A stretch of DNA of 62,776 nt, the filler included, from Basidiobolus meristosporus CBS 931.73 (taxonomy: Eukaryota > Fungi > Basidiobolomycota), in NCBI GenBank assembly GCA_002104905.1. It is 4 parts of 4 records of this genome, joined end to end, with 100 filler letters (N's around TTAATTAATTAA, not from the genome) between each part and the next. Parts side by side here need not be neighbours in the genome. Positions count along the whole stretch, not along the records: positions 1 to 19,298 come from MCFE01001035.1; 3 more parts are not named here. One strand, given 5' to 3'. Shown piece after piece: positions 1 to 62,776 of the stretch (within the stretch, counting starts at the first letter, position 1; each line of letters starts with the position of its first letter). The translations under genes and the position numbers were made by a program. A model generated the notes under the pieces. That model worked only from the letters and a program-made list of their open reading frames with translations. It was not told the origin of the DNA and ran no database searches.

Positions 1-1
1 C

Positions 2-490
2 GCTTCATTGCAAGCAATTTCCGCTACCCCACTTGGTGAATCCCAGGTGGGCTACACCAATGAGCCATGCGTCGAACAACAGGGTGCTTGTTATCAGGAC
101 ACTTCGGCCCCCGGTCAAGAATACCAGCCGTCAACTGAGGAGGGAGATGATTCGGATATGAGTGAGCCAATGCAAACAAGCAAGACTTCGGGTGAGCAGT
201 CAGGATTCTCTGGGTTGCAAGGGTTCGACATTTCAAATCTTCAACCATCCCAAGCCTTGTTGGACAAAATCAATGGCCATTCTTCCAGTAAAGCCAATGC
301 CTTGTCCAACTCAAACCAGTTTGACCAAGCGCAAGTCATTGATCAAACCCTCTACCAGCCCAAGCAGCAACAGCCACAAATTATCATCACTCAGCCAGCA
401 GTGCGTGCACCTAGAGGGGGGTACAAGAAGTATAAGAGATCTGCTCGTCGCCACTTCAAAGTTAGATATTTCAGTGGAAACAGACATTAA
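2..490 (+). CDS. Secreted modular family, class A member 1 (5' end/signal peptide lies upstream of the window)
   Basis: Frame open from base 2 (ASLQAISATPLG, resembling the end of a signal peptide). Motifs CVEQQGACYQ, acidic EEGDDSD, LLDKINGHSSSKANALSNSNQFDQAQVIDQTLYQPKQQQPQ, then a K/R-rich tail. Clear paralogs at 6085, 7309, 9643 and 10220. Confidence 0.8.
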   Translation, partial: ASLQAISATPLGESQVGYTNEPCVEQQGACYQDTSAPGQEYQPSTEEGDDSDMSEPMQTSKTSGEQSGFSGLQGFDISNLQPSQALLDKINGHSSSKANALSNSNQFDQAQVIDQTLYQPKQQQPQIIITQPAVRAPRGGYKKYKRSARRHFKVRYFSGNRH

Positions 491-864
491 GTCTAGTAAA
501 AGTAAATTTACGAAATAAAATGAGCAACATATTACTAGGTATACTGATGATGTACAAGTACTCAAGAATTTGCTGATATGCACACGCAGAAATAGCGTCC
601 CTTATCGTTGTACACAGTGTCATTGTTCGTATTGAAGAGAATTATGGGTAGCGGTGACAGAGCCATGTATATATACACAGAGGCGGTCATTCCAGTGCAT
701 GTGTTTTATATGTTACACGCTTCCTCAATAAAGTCTATAACAGAATGTAAAGCATGCCTAATTTAATAAGACTCGCTTTATGCCCTCAGTTTAACCTTAT
801 TATATAGCCTCCCATGCTATATAGCGTCGTATGTATCTAACTTATTTCTCAGCTATTCTTCAGC

Positions 865-1362
865 ATGCGCTCTACTACCATAGCAGTTATTCTAGGCCTT
901 GCCGCTCTTCAAGTTGCCATTGCTGCCCCAATCGGCTGTTCTTCTCCATGCACTCGCGAGTATAGAAGGGTGCATTATCGCAGCTTACCATGTGCACAGT
1001 ATGCGAGTGATTGCTACCAAAACGCTCGAGTTTTGCCTGTTGTTAAGACGTCGAATGTCCAATCCCCGCTATTGCACCAGGTTTTCACCACGGTGACCAG
1101 AAAGCACGATAACCTGAACATTGCTAATGCCAACAGCAATAAAGGCTTCAATGTCAAGTATCAAGCAGGACCCAGTCTCGAACTGGAGGGTGGGGCCAAT
1201 GCATTAGAATATGCCAAGCAAAAGGGAGCGGAACACTTGGAAGATAGTTCTTTCTCTCCCTACGTCCTGATGCAGCCCACCCAAGATATACAATACACAA
1301 CTCCTGCGGCAGAGATGCAATGCGTTGAAGATTGTCCAGAGCAAAACGTTCAATACAATTAG
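865..1362 (+). CDS. Small secreted Cys-containing protein, class B, related to the cluster family (165 aa)
   Basis: ATG plus hydrophobic signal MRSTTIAVILGLAALQVAIA-API. Contains CAQYASDCYQ, the same C-x6-CYQ motif as class A. A truncated paralog lies at 6953. Confidence 0.8.
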   Translation: MRSTTIAVILGLAALQVAIAAPIGCSSPCTREYRRVHYRSLPCAQYASDCYQNARVLPVVKTSNVQSPLLHQVFTTVTRKHDNLNIANANSNKGFNVKYQAGPSLELEGGANALEYAKQKGAEHLEDSSFSPYVLMQPTQDIQYTTPAAEMQCVEDCPEQNVQYN

Positions 1363-1732
1363 TGCGATGACATGAGCTGAAAATGTAGGTAGTCATCACC
1401 ACGCTACAACCGAAAATTTTCAATCAATAAAATTCAAATGACATTCTTATACTTGTTGTTACTTGTGATCAGCTTTTTACTTGCACACACCTGTGTCATG
1501 ATCAGAGCTGCGGGCATTAATATTAGATATTCGCTTACGTAATAATATACTCACCCTCAGTCTTTAGTAATGCTGCCCTCCACCGAAAAGTTTGATATTA
1601 GAGAGAATGTCTGGTAGGGTTACCGGATTGACTTTGGTAACACAAAGATTCGAGATTGACAGACTGCCCAGTGACTGTTAGCATATTGATATTTCCTCTT
1701 ATCATTTTTGTGCAAGCTAAGACTAAAACAGA

Positions 1733-1814
1733 TGATGAGGGTGGGGTTCGAACCCACGCCTCCGAAGAGACTGCGACCTGAACGCAGCGCCTTAGACCAC
1801 TCGGCCACCTCACC
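1733..1814 (-). tRNA. tRNA-Leu (anticodon CAG), intronless, 82 nt
   Basis: Reverse complement GGTGAGGTGGCCGAGTGGTCTAAGGCGCTGCGTTCAGGTCGCAGTCTCTTCGGAGGCGTGGGTTCGAACCCCACCCTCATCA. Acceptor stem GGTGAGG/CCTCATC, anticodon arm CTGCG-TTCAGGT-CGCAG, long variable arm, GGTTCGAAC T-loop. Confidence 0.97.
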
Positions 1815-2443
1815 AGTTTGAAAACGTGTTAAATCATAAATTTTGCATCCAGGTTGTGGAAAGGTAAACTATCTGAAGTCAATAACATAAGTATGACCTT
1901 GAGATCAATATATTCCACTCGCAATCTTCTATGCTTCCATGTCATATCTGTTACTACCTGTGGTACGTATAACTTGAAAGGGTAACTTACCTTTGAGCCT
2001 ATGACTATCGGCCCTACATATAATAAATAAAAGTAAAGATCAAAGAACTGCCATTGATATTCGAAATGCGGTATCGAGCATTTCTGTCAAGTTTGTATCT
2101 TGCTGTAGTTGCTTATGAAAGTCTAGTGGACCGTGAGTGGTGAATGGTAACAAACATGTACTAAAGGCCTTTGAATTTGTGCAATCGTTAGTCATGATAT
2201 GCACATTATCTATTGAGCATGGCTTAGTAGTGAGGCAAACTACAGAGAATTGAGGCTTGATGCGGGATAAATTAGACTGTGATCTGACTGAATTATGTTG
2301 ATACCACATTTGGCATCCCAGCGCACCGAATTCCTGGGTTCTTCCTGAGGGCATATTTGTTTACAATCACTTCGATCGCTCGCTTTTTACCTTGAAGATT
2401 CTATAAATATAGCACGGACACCATTGCACTCCCCTACTTATTT

Positions 2444-2990
2444 ATGAAACTTCCATTTTCTATCGTTTTATTTATCGCAGAGACGTCACTGCTCCCTTTG
2501 CGGTCATTTGCCAGGTCACAGTATCTGAAAAGAGGAAGCTGAGCTTCAAAGACTCTATAAGGAGGAAAGATTACCGTCTTTGCTGGAGGAGATTTACCCA
2601 ATGCTGGCGCCGATATTGTGAAGGCGTTTGAAAGCAAGTTCCCCGGAGCCATGCTCAACATCACTACTGACTTCAGCAAGTATCACAACCAATTGATTGA
2701 CACGCCATTAGCATCTATTTCTCATATACTGTTCATGAAGAATTCTAACCTTACTGTAGGTACAAGCCAATTGGCTTTAAACACACCTATGCTCCGTACA
2801 AAGACAAGGATGGCTACTACTGGGCTACAAATATATTCTACTTTACAAACTTACTCAGTAACACCATTCATGGTAAACAACGGCCAATTGAAGCCAAGTT
2901 CATTCCTACAAAAGCCTTATTCCCATCTTGGGCACAAACAGGAGCTGTCTTCAAAAAAGTGAAGCATCCAGCAGGTGCCCGGCAACAACG
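2444..2990 (+). pseudogene. Decayed periplasmic-binding-protein-like II (ABC-type Fe3+/thiamine solute-binding family) gene
   Basis: TATA at 2402 and ATG at 2444. Fragments in shifting frames: ELQRLYKE / GKITVFAGGDLPNAGADIVKAFESKFPGAMLNITTDFSKYHNQLID / YKDKDGYYWATNIFYFTN / FPSWAQTGAVFKKVKHPAGAR. These match my recollection of this family's motifs (GGD...AFEKRFPG..LN..VDxSKYH; SWxQTxAI.K.AxHPxxA). Stops, frameshifts and a large internal deletion. Confidence 0.7.
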
Positions 2991-4779
2991 GTTCCTGTAA
3001 TGGGTACCAGCCAGCATCTGAGGAAAGTGGCTCAGTAATGAGTGAAACGATTTGGAATTTTTGGATTAGAATGATAAAGAGTACTCTAGACTTTGGTGAG
3101 AAGCATAACTCTTGGTATTTATTATTATCCCTTAAGCATATATGCATTTATGCGCATTCAAACAATTATAAATGATTCTATTGGAGAACTCGGGTATTAG
3201 GATTCCAATTATCCTCCTCAGATCAAGAACGAAGTTATCCTAGCAACTCTGCCATATATGCTGGCATACTCCTTGTATGCCGTATAGAAAGAAGTAGAGT
3301 TGGATCCTTGTCAAAATAACTAAAGTCTAACAAGTTCCTGCTGATCAAAGTATGGAGTCAGCTCTACCGATTGGCTATCAATTGCAGAGTAGTGGCATGG
3401 CTCTAATAGGGATAAACACCTTTTTGTGCAATTGCTAAGGAACCTCTGTCACTGTACCTATAATAGTACAAATTTAGGGTACAGGCAGCGTGATATACTT
3501 TCTTATTTGTGTTGACACATCCTTTTGGCAACAAACAAATCTATATTTTTCAGAAAGCGGATTGAGAGATTTAACAAGGAAAATATAGTCACTAGCTTTA
3601 ACAGTCCTGTTTTGGTTTTAATATTCCTCAGCACCCAAGAGCACCACCTAAATCTAATACGGAGAAGGCTAGATATTTTACAGGCATAGGCACGTTGTGT
3701 CTTACACAAAATTGAATATTTCCACTTAAATCTTGAATGTGTACAAAGTTGGCTTTTTTATATGAATTTTAGCCATGATTCTAGCCAGGATTATAACTAA
3801 GTCACCTGTCTAAAGCAACTGATGAGGAGCTTTAGGGGATTTCTATGGGAATGTCAAAGCGTCTTTTAATACTGCAAGATACACCTCTAAAATCTCTACA
3901 ATTCGGGCTGGTGGGGCTTTTCCCATGGTTTTATCATTGATTTTAGCAGAACCAGGTATTCCTTTGAGATACTAGGCTAAGAGCTTTCACATCCCTCAAA
4001 TTGCAACGTGTTCACTTCACAATTGGACCAGTGCAAGTGTATATTTCTTTTGAGCCGATTCCAGATGACATTTGACCAATTGACAAGTACTTGGTGGATT
4101 GGTGTAGTATCCTTGAATTCCCTAGAGTGGTACTTCCGTTATAATCCATTGTATCCTGTGAGCAGAACAACACATATTCATATCAATAATATCTGCATTG
4201 TTTGCTGGTCCACAACTCTAGCTACTTTGACAAGTGGCCCACAATCCCCGCAGAAGAAATACTGTTTGAAATAAATCATCACAATAGCTTTAGATCTAAA
4301 TGCGTCTCAATGTCCAAAAGAAGTATTGGCCAAGGGCATGCGCCTCTACATAAAACCATGAAAACCGTAAAACTTTATTTTATCTAAACTTGGTCCACTC
4401 AGAATCATGCGCTTCTCTAACATTTCATCAAACATGCTTTTTCAATTGCTTATAATATGTTAGCCTTGCAAAATACCAAAAATAGTGGTGGCAAGTGTGG
4501 TTACACTATATTTCGTGGCCACCTCTGCATTTGTTAAACTCATTTAACATACCTTTGTTTAACAATCAAGCATCTTGTGCCCCCTTTGACTGAACCTTTG
4601 CAAAAAGTCTGAAAGTGTAATTTATTACTCCGCTATTTCCTACTATGGGATTGATCATGGTTGAGCAGTATATAAATATCCGATCGACTAATACCACTTT
4701 ATCATTACTTACAGGGTCAAGTATATTCACAAGCAAGTTCACTAGCCTGGTTTTATTTCTTTCTTAACTAACTGAATAG

Positions 4780-5127
4780 ATGCCTGGTAGCTATACAAGT
4801 GTCAGGGAATGCTGGTTTCGACGTGGTGGACCGCAGAATCGCCAGCATGAGTTTGGAAAAGTCAGTCACCCATCAGGATTGGCAATCTTTAATCATATCC
4901 ATGGTGTGGAAAGTGGAGAGATTGAAATTCCGGTTCTTCTTGCGGGTGTTGAAGAGCATGACCTTGATGAAATCTGCAGTGACCAGACTAGTGCCTACTT
5001 TGTCTTAGATACAAAGCTTAGAATTGAGCGCATACTAAGTGGCCAAGATGAGATAAGGCTTTGGCTGCAAAACAATGTCAATCGTGCATTCATCATCCTT
5101 TGCCTAGGTGATACTGCCATGGAGTAG
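4780..5127 (+). CDS. Hypothetical 115-aa ORF, no recognisable family
   Basis: ATG-started ORF with a TATATAAAT element about 110 bp upstream. No motif recognised; may be spurious or a remnant. Confidence 0.25.
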   Translation: MPGSYTSVRECWFRRGGPQNRQHEFGKVSHPSGLAIFNHIHGVESGEIEIPVLLAGVEEHDLDEICSDQTSAYFVLDTKLRIERILSGQDEIRLWLQNNVNRAFIILCLGDTAME

Positions 5128-6084
5128 ACAAAGTAGTAGCAATGTCTCTTTAGGTGCTCATGCGTTGTTGGAATACTTATGCCGAGTAAATTCAGCGAAA
5201 CTATCCAAATACTTCTTCCAAATGTAGAATTCTGATATGTGATGGCCAATATTGTATAGTCTTATATTCAGGACAATGGCATACCACTGGTCGTTTAATG
5301 CTCTAATAACCAAATTACTGCTCTGCTATAAAAAAGCATACCTGCACAGGAGCAAGCACAATACTTGCTTAGGCGTATCTCAGCCAAGTCATTATTTTTA
5401 ACATGCCATACTGTAAGTCCAAATTGGTTAAAATGGATTCCTTTCTAAAGCTTAGTTTGAATAAAAGGATTAAATGTTACCTCTTTGAAAGTTAACAATG
5501 CCTCACCATTAGACTGTTTCTTATTTTTTGTTCCGGATGAGCATTCAGGGAATCAATGCTCTTGTTATGTTTGTTGAGTATATGATATGGATTGCCATGA
5601 TTAAGTTCATTTCTTAGTTTTTGATGGACATTTCTAGATATTATGAGAATGCTCGTTTCCTTGTATAGTGCGCATTTCACTATAAAGAGATCAGCAAGCA
5701 AATTATCAGTGATGATTGTGATCAGAGAGTTGTGGCGTTAGGTCACCATTGCTGACCCATTCGACTGTTCCTCCGCTTGAGTTTGAATGTATAGAAGAGT
5801 TTATTATTGTAGCTGTCCATGATCAAAACGTCCAGGTTTTGCCTGTGGTTAAGATGCCCAATCTCTACTATTGTGCCAGGTTTTCTCAACCATGACCAGA
5901 AAGCACGTGACCTGTTCTTACATAGATTCTGTAGTATCTCTCTTTGCCGATATTTTGGGTTTGAATATATGGATATATAAGCCATTGGTCACTATGCAGA
6001 ACTAGAAATAGGATTAACCATGACAAATTATGCCAACTACTTTTATAAAGTGCACCGGTGACTACCAGTCCCTGCTTGTTTAGA

Positions 6085-6538
6085 ATATAACTTGCTATCA
6101 CTCTACTGGCCTTATCCATACAGGCAATACCTGTTGCAGCAGAGTGTCAACTTGTGTGGGGAGCAAGTAAGCCCCTGTTATCAAGAGGCTCAATCACCCA
6201 AATAGGACTATCAGCCAGAACAGAATGATCATGATGAGGAAGATTTTGATACAGATGAGGGCGAAAGTAACATTTGAGACTCAATGGAAGATATTACCAC
6301 CCAACCAAGGTCATCCTATGGTCCAGAGTCCAATATAGCTGATATGCAGCCAAGACAAGTGAACGCTCACTCCTCTAATTAATCTGATGCGCTAACAAAC
6401 TGCAATCCGTTTGACCAAGCCCTCAGGCAGCCTAAGCAGCAGCAACCCCAGATTATCATCACCCGGCCAGCAACTTGTATCCATGGTGGTAACAGATCAT
6501 GTTCAGTAGTAATATATACTTACGACTATTTCAGTTGA
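6085..6538 (+). pseudogene. Class A secreted-family pseudogene
   Basis: Aligns with 7309-7875 but ATG CAA is mutated to ATA TAA, with more stops and deletions. Retains CGEQVSPCYQ, an acidic tract and PKQQQPQIIITRPATC. Shares the upstream block ACAAATTATGCCAACTAC..TATAAAG. Confidence 0.85.
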
Positions 6539-6952
6539 AATCACTTTATACTGTTCCCGATGCCTATTTCTATGGAGTCTCACCATGGGAACAGGTTTAG
6601 GATTGATCTATATGGAGGTTGAATACCCCCAAATGCGCCGCCATTTCACCAAGCTGGATCATAGAGATATGTATGTCATTGGTCAATGCTTAGCTGAGTT
6701 GGTGATAGTGAGAACTCATTATAACTTGGGCAGTCCTATATGTTGCTACTACCTAAGTGACTCCAGACGTGGTTGGCGACTGCATTGAAATCATTCAAAC
6801 GAATATCAAAAACGTCCTTGTTACCTATCATGTATCTACCACAGAAATTAGAAAGCTAATCAGCTATCAATCAATATCCAAGCCTTAATATGTAGCCAAA
6901 TACAATATACACTACGCAATGTATAAAGCAAACTACTCGGTTATTCTTTGAG

Positions 6953-7051
6953 GTGCGTGCAACTACTATTATGATGATTTTGGCCCTTGTATTACTTCAG
7001 GCCACCATTGCAGCCCCAGTCCCATGTTTCTCTTCATGTTCCCGAAAGTAA
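6953..7051 (+). pseudogene. Truncated class B paralog (of 865-1362)
   Basis: GTG-RATTIMMILALVLLQATIAAPVPCFSSCSRK* aligns with MRSTTIAVILGLAALQVAIAAPIGCSSPCTRE. TATAAAG about 30 bp upstream; homology ends after about 33 codons. Confidence 0.75.
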
Positions 7052-7308
7052 AGTAAAAAGGCGAGACCACTTGTGATTATAAAATCAAGTATGATTTCCT
7101 ACACGTATTTATCTTATTTATGAGCTAAGTATTGTTCTTACATAGATGACATAATATCTCGCTTTGTCAATATTAAGGGATATCATCTATGGATATATGA
7201 GCCATTAGCCGATACTTTGCCTAGCTAAATATAGGATTTAGCATAACAAATTATGCCAACTACGGTTATAAAGCGAGCTTGTGGCCGGTGCTACACTGCT
7301 TATCAAGA

Positions 7309-7875
7309 ATGCAACTCACTATCGCTTTACTGGCCTTCTACATTGCCTCCATCCAGGTAATCCATGTTGCAGCTGATGAAGCTTCTCAGGCCAGCTACAG
7401 TGACAATTCGTGTGTGGAGCAAGTAGGCCCTTGCTACCAAGAAGCTCAATCCCCCGGATATGATTATCAGCCAGAACAGGATGATGGTGACGAGGAAGAT
7501 TATGACATGGATGAGGGGGGAGGCGAAGGTGAAGGCGGAGACTTAATGTAAAACACTACCACCCAGCCAGAGTCATCCTATAGTTCAGAGTCGGATATTT
7601 ATGACTTCAATATAGCTGATATACAGCCACGACAGACCTTGTTGGGCAAAGTAAATGCTCACTCATCCAACAGCGCGGACGCACTCTCTCAATCCAATCA
7701 GTTTGACCAGGCCCAGGTCATCGACCAAACCCTCTACCAGCCCAAGCAGCAACAACCCCAAATTAACATCACTCAGCCAGCAACCTGTGGCTATGGTGGT
7801 AACAGAAAGAAGACAAGAGATCAGCCCACAAGTACCTTAAGAACAGATACTTGGATTACTATTACAAATAAATAA
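7309..7875 (+). pseudogene. Class A secreted-family gene interrupted by one in-frame TAA (7549-7551)
   Basis: MQLTIALLAFYIASIQVIHVAA signal, CVEQVGPCYQ, acidic tract. ORFs 7279-7551 and 7639-7875 are in the same frame, separated only by TAA where the 6085 paralog has GAA. Confidence 0.8.
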
Positions 7876-8740
7876 CCCATTTGAAGTCACTGAAACATCA
7901 GCAGCCTTGGTGTGCAAACTGCTATACCACAGGCATTAACAATGGTTGCTACTAGCCTTGTTCCAAAACCGCAACTTTAATTGAGTTTTTGCATATAAAT
8001 TCTTGATTAGCACTATTTTTTAACTTTTTGAATTTCCAGTAAGAACACTTCTTTTCCCCCTAATATCGCTCAAAGTAACAGTCTGCCCATCTACAGAGCC
8101 AGTAGATAAACTCAGGGAAGTGTTGGAGAGTGTCGTTGAGGAAGCAAAAAGCGATATGACTCATACTACGAGTTGTCAAGCGAGTGCTCGAAGCGTGCAC
8201 ACAGGAATGGCACTGTTCTTACGTAGATCATTATTTCATTGTCAGTTTGCAGAAATATCTTTCATCATAAATAATACCTTCGATTTTTTATCCCCAAAAT
8301 TGTGGGTCTAATTATGAAAATTTTCCACACTTCTTCTGTGGTAAATATAGCGCTACACCCTCTAGGTGATAATTGCGCTTGAAGTAGCCTAATAAAGCTT
8401 ACATACTCTTTCTTTCAACCATGAAGAAATAGGGAATTTACTAGAAATAATATGAATAGTATGATGCCAAGTGAGCAATACAGCAATTAATGGGCACATA
8501 TACCCGGGCTCAAATCTCACCCTCCCATAAATATTCACCTCATATGATGGCTGATAAGCAGGGAGGCATAGTCCGTCTGTAATGATGGTGATGGAGCAGA
8601 ACATATATACGTATATACCTCTTTTCTCACTAAAAGCCTGCGGAAGGGATGAATATTTACATAATGCATATCTCTCCATGTACTCTGGTTTCCCTATTTT
8701 ATTGTTAACAGCGTAGGAATCTCAGTGCTGCATGTTTACG

Positions 8741-9080
8741 TTAATATCTGTAGCGGTGTCGTTCACAATGACTACACGATGGTTGATCATAATCATCACT
8801 TTCGTATTTGTCTTCGTCCTCATCTGGGATATATGTAGGCGTAGATGGTTGGAACAACGTCTGATCCACCAACTGCACCTGGTCATATTGATTTGAGTTG
8901 GAGAGAGCTTGGACATCCTGCGCAGAGTTAGCCTGGATGCTGTCCAGCAACGGAGAGGCATCTGGGACATCCGATGGGTAGTCTGTCGATGAATATGATT
9001 CAAGGTATGGTGTCTGGTTGTTGTATGTATTGATGGGCCAAGAATACTATGGTGGATAGAATGTAGGTATTGTAATGCAT
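8741..9080 (-). pseudogene. Class C secreted-family gene with a frameshift just after the signal peptide
   Basis: ATG at 9080 gives MHYNTYILSTIVFLA; an adjacent frame gives PINTYNNQ...PLLDSIQANSAQDVQALSNSNQYDQVQLVDQTLFQP...DEDEDKYESDDYDQPSCSHCERHRYRY*. Collinear with 10220-10600, including the 5' UTR. Confidence 0.75.
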
Positions 9081-9642
9081 TTTGGTGCTTAGTGATACTA
9101 GACAATTACTTTTATCCACACTTTTATACATGATATACATGATAGGCATGATTCATCAATGATCATCAGCTACCCAAGCACAGTTTACTAAATTATCTAG
9201 CCAAAGTTAATCATCATTTTATTCAGAACTAAATGAAGAATCGATTATCATTTCACATACATTTCACATTCAATAGTGAAACCAGTGTTATTGATCAGCG
9301 ACCAGGTTAACCAATCATTGGGTTGCATGACGAAAAATAAATAAGCATCAATTGACCAATTGGCATTTAGGATTGGCATTCAATATTGGGTTGGTACTAG
9401 CTATTATCAATCCTCAAGTCTTCAACTAGGCGAGACCACTCGTGATTATAAAATCAGTCTATAAGTATGATTTACACTATACGTGTTAGCGTATTTATTT
9501 CTCGTATCTATGAGCTAAGTATTGTTTTTACATGGATTACATAATATCTAGCTTTGTCAATATTACGGGATATATGAGCCATTAGTCGATACTTTGCTGA
9601 GTTAGATATAGGATTTACTGTTATGCAGTTCTAGAGTTCTAA

Positions 9643-9891
9643 CCAGAACAGGATGAGGGCGAAGGTGAAGGTGAAGGCAGAGACTGAATGGACGGCACTA
9701 CCACTCAGCTAGAGTCACGTGTTCCTGACTTCAAGACAAAGTCAAAGCTCACTCATCCGAGTCACTCATCCAACAACGCGGATGCACCCTCTCAGTCCAA
9801 TCAGTTTGACCAAACCCTCTACCAGCAAAGCAGCAACAATCCCAAATTACCATCACTCAGCCAGAAACCGCTAGCTATGGTGGTAACATAA
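9643..9891 (+). pseudogene. Class A secreted-family fragment (5' part deleted)
   Basis: PEQDEGEGEGEG, HSSNNADAPSQSNQFDQTLYQQ and a QK-PLAMVVT-like 3' end align with 7470-7810. Follows the same upstream block as 7060-7250. Confidence 0.7.
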
Positions 9892-10219
9892 TCAAGTACA
9901 ATCACAAGTACTTCAGGGTCAGATATTCCGGCAGAAATAGATACTTCAGAAATAAATTCCACTTTATACTGTTGCCAATACCTATATCTATGGCGTAGCA
10001 CGATGGGGAGCAGGACAAGGCTGTCCAGTTTGCAAGATAATAAGCCAGCTACGATTAGTGGACAGTAGATGAATTGGATAATGATGGAAATAAACAATAA
10101 ATCATAGTAGCTGGGGAAGTTGTTGGCTGGCTGTTACTGAACGCTCTGTATTAGCACGCAGTAGGCACATAAGAATTTATTTATGACAGAATGAAAAGGA
10201 TTGATTATATTTGTTTGCA

Positions 10220-10600
10220 TTAATATCTGCGTCTACGGTTGCGTCGTTGACAACGGTTGCACGACGGTGAATCGTTGTCGTCGCCTTCATCCAAAGCGAC
10301 AGTTTGCACGTATGACGGCACAGATTCAGGTTGGTACAATGTCTGATCTACCTGTTGCACCTGGTCGTATTGGTTCTGGTTAGAAAGAGCCTGAGCATCT
10401 TGCGCGGAATTAGCCTGGACATTATCCAGCAAGGGATAGGTGTCTAGAGAGTATGTTGGAATAGATGATATCGCAGGTTCAGCATCTGTAAAGTCGGGTG
10501 TCTGTTCTAGTTGTTGGTCATAGTACGCCTCAATGGGTGATGCATAGGTTAAACTGGCTAACAGTAGTAAGGTGAATGGAATGTGGATAATACAAGGCAT
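10220..10600 (-). CDS. Secreted modular family, class C, intact (126 aa)
   Basis: Signal MPCIIHIPFTLLLLASLTYA-SPI, core LLDNVQANSAQDAQALSNQNQYDQVQQVDQTLYQP, acidic DEGDDND, tail SCNRCQRRNRRRRY*. Confidence 0.88.
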   Translation of the reverse strand: MPCIIHIPFTLLLLASLTYASPIEAYYDQQLEQTPDFTDAEPAISSIPTYSLDTYPLLDNVQANSAQDAQALSNQNQYDQVQQVDQTLYQPESVPSYVQTVALDEGDDNDSPSCNRCQRRNRRRRY

Positions 10601-12354
10601 ATTGGTTCTTGGTGATGTACAAGATCACAAATATTGGATTATATACACAGCCATCATGATTCATAACTGGTTAGGTAATAGTTAATCAGAGTGAATAAAG
10701 TTAATCACTTTCAATTAGAGTTATTGGGGATTTGTTCATTTAATATCATGTAAACCAATCATATTGATACAACAGCAATCAGTATATTGAGCAGCAATAT
10801 TCTATTATTGGTAATATCTGGATATACTTGATATGTCAATGCTTTCCTGAGTTGGGTAATTATACAGTGATGGCAAGAATGCTACTTGCTGTTGCTTGGC
10901 TGTTTCTATATGTTGCTACTATCCAAGTGACTCCTGGTTACATTTTGGTCATTTGAATGGATATCAAAATTGCTCTTATTACCTATTGCTCATTTATCAC
11001 AGCTATCTATTACAATGTGAATACATCAACATAGTTTTACTCACCTATATCCAAGCCTGATATATATCATGTGATGACAATTGTACTGATCAGTTGACTG
11101 GGCCCATGTAAGACACTCTAAAGTTTGTAAATAAACTGCCTTGATTCATCTATAAGCAACCAGAAGTAGCCATGTTACCTCTGTATTGCAACTGGAGCCT
11201 TCATTCAATTGCCACCATTGGTACCACATGCTGATATAAAAAACAGTGTATTTGCAACATGAAAAAGCTTTCAATGGTCTGTTCAATCATAGGGTTGGTA
11301 AGGAGAGCATGCAAAGTTGTGTACAAAATAAATCATGTACAGTAGTATTTACAGACCAACTAATGGGGAAAGTAGCACATATTATCTGTAGTTGTGGTGG
11401 CTGCCTACAATGAGTGTTTACTATAAGCCTTGTTTACAATAGAATTGGATGCATCAGACACCCCAGCTAATGAAAAAAAGAAAATAAAAATCAATTAGCC
11501 AGTTAGCATTTAGGATTGACATATAGTATTAGGTTAGTACTGGCAGATATCAATCCTAGAGTCTTCAACTAGGCAAGACCGGGAGTTATTATAGAATCAG
11601 GCTATAACAACAATTCTGTGCTTATTGTATTTATAAGTAAAGTATTGTTGTTACATTATCATTTATTAGGAAAGGCTGTGAATACATAAATGTTTATCTT
11701 GAAATCACTCTATGCTGTGGGCAGCAGAATCAAGCTCACTTACCATCTGGACATTATGGGCATTATTTTGGCAAGTGTGCTCCTAAAGGTTAATACATGG
11801 TAGAAAGATAAAATCATATCAGCAAAATAAATTTGACAATGAGTTGTTAGCTTTCCCTGCTTATTACCATTCATGTACCTATATAGGCTTCACCTTGCTA
11901 ACTTCAGTGTTTATCCTCAAAATATCATCAATCCTCCTTTATGGTGTTCTACATGACTGCTCCATGACAGCCTCCAAATGGTTTATACATTATACTGCAT
12001 TAAGATGCCATTCAATCCCAATGATACCACATGCATCAAAATCAACCAGCAGCACCAAGCTCCAGTAGTTGCCACTTGGCTGTAAAAGACTCTAGCAAGC
12101 ATCTTGGCTTCCAGCAGAGGACCAGAAAATTGACAAAATATATTATTTCTTAGCCTATCCTCATGCTAGTTCTCACATATTTGTCTTACCTACATTTGGC
12201 ATGCACATATTAGACAATGATCCTGAAGCACAGTAGTGAATCCAAGAGAAGGGCATGGTGTGGATTAGGATCCAAACATTTGTCATCCAACTGCAAAAAC
12301 CCATTATAAAATGCGATACAATAAGTTCAGGTTGGTATTCAGTACAATACAACA

Positions 12355-13083
12355 ATGCCTGCCAATCTTCCACGCAGAGCACTACTAGCCATCACCAGCT
12401 ATAACAAGCCCTTCTACGCCAATGGTAGTAAGACTGGACTCTTCTATACAGAAGCGTTGCACCCGTTCAAAGCACTTGTCCAGGCCGGGTTTGAGGTTGA
12501 CATCGCCTCCGAGACTGGCACTTACGGAGTGGATGAGCACTCCCTGTCGAAAGACTTTCTCTCCGAGGATGATCAAAAGGTGCTGAACGACCCAGAGCAT
12601 CCATTCAATGTCAAACTGAACTCACAGCTTCACAAGGCGTCGGACCTCAACCCTGCTGATTATGGTCTATTATTTGCTTCTGCCGGGCACGCAATCTTGT
12701 GGGATTACCCTACGGCTCGTGGCCTGCAGCATATTGCCGAGGACATATACAAGCGTGGAGGGGTTGTTTCAGCTGTGTGTCATGGGCCAGCCATACTTTC
12801 TGCCATTGTTGACAGCACCACAGGCAAATCCATCATCGCTGGCAAGAAGGTCACCGGGTTCACCACGGAGGGTGAGGTGATGCTTAGCCTGCTTGATATT
12901 ATCAAATCAGCCAATGTGGCTACAATTGAAGAAGGAGCGGCCGCTGTTGGAGCCAAGTATGTGGCACCCCCCACTCCGTTTGCCGATTTTACACAAACTG
13001 ACGGCCGAGTTGTCACTGGAGCTAGCCCAGCAAGCGCACGATCCACCGCTGAGGATGCCATCAAGGTGTTCTCGAGCCTCTAA
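12355..13083 (+). CDS. HSP31: DJ-1/PfpI family Hsp31-like glutathione-independent glyoxalase (242 aa, intronless)
   Basis: GSKTGLFYTEALHP (catalytic Glu), ASAGHA, VSAVCHGP nucleophile elbow, KKVTGFT and DGRVVTGASPASA; full length. Confidence 0.92.
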   Translation: MPANLPRRALLAITSYNKPFYANGSKTGLFYTEALHPFKALVQAGFEVDIASETGTYGVDEHSLSKDFLSEDDQKVLNDPEHPFNVKLNSQLHKASDLNPADYGLLFASAGHAILWDYPTARGLQHIAEDIYKRGGVVSAVCHGPAILSAIVDSTTGKSIIAGKKVTGFTTEGEVMLSLLDIIKSANVATIEEGAAAVGAKYVAPPTPFADFTQTDGRVVTGASPASARSTAEDAIKVFSSL

Positions 13084-13929
13084 AGGGCAACATCTGTGTA
13101 TAGAAATAGATAGGCATTCAATAAATTCCTTAATTAACTCTCAATACTGTCTACATTGGTACTTCATGCATCTGGTGATGGTAAAACTATTGGATGCTAT
13201 GGAGTACCAAAAAAAATCCTCAGGCTTCTTGTTGCCGCGTTGTACTTTTGCATTTTCTACAATGCAGAGAGGACTAGCAGAAATGTCATGTGTATTTGGA
13301 GAGCTGAGAAACTGTGAAAGTTAAAGACTTTTCCCAGTCTTTCTAAAGGATTTTATAGAGATGACTCTAGCAAAGGAGCCACAAGACATCATCAATGCTA
13401 TCATTATGATTGATAAGTTAGCAGTGTTTGGAGTCAATGGATATGACCAGTTGTGGTGTAAAGCACAACATACTCTCACACTTGTAGCGTGCTTTTATCT
13501 TAAGCAGCCTGTTTGTCAGACTTTTGATACCGGTATGTAGTTTGCCAACTACTGTTCTCTGAATTTCACTACTTGGAGAGTGTCACTGTTGATCATTTTA
13601 TCTTGCCTGACCTGTCTACTGGCCGAAGCATATTGAAATATATTTTTCTTGCTTGCTACTTCTACCATTAGGATTACTCTTGACCACATCCGCGCACTTG
13701 CTTCCACACCAATTGTGCAAGAGAACAACACTGCAGAGATGAAGAATCCATATGATGGCTTTCCTGTTTGTAATCCCGCATGGTTCTCTAGGGAGGTGGC
13801 ATCTGGACAAGCCCCTACAGCCAAAAGGCCATTGAGGATAGCAACGTAGCCAATGGTGCTTATCACATATCCAAAGTTTAGGCAGTGTGCAAACATTGAG
13901 AATAATGGAAGCCATCTATTACTTTTATG

Positions 13930-14190
13930 GCATGATTTCACATGGCCCTGGCTCTCAATATAACACAATCATCCCTGCTGTCTCCGCTCTGATTGACACC
14001 GCCATTGCCAATACCTTCAAAATCACAGCTTCCAGCCCCGTTTCCGTTATTGCCACCATTGCTAACCCCTCCGCTCCCACCATCACTACCACCGCTACTG
14101 TTGCCAGTATCAAAAGCACCACTACCACAACTACCATTCCCATTATCACCACTGCTACCGCTATTTCCATTGCCAGCGCCGCCACCACCT
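13930..14190 (-). pseudogene. Possible remnant of a Gly/Ser/Asn-rich linker-containing gene
   Basis: Minus frame reads GGGGAGNGNSGSSGDNGNGSCGSG...GGSDGGSGGVSNGGNNGNGAGSC with no start and stops on both sides; lies about 150 bp from an LTR insertion. Confidence 0.3.
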
Positions 14191-14342
14191 AATTTTAGCC
14201 ATCAAGCCCTTTTCCTCTGCATTATTTAAGCAGGCTCTGTTACATGGCTACGTACAATTGACCAATGGATGGCTGAAACTAATTTTATGCAATATATGAT
14301 ACCTGTTGCTTGACGAGCATGAAGTTAGTGTCACAAATAAAT

Positions 14343-17300
14343 TGTTGTAAGAGTCTTGGAGATATTGGAAGTGATTGGGAGAACAAGTAGATTATGTGGT
14401 TTTCACTTAATGATTTATTGAATGTAAAAGTAGTATTTATACTTTTACCTGGTCTTGGCACTACAAACATGTAGAATAGGTTAAGGAAGGTCCCAAGAAC
14501 ATGTGTGCAAAGCTTGGGGCTGTTTGGACAACTTTGAGAATTTTCATGTTCTGGGTACCTGGTATTTTGGTGAAAATATTCTAAGTAAATCCCGACAAGG
14601 AATTTGGTCAGTATTTTCTAGGATTTGAAGGTAATGATCTAAGTGACTAAGTTAGGTGAATATTTAGGTGGAAATACAAATTTTTACAACACTCCCACTC
14701 AGCTAAATGTTCATACTGACTAGTCCTAATTTTGACCTAAGATATTCAAACTTGTCTCTAGCTAATGGCTTGGTAAATATGTCTGCAATCATTTCATCTG
14801 TAGGACAGTAAACTAAGCTAACCAAGTTACTCTCTATAGCTTCACGTATGAAATGATGTCTAATATCTATGTGCTTGGTTCTAGCATGAAAAGTTGGATT
14901 TCTACCTAATTGTATACATCCTTGATTATCTTGAAATAAAGTAATAGGCGTTTTTTGACATAGGCCTAAATCTGTAAAGAGCTTTCTTAACCACATTGCT
15001 TCTTTTGTAGCTTCACAGGCTGCCATATACTCTGCCTCTGTAGTAGAAAGTGCTATGGTTGGTTGCTTTCTTGAATTCCATGAAATTGCTCCTTTACAGT
15101 AAAGAAAGGTGTATCCTGTGGTGGATCTTCTGTCTTCAAAATTTTGTCCCCAATCAGCATCAGAGTATCCCACAAGATCCTGTTCTGAATCCTTATAAGT
15201 GTATTTTAAGCAGATATCAGCAGTTCCTTTTAGGTATCTAGAAATCCGCTTAACTGCTGCAATATGATCAGATCCCTAATTCTGATTATGTTGGCTGAAA
15301 ACTCCCACTGAATATGAGATATCTGGACGTGTTCCAAGCATGATATACATCAGACTGCCGACCATAGATTGATAAGGAAAGTCAGGGCTTTCAGATGGCA
15401 CCAAGTTCTCTTGATTTGGTTGAGTTTTGACCAAGTTAAGGTTTGTCTCCATTGGGGTAGCTGCCGGTTTACAGTCTTCCATTTTGTACTTCTTTAGTAT
15501 ATCTTGAATATACTTGGATTGGCTTAGGGTAATAGTCTGGGTACTTCTGTCTATGGAGAACTTAATCCCTAAGTAGTAACTGAGTTCTCCTAGATCGGAC
15601 ATCTTGAACTCCTTAGATAGGCTGGATTTAGTCTCTTCCAATGTTTCTAGGTTATTGGTGGCTATAATAAGATCATCCACATATAGAGCTAATAGAACTG
15701 GATTTGCTCTATCTGGCTTATAGTATATACTATAGTCAGCATTACTCCTTTTGAAACTCAAAGATTCCAAATAAGAATCTATCTTGCAATTCCAGGCTCT
15801 CGGTGATTGTTTGAGACCATATAGTGACTTTTTAAGCTTGCAGACCAAATGGGGGTTATCTTGGTCAACAAACCCATCAGGCTGGTCCATATACACGTCC
15901 TCATCAAGTTCTCCATTCAAAAATGCAGTTTTTACATCCATTTGATGAATAAAAAACTTATATTTGGCTGCAATAGCCAATATTAATCTGATGGAATTAA
16001 ACTTGGCTACCAGTGCAAAGGTCTCAGTATAGTCAAGTCCTTTTGTTTGAGAGTATCCTTTGGCTACAAGTCTTGCTTTGTATCTTTCAATTGTACCATC
16101 AGCCTTGTACTTTTGTCTTGAAGACCCATCTGCATCCAATTGATTTTTGGTTGATTGGTAATTTGAATAAGTCCCAAGTTTGATTTTCCATCAGGGCCTG
16201 ATATTCCTCAGTCATTGCAGATCTCCAAAACTTTGTCTGAGGGCTATTTAGGGCCTCTTTTACAGTCTGGGGCTCATCAATATGGACTGAATAGGCATAG
16301 GCTAAGTTTGTACCCTCATTAATATAGTAATTTGGGCTATTTCTTGTCCAATTTGATCTCCGGGCATTTGATACTGGAATGATCACTTCTGAGATATTCC
16401 TGGGCACTGATTCTGGCTGAACCACGGTTGTAGAGTCCTCTGGAGTGAAAAAATTTTCATTTTTTGCTCTGATTCAATCCTGACAATTGGTTGACTTGAG
16501 ATCAAATTTTTGTCATCATCTGATGTCATTTTTTGTGAAAATTTTGAATTTTCATCAAACAACACATCCCTGGACTTGATCAGCTTCTTTGCTTTGGTAT
16601 TGTAGAGTCTGTATGCCTTACTCTCATTGCAGTAGCCCAAAAATATGCATTTTACACTTTTTGGCTCAAATTTTGACTGATTTCCGGCCAGTTTTTTGGC
16701 ATATGCTGTACACCCAAATATTCTTAGATGTTCTGCACTTGGTCTGTATCCATACCATGCTTCAAATGGAGTAGAATCACAAAGTATTCTGTTATAACTC
16801 CTATTTTTAAGGTATACAGCAGTAGGCAAGCTGATTCCGCCCAAAAATCATAGGATAATTTTTGATCATGGATCATAGATCTTGCCATATCAATTATTGA
16901 TCTGTTAGCTCGTTCTGCTACTCCATTTTGCTGTGGGGAGTATGGTACAGTAGTCTCTTGCTTTATCCCATGAATTTTGCAGAAGTGGATGAAGAGTTTT
17001 GAGGTATATTCTCCACCATTGTCAGAGCGTATTTTCTTGATTTTTTCACCAGTTTCTCTCTCCACCATGGCTTTAAACTCCCTGAACTTAGACAGAGCTT
17101 CTTCCTTTCTCTCCATGAAGTAGACCCATGTGTATCTTGTATAATCATCAATAAAAGTGATTAAATACTTCATCCCGCCTAAGGATAAATTTTGCATAGG
17201 TCCACACAGATCTGAGTGAATTAGATCTAATTTTTTCTTAGTTTTGATTAACCCAGAGCTCTTGAACGGTTGTCTGGCTTGTTTCCCATATATGCAGGCT

Positions 17301-19030
17301 TCACAGTGCTCCAAATTAGCTGGGGGATCAATTTTCACTCCAGAAATTAGCTGATCTTTGATCATTTTACGCAAATAATCAAAATTGATGTGTCCAAATC
17401 TCCTGTGCCAAAGCATTGGTGTTTCTTCATTTAAGTTACTTATATTGGCTTCCAGATATGATGGAATATAAGTCAACTTGTATAGATTCTGATCTCTGAT
17501 GCCCAAAGCAATATGAGCACCATTTTGATCAGTGATCCTGCATCCAGAATTGTCAAAACTGAAACTGAGTCCTTCTGCTGTGGCCTTGCTTACAGAGAGT
17601 AGGTTCTTGGCTATTTCTGGTACATAGAGTACTTCTTTAAAGGTCAGTGTATGGCTTCCTTCACTGCTTCTAAGGTTTACTTGGATAGTTCCTTCTCCCA
17701 CTGCATCAAGTGTTCTATTGTCACCCATGAAAACCTTCTTAATTGGAATTTCTTGATATTGGGTAAAAAGTTCTTTTTGGTGTGTAAAGTGTTGAGAAGC
17801 TCCAGAGTCAATATACCACGTCTGAGAATCCTTGTTTGTGGTCATATTTAGTGCAGATATGAATAGTCTATCTTCAGTTGTTGCAGCATTTCCATATTCA
17901 GGCTTCTTTTGCTGATAATCTCTCTTTTTGAGATCACCGGTCTGATGTGTGTCCTTTCCTTTTGCAGTAGTTGCAAAATAGGTTGCTGTTGCCTTTGTAG
18001 GGTCTTGGGTACCTCCTTTGTTGGTTATCATTGCTTATTAAAGCATTTTCTTCTTCCTTCTTATTGGCGCTTGATTTTCTTAATTCTTCATCCAGGAGCC
18101 TTCCATATACGTAATTTAAGGTCAAATCTTCAGTTCTGGACTCTAGGGCTGATACAAGGCCCTGAAACTTGTCTGTCAGGCTATTCAGGATGGTAACTAT
18201 CACATCCTCATCAGTAGTTGGTACGCCCACAGATTCCATCTCATCTACCAGCAGGGTAATTCTGTTAATTAGATTTTTCATTTCTTCTCCTGGCAGCATC
18301 TTTGTAGTAAAGAATTTTCTTCTCAGATACATTTTCTTGGCAGCTGAACATGACTGGTAGGTGTCTTCTAATGCCTTCCAGGCATTCTTTGCCGTTTTTG
18401 CTCTTGAGCATTGAATTAGCAATTTGTCCTTGACATTAAGGCAAATGCAGTTAAAGGCACTTTGTTCTTTCTTCTGGTACTTTAAGGCTTCCTCTCCCAC
18501 ATTTTTAGGAGGGCATTCTTCTCCCATGACAATATCCCAAAGGCCTCTTTCTTGTAGCAGCATCTTCATCTTCACCTTCCACACTTGGTAGTTAGATCCA
18601 TCCAACTTTTCAGCAGAGGGAAAAATTCCAGTAATAGCAGTAGTAGACATTGCAGAGAGTGACAGCTTGGGGCTCATAACCTGTTGTAAGAGTCTTGGAG
18701 ATATTGGAAGTGATTGGGAGAACAAGTAGATTATGTGGTTTTCACTTAATGATTTATTGAATGTAAAAGTAGTATTTATACTTTTACCTGGTCTTGGCAT
18801 TACAAACACGTAGAATAGGTTAAGGAAGGTCCCAAGAACATGTGTGCAAAGTTTGGGGCTGTTTGGACAACTTTGAGAATTTTCATGTTCTGGGTACCTG
18901 GTATTTTGGTGAAAATATTCTAAGTAAATCCCAACAAGGAATTTGGTCAGTATTCTCTAGGATTTGAAGGTGATGATCTAAGTGACTAAGTTAGGTGAAT
19001 ATTTAGGTGGAAATACAAATTTTTACAACA
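14343..19030 (-). mobile_element. Full-length but mutated Ty1/copia LTR retrotransposon, TSD TAAAT
   Basis: TG..CA LTRs at 14343-14691 (3') and 18682-19030 (5'), 349 bp each, 6 transitions apart. TAAAT on both flanks; PBS and PPT present. Gag-PR-IN-RT-RNaseH order is split over several ORFs (17934-18809, 16724-18031, 16383-16844, 16099-16425, 15276-16139, 14703-15173). Confidence 0.96.
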
Positions 19031-19298
19031 TAAATAAATTGCTACTTGAATGGCATTGAGAAAGCAATAGAAGTATAGCAGCTTTGTGAGAGAACCCCCC
19101 ATCCAGTCATGCAACTTTCCTTCCTCTTGCTTGTTGCGGCAATAATATCTTTATGAATCTCAGGTATTTCACATCAACAACCTATGTGCTGAGCAGTTGG
19201 GAGCTTGTTATCAGGAGGAAGTGGCTTCCAACACAGAATACAAATCCTCAACTGAGAATGAAGGCAACTTAGATATGAGTGATAGAATTATAATAAGT

Positions 19299-19398
19299 NN
19301 NNNNNNNNNNNNNNNNNNNNNNNNNNNNNNNNNNNNNNNNNNTTAATTAATTAANNNNNNNNNNNNNNNNNNNNNNNNNNNNNNNNNNNNNNNNNNNN
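19299..19398. other. Artificial scaffold gap spacer
   Basis: 44 N + TTAATTAATTAA + 44 N; the same structure occurs at 32189 and 51049. Confidence 0.97.
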
Positions 19399-21467
19399 AA
19401 TTAACAGGGGGATCAGTTTTACTCCAGGAATTTGCTGATCTTTGATCATTTTGTGCAAATAATGAAAATTGATGTGTCCAAATCTCCTGTGACAAAGCAT
19501 TAGTGTTTCTTCATTCAAGTTACTTATATTGGCTTCCAGATATGATGGAATATAAGTCAACTTGTATAGATTCTGATCTCTGATGCCCAAAGCAATATGG
19601 GCACCATTTTGATCAGTGATCCTGCATCCAGAATTGTCAAAACTGAAACTGAGTCCTTCTGCTGTGGCCTTGCTTACAGAGAGTAGGTTCTTGGCTATTT
19701 CTGGTACATAGAGTACTTCTTTAAAGGTCAGTGTATGGCTTCCTTCACTGCTTCTAAGGTTCACTTGGATAGTTCCTTCTCCCACTGCATCAAGTGTTCT
19801 ATCATCACCCATGAAAACCTTCTTAATTGAAATTTCTTGATATTGGGTAAAAAGTTCTTTTTGGTGTGTAAAGTGTTGAGAAGCTCCAGAGTCAATATAC
19901 AACGTCTGAGAATCCTTGTTTGTGGTCATATTTAGTGCAGATATGAATAGTCTATCTTCAATTGTTGCAGCATTTCCATATTCAGGCTTCTTTTTGTTGT
20001 AATTATTGAATTGTCACCTAAATATTCATGCTAACTTAGTCACATAGATCTTATTCTGTGATTAGCATTCTGTCCTGACTAGATTTCTTGTCGGGATTTA
20101 CTTAGAATATTTTCACCAAATTGTCAGGTACCCAGATTATTATTTTTCTCAAAGTCGTCCAAAAGACCCCAAACTTTGCACACATATTCTTGGGACCTTC
20201 CTTAACAAACTCTACACGTTTGTTTCCTCTACTTTATCAAAAGTATAAATACCATACTTTTGATCAATAAATCTACAAGTGAATAACATGTAAATCCTCT
20301 AGTTCTCCACATCACTTCCAATACTCCTCAGAATATTGCAACACTTTTGCTGATAATCTCTCTTTTTGAAACACCGGTCTGATGTGTGTCCTTTCCTTTT
20401 GCAGTGGTTGCAAAATAGGTTGCTGTTGCCTTTGTAGGGTCTTGGGTACCTCCTTTGTTGGTTATCATTGCTTATTAAAGCATTTTCTTCTTCCTTCTTA
20501 TTGGCGCTTGATTTTCTTAATTCTTCATCCAGGAGCCTTCCATATATGTAATTTAAGGTCAAATCTTCAGTTCTGGACTTTAGGGCTGATACAAGGCCCT
20601 GAAACTTGTCTATCAGGCTATTCAGTATGGTAATTATCACATCCTTATCAGTAGTTGGTACACCCACAGATTCCATCTCATCTACCAGCAGGGTAACTCT
20701 GTTAATTAGATTTTTCATTTCTTCTCCTGGCAGCATCTTTGTAGTAAAGAATTTTCTTCTCAGATACATTTTCTTGGCAGCTGAGCATGACTGGTAGGTG
20801 TCTTCTAATGCCTTCCAGGCATTCTTTGCTGTTTTTGCTTTTGAGCATTGAATTAGCAATTTGTCCTTGACATTAAGGCAAATGCAATTAAAGGCACTTT
20901 GTTCTTTCTTCTGGTACTTTAAGGCTTCCTCTCCCACGTTTTTAGGAGGGCATTCTTCTCCCATGACAATATCCCAAAGGCCTCTTTCTTGCAGCAGCAT
21001 CTTCATCTTCACCTTCCACACTTGGTAGTTAGAGCCATCCAACTTTTCAGCAGAGGGAAAAATTCCAGTAATAGCAGTAGTAGACATTGCAGAGAGTGAC
21101 AGCTTGGGGCTCATAACCTGTTGTAAGAGTCTTGGAGATATTGGAAGTGATTTGGAGAACAAGTAGATTATGTGGTTTTCACTTAATGATTTATTGAATG
21201 TAAAAGTAGTATTAATACTTTTACCTGGTCTTGGCATTACAAGCACGTAGAATAGGTTAAGGAAGGTCCCAAGAACATGTGTGCAGAGTTTGGGGCTGTT
21301 TGGACAACTTTGAGAATTTTCATGTTCTGGGTACCTGGCATTTTGGTGAAAATATTCTAAGTAAATCCCGACAAGGAATTTGGTCAGTATTCTCTAGGAT
21401 ATGAAGGTGATGATCTAAGTGACTAAGTTAGGTGAATATTTAGGTGGAAATACGAATTTTTACAACA
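19399..21467 (-). mobile_element. Partial copia copy (5' LTR 21119-21467, PBS, gag, protease), rest lost in the gap
   Basis: Same LTR, PBS and gag as the 14343 element; gag interrupted by a solo LTR at 19995-20343. Confidence 0.92.
19995..20343 (+). mobile_element. Solo LTR of a sister copia family (LTR-B) inserted antisense into gag, TSD CTTTT
   Basis: TGTTGTAATT...ATATTGCAACA, 349 bp, flanked by CTTTT on both sides; removing it restores the gag sequence (TTCAGGCTTCTTTTGCTGATAATC). Confidence 0.92.
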
Positions 21468-22278
21468 TTAGGGACAAAATATAGAATACAGAAGATTCAC
21501 CACAGGATACACCTTTTTTTACTGTGAAGGAGCAATTTCCTGGAGCATGAGAAAGCAACCTGCTGTACCACTTTCCACTATAGAGGCAGAGTGTATAGCA
21601 GTCTGTGAAGCCACAAGAGAAGCAATGTGCTTAAGAGTGCTTTTCAAAGGCCAAGGCTTATGTCAAAAAATGTCTATCACTTGACTTCAAGATAATCAAG
21701 GATATATACAATTGGATAGATACCCAGCTTTTCATGCTAGAACTAAGCACATAGACATTAGAGATTGTTTCATACAAGAAGCTATTGGGAATAACCATGT
21801 TTGCCTGTCTTGCTGTCCTACAGATGAAATGATTGCAGACATATTTACCAAACCATTAGCTAGAGACAAATCTGAATATCTTATGGCAAAATTAGGAATA
21901 GTCAGTGTGGGCATTTAGTTGAGCAGGAGTGTTGTAAAAACTTGAAATTCCACCTAAATGTGCACCTAAATTGGTCACTTGGATCATTCCCTACAAATCT
22001 TGAAGAACACTGACCCAATTCCATGTTGGGATTTACTTGGAATATTTTCACCAAAACATTATGTACCCAGAACATGAAAATTATGTAACTGGTCCAATCA
22101 GCCCCAAATGTTTCCCGCATGCTCTTAGGACCTTCCTGAGCATATTCTACGCGTTTTTTAGGCCAAGATCATGTAAAAGTATAAATACCACTTTTACATT
22201 CAATAAATCATTGAGTGAAAACCGCATAATCTACTTGTTCTCCCAATCACCTATAATATCTCCAAGACTCTTACAACA
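21468..22278 (+). mobile_element. Old degenerate copia 3' end (RNase H remnant, PPT, 3' LTR 21930-22278)
   Basis: Degenerate RNase H (FHARTKHIDIR...ADIFTKPL), GAGCAGGAG PPT, diverged TG..CA LTR; truncated on the left by the 21119-21467 LTR. Confidence 0.88.
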
Positions 22279-22302
22279 ATTTCTAGTTTGTCAAAATGAT
22301 AG

Positions 22303-22545
22303 CTCTCAATATCTCAGTACTGGCTGTTGAGCACACCAGCAGATGTATTTTCCTGGAGGAGACTAGGCCAACTTGCAATCAGGCCAAACTTGGTAATCAC
22401 CACTTCTGCCAAAAAATGCAACCAAAAATTTGAGGAAAAAACACCAGCTAGATACCAGTAAAATACCGCTGAAATGCCAGTGAAATACCAGCTGAAGATC
22501 AGATGAATTCCAAGTTTGAGATTCTCCATAGGGAAAAGGAGTATA
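22303..22545 (+). repeat. Unclassified dispersed repeat (copies at ~30480-30795 and, inverted, ~38480-38570)
   Basis: CTCAATATCTCAG(G)TACT-GCTGTTG...GACTAGGC...TGCAACC.AAAATTTG.GGAAAAA.CACC.GC...GAATTCCAAGT is shared between loci. Confidence 0.7.
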
Positions 22546-23304
22546 GTCCTGCCCTGAATATTTAGGCAATAATGCGCAAAAATACCAGCTAATGTATCCT
22601 ACCACAGGCATGATGGTAGAAATTATTTTGCCACATGGCGCCATAGAGTGATGGATCAATCTACTATCCAATGGAAGAAGTCTATGGTATCGCCAACTGA
22701 GAAGCAGCTACAAATAGGATGCCAAGTACGGTTAGTGCATAGGGGCATGAGAGGGCTCACCTTAAAAAGGCGAATAAACTATATGTGCATCAATGCGGAA
22801 CAATTCGGATGGTGAATATCGAGTAAGGACTTCACACAACCCTTTTCTTGGATGATCTTGATTTGCCAGAATCCGTATTCCCTCAAAAGACCCACAACAC
22901 CGCTTCCTGGGACATGTCTAAAAATACCTCACGTCTGGACTTAGCAAAGAAGACATACAAGCACTGACTTGTATGGTACGTATGTAACCGTAAAAAGGAG
23001 AACGGATGGCCGGTGACGTCATCGACACTGGACACGTTTGCCATTTGAATCGAAGCCGAAGAGAACGGAGAATCGCTGCTTCAACGCAGAATGATTTGGA
23101 TGATTTTGAAAACGATGTGGAGTAACTAACAAACAAATCCAGGATCCAGCGGGCGATTGGCTGCAATGGCATGTGATGTTCGAGCAACAATTCATCGCGG
23201 ATTCCCCGAAATATCCCTGGTTGGTGCGTTACAGAATGGGATCTCCTCATTGGCGCCACCACGGATCGTCAAATCGGGCTGTTGTGTCATATCGGCATTC
23301 AAAA

Positions 23305-23358
23305 CAAACAGCCATTCATGACATTTGTATTCAAACAGCCATTCATGACATTTGTATT
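23305..23358 (+). repeat. Perfect 27-bp tandem duplication
   Basis: CAAACAGCCATTCATGACATTTGTATT x2. Confidence 0.9.
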
Positions 23359-23737
23359 TTTAGCTCACCGATCTAGAGAATTGGAGAACAGTTTCTATGG
23401 ATTAAGGTGCCTGGCAACCATCCAAACCCCCCAGAAATGGCGGTCGAAGTGCCACATGTGCCTAACCTGGCTCAAAAGAATGTTCATCGAACGGATTAGT
23501 AATCCTGTGGTTCAAATATCTTCCCTCTCAGAAGTGACGTAGTTGAGTGCCTCGGGCAAGCATAATCCCATTTGTGTTGCCTCACGATAGCGAGCAGTAA
23601 GCGGGATGGCCGAAGACGTTCTTTCCTTCTGCCATAGGGCAAGTGCATAGTATTCTTAGATAGAAGATCCGATGGGTTTTGCCCCTATATAAGCACAGTC
23701 GTTGGTACTGCACAATGCATTAACAATCAACGCAATC

Positions 23738-25420
23738 ATGCATTTCTCTCTTAAGCTTCTTGCCAGCCTTGCTGCCGCAATCGTCGTCGCTGCCGACGGA
23801 TCGGTGGCCTTGAAACCCACCGGTACCGACATAGTTTCGGAGAGCCCAGTGACCACCGTTACGGAATTTCCCACCCTTGAACCCGGACCCGTTATCCCTA
23901 CCTCCATCAGCCTCTCGACTTCCCTCATTACAGAATCCGAAAAGAGTACTTCTGAGAAAGAAACAGAAACCGAGAGCAAGAGTTCTACCGAAACTGACAA
24001 ATCCACTGAATCTAAGCCTACTGAGGTCAGCACCACTACTAGTGACAAGTCTACTGAGAGTCACAAGCCCACCGAGACCGTGAAGCCCACCACCAGTGTC
24101 GAATCTACTGAGAGCCACAAGCCCACTGAAGCCGAGACCGACAAATCCACCGAATCTCACAAGCCTACTGAGACCGTTAAGCCCACCACCACTGAGAGTC
24201 ATAAGCCAACCGATTCTGACAAGCACTCTTCCACTGATGCTACTGAGTCCGATAAGTCTACCGAGTCTCACAAGCCTACCGAGACTGAGACCGATAAGTC
24301 CAGTGAATCTCACAAGCCCACTGTGACCGTGACCGACAAGTCCAGCGAATCTCACAAGCCCACCGACACCGTGACCGTGACCGACAAGTCCAGCGAATCT
24401 CACAAGCCCACCGACACCGTGACCGTGACCGACAAGTCCAGCGAATCTCACAAGCCTACCGAGACCGTGACTGACAAGAGTAGCGAATCTCACAAGCCTA
24501 CTGAGACTGTGACCGACAAGTCCAGTGAGTCTCATAAACCCACCACCACCGACAAGTCCACTGAAAGTCACAAGTCTACCGAGACCACTACTGACAAGTC
24601 TAGCGAATCTCACAAGCCTACTGAGACTGCGACCGACAAGTCCAGTGAATCTCACAAGCCTACCGAGACTGTGACCGACAAGTCCAGCGAATCTCATAAG
24701 CCCACCGAGACCGTCAAGACTACCACCAGCGACAAGACCACTGAATCCCACAAGCCTACTGAGACCGTCAAGACTACCACCAGCGACAAGACCACTGAAT
24801 CACACAAGCCTTCGGAAACTGTCAAGCCCGACACCACTCACAAGGTCACTGAGACCAACGAGGTCACCACCACTGAGAAGGTCACCGTCACTGACCACAT
24901 TACCCAGACCAAGGTGACCACCGCCACCAACCAGGTGACCGAAACCGTGAGCCCAGTCACCACCGGTAAGGAAACCGAGACCCACTTGACCACCACCACC
25001 CACAAGGTCACCGATACTCACAAGGCCACCACCACCGAGAAGCACACCGAAACTCATCTGACCACCGCCACTCACAAGACCACCGAGACCCACATCACCA
25101 CCGAGGCCCATGAAACTCACAAGCCTACTGTGAAGCCCACCAAGCCTCACAAGCCCACCGTCAAGCCCACCAAGACCCACAAGCCCACCGTCAAGCCCTG
25201 CGTCCCAGTGACCGTGACCGAAACCAAGACCGTGACCGTCACCGCGGGAGCCGAGCCCACGCACGAGACCTCCTGCGTCAACGGCACCTACAAGTGCGTC
25301 CACGGCGGAAAATCCACCAAGTTCACCGTCTGCGCCAACGGCAGAGAGGTGACCCAATCCTGCGCACCCGGCACCGTGTGCAAACCATTCCAAGGGTCCA
25401 TCATCTGTGACTGGGCCTAA
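23738..25420 (+). CDS. Secreted Ser/Thr-rich repeat (mucin-like) protein with C-terminal CBM19-type chitin-binding module (560 aa)
   Basis: TATA near 23686; signal MHFSLKLLASLAAAIVVAA; about 17 TDKSSESHKPTETV-type repeats; C-terminal CVNGTYKC...FTVCANG...QSCAPGTVC...IICDWA Cys pattern typical of fungal CBM19; strong C-ending codon bias. Confidence 0.9.
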   Translation: MHFSLKLLASLAAAIVVAADGSVALKPTGTDIVSESPVTTVTEFPTLEPGPVIPTSISLSTSLITESEKSTSEKETETESKSSTETDKSTESKPTEVSTTTSDKSTESHKPTETVKPTTSVESTESHKPTEAETDKSTESHKPTETVKPTTTESHKPTDSDKHSSTDATESDKSTESHKPTETETDKSSESHKPTVTVTDKSSESHKPTDTVTVTDKSSESHKPTDTVTVTDKSSESHKPTETVTDKSSESHKPTETVTDKSSESHKPTTTDKSTESHKSTETTTDKSSESHKPTETATDKSSESHKPTETVTDKSSESHKPTETVKTTTSDKTTESHKPTETVKTTTSDKTTESHKPSETVKPDTTHKVTETNEVTTTEKVTVTDHITQTKVTTATNQVTETVSPVTTGKETETHLTTTTHKVTDTHKATTTEKHTETHLTTATHKTTETHITTEAHETHKPTVKPTKPHKPTVKPTKTHKPTVKPCVPVTVTETKTVTVTAGAEPTHETSCVNGTYKCVHGGKSTKFTVCANGREVTQSCAPGTVCKPFQGSIICDWA

Positions 25421-27248
25421 ATGGGAGGTCTGGACTTTCCTGTAACATAGAACACGTTTGACACCGCACTCCCATCCCCTGCTTGAAACTGGTTTTGATC
25501 TGTACCCCATGTTTGCCTTCACCCTTCCCTTGAATGTGAATCCTCAGTGAGAACAATAAATGCATCGCATGAAATCCCGTCTCGTTGCGCACCGATCTCC
25601 CAAGTGGAAAAGGCTTATCTGTCCCCTCCTAGCCAGGCTTTTCCATGTATAGACAGCCACGCCACCAATCCACCTGAACGTGTGATCAAACTGCCGAAGT
25701 TTCTACGTAGGAGGGGGGGGCAGATCTTGGGGAAATCTATCAGCCTCCGATCCAAACCAATCCGATCGGCCCAGTTCCTGAGATCCCGGAGAGGGAATCT
25801 CTAGCTTGTGTTTAGTGGAGACTTGATTGGGGATGGAGTTCCCACCTTTTCGAGACCATAGTCACCGCCACCACCGTTTAGTACCGATGAGCCGATTAAT
25901 CGTTGGGGGGGTCGGCCGAGGGTATTTTTAGAAATCCCAAGAATGGAACCTACAGCGGAGAGGTTGTCTGGCAATGGAAGTTCCAGCCTGGAAATTCAAC
26001 CACCATGCTGAATCCAAGAGCCAAACATCATCCATATCCATGTGATTTGGGACGAAACATCAATGAAATCTCGTAAGTGATCGAGATCCACTCAATTCCA
26101 GACTCCGGGTTGACGCCAATTATCCGGCACCATCCCTGCCCTTCCAATTATGCCCACACACGATGGATTTACTCTCGTGGAGATTAGATTGGAACCGATG
26201 GAACCGGAATTCCTATTCGGGTTTAACTTTGTTCACTGCTACTGGGGGGGGGGGTGTGGATCGAAGTGGTCGGGACAGCCAATATATTGTTACACACGCG
26301 TATGCACTATGTTGTTGTGTTGGTTGTGATTTCATGTTGGGGCTTTGCCTGAGCTCGATATGATACTCTTGTCGAGTTACTGAAAACGTAGACCCTATCA
26401 TCTGTCTTCGTCTTCCCATCAGGTTCGCCCCGTCGAGGTGCCGCAAAAAAGAGAGATTCGGGATTTCAACTCAACTTGACAAACCTGTCCTGCGTTTTGG
26501 ACATTCCCTCGCCACTTCCAGGTCTTGATCCTGCGGAACCTTGGGCTTGCTTTCCGGCACTTTTACTTGTAACTGTTTGTTTCTTATGGTGATTTGAATG
26601 GTGGGACTCGTCAGGTACGGGAAACATTGGTACCACTGTTGTCAATGTAATTGTACTTGTGGGTAATGTCACTACTGTATAAGACATGCCAAACCAAAGT
26701 TGATGGGATACTTGGTCCCTGAGATTAATAGGTATACAATATGGCGTTGGCCCATAGGCACACTTTGAACTAGTAACCGGAAGGATGTAGGCTATCAACT
26801 CTACTTTGGCAAATGGCCTTGGAAAGTGCAACTGGGCACTACCTATAATATGCAGTTGGTAAGGAAGCTACATCAAGCACAATTGATATGGTAGAGACAC
26901 AACACATATAATCAAGTAGTGTATAATGAGATGAAACATACCAACTGAAACTCTACAAGAAATCAGTGCTAATGCGCCATACACAAGAGTCTTTTATGCT
27001 TCCTGAGCCTGCTAAAAAGTAACTCTTATCAAGTGCTGTCAAGTTCAGATCCAAAAGCCAAAATTTGACCGTGTTGAAAGCCAAATTCTTCGAAATCCAT
27101 GACTACACTTGTTTGGTAGGGGAAGTGATATACAGGGAGGCATCAAGTAATGCATCCTGTAGATTTGGTATTTACACCTCAACATTCGCACTCGCTCAGT
27201 CACTTGGATCTTGGCCCATGAGCTGTTCTCTTTGTCAGGAGCTACCTG

Positions 27249-27292
27249 GAGTATTTTCACCAAAATGACAGGTGCCCGGAACTTGAAAATTC
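27249..27292 (+). repeat. Short eroded remnant of the copia LTR core
   Basis: GAGTATTTTCACCAAAATGACAGGTGCCCGGAACTTGAAAATTC resembles LTR GAATATTTTCACCAAAATACCAGGTACCCAGAACATGAAAATTC. Confidence 0.55.
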
Positions 27293-28859
27293 GGTCGGTC
27301 GTCCGAAAACCCACAAGCTTTACACCCATGCGATTGGGCCCTTCCTCATAACCTGCAGTTCGGGTATTAGAATATTGTATACGTTGCCGCTCAACACTAA
27401 TGAAACCTTTCACCGGGAATTCTTGGTTCCATATCACGTGACCACCGAAACTTCTTGATGGACCCCGTAAGAATGCCATATCGTGATCAGCAAAAGTCCA
27501 ACCTGGATCAAACCTCCAACATTCAAGGATGAGGATTTGCAGCCACACCCCGACACAAAACCACGTGCGACATATAGGCAATGGGTATGAAGCCTACCAA
27601 GTCGCTTACTGGAAGGCGCGGATCAATACAAAATTTGGGACCGTACCCGGGGGCGCAACCCTACACAAAGGCCGTACTGAAAAGCGTTGAATTCCATAAA
27701 CCCCCAAGAAACATCGAGATTTACGAAACGGTGTTGGGATCACTTGGATCCACCGATTACTCATTGTCCATACCATGTGAGAGAACCAGTGACTGGGTTT
27801 GGAATGTTGCATAGATAGGTAAGAGTGTGCATAGGTTAACACATCTCATGGTGTGCCATCCTCCAATATGACCCCCAACCCTGGTGTCTTTGATATTCGA
27901 CAGTGAATCCAAAGTATTCCCGTTGGGAATTCCTTCGATGACCCCTGGAGCTCATATGATGGCCACAGTATGGTAGAGCGTCTAGAAATGATTTGGAGAG
28001 GCAAGCATTCCACTTTCACTTCCACTTCAACTTCCTTGAAATCAGCCTCGTGTGGATAAGTCTCTGGCGCATCTACATAACAGGGGTAGATCATGTTGAG
28101 GCCAAATTCTAGGGATCTTTCCAGCCTTTGTAGTTTCAATCCCCTTCAATCTGCAACACAAACCACAGGCCGGATGATCTATCTATTTCGATGGCATGTC
28201 TAGCCCATGGGGTTGGAAGCTCTTCTTGGATATCAGCCCTGTAGTATCTCGGGGAGGGGGCAACATTCAAGAGGATTTAATCCCCTCTCCCAGAACCTCC
28301 ATACACTACACCCCACTCACCGTTATCGTCCGATCCAGTCACGCATCTTGGGGGATGTGAGCAGTTCCAGGTGTGCGCACGCACCAATCGTCTGTTTGAT
28401 GGGTGTCAATGCGTACACCTGGGATTAGGGTAAATATCGAGGAAGTATAGGAGTTGTGAGATCAACCGCTCCCTCATATAAGCGGCCGAGAGAGAGATCA
28501 TTCGGGGCATAACCCGCACCAGCAATTGATGAAACCGAGGTCTGATGAGGTTGCAGTGTTACAGGATCGTCAACAGCACCACCACCATAAGCATAGATTC
28601 CTGGAGAAACGCTCCAATGGGATCCAGGAGCTGAGCGAAGTATACCTGCACATCGAACCGCTGGCCATGTTGCTCGCTCACTCCCGTTGGCACTAGGTGG
28701 AGAATATCGGCAATGGAAGTCGATTCGAGGAACGGTTGACGGGTGTCATGCTTGTTCAGCCATTGGAAAGGATTCGGAGAGTGCTAGGTTGCTGAGATAT
28801 AAATATATGGAACTCGGCATTCCCCTTAATTTCGCACTGATCCATTCCCACTTTGAAGC

Positions 28860-29792
28860 ATGGGAGCCGATATAGCAGTAGACATTGAGACGGCAAAGAC
28901 CACCCAGAACTACCGTCTGGACACGGAGGACCCAGTCTTCGTGTTAACTCCTGTCCAGGTTCGTATCCGAAGCTTCGCCATGGGGCTTCGGTACAGATAT
29001 CGCGAATACACCGCCGAGTTCGCTAGTATGGTCATCCTGATGGTGCTTGGTTTGGGGGTGATCCACACTTCCATCCTGTACCCGCACCAGCAGAACTTCT
29101 TTGGGATCAATTGGGGCTGGGGACTGGCCTTGACTATGGCGATCTATTCCAACGCCGGGATGTCCGGGGCTCACCTGAACCCGGCAGTCACCCTGGCCCT
29201 TGCCGTCTCTCGAGGGTTCCCCTGGGCCAAAGTCCCGGGCTACATCTTCACCCAGACCCTTGGGGCGTTCTGTGCAGCTGGGATAGTGTACGGCGTCTAC
29301 CATCGATCCCTGGACACGTTCGACGGCGGAATCCGTCAGGTGACCGGGGAGAAAGGGACGGCCGGACTCTATGCAGGCTACCCCCAGCCGTACCTCAGCA
29401 ATGGCAACGCATTTCTCGTCGAGTTCCTTCTCACCTGCATCATGATGTTCATCGTCCTGGCCATTGGAGACCACCGGAATGCCACCCATTCGGCCATCAT
29501 CCCACTGGCGATAGGGCTGATGTTAGTATGCATCGGAGTCACCATTGGCGGGCTCAATGGCTATTCCCTTAACCCGGCACGCGACATGGGCCCTCGGTTG
29601 TTCCTGCTGATCGCCGGGTGGGGGACAGAGGCCTTCAGCGCATTCCATTATTACTTCTGGATACCTATGGTGGCACCCACACTAGGCGCCATAGTCGGGG
29701 CCATTCTCTTCGACTTCATCCACCTGGTAGATCCACCGGACCAGGAGTCCAGGGGAGAAAGCGACACAATGATTCAAAGACATCGTAGATGA
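28860..29792 (+). CDS. Aquaglyceroporin (MIP family, GlpF-like), 310 aa, intronless
   Basis: Two NPA boxes (SGAHLNPAVT; GYSLNPARD, with the D typical of glycerol facilitators), six hydrophobic helices, TATA near 28797. Confidence 0.94.
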   Translation: MGADIAVDIETAKTTQNYRLDTEDPVFVLTPVQVRIRSFAMGLRYRYREYTAEFASMVILMVLGLGVIHTSILYPHQQNFFGINWGWGLALTMAIYSNAGMSGAHLNPAVTLALAVSRGFPWAKVPGYIFTQTLGAFCAAGIVYGVYHRSLDTFDGGIRQVTGEKGTAGLYAGYPQPYLSNGNAFLVEFLLTCIMMFIVLAIGDHRNATHSAIIPLAIGLMLVCIGVTIGGLNGYSLNPARDMGPRLFLLIAGWGTEAFSAFHYYFWIPMVAPTLGAIVGAILFDFIHLVDPPDQESRGESDTMIQRHRR

Positions 29793-31977
29793 CATCCACG
29801 CATGAAACACCGGGTGTCGCCATGTGATTTTCCACCTCAAATTGATCAGACAATTTTGTGTTCAATAAAAAACGTGTACTCCAAACGAATGGCCACCAAT
29901 AACCAATTGACAAGGCCGACTGCGTAACGTAGTTCCGGTTAGGAATCTGAATTTAATGTAAACCTTGGCCTGCAGGATCCATTGAACACCATCCGTCGCG
30001 CATATCATTCCGAAATCTTCTACTGGCCAACTATTCATTTGATTCTACGATGTTCTGTCGAGACATCGATTCCGTATCTCAGTTCATGAAATCTACAAGC
30101 CCGCTGTAGCCACCACCAGAATGCTCGTAAACCTCGATCTTGCCAGTCTGAGTTGGTAAACAAGCCGAATCCAATGTCCCAACAAAAATGGGGACTTGAC
30201 GATCTAGTCAATGGTGCTTATTGAAAAATGGCCAATATGACCTTTGGGATTACTCATGGGTGGCCAGATTCCTACTCGAGCCCAAACCTGGAGCAGCCAG
30301 GAATCCATAAAAAGGCTGCTACATCCCATATCCTGTATCCAGCGCCAGATAGGCACTGGGACCCAGTGTTTGAGGGTTGGCTAACCATCAAACCTTATTT
30401 CATCAGCCAAGAGTATGGGTGATTTTTTGGAACCACACACCATCCACACCATTGGCTACACTTACAACTCCCTAAGAAAGAAAATCAACAAAAGGCCGGC
30501 AGAATACCATCACACCATCAGCTGAATTCCAAGTTTCTCTAAGCTTACAACCCTCAATATCTCAGGTACTAGCTGTTGGGCTGACAAGCAGACATATTTT
30601 CTAGGAGAAGACTAGGCTAAATGGCGTTCATACCAAATTTGGTGGCAAGCCAACCACTATTTACACAAAGAATTGCAACCGAAAATTTGTAGGAAAAACA
30701 CCGGCTGAATGCCAGCAAAACACCATTAGAATACCGGCAGAAAACCAGCAGATTCTCAGACGAATTCCAAGTGTGGGATAACTCATAGGGAGTTCGAATG
30801 AATTCGGTTGTTCTTGTGAGATCCACAAAGCAAGCAAGCAAGGTGCTTTCACTCGGTCAGTCAACAAGGGGCCCTTACTATGACCAACCGCTCTCACATG
30901 GTTTTCGCTGGTTGGTTGGTCTGGTAGGATACATGAACTCTTCCCTGTAGCAAAGCTTTCCAGAGGAGAGGGTGGGGGCACGACAGGGAAGGTCGTGGAA
31001 AGAAAGACGCCTATATGGGGATGGGAAATTTCGGGGCATCACCATGGATGCTATGTGAACTCCAGTGCATAGGCCTTCTACTGGAACCCGGCGATCCCAC
31101 GGGCTTCGGCCTCCAATCCCCAAAACTCCCCACTTCATGCACGGCCCGGGAGATCGCGATGCCATACAACCCGGATACTGACTTGAAGCGGGGAGATATG
31201 CGCCCGGCCAATCACTAGCCATACACCGAGTCGTTCCCCTCACGATTTTCTCGTCTGGGGTGAGCAATCAACCTGAGCCTGGACGCCGATCCTGTAACTT
31301 CTCTCACGAGGACTCTTGGGAGCGTTGGGATGGTACAGGGAGGTGTAACCGCCAGCCAAAAACCAAAAGGTTCCCGGGGATACATGGCGGTGGACGGAGT
31401 CGGCCGAACTTAGGGCGGGAGCGATCGTAAATGTATAGGAAGCGACGGAGTTGTGGGTGAGATCCTCTGCCGGATAAAGGCTCAAGAAAGCGGGCAATCA
31501 GAGCATCTCCTGGAAGGACAAATGACCATTGGTAAATGGAACGTAGGCCTGGTGAGGTTGCAGAGGGATAGAATCTCGATTGATAGATTTATATACAAGG
31601 CCGCTCTGCGGAGGCCTAGTGGACAACGCCAACACTTTAGGCACCGATTTCTGGGGGATTACTTCACCATGATTCAGTCGCCAAGCGAAGCACACCTGCA
31701 CCCCGTACCACTGGCCGCGTCGTTCGATCAGCCCCGTCGGCAGTAGGTGGAGAATATCGGCGATGTAAGGCCGATTCGAGGAATGGTTGGTGCGTGACAT
31801 GTCGACGGAGCTCGACCATTGGAAAGGATCCAACGAAAGGCACAGATTGATCTGTGAAGAGGCCAGTGGTTTCAGATCCGAGTGTGTGGGAGGTGAGTTG
31901 TTTCGAGAGATGACGAGAGATAAATATGTTGCGGTCTATCAGCCTGAATTTACTCTAATCCCTTCTCACCTGTAAGC

Positions 31978-32188
31978 ATGGGAGCCGATATAGCAGTAGA
32001 CATTGAGACGGCAAAGACCACCCAGAACTACCGTCTGGACACGGAGGACCCGGTCTTCGTGCTAACCCCGGTTCAGATTCGCATTAGAAGCTTCGCCATG
32101 GGGCTTCGGTACAGATATCGCGAATACACCGCCGAGTTCGCTAGCATGGTCATCCTGATGGTGCTTGGTCTAGGGTGAGCCACACCTC
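31978..32188 (+). CDS. Second aquaglyceroporin copy, truncated by the scaffold gap
   Basis: First 66 codons nearly identical to 28860 (one V/I change, otherwise synonymous). The apparent TGA arises from one missing G in a G-run 14 bp from the contig end. Confidence 0.8.
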
Positions 32189-32288
32189 NNNNNNNNNNNN
32201 NNNNNNNNNNNNNNNNNNNNNNNNNNNNNNNNTTAATTAATTAANNNNNNNNNNNNNNNNNNNNNNNNNNNNNNNNNNNNNNNNNNNN
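32189..32288. other. Artificial scaffold gap spacer
   Basis: N44-TTAATTAATTAA-N44. Confidence 0.97.
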
Positions 32289-35200
32289 TCTATCTTTTCT
32301 GAGACAACCACACACCCAACCAATACTTGTCACTGATACATGAGGAGAGCCCCATTTTTGTACCTACTCTTCTCACCTGCCAATTTTTATCCACACTGTC
32401 TACCAACAAAAGCCCCATAACAAAGCTACTCTTGCTGCATCCACTCTGGTGCTGTGAGAGTATTTCCTGAAACTCAAATATTTCCTACCTTTATCTATAT
32501 TAGTATCTATCATATAAGACCATGACCAAGAATCCAGGATTTACATGCAGTGACAAACCATTAAGTTCATTCAGACACCCACCATCACGAGACCAAATAC
32601 CACAGAATTGGTAATTAGGAGACAAATAGAACCTCTGCAATGGATAGCAGAACTCGCAAAACGCACTGGAAACCCAACATCGTAGGTTATAGCTTATCAC
32701 TTGATAGCATTTAAAGATGTGACATGTTGAATCCAACGTAACGATGGTCTGCATGGGGCTCGAGCAAAAGTGGAAAAATATGACATTAATGCGAGCTTGA
32801 TTCACCAACTGCCCATATATTGCCCAGCCAAAAAAACCCAATATAGGCATGAAAAATTGACCCCCATCACTTCATGAAATCCTCGCCCAACACAATACTG
32901 TTTGAATGTCGACCAACTCCAATTCTAGATTCAGAACTAAACAGCTCAATGTCTTTACCCAGATTGTACACAGAGCATCAGCAGTGGAAGATGCATGGGG
33001 ACAGCTTGGAAGGGATATATTAGTCTAAGTCTAGATGGCTGATGCGACCCTATTACCTAGGAATGGATGTACACCCCAACTCCACTATGCAACGATCACC
33101 ATCACTTCACTTTCGTACGAAGGGTGAGGCCCAAAATTAGGTCGAGCTCGACTTGATTTGGGAGACACCTCAACGGGGATGAAACGAAGCATCATCCGTA
33201 TGAGATTTACTCCCGTTACCCCACCTAACAGTACGTCATGATATCCCGCCTGTGAGCAAGATCTGACCGTCCTTTTGTGAAGGCTGACCCCCAATGGACC
33301 AATACCTACCTCGTCTGCATGAATTGACACAAGTATCTGGATCCATGGCATACTCCTGTTCCATTTCTCTAAAAGATGATAGGGAACTCCATTCTTGTGG
33401 AATATATGCCAACCTTGGGATACGGTTTACCACTTCCTCCAACACCTCCCTAGACTTGTCTTATTTAGAGTAGTGTAAGGGCCTGAAATTTGGCCAGTGA
33501 ATAGTGTGATTCGTATTCGTATTCACTTTCGGTGATGTAAGCCCGAAAGCTAGCTTGGAATCGGCTCCTCAGTAGATATGAAGGGTGTATAATGCAGAAT
33601 GGACTCTCCACAGCGTGGCAGATACAGGCCTACTTTGGGTGTAGACCACACATCCAATTGCCCCCGGCGTACATCAAGAGCCTATGGGACGCTGAGTTCA
33701 AAGGATTAATTGAGGCAGCACCAAATACCTGACTATATCGACCATTCGCCTTTGCAGATAGAAGTCCTGTTAGCAGATTATGCACTATCATGGCCTTGGG
33801 CCAATCGTAGAGGGCGCCAAATCCCAAGAATGAAATTGTGGTAATAGCCTTGCAGGAAGGAATGCTACACAGCGTGTGTGATCGATTAAATGAATCCCTT
33901 GAATGACCCGATTCGACCAGGCAAATGCATAATTTCTCAGACAACAACGAATTTCCTCTGCTGGACGCTATTGGCTGGGCGCTCTATCGAAACTGGGGCA
34001 TACATATGCCAGTGCGCATGAATGCAGTGCAAATGGGTAGAATGCGATCGACCCATGTCGTACAAAGCATCTTTTGGGTACTGTGGTTGCTTAGGCAGGC
34101 GAGCCCGCATCCAATCACTCCGCGTCAAGTGAGACCATCGATGATGCATTAGCTCAATGTTTCGCCGTTTTACTGATTTGGACGCGACAACCATATTATG
34201 CACCTCCAGCTCAGCCCGATCATTTGATGGAGCGATCAATGTATCTATTTCCGATACTGCCATGGTAGAATGGATATTGATATATCCAGATCTAAGACGA
34301 TGCACTCTGCTTAAGGTAGAACCTCCATATTCTGATACCAAATCACAAGATCCTGCAATTTCGGTGGAGTCTGGTATGTACGAAATGAGGTTTTAAGACA
34401 TCGCCATTTTGGGGTCTGGCGGTTGGTAGCCACTGATCAAGTGACTCGGATACACAGGATGAATTCGTCTTCGGTTCAGATAGGTAACGTCTAGTCCCCT
34501 CACGCAGAGGTCCTCAAGAGACGCTGCAGGCGAAGGCCAATTTTGGGCAACTGCCAAATCTTCGTAGCATCCAGATCAGATTCCCTCCACACACTGCTAC
34601 ATATATGATCCGGTGTTGAGCTGTTCTGTAACTTAGGGCTTACAGACGGTACCTATCGCCCTCTGGTAAGCAGATTCATCAGTAGAGGGAGTGAAGTGGG
34701 GAGGGCTGATAGAAGACCTTGTGCTCTTAAAGCGACCGTATGTCTTTGCTAGTCTGCATTGAGGTGAATCGCCGGAAAAAGGCATGATGGCTGTTCTCGT
34801 CGTTCAGCAATACGGCGCTTGATTGCAAAGTGCACGAATTGTTACCGATGATGGATGCGTCCTGGTCTGCTCATTATAGCTATATTTCTGTGACCATCTT
34901 CCATCTTACAATTTACCGAGTTCACGATTCCGCATCATTACGGAGGACAGCTTTGGTTAGAATGATCACGAAATCAATGGTTCCAAATTTGGGCCAGATC
35001 CCAAGATCGAAGCGAACCCCCCATGTAAGGCTGGTGTGTATCCGTTCAGAAATCGCTGGATAAGCCATTGTGTGCGAACCCTGAATACTGATGGATGCTG
35101 CCAGAAACATCCAGCGGGGAGGTGATGAAACAGTGAGACCGACCATTTAATCAGTGGCGCAATTTCTAATCAATATGAACTATGGTGGCTAGATTCTGCG

Positions 35201-36176
35201 ATATCCGCGCATCCTTTAGCCGAAATACAGACCCTACCTAATTTCATCAGGATACTCCCAATTCGCCCTGAATCCGGAATCCAGCCTGCTCAATATGATC
35301 GATTGGTATGACCCAAAGCAGGTCAGTTGGCTCCGTAATATACGCGCGATACACAGCCGACTCACCCGACGCTCGCTAAGGTGACGATGGAATCCCCATT
35401 CTCATTGAGTCAAACCTGTTCTAAAGATTGATCAAGGTGCATAGCATCCAAGGCAGCGATCACTTGATGTGCGCTGGGCTACTGGTGCTAGGGTTCTGTA
35501 GCAACTCGAAAATCCATAGGAGTGCGCGCACAAGTGCCTTCTGACCTTAATGATGTAACTTGAAGACACCCTATCAAATGGTGGGTGTATTATTATACTA
35601 TTGGGCTTCGTGGTTAAAGCGGGCCAAGTGTGTTGACTCATTGATGCGAAATAAGCGGAGGTGCGAATGCGTACCTGATCATTAGCTAATCGTGTGTACC
35701 AATCATGGATGCAGCATCATTACACGGTTAATATATTTCTACAGTTGCTTTCTCGAGAACTCCAGACACTCTAAACCAGTTAAAATTTGTGACTCATTGG
35801 CATAAACTCTGTTTACTTAATGGAGTACAAGCATTATTCCGGCGTCAATGGAAAGGGCCAAGTGGTGGCCAAAACCACAGACACCCATCTCCACCTGAGA
35901 TCCAATGTATGCGGTTGGGTATTTGATTGCCATATAGAATCGAGGAATTGATCCAGGTTTTAGCACTGATCAAGCAGGATATATACAAGATTTAAAATAG
36001 CCTGATAAGAGGGCCAAAAATAGACTCCTGATCAACTGACCCATGGAATCTATATATATAGGCGGTTCAATCGCTCCGGCTCAAGGCAAATCTCACCATC
36101 ACCCTTTCGTTGGAACTTGGCTTTTCTCCATCCTTGTTTATTTTCGAGTTTTACCGAAGGCACAATATATTTCGAA

Positions 36177-37067
36177 ATGGCGCTAGTTGAATCTGCTACT
36201 GGTTTGACCCCCGCACAATGTAACTATCGATTCCCAATGAACATTCCGATCCCAGAGAACGGCTCTTACGAAAGTGAGCAGACTTCTCTCGACTCCAGCT
36301 CCTCCTATAGAAACAGAAAGTCCAGTTGGACGTCTATTTCTTCGGAGCAAAATTTCCTACCCAGCCCCCCCAAGTCGCGCAAAGGCAGCACATGCTCAGT
36401 TCTTTCGGAGCACTCTGCATTCTTCTGTCGCTCGCGCAGGCGCAGTAGCTTTTCAACTCTTAGTCATATAGACGAGGAAGCTACACTTGTCGAGGTTCAC
36501 AGCGCGCCTGACTTTCGCACGTGCCCTCAGTTGGTCTTTTCCCAACCCAAACTTCTTGGTGGGTCTCAAACCAAGAAGGAAAAAACCAGCACACAAGCTC
36601 CAGGAAATGAAGTGCTTACCACCTTGGTCTTGGAGGTCAACCCCAAGACCCATCACGTGTCCGAGGTGTTCCAGTTGAGCGACAAAAAGCTCCTAGTTAT
36701 CATCGAGAATTTCTTGACAAATTGCACGGATATCTATCACGAGAGCATACGCAATATCTCCTTTGCCATTGCCAACAACGCGCCCAAGCTTACGTTCAAC
36801 AAATTCTACGAACACTGTGCGCTTGACGAGAGCAAACAGCTGATCGCCCTCTACAATATACTTGGCGGGGAGTTGGTGATCGTATCGTACAAGTTCGCCA
36901 AGGAAAATGTGTACTCCAAGCAGATATACGATATGCTCCCCCATTTTGGACAACACCCTCTTAAAATCCGTAAATTACTTTTCGTCTTGGGTACCAACGA
37001 TCTGATCTTCGTCGAAACCCCATCAACTTACCAAGCATTCGACCTCCTTACCAACAGACTAAGATAG
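36177..37067 (+). CDS. Hypothetical protein (296 aa): Ser-rich disordered N-half, globular-looking C-half
   Basis: Long ORF from ATG 36177 in a good context (GAAATGG), C-ending codon bias, pyrimidine-rich 3' region. No family recognised. Confidence 0.7.
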   Translation: MALVESATGLTPAQCNYRFPMNIPIPENGSYESEQTSLDSSSSYRNRKSSWTSISSEQNFLPSPPKSRKGSTCSVLSEHSAFFCRSRRRSSFSTLSHIDEEATLVEVHSAPDFRTCPQLVFSQPKLLGGSQTKKEKTSTQAPGNEVLTTLVLEVNPKTHHVSEVFQLSDKKLLVIIENFLTNCTDIYHESIRNISFAIANNAPKLTFNKFYEHCALDESKQLIALYNILGGELVIVSYKFAKENVYSKQIYDMLPHFGQHPLKIRKLLFVLGTNDLIFVETPSTYQAFDLLTNRLR

Positions 37068-38770
37068 CTCCCTTCGTTAGCCAACGCTGGGAAGCCTTGT
37101 TCTTGTACCACCACTACTGGGCCTTTTTCACTTAATGTCTATCTGTAGCCATCCCTACCCGCATGTAAATATCTAAATCAATTAGAAGCGCTAGTCTTGA
37201 TCATCTAACTACTGATTCCACCCTCACATACATACGCAACCCAACCAATTATCCATAAACACCATCTCTCATCTACAATCATCCATGTTTGTTCATATGT
37301 CTTCGCCTAATGAGGGTGAATACCACCTTCTGTAAATATCCCCCCCACAAATAGCCACTCATTAAATCCTTGTTGGTCTTGGCCCATTCTGCCAAGCGAG
37401 CATACATGTCATGGGCCTAACCAGTATTCTCACCTCGATCTTGTCTGCACCAACAACCGATATCAGGCACCCCCAGCCAATCTCTTGCTGCCATCTAATG
37501 TCCACCCGAGTGATGTCATCCTGATGAAATCACCCATCTGACCCATTTGACACTCACCTTGAGGGTCATCTCGTAGATGATCTTGAGCTCGTGTCATCAC
37601 CATAAACTAAAGCTGGCCATCATCCCTGTGTAACTTGAGACTGCCGTTGGGTCCCTGATGTGGGAGGGGGATGGGAGATGGACTGTGGGGAGCTTGATTG
37701 TGCTGCAGATGGACTACAAGAGGGTCGGTGCTGTCCCGTAGGTATTCATTCATGCTCGTTACACACCCCGAATCGATTGATCATGGCAATCGGATGAGGT
37801 TGGCACCCATCGAATTCCTCTGGAGAGCACTGACACCCGATTCCGTGGCAGGTTTGGAGAGGTGGTGCGAAGGAGGGGCGCTTTTTGGCGGCACCCAAGT
37901 AGGTTTAAGGATGACGACTCTCTCGTGTACGGGTAAGACCGTCCGGGCGGGGTGGCGGAGAAATGAGCATGGAGTTTGAGGCCAGATTACGCCTTCCATG
38001 AATACCCCATTCCGGTTCACAGATGGGTATGCTGTGGGGCGCAAGCCACGATTGTACGGTAAGGACATTCATGTTCTTAAGGCGTTGGATATCTTCGTTC
38101 CTTCCAAACCCCATCCAAGAACAAAGCTCATCACGCTAGAGCCAGCTCACTGGGAATTGTCCGGGTGGAGCTGGGCGATACTTACTGGAGCAAGCCATAG
38201 GCGGAGATGCCTGCCATCCGTATCCACCCAGTATTTCCCACCCCATGATTGCGTTGCTTGCCTGGTGGGCGATTCCCTCATAGTCACGATCAGGCTCGAG
38301 GGAGAAACTTCCATACCTATGTTAGATTCCTCAAACATTCCACTCCACCTTCCAAAACCTCCTCACACACCACCCACATACCCCATGTCAACGGACTGCG
38401 TGATGTTACTAGACTACCCACGGGAATGTCACCCTTCCCATCCGGACTTGTCCTTAAGAAGGCTGGGACTTCCAAAATTGAGGGTTGTAACTTCAAGGAA
38501 AACGGGGTCGCTGCTGGTATTATGCTGGCATATTACTGGCTATTGGTGGTTTTTTTAGGACATTCCAATATCACAGAATCTAAATTAAACCTAAACCCAG
38601 ATATTTGCCGTGTCTGTTCAGATGTCCAAACATATTCTACATGTGCTCTATCAGACTTCGAACATTACATGACATTTGGAGTGCCGGCAATCATCTCGAT
38701 GTGTACTGGCGTATCTGGGCAAAATGCTCAAATCGCTTTGAGATTTCTCATGCTCCGGGTACCTGATATT

Positions 38771-39120
38771 TGTTGTAATTATTGAGTTGTCACCTAAATA
38801 TTCATGCCAACTTAGTAACATAGATGTTATTCTGTGATTGGCATTCTGTCCTGACTAAATTTCTTGTTGGGATTAACTTGGAATATTTTCACCAAATTAT
38901 CAGGTACCCAGATTATGTCCATTCTCAAAATTGTCCAAAAGACCCCAAACTGTGTACACATACTCTTGGGACCTTCCTTAACAGACTCTACACAGTTGTT
39001 TGCTCTACTTTATCAAAAGTATCAATTCCATACTTTTGATCAATAAATGTATAAGTGAATAACATGGAAAATCCTCCAGTTCTCCACATCACTTCCAATA
39101 CTCCTCATGATATTGCAACA
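38771..39120 (+). mobile_element. Second LTR-B solo LTR, next to an eroded antisense LTR remnant (~38640-38770)
   Basis: TGTTGTAATT...ATATTGCAACA, 350 bp, similar to 19995-20343. No TSD visible (ATATT versus TGCTT). Confidence 0.85.
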
Positions 39121-39838
39121 TGCTTAACATAGCACTTCCTTTGTACTTTTACCAGTGACTTCTTTGTCAGCTTGCATAGTGAGAAGCTCAATGGCTCACT
39201 GTTTTATCTAGTACAATGAGCTTGTCTCCTTGAGGTAAGCCAAACTTTGTGATGGGTTGACTGTTGAATTGATGAAGTGCTTGATCTGCAATATGTTTTA
39301 AATTGCTTGTGATCAGTAGCCCTGTGTAAATATACATTAGGCCAAATTCTCTGCCATAGCCTTAAGCACTGAGAACTTGGAATGTGCTTTAGACTTTCTT
39401 TCTGTCAAGTAAGTCCACATTTATCTTGTACACACATCAATAAACATGACTAAATGAGTGGTTGCAGCATATCCATATTCATTTTATTTTGGTTTATCAT
39501 CTCCCCCTGCAAGATATATAACTCAGAATTTATTTGATAATTGGTGTTTTTCCTTCAAAATTTTAGTTGAACTATTTGATGAAACTAGTAAGCAGATATT
39601 GGCTAACCTTGCTATGGATGCAACTTAATTTAATTGCTTCCTGAAAAATATACTTACCTTACAGCCAAACAACTAAAATCTGAGATACTAGGACTTGTTA
39701 GTTTTGAGAAACTCAAAACCCAGCCAATATTTGGATGTTATTCTGCTGGTTGTTACTTAGTTTTTTAAGAGTCTATTTATAAGTCACAAATCTGATAAGC
39801 AATGTTTCCTTTAGCTATAGCTACAGTAAGGTTGTATC

Positions 39839-39959
39839 TGCTGTAAGAGTCTTGGAGATATTGGAAGTGATTAGCAGAGCAAGTAGATTATGTGGTTTTC
39901 ACCAAATGGTTTATTGAATGTAAGGTAGTATTTATACTATTATACTTTCATGGTATAGC
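39839..39959 (-). mobile_element. Old LTR split by later insertions (continues at 44651-44683)
   Basis: TGCTGTAAGAGTCTTGGAG... matches the LTR; the sequence resumes after the ATAGC TSD as AAGCGCATAGAATATGCT. Confidence 0.8.
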
Positions 39960-40309
39960 TGTTGTAAAAATTCGTATTTTCCACCTAAATATTCACCTAA
40001 CTTAGTCACTTAGATCATCACCTTCAAATCCTAGAGAATACTGACCAAATTCCTTGTCGGGATTTACTTAGAATATTTTCACCAAAATACCAGGTACCCA
40101 GAACATGAAAATTCTCAAAGTTGTCCAAACAGCCCCAAACTTTGCACACATGTTCTTGGGACCTTCCTTAACCTATTCTACGTGTTTGCAATGCCAAGAC
40201 CATGTAAAAGTATAAATACTACTTTTACATTCAATAAATCATTAAGTGAAAACCACATAATCTACTTGTTCTCCCAATCACTTCCAATATCTCCAAGACT
40301 CTTACAACA

Positions 40310-40321
40310 GGTTATGAGCCC
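40310..40321 (+). promoter_or_regulatory. Primer-binding site complementary to the anticodon stem-loop of initiator tRNA-Met
   Basis: GGTTATGAGCCC directly after the LTR is the reverse complement of GGGCTCATAACC. The same PBS is at 18670-18681, 21107-21118 and 53198-53209. Confidence 0.88.
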
Positions 40322-43300
40322 CGAGCTGTCACTCTCTGCAATGTCTACTACTGCTATTACTGGAATTTTTCCCTCTGCTGAAAAGTTGGATGGCTCTAAC
40401 TACCAAGTGTGGAAGGTGAAGATGAAGATGCTGCTGCAAGAAAGAGGCCTTTGGGATATTGTCATGGGAGAAGAATGTCCTCCTAAAAACGTGGGAGAGG
40501 AAGCCTTAAAGTACCAGAAGAAAGAACAAAGTGCCTTTAACTGCATTTGCCTTAATGTCAAGGACAAATTGCTAATTCAATGCTCAAGAGCAAAAACGGC
40601 AAAGAATGCCTGGAAGGCATTAGAAGACACCTACCAGTCATGTTCAGCTGCCAAGAAAATGTATCTGAGAAGAAAATTCTTTACTACAAAGATGCTGCCA
40701 GGAGAAGAAATGAAAAATCTAATTAACAGAATTACCCTGCTGGTAGATGAGATGGAATCTGTGGGCGTACCAACTACTGATGAGGATGTGATAGTTACCA
40801 TCCTGAATAGCCTGACAGACAAGTTTCAGGGCCTTGTATCAGCCCTAGAGTCCAGAACTGAAGATTTGACCTTAAATTACCTATATGGAAGGCTCCTGGA
40901 TGAAGAATTAAGAAAATCAAGCGCCAATAAGAAGGAAGAAGAAAATGCTTTAATAAGCAATGATAACCAACAAAGGAGGTACCCAAGACCCTACAAAGGC
41001 AACAACAACCTATTTTGCAACTACTGCAAAAGGAAAGGACACACATCAGACCGGTGTTTCAAAAAGAGAGATTATCAGCAAAAGAAGCCTGAATATGGAA
41101 ATGCTGCAACAACTGAAGATAGACTATTCATATCTGCACTAAATATGACCACAAACAAGGATTCTCAGACGTGGTATATTGACTCTGGAGCTTCTCAACA
41201 CTTTACACACCAAAAAGAACTTTTTACCCAATATCAAGAAATTCCAATTAAGAAGGTTTTCATGGGTGACGATAGAACACTTGATGCAGTGGGAGAAGGA
41301 ACTATCCAAGTAAACCTTAGAAGCAGTGAAGGAAGCCATACACTGACCTTTAAAGAAGTACTCTATGTACCAGAAATAGCCAAGAACCTACTCTCCGTAA
41401 GCAAGGCCACAGCAGAAGGACTCAGTTTCAGTTTTGACAATTCTGGATGCAGGATCACTGATCAAAATGGTGCTCATATTGCTTCGGGCATCAGAGATCA
41501 GAACCTATACAAGTTGACTTATATTCCATCATATCTGGAAGCCAATATAAGTAACTTAAATGAAGAAACACCAATGCTTTGGCACAGGAGATTTGGACAC
41601 ATCAATTTTGATTATTTGCGCAAAATGATCAAAGATCAGCTAATTTCTGGAGTGAAAATTGATCCCCCAGCTAATTTGGAGCACTGTGAAGCCTGCATAT
41701 ATGGGAAACAAGCCAGACAACCGTTCAAGAGCTCTGGGTTAATCAAAACTAAGAAAAAATTAGATCTAATTCACTCAGATCTGTGTGGACCTATGCAAAA
41801 TTTATCCTTAGGCGGGATGAAGTATTTAATCACTTTTATTGATGATTATACAAGATACACATGGGTCTACTTCATGGAGAGAAAGGAAGAAGCTCTGTCT
41901 AAGCTCAGGGAGTTTAAAGCCATGGTGGAGAGAGAAACTGGTGAAAAAATCAAGAAAATACGCTCTGACAATGGTGGAGAATATACCTCAAAACTCTTCA
42001 TCCACTTCTGCAAAATTCATGGGATAAAGCAAGAGACTACTGTACCATACTCCCCACAGCAAAATGGAGTAGCAGAACGAGCTAACAGATCAATAATGGA
42101 TATGGCAAGATCTATGATCCATGATCAAAAATTATCCTATGATTTTTGGGCGGAATCAGTTGCCACTGCTGTATACCTTAAAAATAGGAGTTATAACAGA
42201 ATACTTCGTGATTCTACTCCATTTGAAGCATGGTATGGACACAGACCAAGTGCAGAACATCTAAGAATATTTGGGTGTACAGCATATGCCAAAAAACTGG
42301 CCGGAAATCAGTCAAAATTTGAGCCAAAAAGTGTAAAATGCATATTTTTGGGCTACTGCAATGAGAGTAAGGCATACAGACTCTACAATACCGAAGCAAA
42401 GAAGCTGATCAAGTCCAGGGATGTGTTGTTTGATGAAAATTCAAAATTTTCACAAAAAATGACATCAGATGATGACGAAAATTTGATCTCAAGTCCACCA
42501 ATTGTCAGGATTGAATCAGAGCAAAACAATGAAAATTTTTTCACTCCAGAGGACTCTACAACCGTGGTTCAGCCAGAATCAGTGCCCAGGAATATCCCAG
42601 AAGTGATCATTCCAGTATCAAATGCCCGGAGATCCAATCGGACAAGAAATAGCCCAAATTACTATATCAATGAGGGTACAAACTTAGCCTATGCCTATTC
42701 AGTCCATGTTGATGAACCCCAGACTGTAAAAGAGGCCCTAAATAGCCCTCAGATGAAGTTTTGGAGATCTGCAATGACTGAGGAATATCAGGCACTGATG
42801 GAAAATCAAACTTGGGACTTAGTCAAATTACCAATCAACCAAAAATCAATTGGATGCAGATGGGTCTTCAAGACAAAATACAAGGCTGATGGTACAATTG
42901 AAAGATACAAAGCAAGACTTGTAGCCAAAGGATACTCTCAAACAAAAGGACTTGACTATACTGAGACCTTTGCACCGGTAGCCAAGTTTAATTCCATCAG
43001 ATTAATATTGGCTATTGCAGCCAAATATAAGTTTTTTATTCATCAAATGGATGTAAAAACTGCATTTTTGAATGGAGAACTTGATGAAGACGTGTATATG
43101 GACCAGCCTGATGGGTTTGTTGACCAAGATAACCCCCATTTGGTCTGCAAGCTTAAAAAGTCACTATATGGTCTCAAACAATCACCGAGAGCCTGGAATT
43201 GCAAGATAGATTCTTATTTGGAATCTTTGAGTTTCAAAAGGAGTAATGCTGACTATAGTATATACTATAAGCCAGATAGAGCAAATCCAGTTCTATTAGC

Positions 43301-44284
43301 TCTATATGTGGATGATCTTATTATAGCCGCCAATAACCTAGAAACATTGGAAGAGACTAAATCCAGCTATCTAAGGAGTTCAAGATGTCCGATCTAGGAG
43401 AACTTAGTTACTACTTAGGGATTAAGTTCTCCATAGACAGAAGTACCCAGACTATTACCCTAAGCCAATCCAAGTATATTCAAGATATACTAAAGAAGTA
43501 CCAAATGGAAGACTGTAAACCGGCAGCTACCCCAATGGAGACAAACCTTAACTTGGTCAAAACTCAACCAAATCAAGAGAGCTTGGTGCCATCTGAAAGC
43601 CCTGACTTTCCTTATCAATCTATGGTCGGCAGTCTGATGTATATCATGCTTGGAACACGTCCAGATATCTCATATTCAGTGGGAGTTGTCAGCCAACATA
43701 ATCAGAATTATGGATCTGATCATATTGCAGCAGTTAAGCGGATTTTTAGATACCTAAAAGGAACTGCTGATATCTGCTTAAGATACACTTATAAGGATTC
43801 AGAACAGGATCTTGTGGGATACTCTGATGCTGATTGGGGACGAAATTTAGAAGACAGAAGATCCACCACAGGATACACCTTTCTTTACTGTAAAGGAGCC
43901 ATTTCATGGAATTCAAGAAAGCAACCAACCGTAGCACTTTCTACTACAGAGGCAGAGTATATGGCAGCCTGTGAAGCTACAAAAGAAGCAATGTGGTTAA
44001 GAAAGCTCTTTACAGATTTAGGCCTATGTCAAAAAACGCCTATTACTTTATTTCAAGATAATCAAGGATGTATACAATTAGGTAGAAATCCAACTTTTCA
44101 TGCTAGAACCAAGCACATAGATATTAGACATCATTTCATACGTGAAGCTATAGAGAATAACTTAGTTAGCTTAGTTTACTGTCCTACAGATGAAATGATT
44201 GCAGACATATTTACCAAACCATTAGCTAGAGACAAGTTTGAATATTTTAGGTCAAAATTAGGACTAGTCAGTATGAACATTTAG
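40314..44284 (+). CDS. Copia gag-pol polyprotein (about 1323 aa), broken by one missing C near 43368
   Basis: Gag, CCHC knuckle (CNYCKRKGHTSDRC), protease (WYIDSGAS), HHCC plus DDE integrase (HSDLCG, RSDNGGEY, AER), RT (QMDVKTAFL, LYVDD), RNase H (YSDADW). Other copies have CCAGCCTATC where this copy has CCAGCTATC. Confidence 0.9.
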
Positions 44285-44286
44285 CT

Positions 44287-44295
44287 GAGTGGGAG
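44287..44295 (+). promoter_or_regulatory. Polypurine tract
   Basis: GAGTGGGAG immediately before the 3' LTR; conserved in all young copies. Confidence 0.8.
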
Positions 44296-44683
44296 TGTTG
44301 TAAAAATTCGTATTTTCCACCTAAATATTCACCTAACTTAGTCACTTAGATCATCACCTTCAAATCCTAGAGAATACTGACCAAATTCCTTGTCGGGATT
44401 TACTTAGAATATTTTCACCAAAATACCAGGTACCCAGAACATGAAAATTCTCAAAGTTGTCCAAACAGCCCCAAACTTTGCACACATGTTCTTGGGACCT
44501 TCCTTAACCTATTCTACGTGTTTGCAATGCCAAGACCATGTAAAAGTATAAATACTACTTTTACATTCAATAAATCATTAAGTGAAAACCACATAATCTA
44601 CTTGTTCTCCCAATCACTTCCAATATCTCCAAGACTCTTACAACAATAGCAAGCGCATAGAATATGCTGAGGAAGATCCCAAG

Positions 44684-47162
44684 TGTTGTAAGAGTCTTGA
44701 GGATACTGGAAGTGATTGGGAAAGCAAGTAGATTATGTAGTTTTCACTTAATAATTTACAGAATATTAAAGTAGTATTCATACTTTTACATGGTGTTGGC
44801 ATAACAAACACACAGAATAGGTTAAGGAAGGTCTCAAGCGCATGTGTGCAAAGTCTGGGGCTGTTTGGACAACTTGTGTAATTTTCATATTCTGGGTACC
44901 TGATATTTTGGTGAAAATATTCCAAGTAAATCCTAATGGGGAATTTGGTGAGTACTCTCTACGGTCTGTAAGTAGTGATCTAAGTGACCAAGTTAGGTGA
45001 GTATTTAGGTGGAGTTGCAAATTTTTACAACACTCTCACTCGACTAAATGTTCATACTGACTAGTCCTAAATTTGACCTAAAGTATTAAATTTTGTCACT
45101 AGCTAATGGTTTGGTAAATATGTCTGCAATCATTTCATCTGTAGGACAGTAAGCTAAGTTAACCAAATTACTCTCCATAGCTTCACATATGAAATGATAT
45201 CTAATTTCCATGTACTTAGCTCTAGCATGAAAGGTTGGATATCTACCTAATTGAACTCTTCCTTGATTATCTCTGAATGAAGCAGTAGGTGTATTTTGAC
45301 AAAAGCCTATAACTTTGTAAAGCTTTCTTAACCACATTGCTTCTTATGTAGCTTCACAGGCTGTCATTTACTCTGCCTCTGTGGTAGAAAGTGCTTTGGT
45401 TGGTTGCTATTTTGAATTCCATGAAATTGCTCCTTTACAGTGAAAAAAGGTGCATCCTGTGGTGGATCTTCTGGCTTCTAAATTTTGTCCCCAATCAGCA
45501 TTAGAGTATCCCACAGGATCCTGCTCTGAGTCCCTTTAGGAGTACTTTAATCAGATATCAGCAGTTCCTTTTATGTATCTAAGAAACTGCCTAACTGCAG
45601 TAATATAATCAGATCCATAGTTCTGATTATGCTGACTGACTACCCCCACTGAATATGAGGTATCTGTGCATGTTCCAGGCATGATATAGATCAGACTATC
45701 AACCATAGATTGGTAAGGGAGCTCAGGGCTTTCTGATGGCATCAAGCTCTCTTAATTTGAATGAGTTCTGACCAAGTCAAGGTTTGCCTCCATTAGTGTA
45801 GCTGCTGGTTGACAGTCTTCCATTTGTTACTTCTTTAGTGTATCTTGAATATACTTGAATTGGCTTAGGATGATAGTCTGGGTACTTCTGTCTATGGAGA
45901 ACTTTATCCCTAAGAAGCAACTGAGTTCTGCAAGATTAAATCTAGCCTATCTAAGGATTTCAAGAGATTCAGTGTCCTTCAATATTTCTTGGTTATTGGT
46001 GGCTAAAATATGATCATCCACATATAGAGCTAATAGAGCTGCATTGGCACTATGTGGCTTATATTAGATACCATAGTCAGCAGTCCTTCATTGGAGATTC
46101 ATAGATTCCAAATACAAGTATATGTTGCAATTCCAGGCTCTCAGTTATTATTTGAGACCACATAGAGATTCTTTAAGCTTGCAGACCAAATTGGGGTTAT
46201 GTTGATCCACAAGCCATCAGCCTGGTCTATTTACACATCCTCATCAAGTTCCTCTCTCAAAAAAGCAGTTTATATCCATTTGATGAATGAAAAACTTATA
46301 TTTGGCTGCAATAGCCAATATTAATCTGATGGAATTAAACTTGGCTACCAGTGCAAAGGTCTCAGTATAGTCAAGTTCTTTTGTTTGAGAGTATCCTTTG
46401 GCCATAAGTCTTGCTTTCTATCTTTCAATTGCACCATCAGCATTGAGCTTTGTACTGAAGACCTATCTGTATCCAATTGAATGTATTTTGTCTTGAAGAC
46501 CCATGTGCATCCCATAAACTCTTGGTTGCTTGGCAATTTGACTAAATCCCAGGTTTGATTTTCCATCAGGGCCTGATACTCATCAGTCATTGTAGCTCTC
46601 CAATACTTTGTCTGAGACCTATTTAGTGCCACTCTTACAGTCTGGGGCTCAACAATATGGACTGAATGGGCATAGGCCAAGTTTGTACCCTCATTGATAT
46701 CAAGATTTGGGCCATTTCTAGTCTAGTCGGATTGCCAGCCTTTTGATAATAAGATGATCACTTCTAGAATATCTCTGGGCACTGATTCAGGCTGAACTAT
46801 GGCTGTAGGGCACTCTGGAGTGAAAAGAGCTCCATTTTTTTGCACTGATTTAATCCTGACTATTGGTGGATCTGAGATCATATTTTTGTCATCATCTAAT
46901 GCCATTTTTTAGCAAGAAAATCTGAATTATCTTCAAACGGCATATCCCTGGACTTGATTAGCTACTTTGCCTTGGTATTGTAGAGTCTGTATGTTTTATT
47001 CTCATTGCAGAAGCCCAAAAATATGCATTTTAGACTTTTTGGCCCAGATTTTAACTGACTTCTGAGTTGTTTCTTGGCATATGCTGTGCACCCAAATATT
47101 CTTAAATGTTTTGCACTGGGTATGTACTGATATCATGCATCAAATGGAAAATAACTACAAAT
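44684..47162 (-). mobile_element. Old degenerate copia (3' LTR 44684-45032, RNase H/RT/IN remnants)
   Basis: Diverged LTR with PPT; many stops and frameshifts; interrupted in integrase by the 47163 element. Confidence 0.9.
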
Positions 47163-50100
47163 TGTTGTAAGAGTCTTGGAGATATTGGAAGTGATTTGGA
47201 GAACAAGTAGATTATGTGGTTTTCACTTAATGATTTATTGAATGTAAAAGTAGTATTTATACTTTTACATGGTCTTGGCATTACAAACACGTAGAATAGG
47301 TTAAGGAAGGTCCCAAGAACATGTGTGCAAAGTTTGGGGCTGTTTGGACATCTTTGAGAATTTTCATGTTCTGGGTACCTGGTATTTTGGTGAAAATATT
47401 CTAAGTAAATCCCAACAAGGAATTTGGTCAGTATTCTCTAGGATTTGAAGGTGATGATCTAAGTGACTAAGTTAGGTGAATGTTTAGGTGGAAAATACGA
47501 ATTTTTTACAACACTCCCACTCAGCTAAATGTTCATACTGACTAATCCTAATTTTGACCTAAAATATTCAAACTTGTCTCTAGCTAATGGTTTGGTAAAT
47601 ATGTCTGCAATCATTTCATCTGTAGGACAGTAAACTAAGCTAACTAAGTTATTCTCTATAGCTTCACGTATGAAATGATGTCTAATATCTATGTGCTTGG
47701 TTCTAGCATGAAAAGTTGGATTTCTACCTAATTGTATACATCCTTGATTATCTTGAAATAAAGTAATAGGCGTTTTTTGACATAGGCCTAAATCTGTAAA
47801 GAGCTTTCTTAACCACATTGCTTCTTTTGTAGCTTCACAGGCTGCCATATACTCTGCCTCTGTAGTAGAAAGTGCTACGGTTGGTTGCTTTCTTGAATTC
47901 CATGAAATGGCTCCTTTACAGTAAAGAAAGGTGTATCCTGTGGTGGATCTTCTGTCTTCTAAATTTCGTCCCCAATCAGCATCAGAGTATCCCACAAGAT
48001 CCTGTTCTGAATCCTTATAAGTGTATCTTAAGCAGATATCAGCAGTTCCTTTTAGGTATCTAAAAATCCGCTTAACTGCTGCAATATGATCAGATCCATA
48101 ATTCTGATTATGTTGGCTGACAACTCCCACTGAATATGAGATATCTGGACGTGTTCCAAGCATGATATACATCAGACTGCCGACCATAGATTGATAAGGA
48201 AAGTCAGGGCTTTCAGATGGCACCAAGCTCTCTTGATTTGGTTGAGTTTTGACCAAGTTAAGGTTTGTCTCCATTGGGGTAGCTGCCGGTTTACAGTCTT
48301 CCATTTGGTACTTCTTTAGTATATCTTGAATATACTTGGATTGGCTTAGGGTAATAGTCTGGGTACTTCTGTCTATGGAGAACTTAATCCCTAAGTAGTA
48401 ACTAAGTTCTCCTAGATTGGACATCTTGAACTCCTTAGATAGGCTGGATTTAGTCTCTTCCAATGTTTCTAGGTTATTGGCGGCTATAATAAGATCATCC
48501 ACATATAGAGCTAATAGAACTGGATTTGCTCTATCTGGCTTATAGTATATACTATAGTCAGCATTACTCCTTTTGAAACTCAAAGATTCCAAATAAGAAT
48601 CTATCTTGCAACTCCAGGCTCTCGGTGATTGTTTGAGACCATATAGTGACTTTTTAAGCTTGCAGACCAAATGGGGGTTATCTTGGTCAACAAACCCATC
48701 AGGCTGGTCCATATACACGTCTTCATCAAGTTCTCCATTCAAAAATGCAGTTTTTACATCCATTTGATGAATAAAAAACTTATATTTGGCTGCAATAGCC
48801 AATATTAATCTGATGGAATTAAACTTGGCTACCGGTGCAAAGGTCTCAGTATAGTCAAGTCCTTTTGTTTGAGAGTATCCTTTGGCTACAAGTCTTGCTT
48901 TGTATCTTTCAATTGTACCATCAGCCTTGTATTTTGTCTTGAAGACCCATCTGCATCCAATTGATTTTTCGGTTGATTGGTAATTTGACTAAGTCCCAAG
49001 TTTGATTTTCCATCAGTGCCTGATATTCCTCAGTCATTGCAGATCTCCAAAACTTTGTCTGAGGGCTATTTAGGGCCTCTTTTACAGTCTGGGGTTCATC
49101 AATATGGACTGAATAGGCATAGGCTAAGTTTGTACCCTCATTGATATAGTAATTTGGGCTATTTCTTGTCCGATTGGATCTCCGGGCATTTGATACTGGA
49201 ATGATCACTTCTGGGATATTCCTGGGCACTGATTCTGGCTGAACCACGGTTGTAGAGTCCTCTGGAGTGAAAAAATTTTCATTGTTTTGCTCTGATTCAA
49301 TCCTGACAATTGGTGGACTTGAGATCAAATTTTCGTCATCATCTGATGTCATTTTTTGTGAAAATTTTGAATTTTCATCAAACAACACATCCCTGGACTT
49401 GATCAGCTTCTTTGCTTTGGTATTGTAGAGTCTGTATGCCTTACTCTCATTGCAGTAGCCCAAAAATATGCATTTTACACTTTTTGGCTCAAATTTTGAC
49501 TGATTTCCGGCCAGTTTTTTGGCATATGCTGTGCACCCAAATATTCTTAGATGTTCTGCACTTGGTCTGTATCCATACCATGCTTCAAATGGAGTAGAAT
49601 CACGAAGTATTCTGTTATAACTCCTATTTTTAAGGTATACAGCAGTGGCAACTGATTCCGCCCAAAAATCATAGGATAATTTTTGATCATGGATCATAGA
49701 TCTTGCCATATCAATTATTGATCTGTTAGCTCGTTCTGCTACTCCATTTTGCTGTGGGGAGTATGGTACAGTAGTCTCTTGCTTTATCCCATGAATTTTG
49801 CAGAAGTGGATGAAGAGTTTTGAGGTATATTCTCCACCATTGTCAGAGCGTATTTTCTTGATTTTTTCACCAGTTTCTCTCTCCACCATGGCTTTAAACT
49901 CCCTGAGCTTAGACAGAGCTTCTTCCTTTCTCTCCATGAAGTAGACCCATGTGTATCTTGTATAATCATCAATAAAAGTGATTAAATACTTCATCCCGCC
50001 TAAGGATAAATTTTGCATAGGTCCACACAGATCTGAGTGAATTAGATCTAATTTTTTCTTAGTTTTGATTAACCCAGAGCTCTTGAACGGTTGTCTGGCT

Positions 50101-51048
50101 TGTTTCCCATATATGCAGGCTTCACAGTGCTCCAAATTAGCTGGGGGATCAATTTTCACTCCAGAAATTAGCTGATCTTTGATCATTTTGCGCAAATAAT
50201 CAAAATTGATGTGTCCAAATCTCCTGTGCCAAAGCATTGGTGTTTCTTCATTTAAGTTACTTATATTGGCTTCCAGATATGATGGAATATAAGTCAACTT
50301 GTATAGGTTCTGATCTCTGATGCCCGAAGCAATATGAGCACCATTTTGATCAGTGATCCTGCATCCAGAATTGTCAAAACTGAAACTGAGTCCTTCTGCT
50401 GTGGCCTTGCTTACAGAGAGTAGGTTCTTGGCTATTTCTGGTACATAGAGTACTTCTTTAAAGGTCAGTGTATGGCTTCCTTCACTGCTTCTAAGGTTTA
50501 CTTGGATAGTTCCTTCTCCCACTGCATCAAGTGTTCTATCGTCACCCATGAAAACCTTCTTAATTGGAATTTCTTGATATTGGGTAAAAAGTTCTTTTTG
50601 GTGTGTAAAGTGTTGAGAAGCTCCAGAGTCAATATACCACGTCTGAGAATCCTTGTTTGTGGTCATATTTAGTGCAGATATGAATAGTCTATCTTCAGTT
50701 GTTGCAGCATTTCCATATTCAGGCTTCTTTTGCTGATAATCTCTCTTTTTGAAACACCGGTCTGATGTGTGTCCTTTCCTTTTGCAGTAGTTGCAAAATA
50801 GGTTGCTGTTGCCTTTGTAGGGTCTTGGGTACCTCCTTTGTTGGTTATCATTGCTTATTAAAGCATTTTCTTCTTCCTTCTTATTGGCGCTTGATTTTCT
50901 TAATTCTTCATCCAGGAGCCTTCCATATACGTAATTTAAGGTCAAATCTTCAGTTCTGGACTCTAGGGCTGATACAAGGCCCTGAAACTCGTCTGTCAGG
51001 CTATTCAGGATGGTAACTATCACATCCTCATCAGTAGTTGGTACGCCC
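47163..51048 (-). mobile_element. Young copia copy (3' LTR 47163-47513), 5' end lost in the gap
   Basis: Near-identical to the 39960 element. ORFs 48921-51023 and 47525-48802 are separated by a 1-bp insertion near 48970; left flank CAAAT. Confidence 0.94.
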
Positions 51049-51148
51049 NNNNNNNNNNNNNNNNNNNNNNNNNNNNNNNNNNNNNNNNNNNNTTAATTAA
51101 TTAANNNNNNNNNNNNNNNNNNNNNNNNNNNNNNNNNNNNNNNNNNNN
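51049..51148. other. Artificial scaffold gap spacer
   Basis: N44-TTAATTAATTAA-N44; joins two oppositely oriented copia fragments. Confidence 0.97.
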
Positions 51149-53122
51149 AGCCCAAATTACTATATCAATGAGGGTACAAACTTAGCCTATGCCTATTCAG
51201 TCCATATTGATGAACCCCAGACTGTAAAAGAGGCCCTAAATAGCCCTCAGACAAAGTTTTGGAGATCTGCAATGACTGAGGAATATCAGGCCCTGATGGA
51301 AAATCAAACTTGGGACTTAGTGAAATTACCAATCAACCAAAAATCAATTGGATGCAGATGGGTCTTCAAGACAAAGTACAAGGCTGATGGTACAATTGAA
51401 AGATACAAAGCAAGACTTGTAGCCAAAGGATACTCTCAAACAAAAGGACTTGACTATACTGAGACCTTTGCACCAGTGGCCAAGTTTAATTCCATCAGAT
51501 TAATATTGGCTATTGCAGCCAAATATAAGTTTTTTATTCATCAAATGGATGTAAAAACTGCATTTTTGAATGGAGAACTTGATGAGGATGTGTATATGGA
51601 CCAGCCTGATGGGTTTGTTGACCAAGATAACCCCCATTTGGTCTGCAAGCTTAAAAAGTCACTATATGGTCTCAAACAATCACCAAGAGCCTGGAATTGC
51701 AAGATAGATTCTTATTTGGAATCTTTGAGTTTCAAAAGAAGTAATGCTGACTATAGTATATACTATAAGCCAGATAGAGCAAATCCAGTTCTATTAGCTC
51801 TATATGTGGATGATCTTATTATAGCCACCAATAACCTAGAAACATTGGAAGAGACTAAATCCAGCCTATCTAAGGAGTTCAAGATGTCCAATCTAGGAGA
51901 ACTTAGTTACTACTTAGGGATTAAGTTCTCCATAGACAGAAGTACCCAGACTACTACCCTAAGCCAGCCCAAGTATATTCAAGATATACTAAAGAAGTAC
52001 CAAAGGGAAGACTGTAAACTGGCAGCTACCCCAATGGAGACAAACCTTAACTTGGTCAAAACTCAACCAAATCAAGAGAGCTTGGTGCCATCTGAAAGCC
52101 CTGACTTTCCTTATCAATCTATGGTCGGCAGTCTGATGTATATCATGCTTGGAACACGTCCAGATATCTCATATTCAGTGGGAGTTGTCAGCCAACATAA
52201 TCAGAACTATGGATCTGATCATATTGCAGTAGTTAAGCGGATTTTTAGATACCTAAAAGGAACTGCTGATATCTGCTCAAGATACACTTATAAGGATTCA
52301 GAACAGGATCTTGTGGGATACTCTGATGCTGATTGGGGACAAAATTTGGATGACAGAAGATCCACCACAGGATACATCTTTCTTTACCGTAAAGGAGCAA
52401 TTTCATGGAATTCAAGAAAGCAACCAACTGTAGCACTTTCCACCACAGAGGCAGAGTATATGGCAGCCTGTGAAGCTACAAAAGAAGCAATGTGGTTAAG
52501 AAAGCTGTTCACAGATTTAGGCCTATGTCAAAAACGCCTATTACCTTATTTTAAGATAATCAAGGATGTATACAATTAGGTAGAAATCCAACTTTTCATG
52601 TTAGAACCAAGTACATAGATATTAGACATCATTTCATACGCAAAGCTATAGAGAATAACTTAGTTAGCTTAGTGTACTGTCCTACAGATGAAATGATTGC
52701 AGACATATTTACCAAACCATTAGCTAGAGACAAGTTTGAATATCTTAGGTCAAAATTAGGACTAGTCAGTATGAACATTTAGCTGAGTGGGAGTGTTGTA
52801 AAAATTTGTATTTCCATCTAAATATTCACCTGACTTAGTCACTTAGATCATCACCTTCAAATCCTAGAGAATACTGACCAAATTCCTTGTTGGGATTTAC
52901 TTAGAATATTTTCACCAAACTACTAGGTACCCAGAATATGAAAATTCTCAGAGTTGTCCAAATAGCCCCAAACTTTACATGGATGTTCTTGGGACCTTCC
53001 TTAGCCCATTCTAGGTCCTTGTTATGCCAAGACCAGGTAAAAGTATAAATTCTACTTCTACTTTGAATAAATCATTAAGTGAAAACCACATTGTCTACTT
53101 GTTCTCCCAATCACTTCCAACA
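51149..53122 (+). mobile_element. Partial copia (RT-RNase H, PPT, 3' LTR 52794-53122 with a 20-bp internal deletion)
   Basis: RT ORF at 51272-52579; the LTR ends in CAACA and is followed by GATCC, which belongs to the gag of the adjacent antisense element. Confidence 0.9.
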
Positions 53123-53557
53123 GATCCATCCAAATTTTTGGATGAGAGAAAACTTTCAGTAATAGCAGTGGTAGACATTGCAGAGAGTGACAGCTTGGGG
53201 CTCATAACCTGTTGTAAAAGTCTTGGAGATATTGGAAGTGACTTGGAGAACAAGAAGATTTTGTGGTTCTTACTTAATGATTTATTGAGTGTACAAGTAG
53301 TGTTTATACTTTCACATAGTCTTGGCATAACAAGCACATAGAATATGCTTAGCAAGGACCTAAGAGCATGTGTGCAAAGTTTGAGGCTGGTTGGACAACT
53401 TACTGAATTTTCATATTCTGGATACCTGATGTTTTGGTGAAAATATTCTAAGTAAATCCCAATAAGCAATTTGGTCAGTATTCTCTAAGATTTGTAGGTA
53501 ATGATCTAAGTGACTATGTAGGTGAATATTCAGGTAGAATTACAAATTTTTACAACA
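53123..53557 (-). mobile_element. 5' end of an old copia (gag start, PBS, 5' LTR 53210-53557)
   Basis: MSPKLSLSAMSTTAIT gag start, GGTTATGAGCCC PBS, diverged LTR. Confidence 0.88.
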
Positions 53558-54748
53558 GAATCCTGCAATAGTATTATGCCAATTAGTATTGATGGTCCAC
53601 ATTCTTATCACTCCCTCTTTCACTTTTTCTTTTGAGTAGTGGCTTAGGTACCTTTCACTTGCTCTTTCTTATCTACATACTAACCCCACACAAATCCATG
53701 CTATTGTAAAAAGCAGCAAAAGTAGCACAGGCTTCTGTGATTTACCTAAAATAAAGATTCCACACGTTGGCAACCGTTTCCCCTAACCCTTGGTGCTTTG
53801 ATAAACCTTTACCAATACAAGTCAGACAATTAACCAAAAGTATCATAGTTATTGATTGTTCTTAAAATTAGCATGAAGCACGCTTTCAGTTCACCAAGTT
53901 ACTTCTAGTATTCACAATTACGCTACAACAACGCTGGTGGGTTAGGAAAGGCTGATTGAGTAAAAGCGGTTGTCAGAGTTCATAGCCATATTGCTGGTTC
54001 CAGGCTACTCATATCAAACAAGATCAAGATTGCGGCCGGTATCTTCTTCACCTATTAGAGATACTTGTAGGTCAACCAACACAAGTCACCAAGTAATAAA
54101 TAATGGACGAATGCTATTTGAAGTCATTAAGGATATTTCATGTCTCATCCAACGTAACCACAGAGATCAATAACTTATGCTTTGGCTCTAGTACGGTTAG
54201 ATTCATGGCCCATATGCAAAGTATATCTCTAAAATGCCTAGAAAGCAGCCAACAAGCACATGCTTTCAAGCTCAAAGCAAGGCTGAATCCACTTTTGTCC
54301 AAATGGCAAATGATGGCCGCGAATTATGAACAACCAAGCGCTTCTCGATTACCAGTCACCTGAGCGAGATTAGGGGTGGGTACATTATTAATCGCTCTCG
54401 GTCTGCTCCAATCACCGACCTCAGCTCGACCGAATGACCTCCCCCTTATCCGGGCCAAAGGAGCCATCAATCGAGAAGGTTGAAGGCATTTCGCACGTTC
54501 CTGAAACAATGGGCTACATGATCCTCGGGTGTCATTGGTCCGCGAACCAACACCACTCTCCTCTCCCCTCTCCCCTCCTCGGAACAATGAGTGGGTTGAT
54601 ACCTGTTTCCGCAACCCCGCAATCACTAACGTCATCGGCTAAGCACCCAACACTATCCAACCTCCACCTGTGGCCGCCATATAAATACCCCGGCCACCCT
54701 TCCGGGCACGATATATCTTCTACATTGTACATTTTCCCCAACCATCCC

Positions 54749-54833
54749 ATCCTCCTGTTACTGCTTGTTTGATTCCTATCCTCCTGTTACTGCTTGTTTG
54801 ATTCCTATCCTCCTGTTACTGCTTATTTGATTC
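54749..54833 (+). repeat. 29-bp minisatellite (about 3 copies) upstream of the APSES gene
   Basis: ATCCTCCTGTTACTGCTTGTTTGATTCCT x2.9, between TATAAAT (~54680) and the ATG. Confidence 0.9.
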
Positions 54834-54861
54834 ATTGGTTTCCGATTAATATCCTGTGATC

Positions 54862-55743
54862 ATGTCTGAGGTAGCTCACACCCCTTTCAACTGCGCTAAG
54901 CACCAGGTTCACTGCGCCAAGTATTCCACTTCCCTGGACCCGAGGGGCTACATACCGGTATATGAATATGTTGCGTTCAACCAGCCAATACTGTGGGATC
55001 GTGAGACTGGGTACGTCTACTGGACTGGCATCTGGAAGTCCATGGGGAGAGAGAAAAGCGAGATTACCAAACTTCTCGAGACAAACACGAAGCTGTCGAC
55101 CGAAGTGAAAAAGATCCGCGGCGGCTTCCTGAAGATTCAGGGCACTTGGCTGCCATTTGAAAGCGCCTTTGACCTAGCCACGAAAACCTGCTGGTACATC
55201 CGAGAGGATCTGGAGCCAATCTTCGGCCCCAGCTTTCTACAACAAGTGCTCGACCCCACCCATCCAGGCTCATTATCACGAGTTCCCGTCCCACTAGAGG
55301 AGCGCCAAAACAAGCTCCTAGAAGCCCGTCGACGAATCAAAAACTCCAAAGGCGGCATGGTTAGCCCTCCCACCTCTCCCACTCTCTCGGGTCAGACCCC
55401 TGCGAAGAACACAAAACGGAAGCGGGATCTTAACCCCTCTGCACACAAACTGAGCCACCTCATCAAACCAAACTTCCCCGCTTGGGCGGAGAAAGAGCCA
55501 TTGTATTCATCCACCCACCACAGCAAACGGCTGAAGACCGAAGATTTCAACCATGACTTTGTTGAAAGCCCACAACAACTGAGCGAAGCGATTTACGCCA
55601 GTCTGTGTCTCCAACAACTCTCGGTGGATGATGGATCTCGACCCACCGATAAAGTCATCTACAAGCCACCTGTTTCATTCATCATCGGTAAGCAAGAATT
55701 TCAGTACGTCAACCAGCAGTATCGATTGGCGGTGAGGTGCTAA
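54862..55743 (+). CDS. APSES/KilA-N transcription factor, Xbp1-like subfamily (293 aa)
   Basis: YSTSLDPRGYIPVYEY...WDRETGYVYWTGIWK...KIRGGFLKIQGTWLPFE...PIFGP; basic NLS-like KNTKRKR. Confidence 0.9.
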   Translation: MSEVAHTPFNCAKHQVHCAKYSTSLDPRGYIPVYEYVAFNQPILWDRETGYVYWTGIWKSMGREKSEITKLLETNTKLSTEVKKIRGGFLKIQGTWLPFESAFDLATKTCWYIREDLEPIFGPSFLQQVLDPTHPGSLSRVPVPLEERQNKLLEARRRIKNSKGGMVSPPTSPTLSGQTPAKNTKRKRDLNPSAHKLSHLIKPNFPAWAEKEPLYSSTHHSKRLKTEDFNHDFVESPQQLSEAIYASLCLQQLSVDDGSRPTDKVIYKPPVSFIIGKQEFQYVNQQYRLAVRC

Positions 55744-56023
55744 GCCCATTGAGTGTAAATTCCATATTCTTGTACATACAAACTAGCCTTCTCTTCGTGT
55801 AATAAAGATACCTTGGTCCTTAATTGTACGCGAGTTGCATATCGTTTGGCTGTTGGGTGCTAAGCCTATTGGTTGCAGATTCTATATACTTGTACATACA
55901 GACCAGCTTCCTCTTCGTATATTCTTGTACATACCATGATTCTTATTATTACGTGTGTTGTATATATACAGGTTGAATTAAGACTATTAATTGATTGGTG
56001 TTTGGTGCTGGCTCCAGCCCAAC

Positions 56024-58790
56024 CTACAATTGGACCTCATGTTTCTCATCTGTTGTAGCATAAATTGATGAGTCATTCTTGACCCCGACGATAGTTCGTG
56101 GTAACCACAGCTTCGGCAACACGCCAACCATTGCGGGGTGGCTATAGGTACGCTCACTGGCATCGAGGATTCCCGGGCATCGACTCATCGGGCTTTCTCG
56201 GTAGTCAGTTTTGCTGGTAGGTGCTGCTTCGTATTGGTCGTCGAGTAGATCAAGATCGGTGGTTGGGATGGGTTCTGGATTGGTGCACTCGTCTGGCGAC
56301 TTCGGGACTATCAACTCGCTGAGCTCTAATGGGAGAAACCGGCTACGCTCTTCCAGGGCGCGAAAAATCCTGCGATAAGCCACCACAGTGATAACAAACA
56401 GTGGGGCGATCAACAAACCAGACACATATGCGTTGTTCAAAATGAGCACGCCCAGCATGGTCAACTGAAAGATGAAGACCCCAAAGACCAATCTCCTGGC
56501 AACAACCGGCCAGAATATGCCGCCTGTCTCGAACCGGCGGAAGTAAACTAAAGGTGGAAGAGGACTGTCAATTCTTGCTCCCCGGGAGCTCATACTCGCA
56601 AGCCACTAACCATAGAGAAAGTTGTATTTCTGGAATAGATACGCAATGGAGAAGTACGCCGCTCCAAACACAAGGATCAACGGTGCCATCACCGAGTAAG
56701 TGAGCACAATCACAAACACCAGCATGGGGATGGGATACGCCCAACCATAATCAATGTTGACTGGCGTGAGCAGCTCGGCGTAATCCCTGGGAGAAGAGCA
56801 ATACAGCCTTCGAATGCTAAGCAAGATCATTGGGCCCAGTTGCACCAGCTTCAGCGGAAGGTAGCCGAGCCCCAGGATGGTCACATAATTGATGAAGAAT
56901 GGGGCAAACTAGACTCGGGTTAGGAGCATAGATCTCGCATGCTGACAGAAGGAAACTCGTACCAATGGTAGCTGCCGACCAAGGATGGTGGTGATGTCAG
57001 TGGGCTTCTCGACGATCGCGTAGAAGGAGGAGAAAAAGGTGCTGGCCACGGTGAAGATCAAGAGGACGTTGATCAGTTGGAACAGAAAATACTTTTTCAA
57101 AACCGCCAGCTCAACCAGACTGCGCGAGGGCTTTCTCTGGAATCTGATCAGGGCTGCCGATATAGAAGAGAGTTAGTCAACCAAGACCCAGGCCATGACC
57201 ATATCACATGCCACTCACGTTCCAGAATGATTGGTACAATCGCCATGAACACCAGTACGAACAACGACGGCAGAAGCTTGAATATCATTCCTCGGGTGAT
57301 TGCATTGCGGTCAATCCATTCCTGGATGTACGGGAAAACCTTTTGTAGCCCATCGACGCCAAGCCAGCTGGCCAATGTGGCCACTGGATAAGTCCAGAAA
57401 CACAGCAGTATGAAGATCACCAATTCCGTGGCCGCTTTGCGGACCAGCACTTCACGGCGAGTACGGTACAGGTTGTCCCATAGTATGTCTCGAGGGTCAG
57501 GCGCAATCTGAGTGACACAGGTATAGGCTTGAGTGTGCGTCAATGTCTGCGCAATCACGCTCTTGAGGACAGGGTTAGTAAAGCTTGGTGTCGTATCAGT
57601 CGTATCCTGGCACTTACTGCGCTCTTTTGGTCAGCAAAAGTGACAAACCCCACTGTGGTAGGTGGATAGCTCAACGACCTCGCCTTGCTTACCAAGTGAT
57701 CGTAACTTTGTATCAGCTTGTGGTAATGTTCGATTACGTCCACTCTTTGCCCAATTAGCCCCAATATCCCTAATCTTATAGAAGGCCTTTCCCATTCCTT
57801 GGCCCGTTTCCGCAATACACGGTACACGTCTTCTCTAACTTCCGTAGATAGTCTGCGCGTTTCTTGAGGATCCGAGGCAGTTCTTGTAGTTGTGGACAGA
57901 TGTGGACTGCCTCTACCGGCCCTGCATTCAGCTTGTCGAAGAAATCACGAAGCGCCGCATTTGATCTTAGTTTTTCCGGGATCGCCGTGACCATGACCGA
58001 TCTACCACTGACCGATCTCGACACCCCAATCAGATACGTCCATCGTAGGGAGACATATTGCTCGTAGGTTCGATGAAGAAAATATAAGGCCAGCAGCGAA
58101 AACACCCAGGTGAACACAGAGTGGGCCGCAAACACTTTGGAACCCTTGGGAATGGAAAGCTTGGTCAGTGCTTCTGAAAGAGAGAGCTCCCCGTCTTCCG
58201 GGCTGGTGGCGTTGAGATAGTTGATGGGCAACAGAATTATCATTCCAAAGACGCTACAAGAACTGAACAACAAAAAGGCCATCTCAAGGAATTTGAGCAA
58301 CTAAAGCAAGGCAGAGGTTAACCATCAATGCCAACAGTCGGGCTCATGATATGAAGGCAGTTTCTTACCATGACGGCATCCAAACAACCCGTTCAACCAT
58401 ATCATGTTGAGGATAGCGTAGTACGGGTAAGATCCAACCAAAGAAGGAGACGGGCAGTGGCGGTGGAGCATTTCTGGGAGGGAGGATTTAAGGTGTGCGC
58501 CAAGCAACCATGAATTTGTAGGACCTACCTTCGCAATCTCGATCTGGGCGTGTACATGGAGTGCCACGTTCTACGTAGCAGGCAAAAAAGCAAGAAAAGG
58601 GGTACCCAAAGCAGGCGGTAATTAATAGCTGGACCTCAAGGGCCGGCGTGCTGTTAGCTTGAGCTTGGGAATTGCCGTGTGCCTTTGACAGCTCCCGTCC
58701 CAGAGTTGGGAAAAGTTTTTTCAGTGCTTCTGCTATGGAGCAGAGCACTGAATGAGAGTTGCAGGTAGTTTGAGACAGCTTTGCTTTCAA
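56024..58790 (-). CDS. OSCA/TMEM63 (CSC1/RSN1-like) stress-gated cation channel; at least 6 introns, 3 homopolymer frameshifts, start codon not located
   Basis: Motifs LFCLLR..YTPR, GLDA, GFVTF, APDPRDILWDNL, KKYFLFQLINV, YSVMAPLIL, FETGG.FWP. GT-AG introns at 58474-58528, 58301-58368, 57562-57617, 57154-57218, 56909-56962 and 56548-56610. Confidence 0.88.
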
Positions 58791-59213
58791 CCGTCAAGTG
58801 AGGAGTAAGAGGGCAGAGCGAATGTGAACCAGATAATTTGGCAAGTTCCCATACAAATATTGCGCCTTGGGTGGGACAAAACAAGAAATTAATTCACAAC
58901 CTCACCCACTTGTTATCGGAATTATATGTTACTCAAGGAGCATTATGGAGATTGAGATTGCCTGAATACAATACACAACCAAATACACAGTATGTGAAAT
59001 TTACTCTATTTAGGCTGATCTACGATTGACCATCAACATTCTCTGCATACAATCTTCTGTGGAGACAACGGCGATAAACATGAAGTTTCAAGGAACGTTT
59101 CGATGACCATATAAGAAGCTGAACAATGTCAGCATTCCCCGGCAAGAACAATCAACACAAATGGTGTTAATCAATGCAGCTGCGCTTTCTCTCCTGATCT
59201 CACCAGCTCGGCA

Positions 59214-59679
59214 ATGTTCGTGGCGTTTGATTCCCAAGCGATTGACCACCGTTTATTAGCACGCTCCAAGACCATCATAATTCAGGCTACGACACCAGTG
59301 ACTACTCTCCCGACCGGCGCCATGAATATGGATCACGTTATAAACGACGATGTTGATGCAGATTACCACGGAAATGACCATGATTCAAGGTACCACGGCA
59401 AAACTGGGAGAATCTGGTGAGGAATATTCGTACCGGACTCCCCGCAGCTATTCTTTATCTGTAGAATATGACGAATCTCATGATCACAAACCCAACTCAA
59501 TAAAGGAGGTGGCTGAAGATAACCTCCTCAAACCAGCCGATGATGAACCCTTAGACGATGCGACAGTCAGCCCTCCCACTCAAGCCTCGCATCGGCCGAC
59601 TCTGATATCTCGCCTACTCCACCGCCTGCTGCCGAGTCTAATACATCACCGTGCACTAAGGCCGTTGACTTGGATTTGA
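59214..59679 (+). CDS. Hypothetical acidic/disordered protein, probably two ORFs joined by a +1 A-run frameshift near 59402
   Basis: ORFs 59214-59420 and 59350-59679 fuse if AAAA at 59400-59403 is AAA; no family recognised. Confidence 0.35.
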
Positions 59680-59935
59680 AACTCCTGGGGGATTCCGCCG
59701 TAAAGGCGTGTGCCCTGTAACTGCTATGCGAATACTCTGGATATCAAATTATATACGAGAATGTAAAAGAGACCAAATAAATATTTGTATTTAACTATAC
59801 AAGCGATAGCACATCAGCACTTTGGGCAATCCAGATAGACATACATATACATATATACACCAGCAGCGTAGCAGCATAGAAAGACCACGTTTGATAAAAG
59901 TAAACCGGGCTATCATAAGCGCTTTTGACTATGGA

Positions 59936-61143
59936 TCACCCGGATTTGATCAGGAATTCTGCCACCTCTTTCAAAGACTCCTCCAACGGAGCCAAGCTTA
60001 TCCCTAGCTCCTCCTGCACTCTTCGGTTTTCATAATGGAACTTCTTCTGCCTCTCCCCGGTGAGTTTCGTAGGGAGCGGATAAGTGGCGAATCGTGGGTC
60101 GCTGCCTAAGATTTGCGCCCAGTCCAGAAGCGTAGTGGAGTGCTCGCTTGACACTATGTATCTTCCTGAAGCGTTGGGATTCTCGAAGGCACGAATATGT
60201 GCCTCCACCACATCCTTGATATCGACGGTGCAAAGTTCGATGGAAGGAACTCCGCTCTCGTGGTAGCGGCCCTCAAGAAGGTCAATGAAGTGGACGATGC
60301 TCTCTGTTTCTGGATGGACTCCAACCGAAGGACCTAGAAATACCCGCGGTTTAGCTAAACAATGTGCCCCACCGACACTCCACTTTCTCCACTTACCAAT
60401 GATGCACGACGGGTTGATCGAAACCAAGCGAATCCTACTTTCGGCCACCAATCTCCAGGCCTCCTTCTCCGCGAGTGTTTTCCCAAACGAGTATGGGCTG
60501 ACCTCCCATGGAGGCGTCTTCATTCCAATCCTATGGTTTATTTTTCGAGGTTGAATCACTCGGCCCGAGCGTGTTAGACTCCTACGGGACACTTACTTTC
60601 TCGGAGAAAATGTAGTCCTCCGGCTTGAGTTGACTTTTGATGGCGGCCACAGAGCTGGTCATAACAACCGTAGTTACGGTTTTTGCTCCGGAGCGCCTCC
60701 TCTATAACGTTGCGAGTCCCCTGAACCGCCGGAACAACTAGTTGGGCTGTGCGGGTCGTCTACCGAGTATGAGGTATGCATGGGTGAGGCGACGTGGAAA
60801 ACGCACTCGCAGCCTAGCAACTATCAGTGGCTTACTTCAGTGCAAGGGTGGGCGACAACACATACCGTCCATGGCTTCTTTAAAGCTCCCTTCCGACAAC
60901 AAATCAGCTTCGAAGAGAGAGAGGTCGCCTTTGGAAGTCAACCTCTTCAGGGGCGATCTTGATCTGGTTATTCAACGAACGCACTGTAGATCGAACCCTG
61001 TATCCCCTCGATAGCAAATAACTCAATGAGTTTACTATGATTAACCAGGTGAGAAATCCCGAAAATACGATCAGACATGCCAAATCTCCTTTACCTAGCC
61101 AGATAGCCAGTACTCCGGTGACGCATACGGTCTTGTTCGACAT
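59936..61143 (-). CDS. NAD(P)-dependent epimerase/dehydratase (GRE2/aldehyde reductase II-like SDR); 4 introns, about 6 homopolymer frameshifts
   Basis: After correction: TGGTGYLA Rossmann motif, RGYRVRSTVR, VFHVASP, PAVQGTRNV, MTSSVAAI, PYSFGKTLAEKEAW, INPS..IGP, VDIKDVVEAHI. First intron at 61035-61094. Confidence 0.85.
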
Positions 61144-61621
61144 CTTGCAATTATTGCTCGTAATAAGCCAGTCTATCCTCAGTATTAATATTCCTTGGCT
61201 TGTGTAACCGGACCCAACCGTAACCTGCTCCACGACCAATTGCACTCTGCCAAGGCTCGCACCAATCGGGAGCAACATTCGAGTGATAAATTGGAATGGT
61301 GATCGTGCCACATCTCATGTTTCGCTTCCTTCGGGATGTGGAAGAGTCTGGACCACACTAGGGCATTGGTCGTATAATATAAAGTATATGCAGGCACTAT
61401 TGTTTCACAGGGTCATGAGCCTAGCCAGCTGTATAAAACAAAGTGCTAGATATGCTGCCGCTTTTATTTCCGTCGGTTTTACATTTGAAATGGTCTATTA
61501 TTACAAGTGATGGTTGTAGGGGGCGGATGTGGTGGAAGCACATTCCATGTATCGAAGGAATGTGTGGAGGTAGTTACGAATATTATGTGCCATGAAAATC
61601 ATCTATCGAAAGCTAACCAAA

Positions 61622-62776
61622 TCATTTAAGCCACTTGACATACCCTTTTAGTAACACTCGCTCACCGTTTCCAAGATTGGTGTCTTTTTCTAAACTGAAT
61701 AAGGCATCACGTACTGTCACCTTCCGGGATGTGGTTTGTGCACTTGTGGATGGATGGGTGATTTACCGTCGAAGGCGGTAGAACAAGGCGAGACTTCGAA
61801 CCTGGCTTAGGGGTAGAGCCATGTGAGGCTCCTCCTGATTTTACTGCAGCCTTCGATGAGTGTGGTAGCGGTTTCTGTACAGGAGCGAAACGAGAACTGC
61901 TCGGGTTATTTGGGAGTGCCGAGGAGGTGCCTGATCCAGAGGCTGGTGGATTGCCAATAGGTTTGCTGGATTTCGGCGTACTTGTCGCAGATTTAGCTGA
62001 ACCAGAACCGGTTGGCTCTGCGAGCATCCAACTTCTTCGTACACCACCAGCAATGAGTAGGGCCGTTGTATTCGCATCGTTCATGTTTCGGGCAGCCCCC
62101 GGAAGATCCAAACCATCCTTACGCCGAACCTTCTTGGACTTTTGCATATCTCCGGACTCCTCCTTATTTTCTGCTTTCGCATTCTCTTCAGCCAACCGCC
62201 TCTCGCGCTCGGCCAATATCCTCTTGCGCTTACACTCATCTTCTCGGCTAACTCGCTCCAGTGAAAGCAGCTGCTTCTTGACATCATCGGATACAACTAT
62301 CTTATACAACGGAATATTCGTATCTTCTTGAATGGGCGGAGGTGCCAAATGATGTGACCTAACTCTATGCTTGCTCGCCACTATCATTTGTTCTACCAAA
62401 GATTTCAATCGATCTTGTGTGGCAAGTGCCAAATAAACCAGAAAATCTGGATCGATATTGGGAATATGGTATGGCTTGGCGATTTTGTCGACCATCGACT
62501 TCAACACCCTCAAGCTGAGGAAGTCCTGAGTTTTCGACTGATCAACAATGTCCACCGCCCTGTTCTTGTCCATGATTTCGCTTTGCCTCATGATATTGTC
62601 GGACTCCTCCTTAAGATCTACACCCACATACCCCATAACATCTGTGAGTGTATCAAAGTCCACCTTATTGTCTTTCATAGGCGAGGCTTGGACCGGCGTG
62701 GAAGGTCTGCTAATTGCGGCAACCGCTGCGGGTCTAACTGACACGGTCGGTAGCGTAGGACTTGCCGTGGATGGAC
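61622..62776 (-). CDS. TAF4: TFIID subunit TAF4, 3' part (5' end beyond window), with one C-run frameshift near 61727-61757
   Basis: Histone-fold region DTLTDVMGYVGVDLKEESDNI...LALATQDRLKSLVEQMIVASKHR and ANTTALLIAGG. The conserved C-terminus RKVTVRDALFSLEKD...LLKGYVKWLK* lies in the adjacent frame. Confidence 0.9.

What the first reader, a model, noticed from the sequence alone, without database searches (positions are those of the whole stretch)
2..10600. Tandem cluster of an unrecognised modular secreted-protein family undergoing birth and death
Seen: at least 8 copies in 10.6 kb (3 intact: 2-490, 865-1362, 10220-10600; 5 damaged: 6085, 6953, 7309, 8741, 9643). They reuse the same modules: signal peptide, C-x6-CYQ, D/E tract, LL[DG]x[IV]..S..A.ALS..NQ[FY]DQ.Q.[VI]DQTL[YF]QP and a basic tail. 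I do not recognise the core as a named domain. Inference: a lineage-specific, fast-turnover secreted repertoire (spore coat, adhesive, or effector/peptide precursor), lying next to a TE-rich compartment.
Basis: partly seen in the sequence, partly recalled or inferred. Interest (0 to 1): 0.75.

Follow-up and report, generated by a model that had tools for sequence, protein, structure and literature searches.

The report
Basidiobolus-only secreted disordered protein gene array
This scaffold of the gut-associated fungus Basidiobolus meristosporus carries a tandem array, partly decayed, of three co-amplified kinds of small, apparently secreted and unstructured proteins that occur only in this genus, run to roughly 180 predicted proteins, and have no known function.

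Summary
The window is a 19,298-bp scaffold of Basidiobolus meristosporus CBS 931.73.

The "family" is three co-clustered gene types:
- **Type A:** signal peptide, C-x6-CYQ loop, acidic spacer, Q/N-rich core, QIIITQ, aromatic-basic tail.
- **Type C:** signal peptide, the same core, acidic tract, CxxC plus an Arg/Tyr tail.
- **Type B (865-1362):** shares only the N-terminal module with A, not the core.

Three copies are open and seven are broken. The public gene model K493DRAFT_364207 hides a stop codon inside a predicted intron.

An exhaustive profile search of 1.84 billion representatives found relatives only in B. meristosporus and B. ranarum, plus one unnamed ENA contig. There is no Pfam or PDB match, and AlphaFold2 predicts disorder. 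B. ranarum has single-signal-peptide proteins that join the B core to the A/C core and tail, so the modules probably work together. Paralogues show dN/dS of about 0.16.

Function is untested. My best guess is a self-associating extracellular coat, matrix or adhesive material (about 0.35). The main rival is precursors of cationic peptides (about 0.25). The family is undescribed, but it belongs to a familiar kind: a lineage-restricted, amplified family of small secreted proteins.

The parts
2..490 (+). Type A gene, open reading frame running off the left edge (signal peptide partly missing)
   Evidence: 94% identical to P0022 over 162 aa. Carries the C-x6-CYQ loop, acidic tract, Q/N core, QIIITQ and basic tail.
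865..1362 (+). Type B gene, intact (165 aa). A partner protein, not a core-bearing member.
   Evidence: 96% identical to P0058. Shares only the N-terminal module with A. Its core is unrelated to the A/C core.
5742..5906 (+). Type B fragment (residues ~17-81), no start codon
   Evidence: tblastn E 5e-6 to 9e-6. DNA repeats D11 and D14.
5913..6050 (+). Conserved type A upstream region with a TATAAAG box. Repeated at 7106-7273 and 9496-9617.
   Evidence: Direct repeats D7, D8, D10 and D12 at 78-90% identity. Alignment.
6073..6550 (+). Type A pseudogene (4 stops, a frameshift, core deletions)
6953..7048 (+). Type B remnant: signal peptide plus 12 codons, GTG at the start, stop at 7049-7051
7309..7875 (+). 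Type A pseudogene: in-frame stop at 7549-7551 and tail frameshift after ~7812. Annotated publicly as K493DRAFT_364207 with an intron that removes the stop.
   Evidence: In the paralogue P0030 the stretch around the stop is ordinary coding sequence.
8747..9046 (-). Type C pseudogene (no signal peptide, three upstream stops, decayed tail)
9634..9944 (+). Type A pseudogene (stops, frame change, core deletion)
10220..10600 (-). Type C gene, intact (126 aa)
   Evidence: 50-61% identical to 18 named B. meristosporus proteins, E down to 5e-28.
19109..19283 (+). Type A N-terminal fragment, frameshifted and cut by the right edge

Best explanation
What it is (confidence about 0.9): a tandem array of a Basidiobolus-restricted, heavily amplified set of three co-clustered genes for small proteins. 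Each has an N-terminal signal peptide and is otherwise predicted to be disordered. The array evolves by local duplication and pseudogenisation.

The proteins are built from short, strongly conserved modules joined by freely varying spacers. The modules are a C-x6-C loop, the B core (TTVTRKHDNLN...KYQAGPS), the Q/N-rich A/C core (ALSNSNQ[FY]DQ.Q.[VI]DQTLYQP), a beta-prone QIIITQ, and an aromatic-basic tail.

How it most likely works (inferred; the confidence below applies to this part): the products are secreted and self-associate outside the cell into a coat, matrix or adhesive material on hyphae or spores. In this reading the conserved Q/N core, the QIIITQ element and the Tyr/Phe plus Arg/Lys tails act as 'stickers'. 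The acidic block pairs with the basic tail (about -11 against +11 in A, -9 against +8 in C), and type B acts as a partner component. High gene dosage would supply bulk product.
For: Shown by tool results:
- Copies and their breaks.
- Source organism: P0037, the JGI model of 7309-7875, sits on a contig of 19,298 bp of B. meristosporus CBS 931.73.
- A and C share a 47-column core: hhalign probability 98.5%, E 3e-15.
- Restriction to the genus: 28 representative hits among 1.84 billion proteins, each named Basidiobolus by look-up or by the word searches.
- Copy number: about 69 type A, 35 type C and 85 type B distinct sequences, from the member counts.
- Clustering: consecutive accessions show A, B and C genes interleaved on more than a dozen scaffolds.
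- Module fusion: B. ranarum proteins with a single hydrophobic N-terminal segment carry the B core, then the A/C core, then the tail. This is a Rosetta-stone type link between the modules.
- Disorder: AlphaFold2 gives mean pLDDT 52.8 for A and 39.0 for B. In A the signal-peptide helix is the only element. B also has one low-confidence helix at 106-119.
- Charge blocks and Q/N content.
- Constraint: the core and tail are nearly invariant across the two species while the spacers change length and composition (acidic, Met-rich, His/Lys repeats). dN/dS is 0.15-0.17.

Inferred from these: near-identical high-copy arrays and sticker-spacer design fit a bulk extracellular material better than an arms-race molecule.
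Against: - There is no expression, secretion or localisation evidence. The signal peptide is judged only from hydrophobicity, the AF2 helix and UniRef's automatic 'Secreted protein' names.
- Disorder was predicted from shallow alignments (16-17 sequences).
- Nothing tests self-association.
- The layout of signal peptide, acidic block, dibasic site and cationic C-terminus is also the classical layout of antimicrobial-peptide precursors.
- Many copies are pseudogenes, so dosage need not be selected.
- Other Entomophthoromycotina with sticky conidia lack the family.
Confidence: 0.35

Rival explanations
1. Precursors of cationic peptides. After signal-peptide removal, a Kex2-like protease cuts at the conserved dibasic site. 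In A this is KKYKR|S or KKYKK|F, and in C it is SCKR|C. The cut releases a 14-16 residue Arg/Lys/Tyr-rich C-terminal peptide, antimicrobial or signalling. Until then the adjacent acidic block neutralises the peptide. The conserved core acts as a pro-domain, in the manner of cathelicidin or Hydra arminin.
For: - The acidic block sits directly before, or near, the basic tail, with roughly matching charge.
- The dibasic site at the start of the tail is conserved in both species.
- A and C share the core but have different tails, like a conserved pro-region with alternative cargo.
- Tandem arrays with birth and death are seen here.
- The fungus lives among gut bacteria (PMC7466969, PMC10964425).
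- There is a weak sub-threshold Pfam hit of type B to Myticin-prepro.
Against: - The best-conserved part is a non-cationic 40-residue core with no flanking dibasic sites.
- The tails are polybasic throughout and nearly invariant between species, unlike typically diversifying AMPs.
- The tail has no amphipathic helix and no fold is predicted.
- The Myticin hit is below Pfam's cut-off (19.5 against 28.5 bits).
- Type B and the long B. ranarum forms are not explained by this model.
Confidence: 0.25
2. Host- or microbe-directed effectors. These would be secreted disordered proteins whose conserved linear motifs bind a target in the animal gut, in insects or in competing microbes. The basic tail would serve for uptake, or for binding to nucleic acid or glycosaminoglycan.
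For: Genus-restricted small secreted proteins in amplified clusters beside a transposon are the usual genomic signature of effector families. The KKYKR and poly-Arg tails resemble uptake or nuclear-targeting signals (inference only).
Against: - The functional modules are strongly conserved and dN/dS is low, so there is no sign of diversifying selection.
- Many copies are near-identical.
- Basidiobolus is mainly a saprobe and gut commensal.
Confidence: 0.12
3. Not functional genes. The ORFs would be passengers of a repeated DNA segment that spreads and decays, and the gene models would be annotation artefacts.
For: - Seven of ten copies in the window are broken.
- The public annotation papers over a stop with an intron, and it fuses neighbouring genes.
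- Both scaffold ends fall inside copies.
Against: - Open copies persist in two species with invariant cores and tails.
- dN/dS is about 0.16 despite saturated dS.
- Upstream regions containing a TATA box are conserved.
- Signal-peptide-like N-termini are retained in all three types.
Confidence: 0.08

Closest known systems
Lineage-restricted, tandemly amplified small secreted protein (SSP) families of fungi, as catalogued in bulk for zygomycetes (PMC9391592)
   Same: Signal peptide, under 300 aa, no Pfam domain, restricted to one lineage, clustered and amplified, with birth and death.
   Different: - It consists of three co-amplified types built from shared modules.
- The linear motifs are near-invariant rather than fast-diverging.
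- Disorder is predicted throughout.
- The family is not individually described in any paper I could find.
Cationic antimicrobial-peptide precursors with an anionic pro-region (Hydra arminins, cathelicidins, amphibian skin peptide precursors, mussel myticin). From general knowledge.
   Same: Signal peptide, acidic block, dibasic site, cationic C-terminus. Taxonomically restricted multigene arrays.
   Different: - No sequence relationship was found. Myticin-prepro is sub-threshold and matches only type B.
- An extra, highly conserved Q/N core is present.
- The tails are conserved rather than diversified.
- No activity is known.
Extracellular self-assembling proteins and adhesives: Ustilago repellents, Candida Als amyloid segments, mussel and sandcastle-worm glue proteins. 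From general knowledge.
   Same: Secreted, disordered, with Tyr plus Lys/Arg-rich segments, opposite-charge blocks, a short beta-prone segment flanked by prolines, multi-component, and high gene dosage.
   Different: - The resemblance is compositional only. There is no homology and no tested assembly.
- There is no GPI signal and there are no Kex2-delimited repeats.
Kex2-processed repeat proteins (KEPs). B. meristosporus has the most of any fungus surveyed, 43 (PMC7329392).
   Same: Secreted, with dibasic sites, and expanded in the same genome.
   Different: The proteins here have one copy of each module and a single conserved dibasic site, not tandem core peptides separated by KR sites.

Membership tests
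Basidiobolus A/C core family (defined here) | Q/N-rich core ALS[ND][SQ]NQ[FY][DE]Q.Q..DQT.YQ, preceded by LLD.V | tested here: met
   Present in 2-490, 7309-7875, 10220-10600 and 8747-9046, and degraded in 6073-6550 and 9634-9944. A and C profiles align at probability 98.5%. Absent from 865-1362.
Basidiobolus A/C core family (defined here) | N-terminal signal peptide | tested here: inconclusive
   A single N-terminal hydrophobic segment, the AF2 helix at residues 8-22 and UniRef 'Secreted protein' names all point that way. No SignalP run was possible and there is no experiment.
Pfam PF10690 Myticin-prepro | Score at or above the gathering cut-off of 28.5 bits | tested here: not met
   19.5 bits, E 0.0012, for type B only. 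3 of 16 B-type members match weakly.
CBM1 / Eng1 carbohydrate-binding / C2H2 / SCP (automatic UniRef names on some members) | Match to the corresponding Pfam domain | tested here: not met
   No such Pfam hit at E up to 1 in any of the 16 B-type members, nor in the window proteins. The precomputed Pfam column is empty for all hits.
Kex2-processed repeat proteins (KEPs) | Several tandem core peptides separated by KR/RR sites | tested here: not met
   The alignments show one core and one conserved dibasic site per protein.
Hydrophobins | Eight-cysteine pattern | tested here: not met
   A and C have two cysteines, and B has four at the N-terminus plus two to six at the C-terminus. There is no Pfam hit.
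Anionic-propiece cationic peptide precursors (functional analogy, not homology) | Acidic block next to a cationic C-terminus, with a dibasic site at the junction | tested here: met
   Charge blocks are -11/+11 in A and -9/+8 in C, and the KR or KK site is conserved.
Anionic-propiece cationic peptide precursors (functional analogy, not homology) | Released peptide with antimicrobial or signalling activity | not testable with these tools
   Needs peptide mass spectrometry and activity assays.

The most novel reading that the evidence does not exclude
The three gene types encode the components of a genus-specific, multi-component extracellular material, for example the glue of the capilliconidial haptor or a spore coat. 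It would assemble by charge-block coacervation and Q/N/Tyr/Arg sticker contacts. If so, this would be a protein material system invented de novo in Basidiobolus, encoded by about 180 predicted proteins, roughly 1% of its gene models.
Probability: 0.15. Interest if true: 0.75.

Novelty: new variant of a known kind. Interest (0 to 1): 0.5.

Why it matters
Basidiobolus is an ecologically odd fungus. It is a herptile-gut symbiont dispersed by insects, and an occasional pathogen of people and animals. Little is known about the molecules it uses at its surfaces.

A genus-only set of about 180 predicted secreted proteins, with invariant short motifs and partner modules that are separate in one species and fused in another, is a concrete and testable candidate. 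It could underlie a lineage-specific surface material or a peptide arsenal.

The finding also flags annotation problems that inflate or distort the secretome counts used in comparative studies: stops hidden in introns, and neighbouring genes fused into one model.

Tried and rejected
- **Known families:** Pfam scans of all window proteins and of the B-type alignment gave only sub-threshold noise (Myticin-prepro, HPIH, Evasin).
- **Solved structures:** PDB profile searches found nothing below E 0.5.
- **ESM Atlas:** no usable hit for A. For C, only leads below 0.9 to arthropod low-complexity secreted proteins.
- **Structure prediction:** AlphaFold2 for A and B produced no fold, so I ran no fold search, since it would be meaningless.
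- **B core as a diverged copy of the A/C core:** rejected (hhalign probability 0.2%).
- **C tail related to the B N-terminal Cys-basic segment:** not supported (probability 4.7%).
- **Genomic context of paralogues:** I used accession order and contig lengths as a proxy.
- **Literature:** seven searches and four papers read gave no description of the family.
- **Not run:** metagenome and viral contig scans, because the 15-billion-protein collections already covered those sources.
- **Handling of broken copies:** they were only described. In the dN/dS script stops were read as X and those columns dropped.
Full report
**Source and setting**

The window is eukaryotic, about 40% GC. It is a whole 19,298-bp scaffold of Basidiobolus meristosporus CBS 931.73. 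The word search returned P0037 (K493DRAFT_364207) on a contig of exactly that length, and P0037 is the public model of the copy at 7309-7875.

Other features on the scaffold:
- a tRNA-Leu(CAG) at 1731-1815;
- an intact DJ-1/PfpI gene at 12355-13083;
- a degenerate Ty1/copia element on the minus strand, bounded by 300-bp LTRs that are 97% identical, at 14337-14636 and 18676-18975.

**Checking the observation**

The loci fall into three types.

*Type A (+ strand):*
- 2-490 is open to the left edge and 94% identical to P0022.
- 6073-6550 has four stops, a frameshift and core deletions.
- 7309-7875 has a stop at 7549-7551 and a tail frameshift.
- 9634-9944 has stops, a frame change and a core deletion.
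- 19109-19283 is frameshifted and cut by the right edge.

*Type C (- strand):*
- 10220-10600 is intact.
- 8747-9046 has lost its signal peptide and has three upstream stops.

*Type B (+ strand):*
- 865-1362 is intact.
- 5742-5906 and 6953-7048 are fragments.

The three internal type A copies share about 170 bp of upstream sequence with a TATAAAG box.

The public model P0037 removes the stop at 7549-7551 with a predicted intron. In the paralogue P0030 the same stretch is ordinary coding sequence. That intron is therefore an annotation device, and the locus is a pseudogene.

**How the types are related**

Profile-profile comparison gives the following results.
- A and C share a 47-column core: probability 98.5%, E 3e-15.
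- A and B share only the signal peptide and the C-x6-C(Y)Q loop: probability 66%, E 6e-5.
- The B core is unrelated to the A/C core: probability 0.2%.

In B. meristosporus the three types sit next to each other on many scaffolds. Consecutive GenBank accessions alternate B and C, or A and B, on contigs of 40,599, 64,266, 55,953, 103,448, 167,007, 155,026, 22,312 and 14,885 bp, among others. Some public models fuse an A gene to the following B gene (P0026, P0056, P0057).

In B. ranarum there are proteins with a single N-terminal hydrophobic segment that carry, in order:
- the B core, the A/C core, an acidic tract and a C-type tail (P0079, P0080, P0090); or
- the C-x6-C loop, the B core, a long repetitive spacer, the A core, a QVIIP element and an A-type tail (P0085, P0086, P0088).

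Modules that are separate genes in one species and one polypeptide in another are probably functionally coupled. I could not inspect the DNA of those B. ranarum models.

**Distribution**

Word-based searches with A, B and C returned only B. meristosporus and B. ranarum proteins, all "hypothetical", with no precomputed Pfam domain. The one exception is an unnamed ENA protein on a 774-bp contig.

Because the claim rests on the absence of relatives, I ran the exhaustive profile search with the type A alignment against 1.84 billion representatives. It gave 28 hits at E up to 1e-3. I looked up 16 of them, and the other 12 already carried names from the word searches. All are Basidiobolus.

Summing cluster member counts gives roughly 69 A, 35 C and 85 B distinct predicted sequences in B. 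meristosporus. Fused and fragmentary models are included, so this is approximate. It is on the order of 1% of the annotated genes, if my recollection of about 16,000 genes is right. I did not check that figure here.

**Nature of the proteins**

There is no Pfam family above threshold and no PDB relative. The language-model searches gave no useful look-alike.

AlphaFold2 with the family alignments predicts disorder for A (mean pLDDT 52.8) and B (39.0). In A the signal-peptide helix is the only element. B also has one low-confidence helix at residues 106-119. The alignments are shallow, so this is weak evidence.

Mature A is a charge diblock:
- an acidic spacer (net -11; -14 counting the Cys-loop segment before it);
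- a 40-residue Q/N-rich core;
- KQQQPQIIITQP;
- a 28-residue tail of net +11 with regularly spaced Tyr/Phe.

Mature C has the core, then an acidic tract (-9), then a CxxC Arg/Tyr tail (+8).

Between the two species the core and tails are nearly invariant. The spacers change freely in length and composition: acidic, Met-rich, or His/Lys repeats.

Codon comparison of window paralogues gives dN/dS of 0.15-0.17 with saturated dS. Stops were read as X and those columns dropped. The subtypes are therefore old and evolved under constraint, even though individual copies are dying. Paralogues elsewhere in the genome that are 94-96% identical show recent duplication.

**Mechanism**

Nothing here tests function, so this part is inference.

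I favour an extracellular self-associating material: a coat, matrix or adhesive (about 0.35). The reasons are:
- the invariant stickers joined by free spacers;
- the opposite-charge blocks;
- the Q/N/Tyr/Arg chemistry;
- the multi-component co-amplification and the fusions in B. ranarum;
- the high dosage of near-identical copies;
- the lack of diversifying change.

The main rival is a precursor of cationic peptides (about 0.25). The order of signal peptide, acidic block, conserved dibasic site and cationic C-terminus is the classical precursor layout, and the fungus lives among gut bacteria (PMC7466969, PMC10964425). Against it, the best-conserved part is a non-cationic core without flanking cleavage sites, and the tails are conserved rather than diversified.

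An effector role (about 0.12) and non-functional repeat passengers (about 0.08) are less likely, for the reasons given in their entries.

**Comparison with what is known**

The closest known kind is the lineage-restricted amplified SSP family. Such families have been counted in bulk for zygomycetes without describing this one (PMC9391592).

B. meristosporus is also the fungus richest in Kex2-processed repeat proteins (PMC7329392). The present proteins lack the repeats that define that class.

Seven literature searches found no description of the family.

**Limits**

I therefore could not read paralogous loci or earlier notes.
- No SignalP, RNA-seq or proteomics data were available.
- Basidiobolus can infect people and animals.

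**Verdict**

The family is undescribed and genus-restricted, a new variant of a familiar kind. Interest is moderate (0.5) and would rise to about 0.75 if a material or adhesive role were shown.

Noticed in passing
window 7309-7875 (stop at 7549-7551): The public gene model K493DRAFT_364207 (P0037) splices out an in-frame stop with a predicted intron. In the paralogue P0030 the same stretch is coding sequence, so the annotated 'secreted protein' is a pseudogene.
   Followed up: yes
P0026, P0056, P0057, P0047 (B. meristosporus, other scaffolds): These public models fuse a type A gene to the neighbouring type B gene. Some retain remnants of the second signal peptide. This distorts secretome and domain counts.
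   Followed up: partly
window 14337-18975 (-): Ty1/copia retrotransposon with 300-bp LTRs that are 97% identical. The gag, integrase and RT ORFs are split by stops and frameshifts. It lies about 130 bp from the type A fragment at 19109.
   Followed up: partly
window 12355-13083 (+): Intact 242-aa DJ-1/PfpI family gene (Pfam E 1.6e-9), the only ordinary housekeeping-type gene on the scaffold.
   Followed up: no
window 1731-1815 (-): tRNA-Leu(CAG) gene between the first A-B pair and the decayed part of the array.
   Followed up: no
window 1400-5700 and 10700-12300: Long stretches with no ORF over 115 aa and no Pfam hit for the largest ORFs. What they contain is unexplained (possibly old repeats).
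   Followed up: partly
P0085 (B. ranarum, 361 aa): The spacer between the B core and the A core holds six tandem PKKHHT[WS]EK units and MEMP[TM]MEKT repeats. P0081 and P0084 have Met/Asp-rich (MDMDMD) spacers. Spacer composition is highly plastic.
   Followed up: no
P0014 (ENA, 774-bp contig): The only family member not from a named Basidiobolus genome. The contig is mRNA-sized and the ORF reads through 27 codons upstream of the conserved Met, which hints at a transcript. The source is unknown.
   Followed up: partly
window 13887-14229: Low-complexity Thr/Ala/Pro-coding run (ACC/ACT-rich) just outside the copia LTR. Not examined.
   Followed up: no
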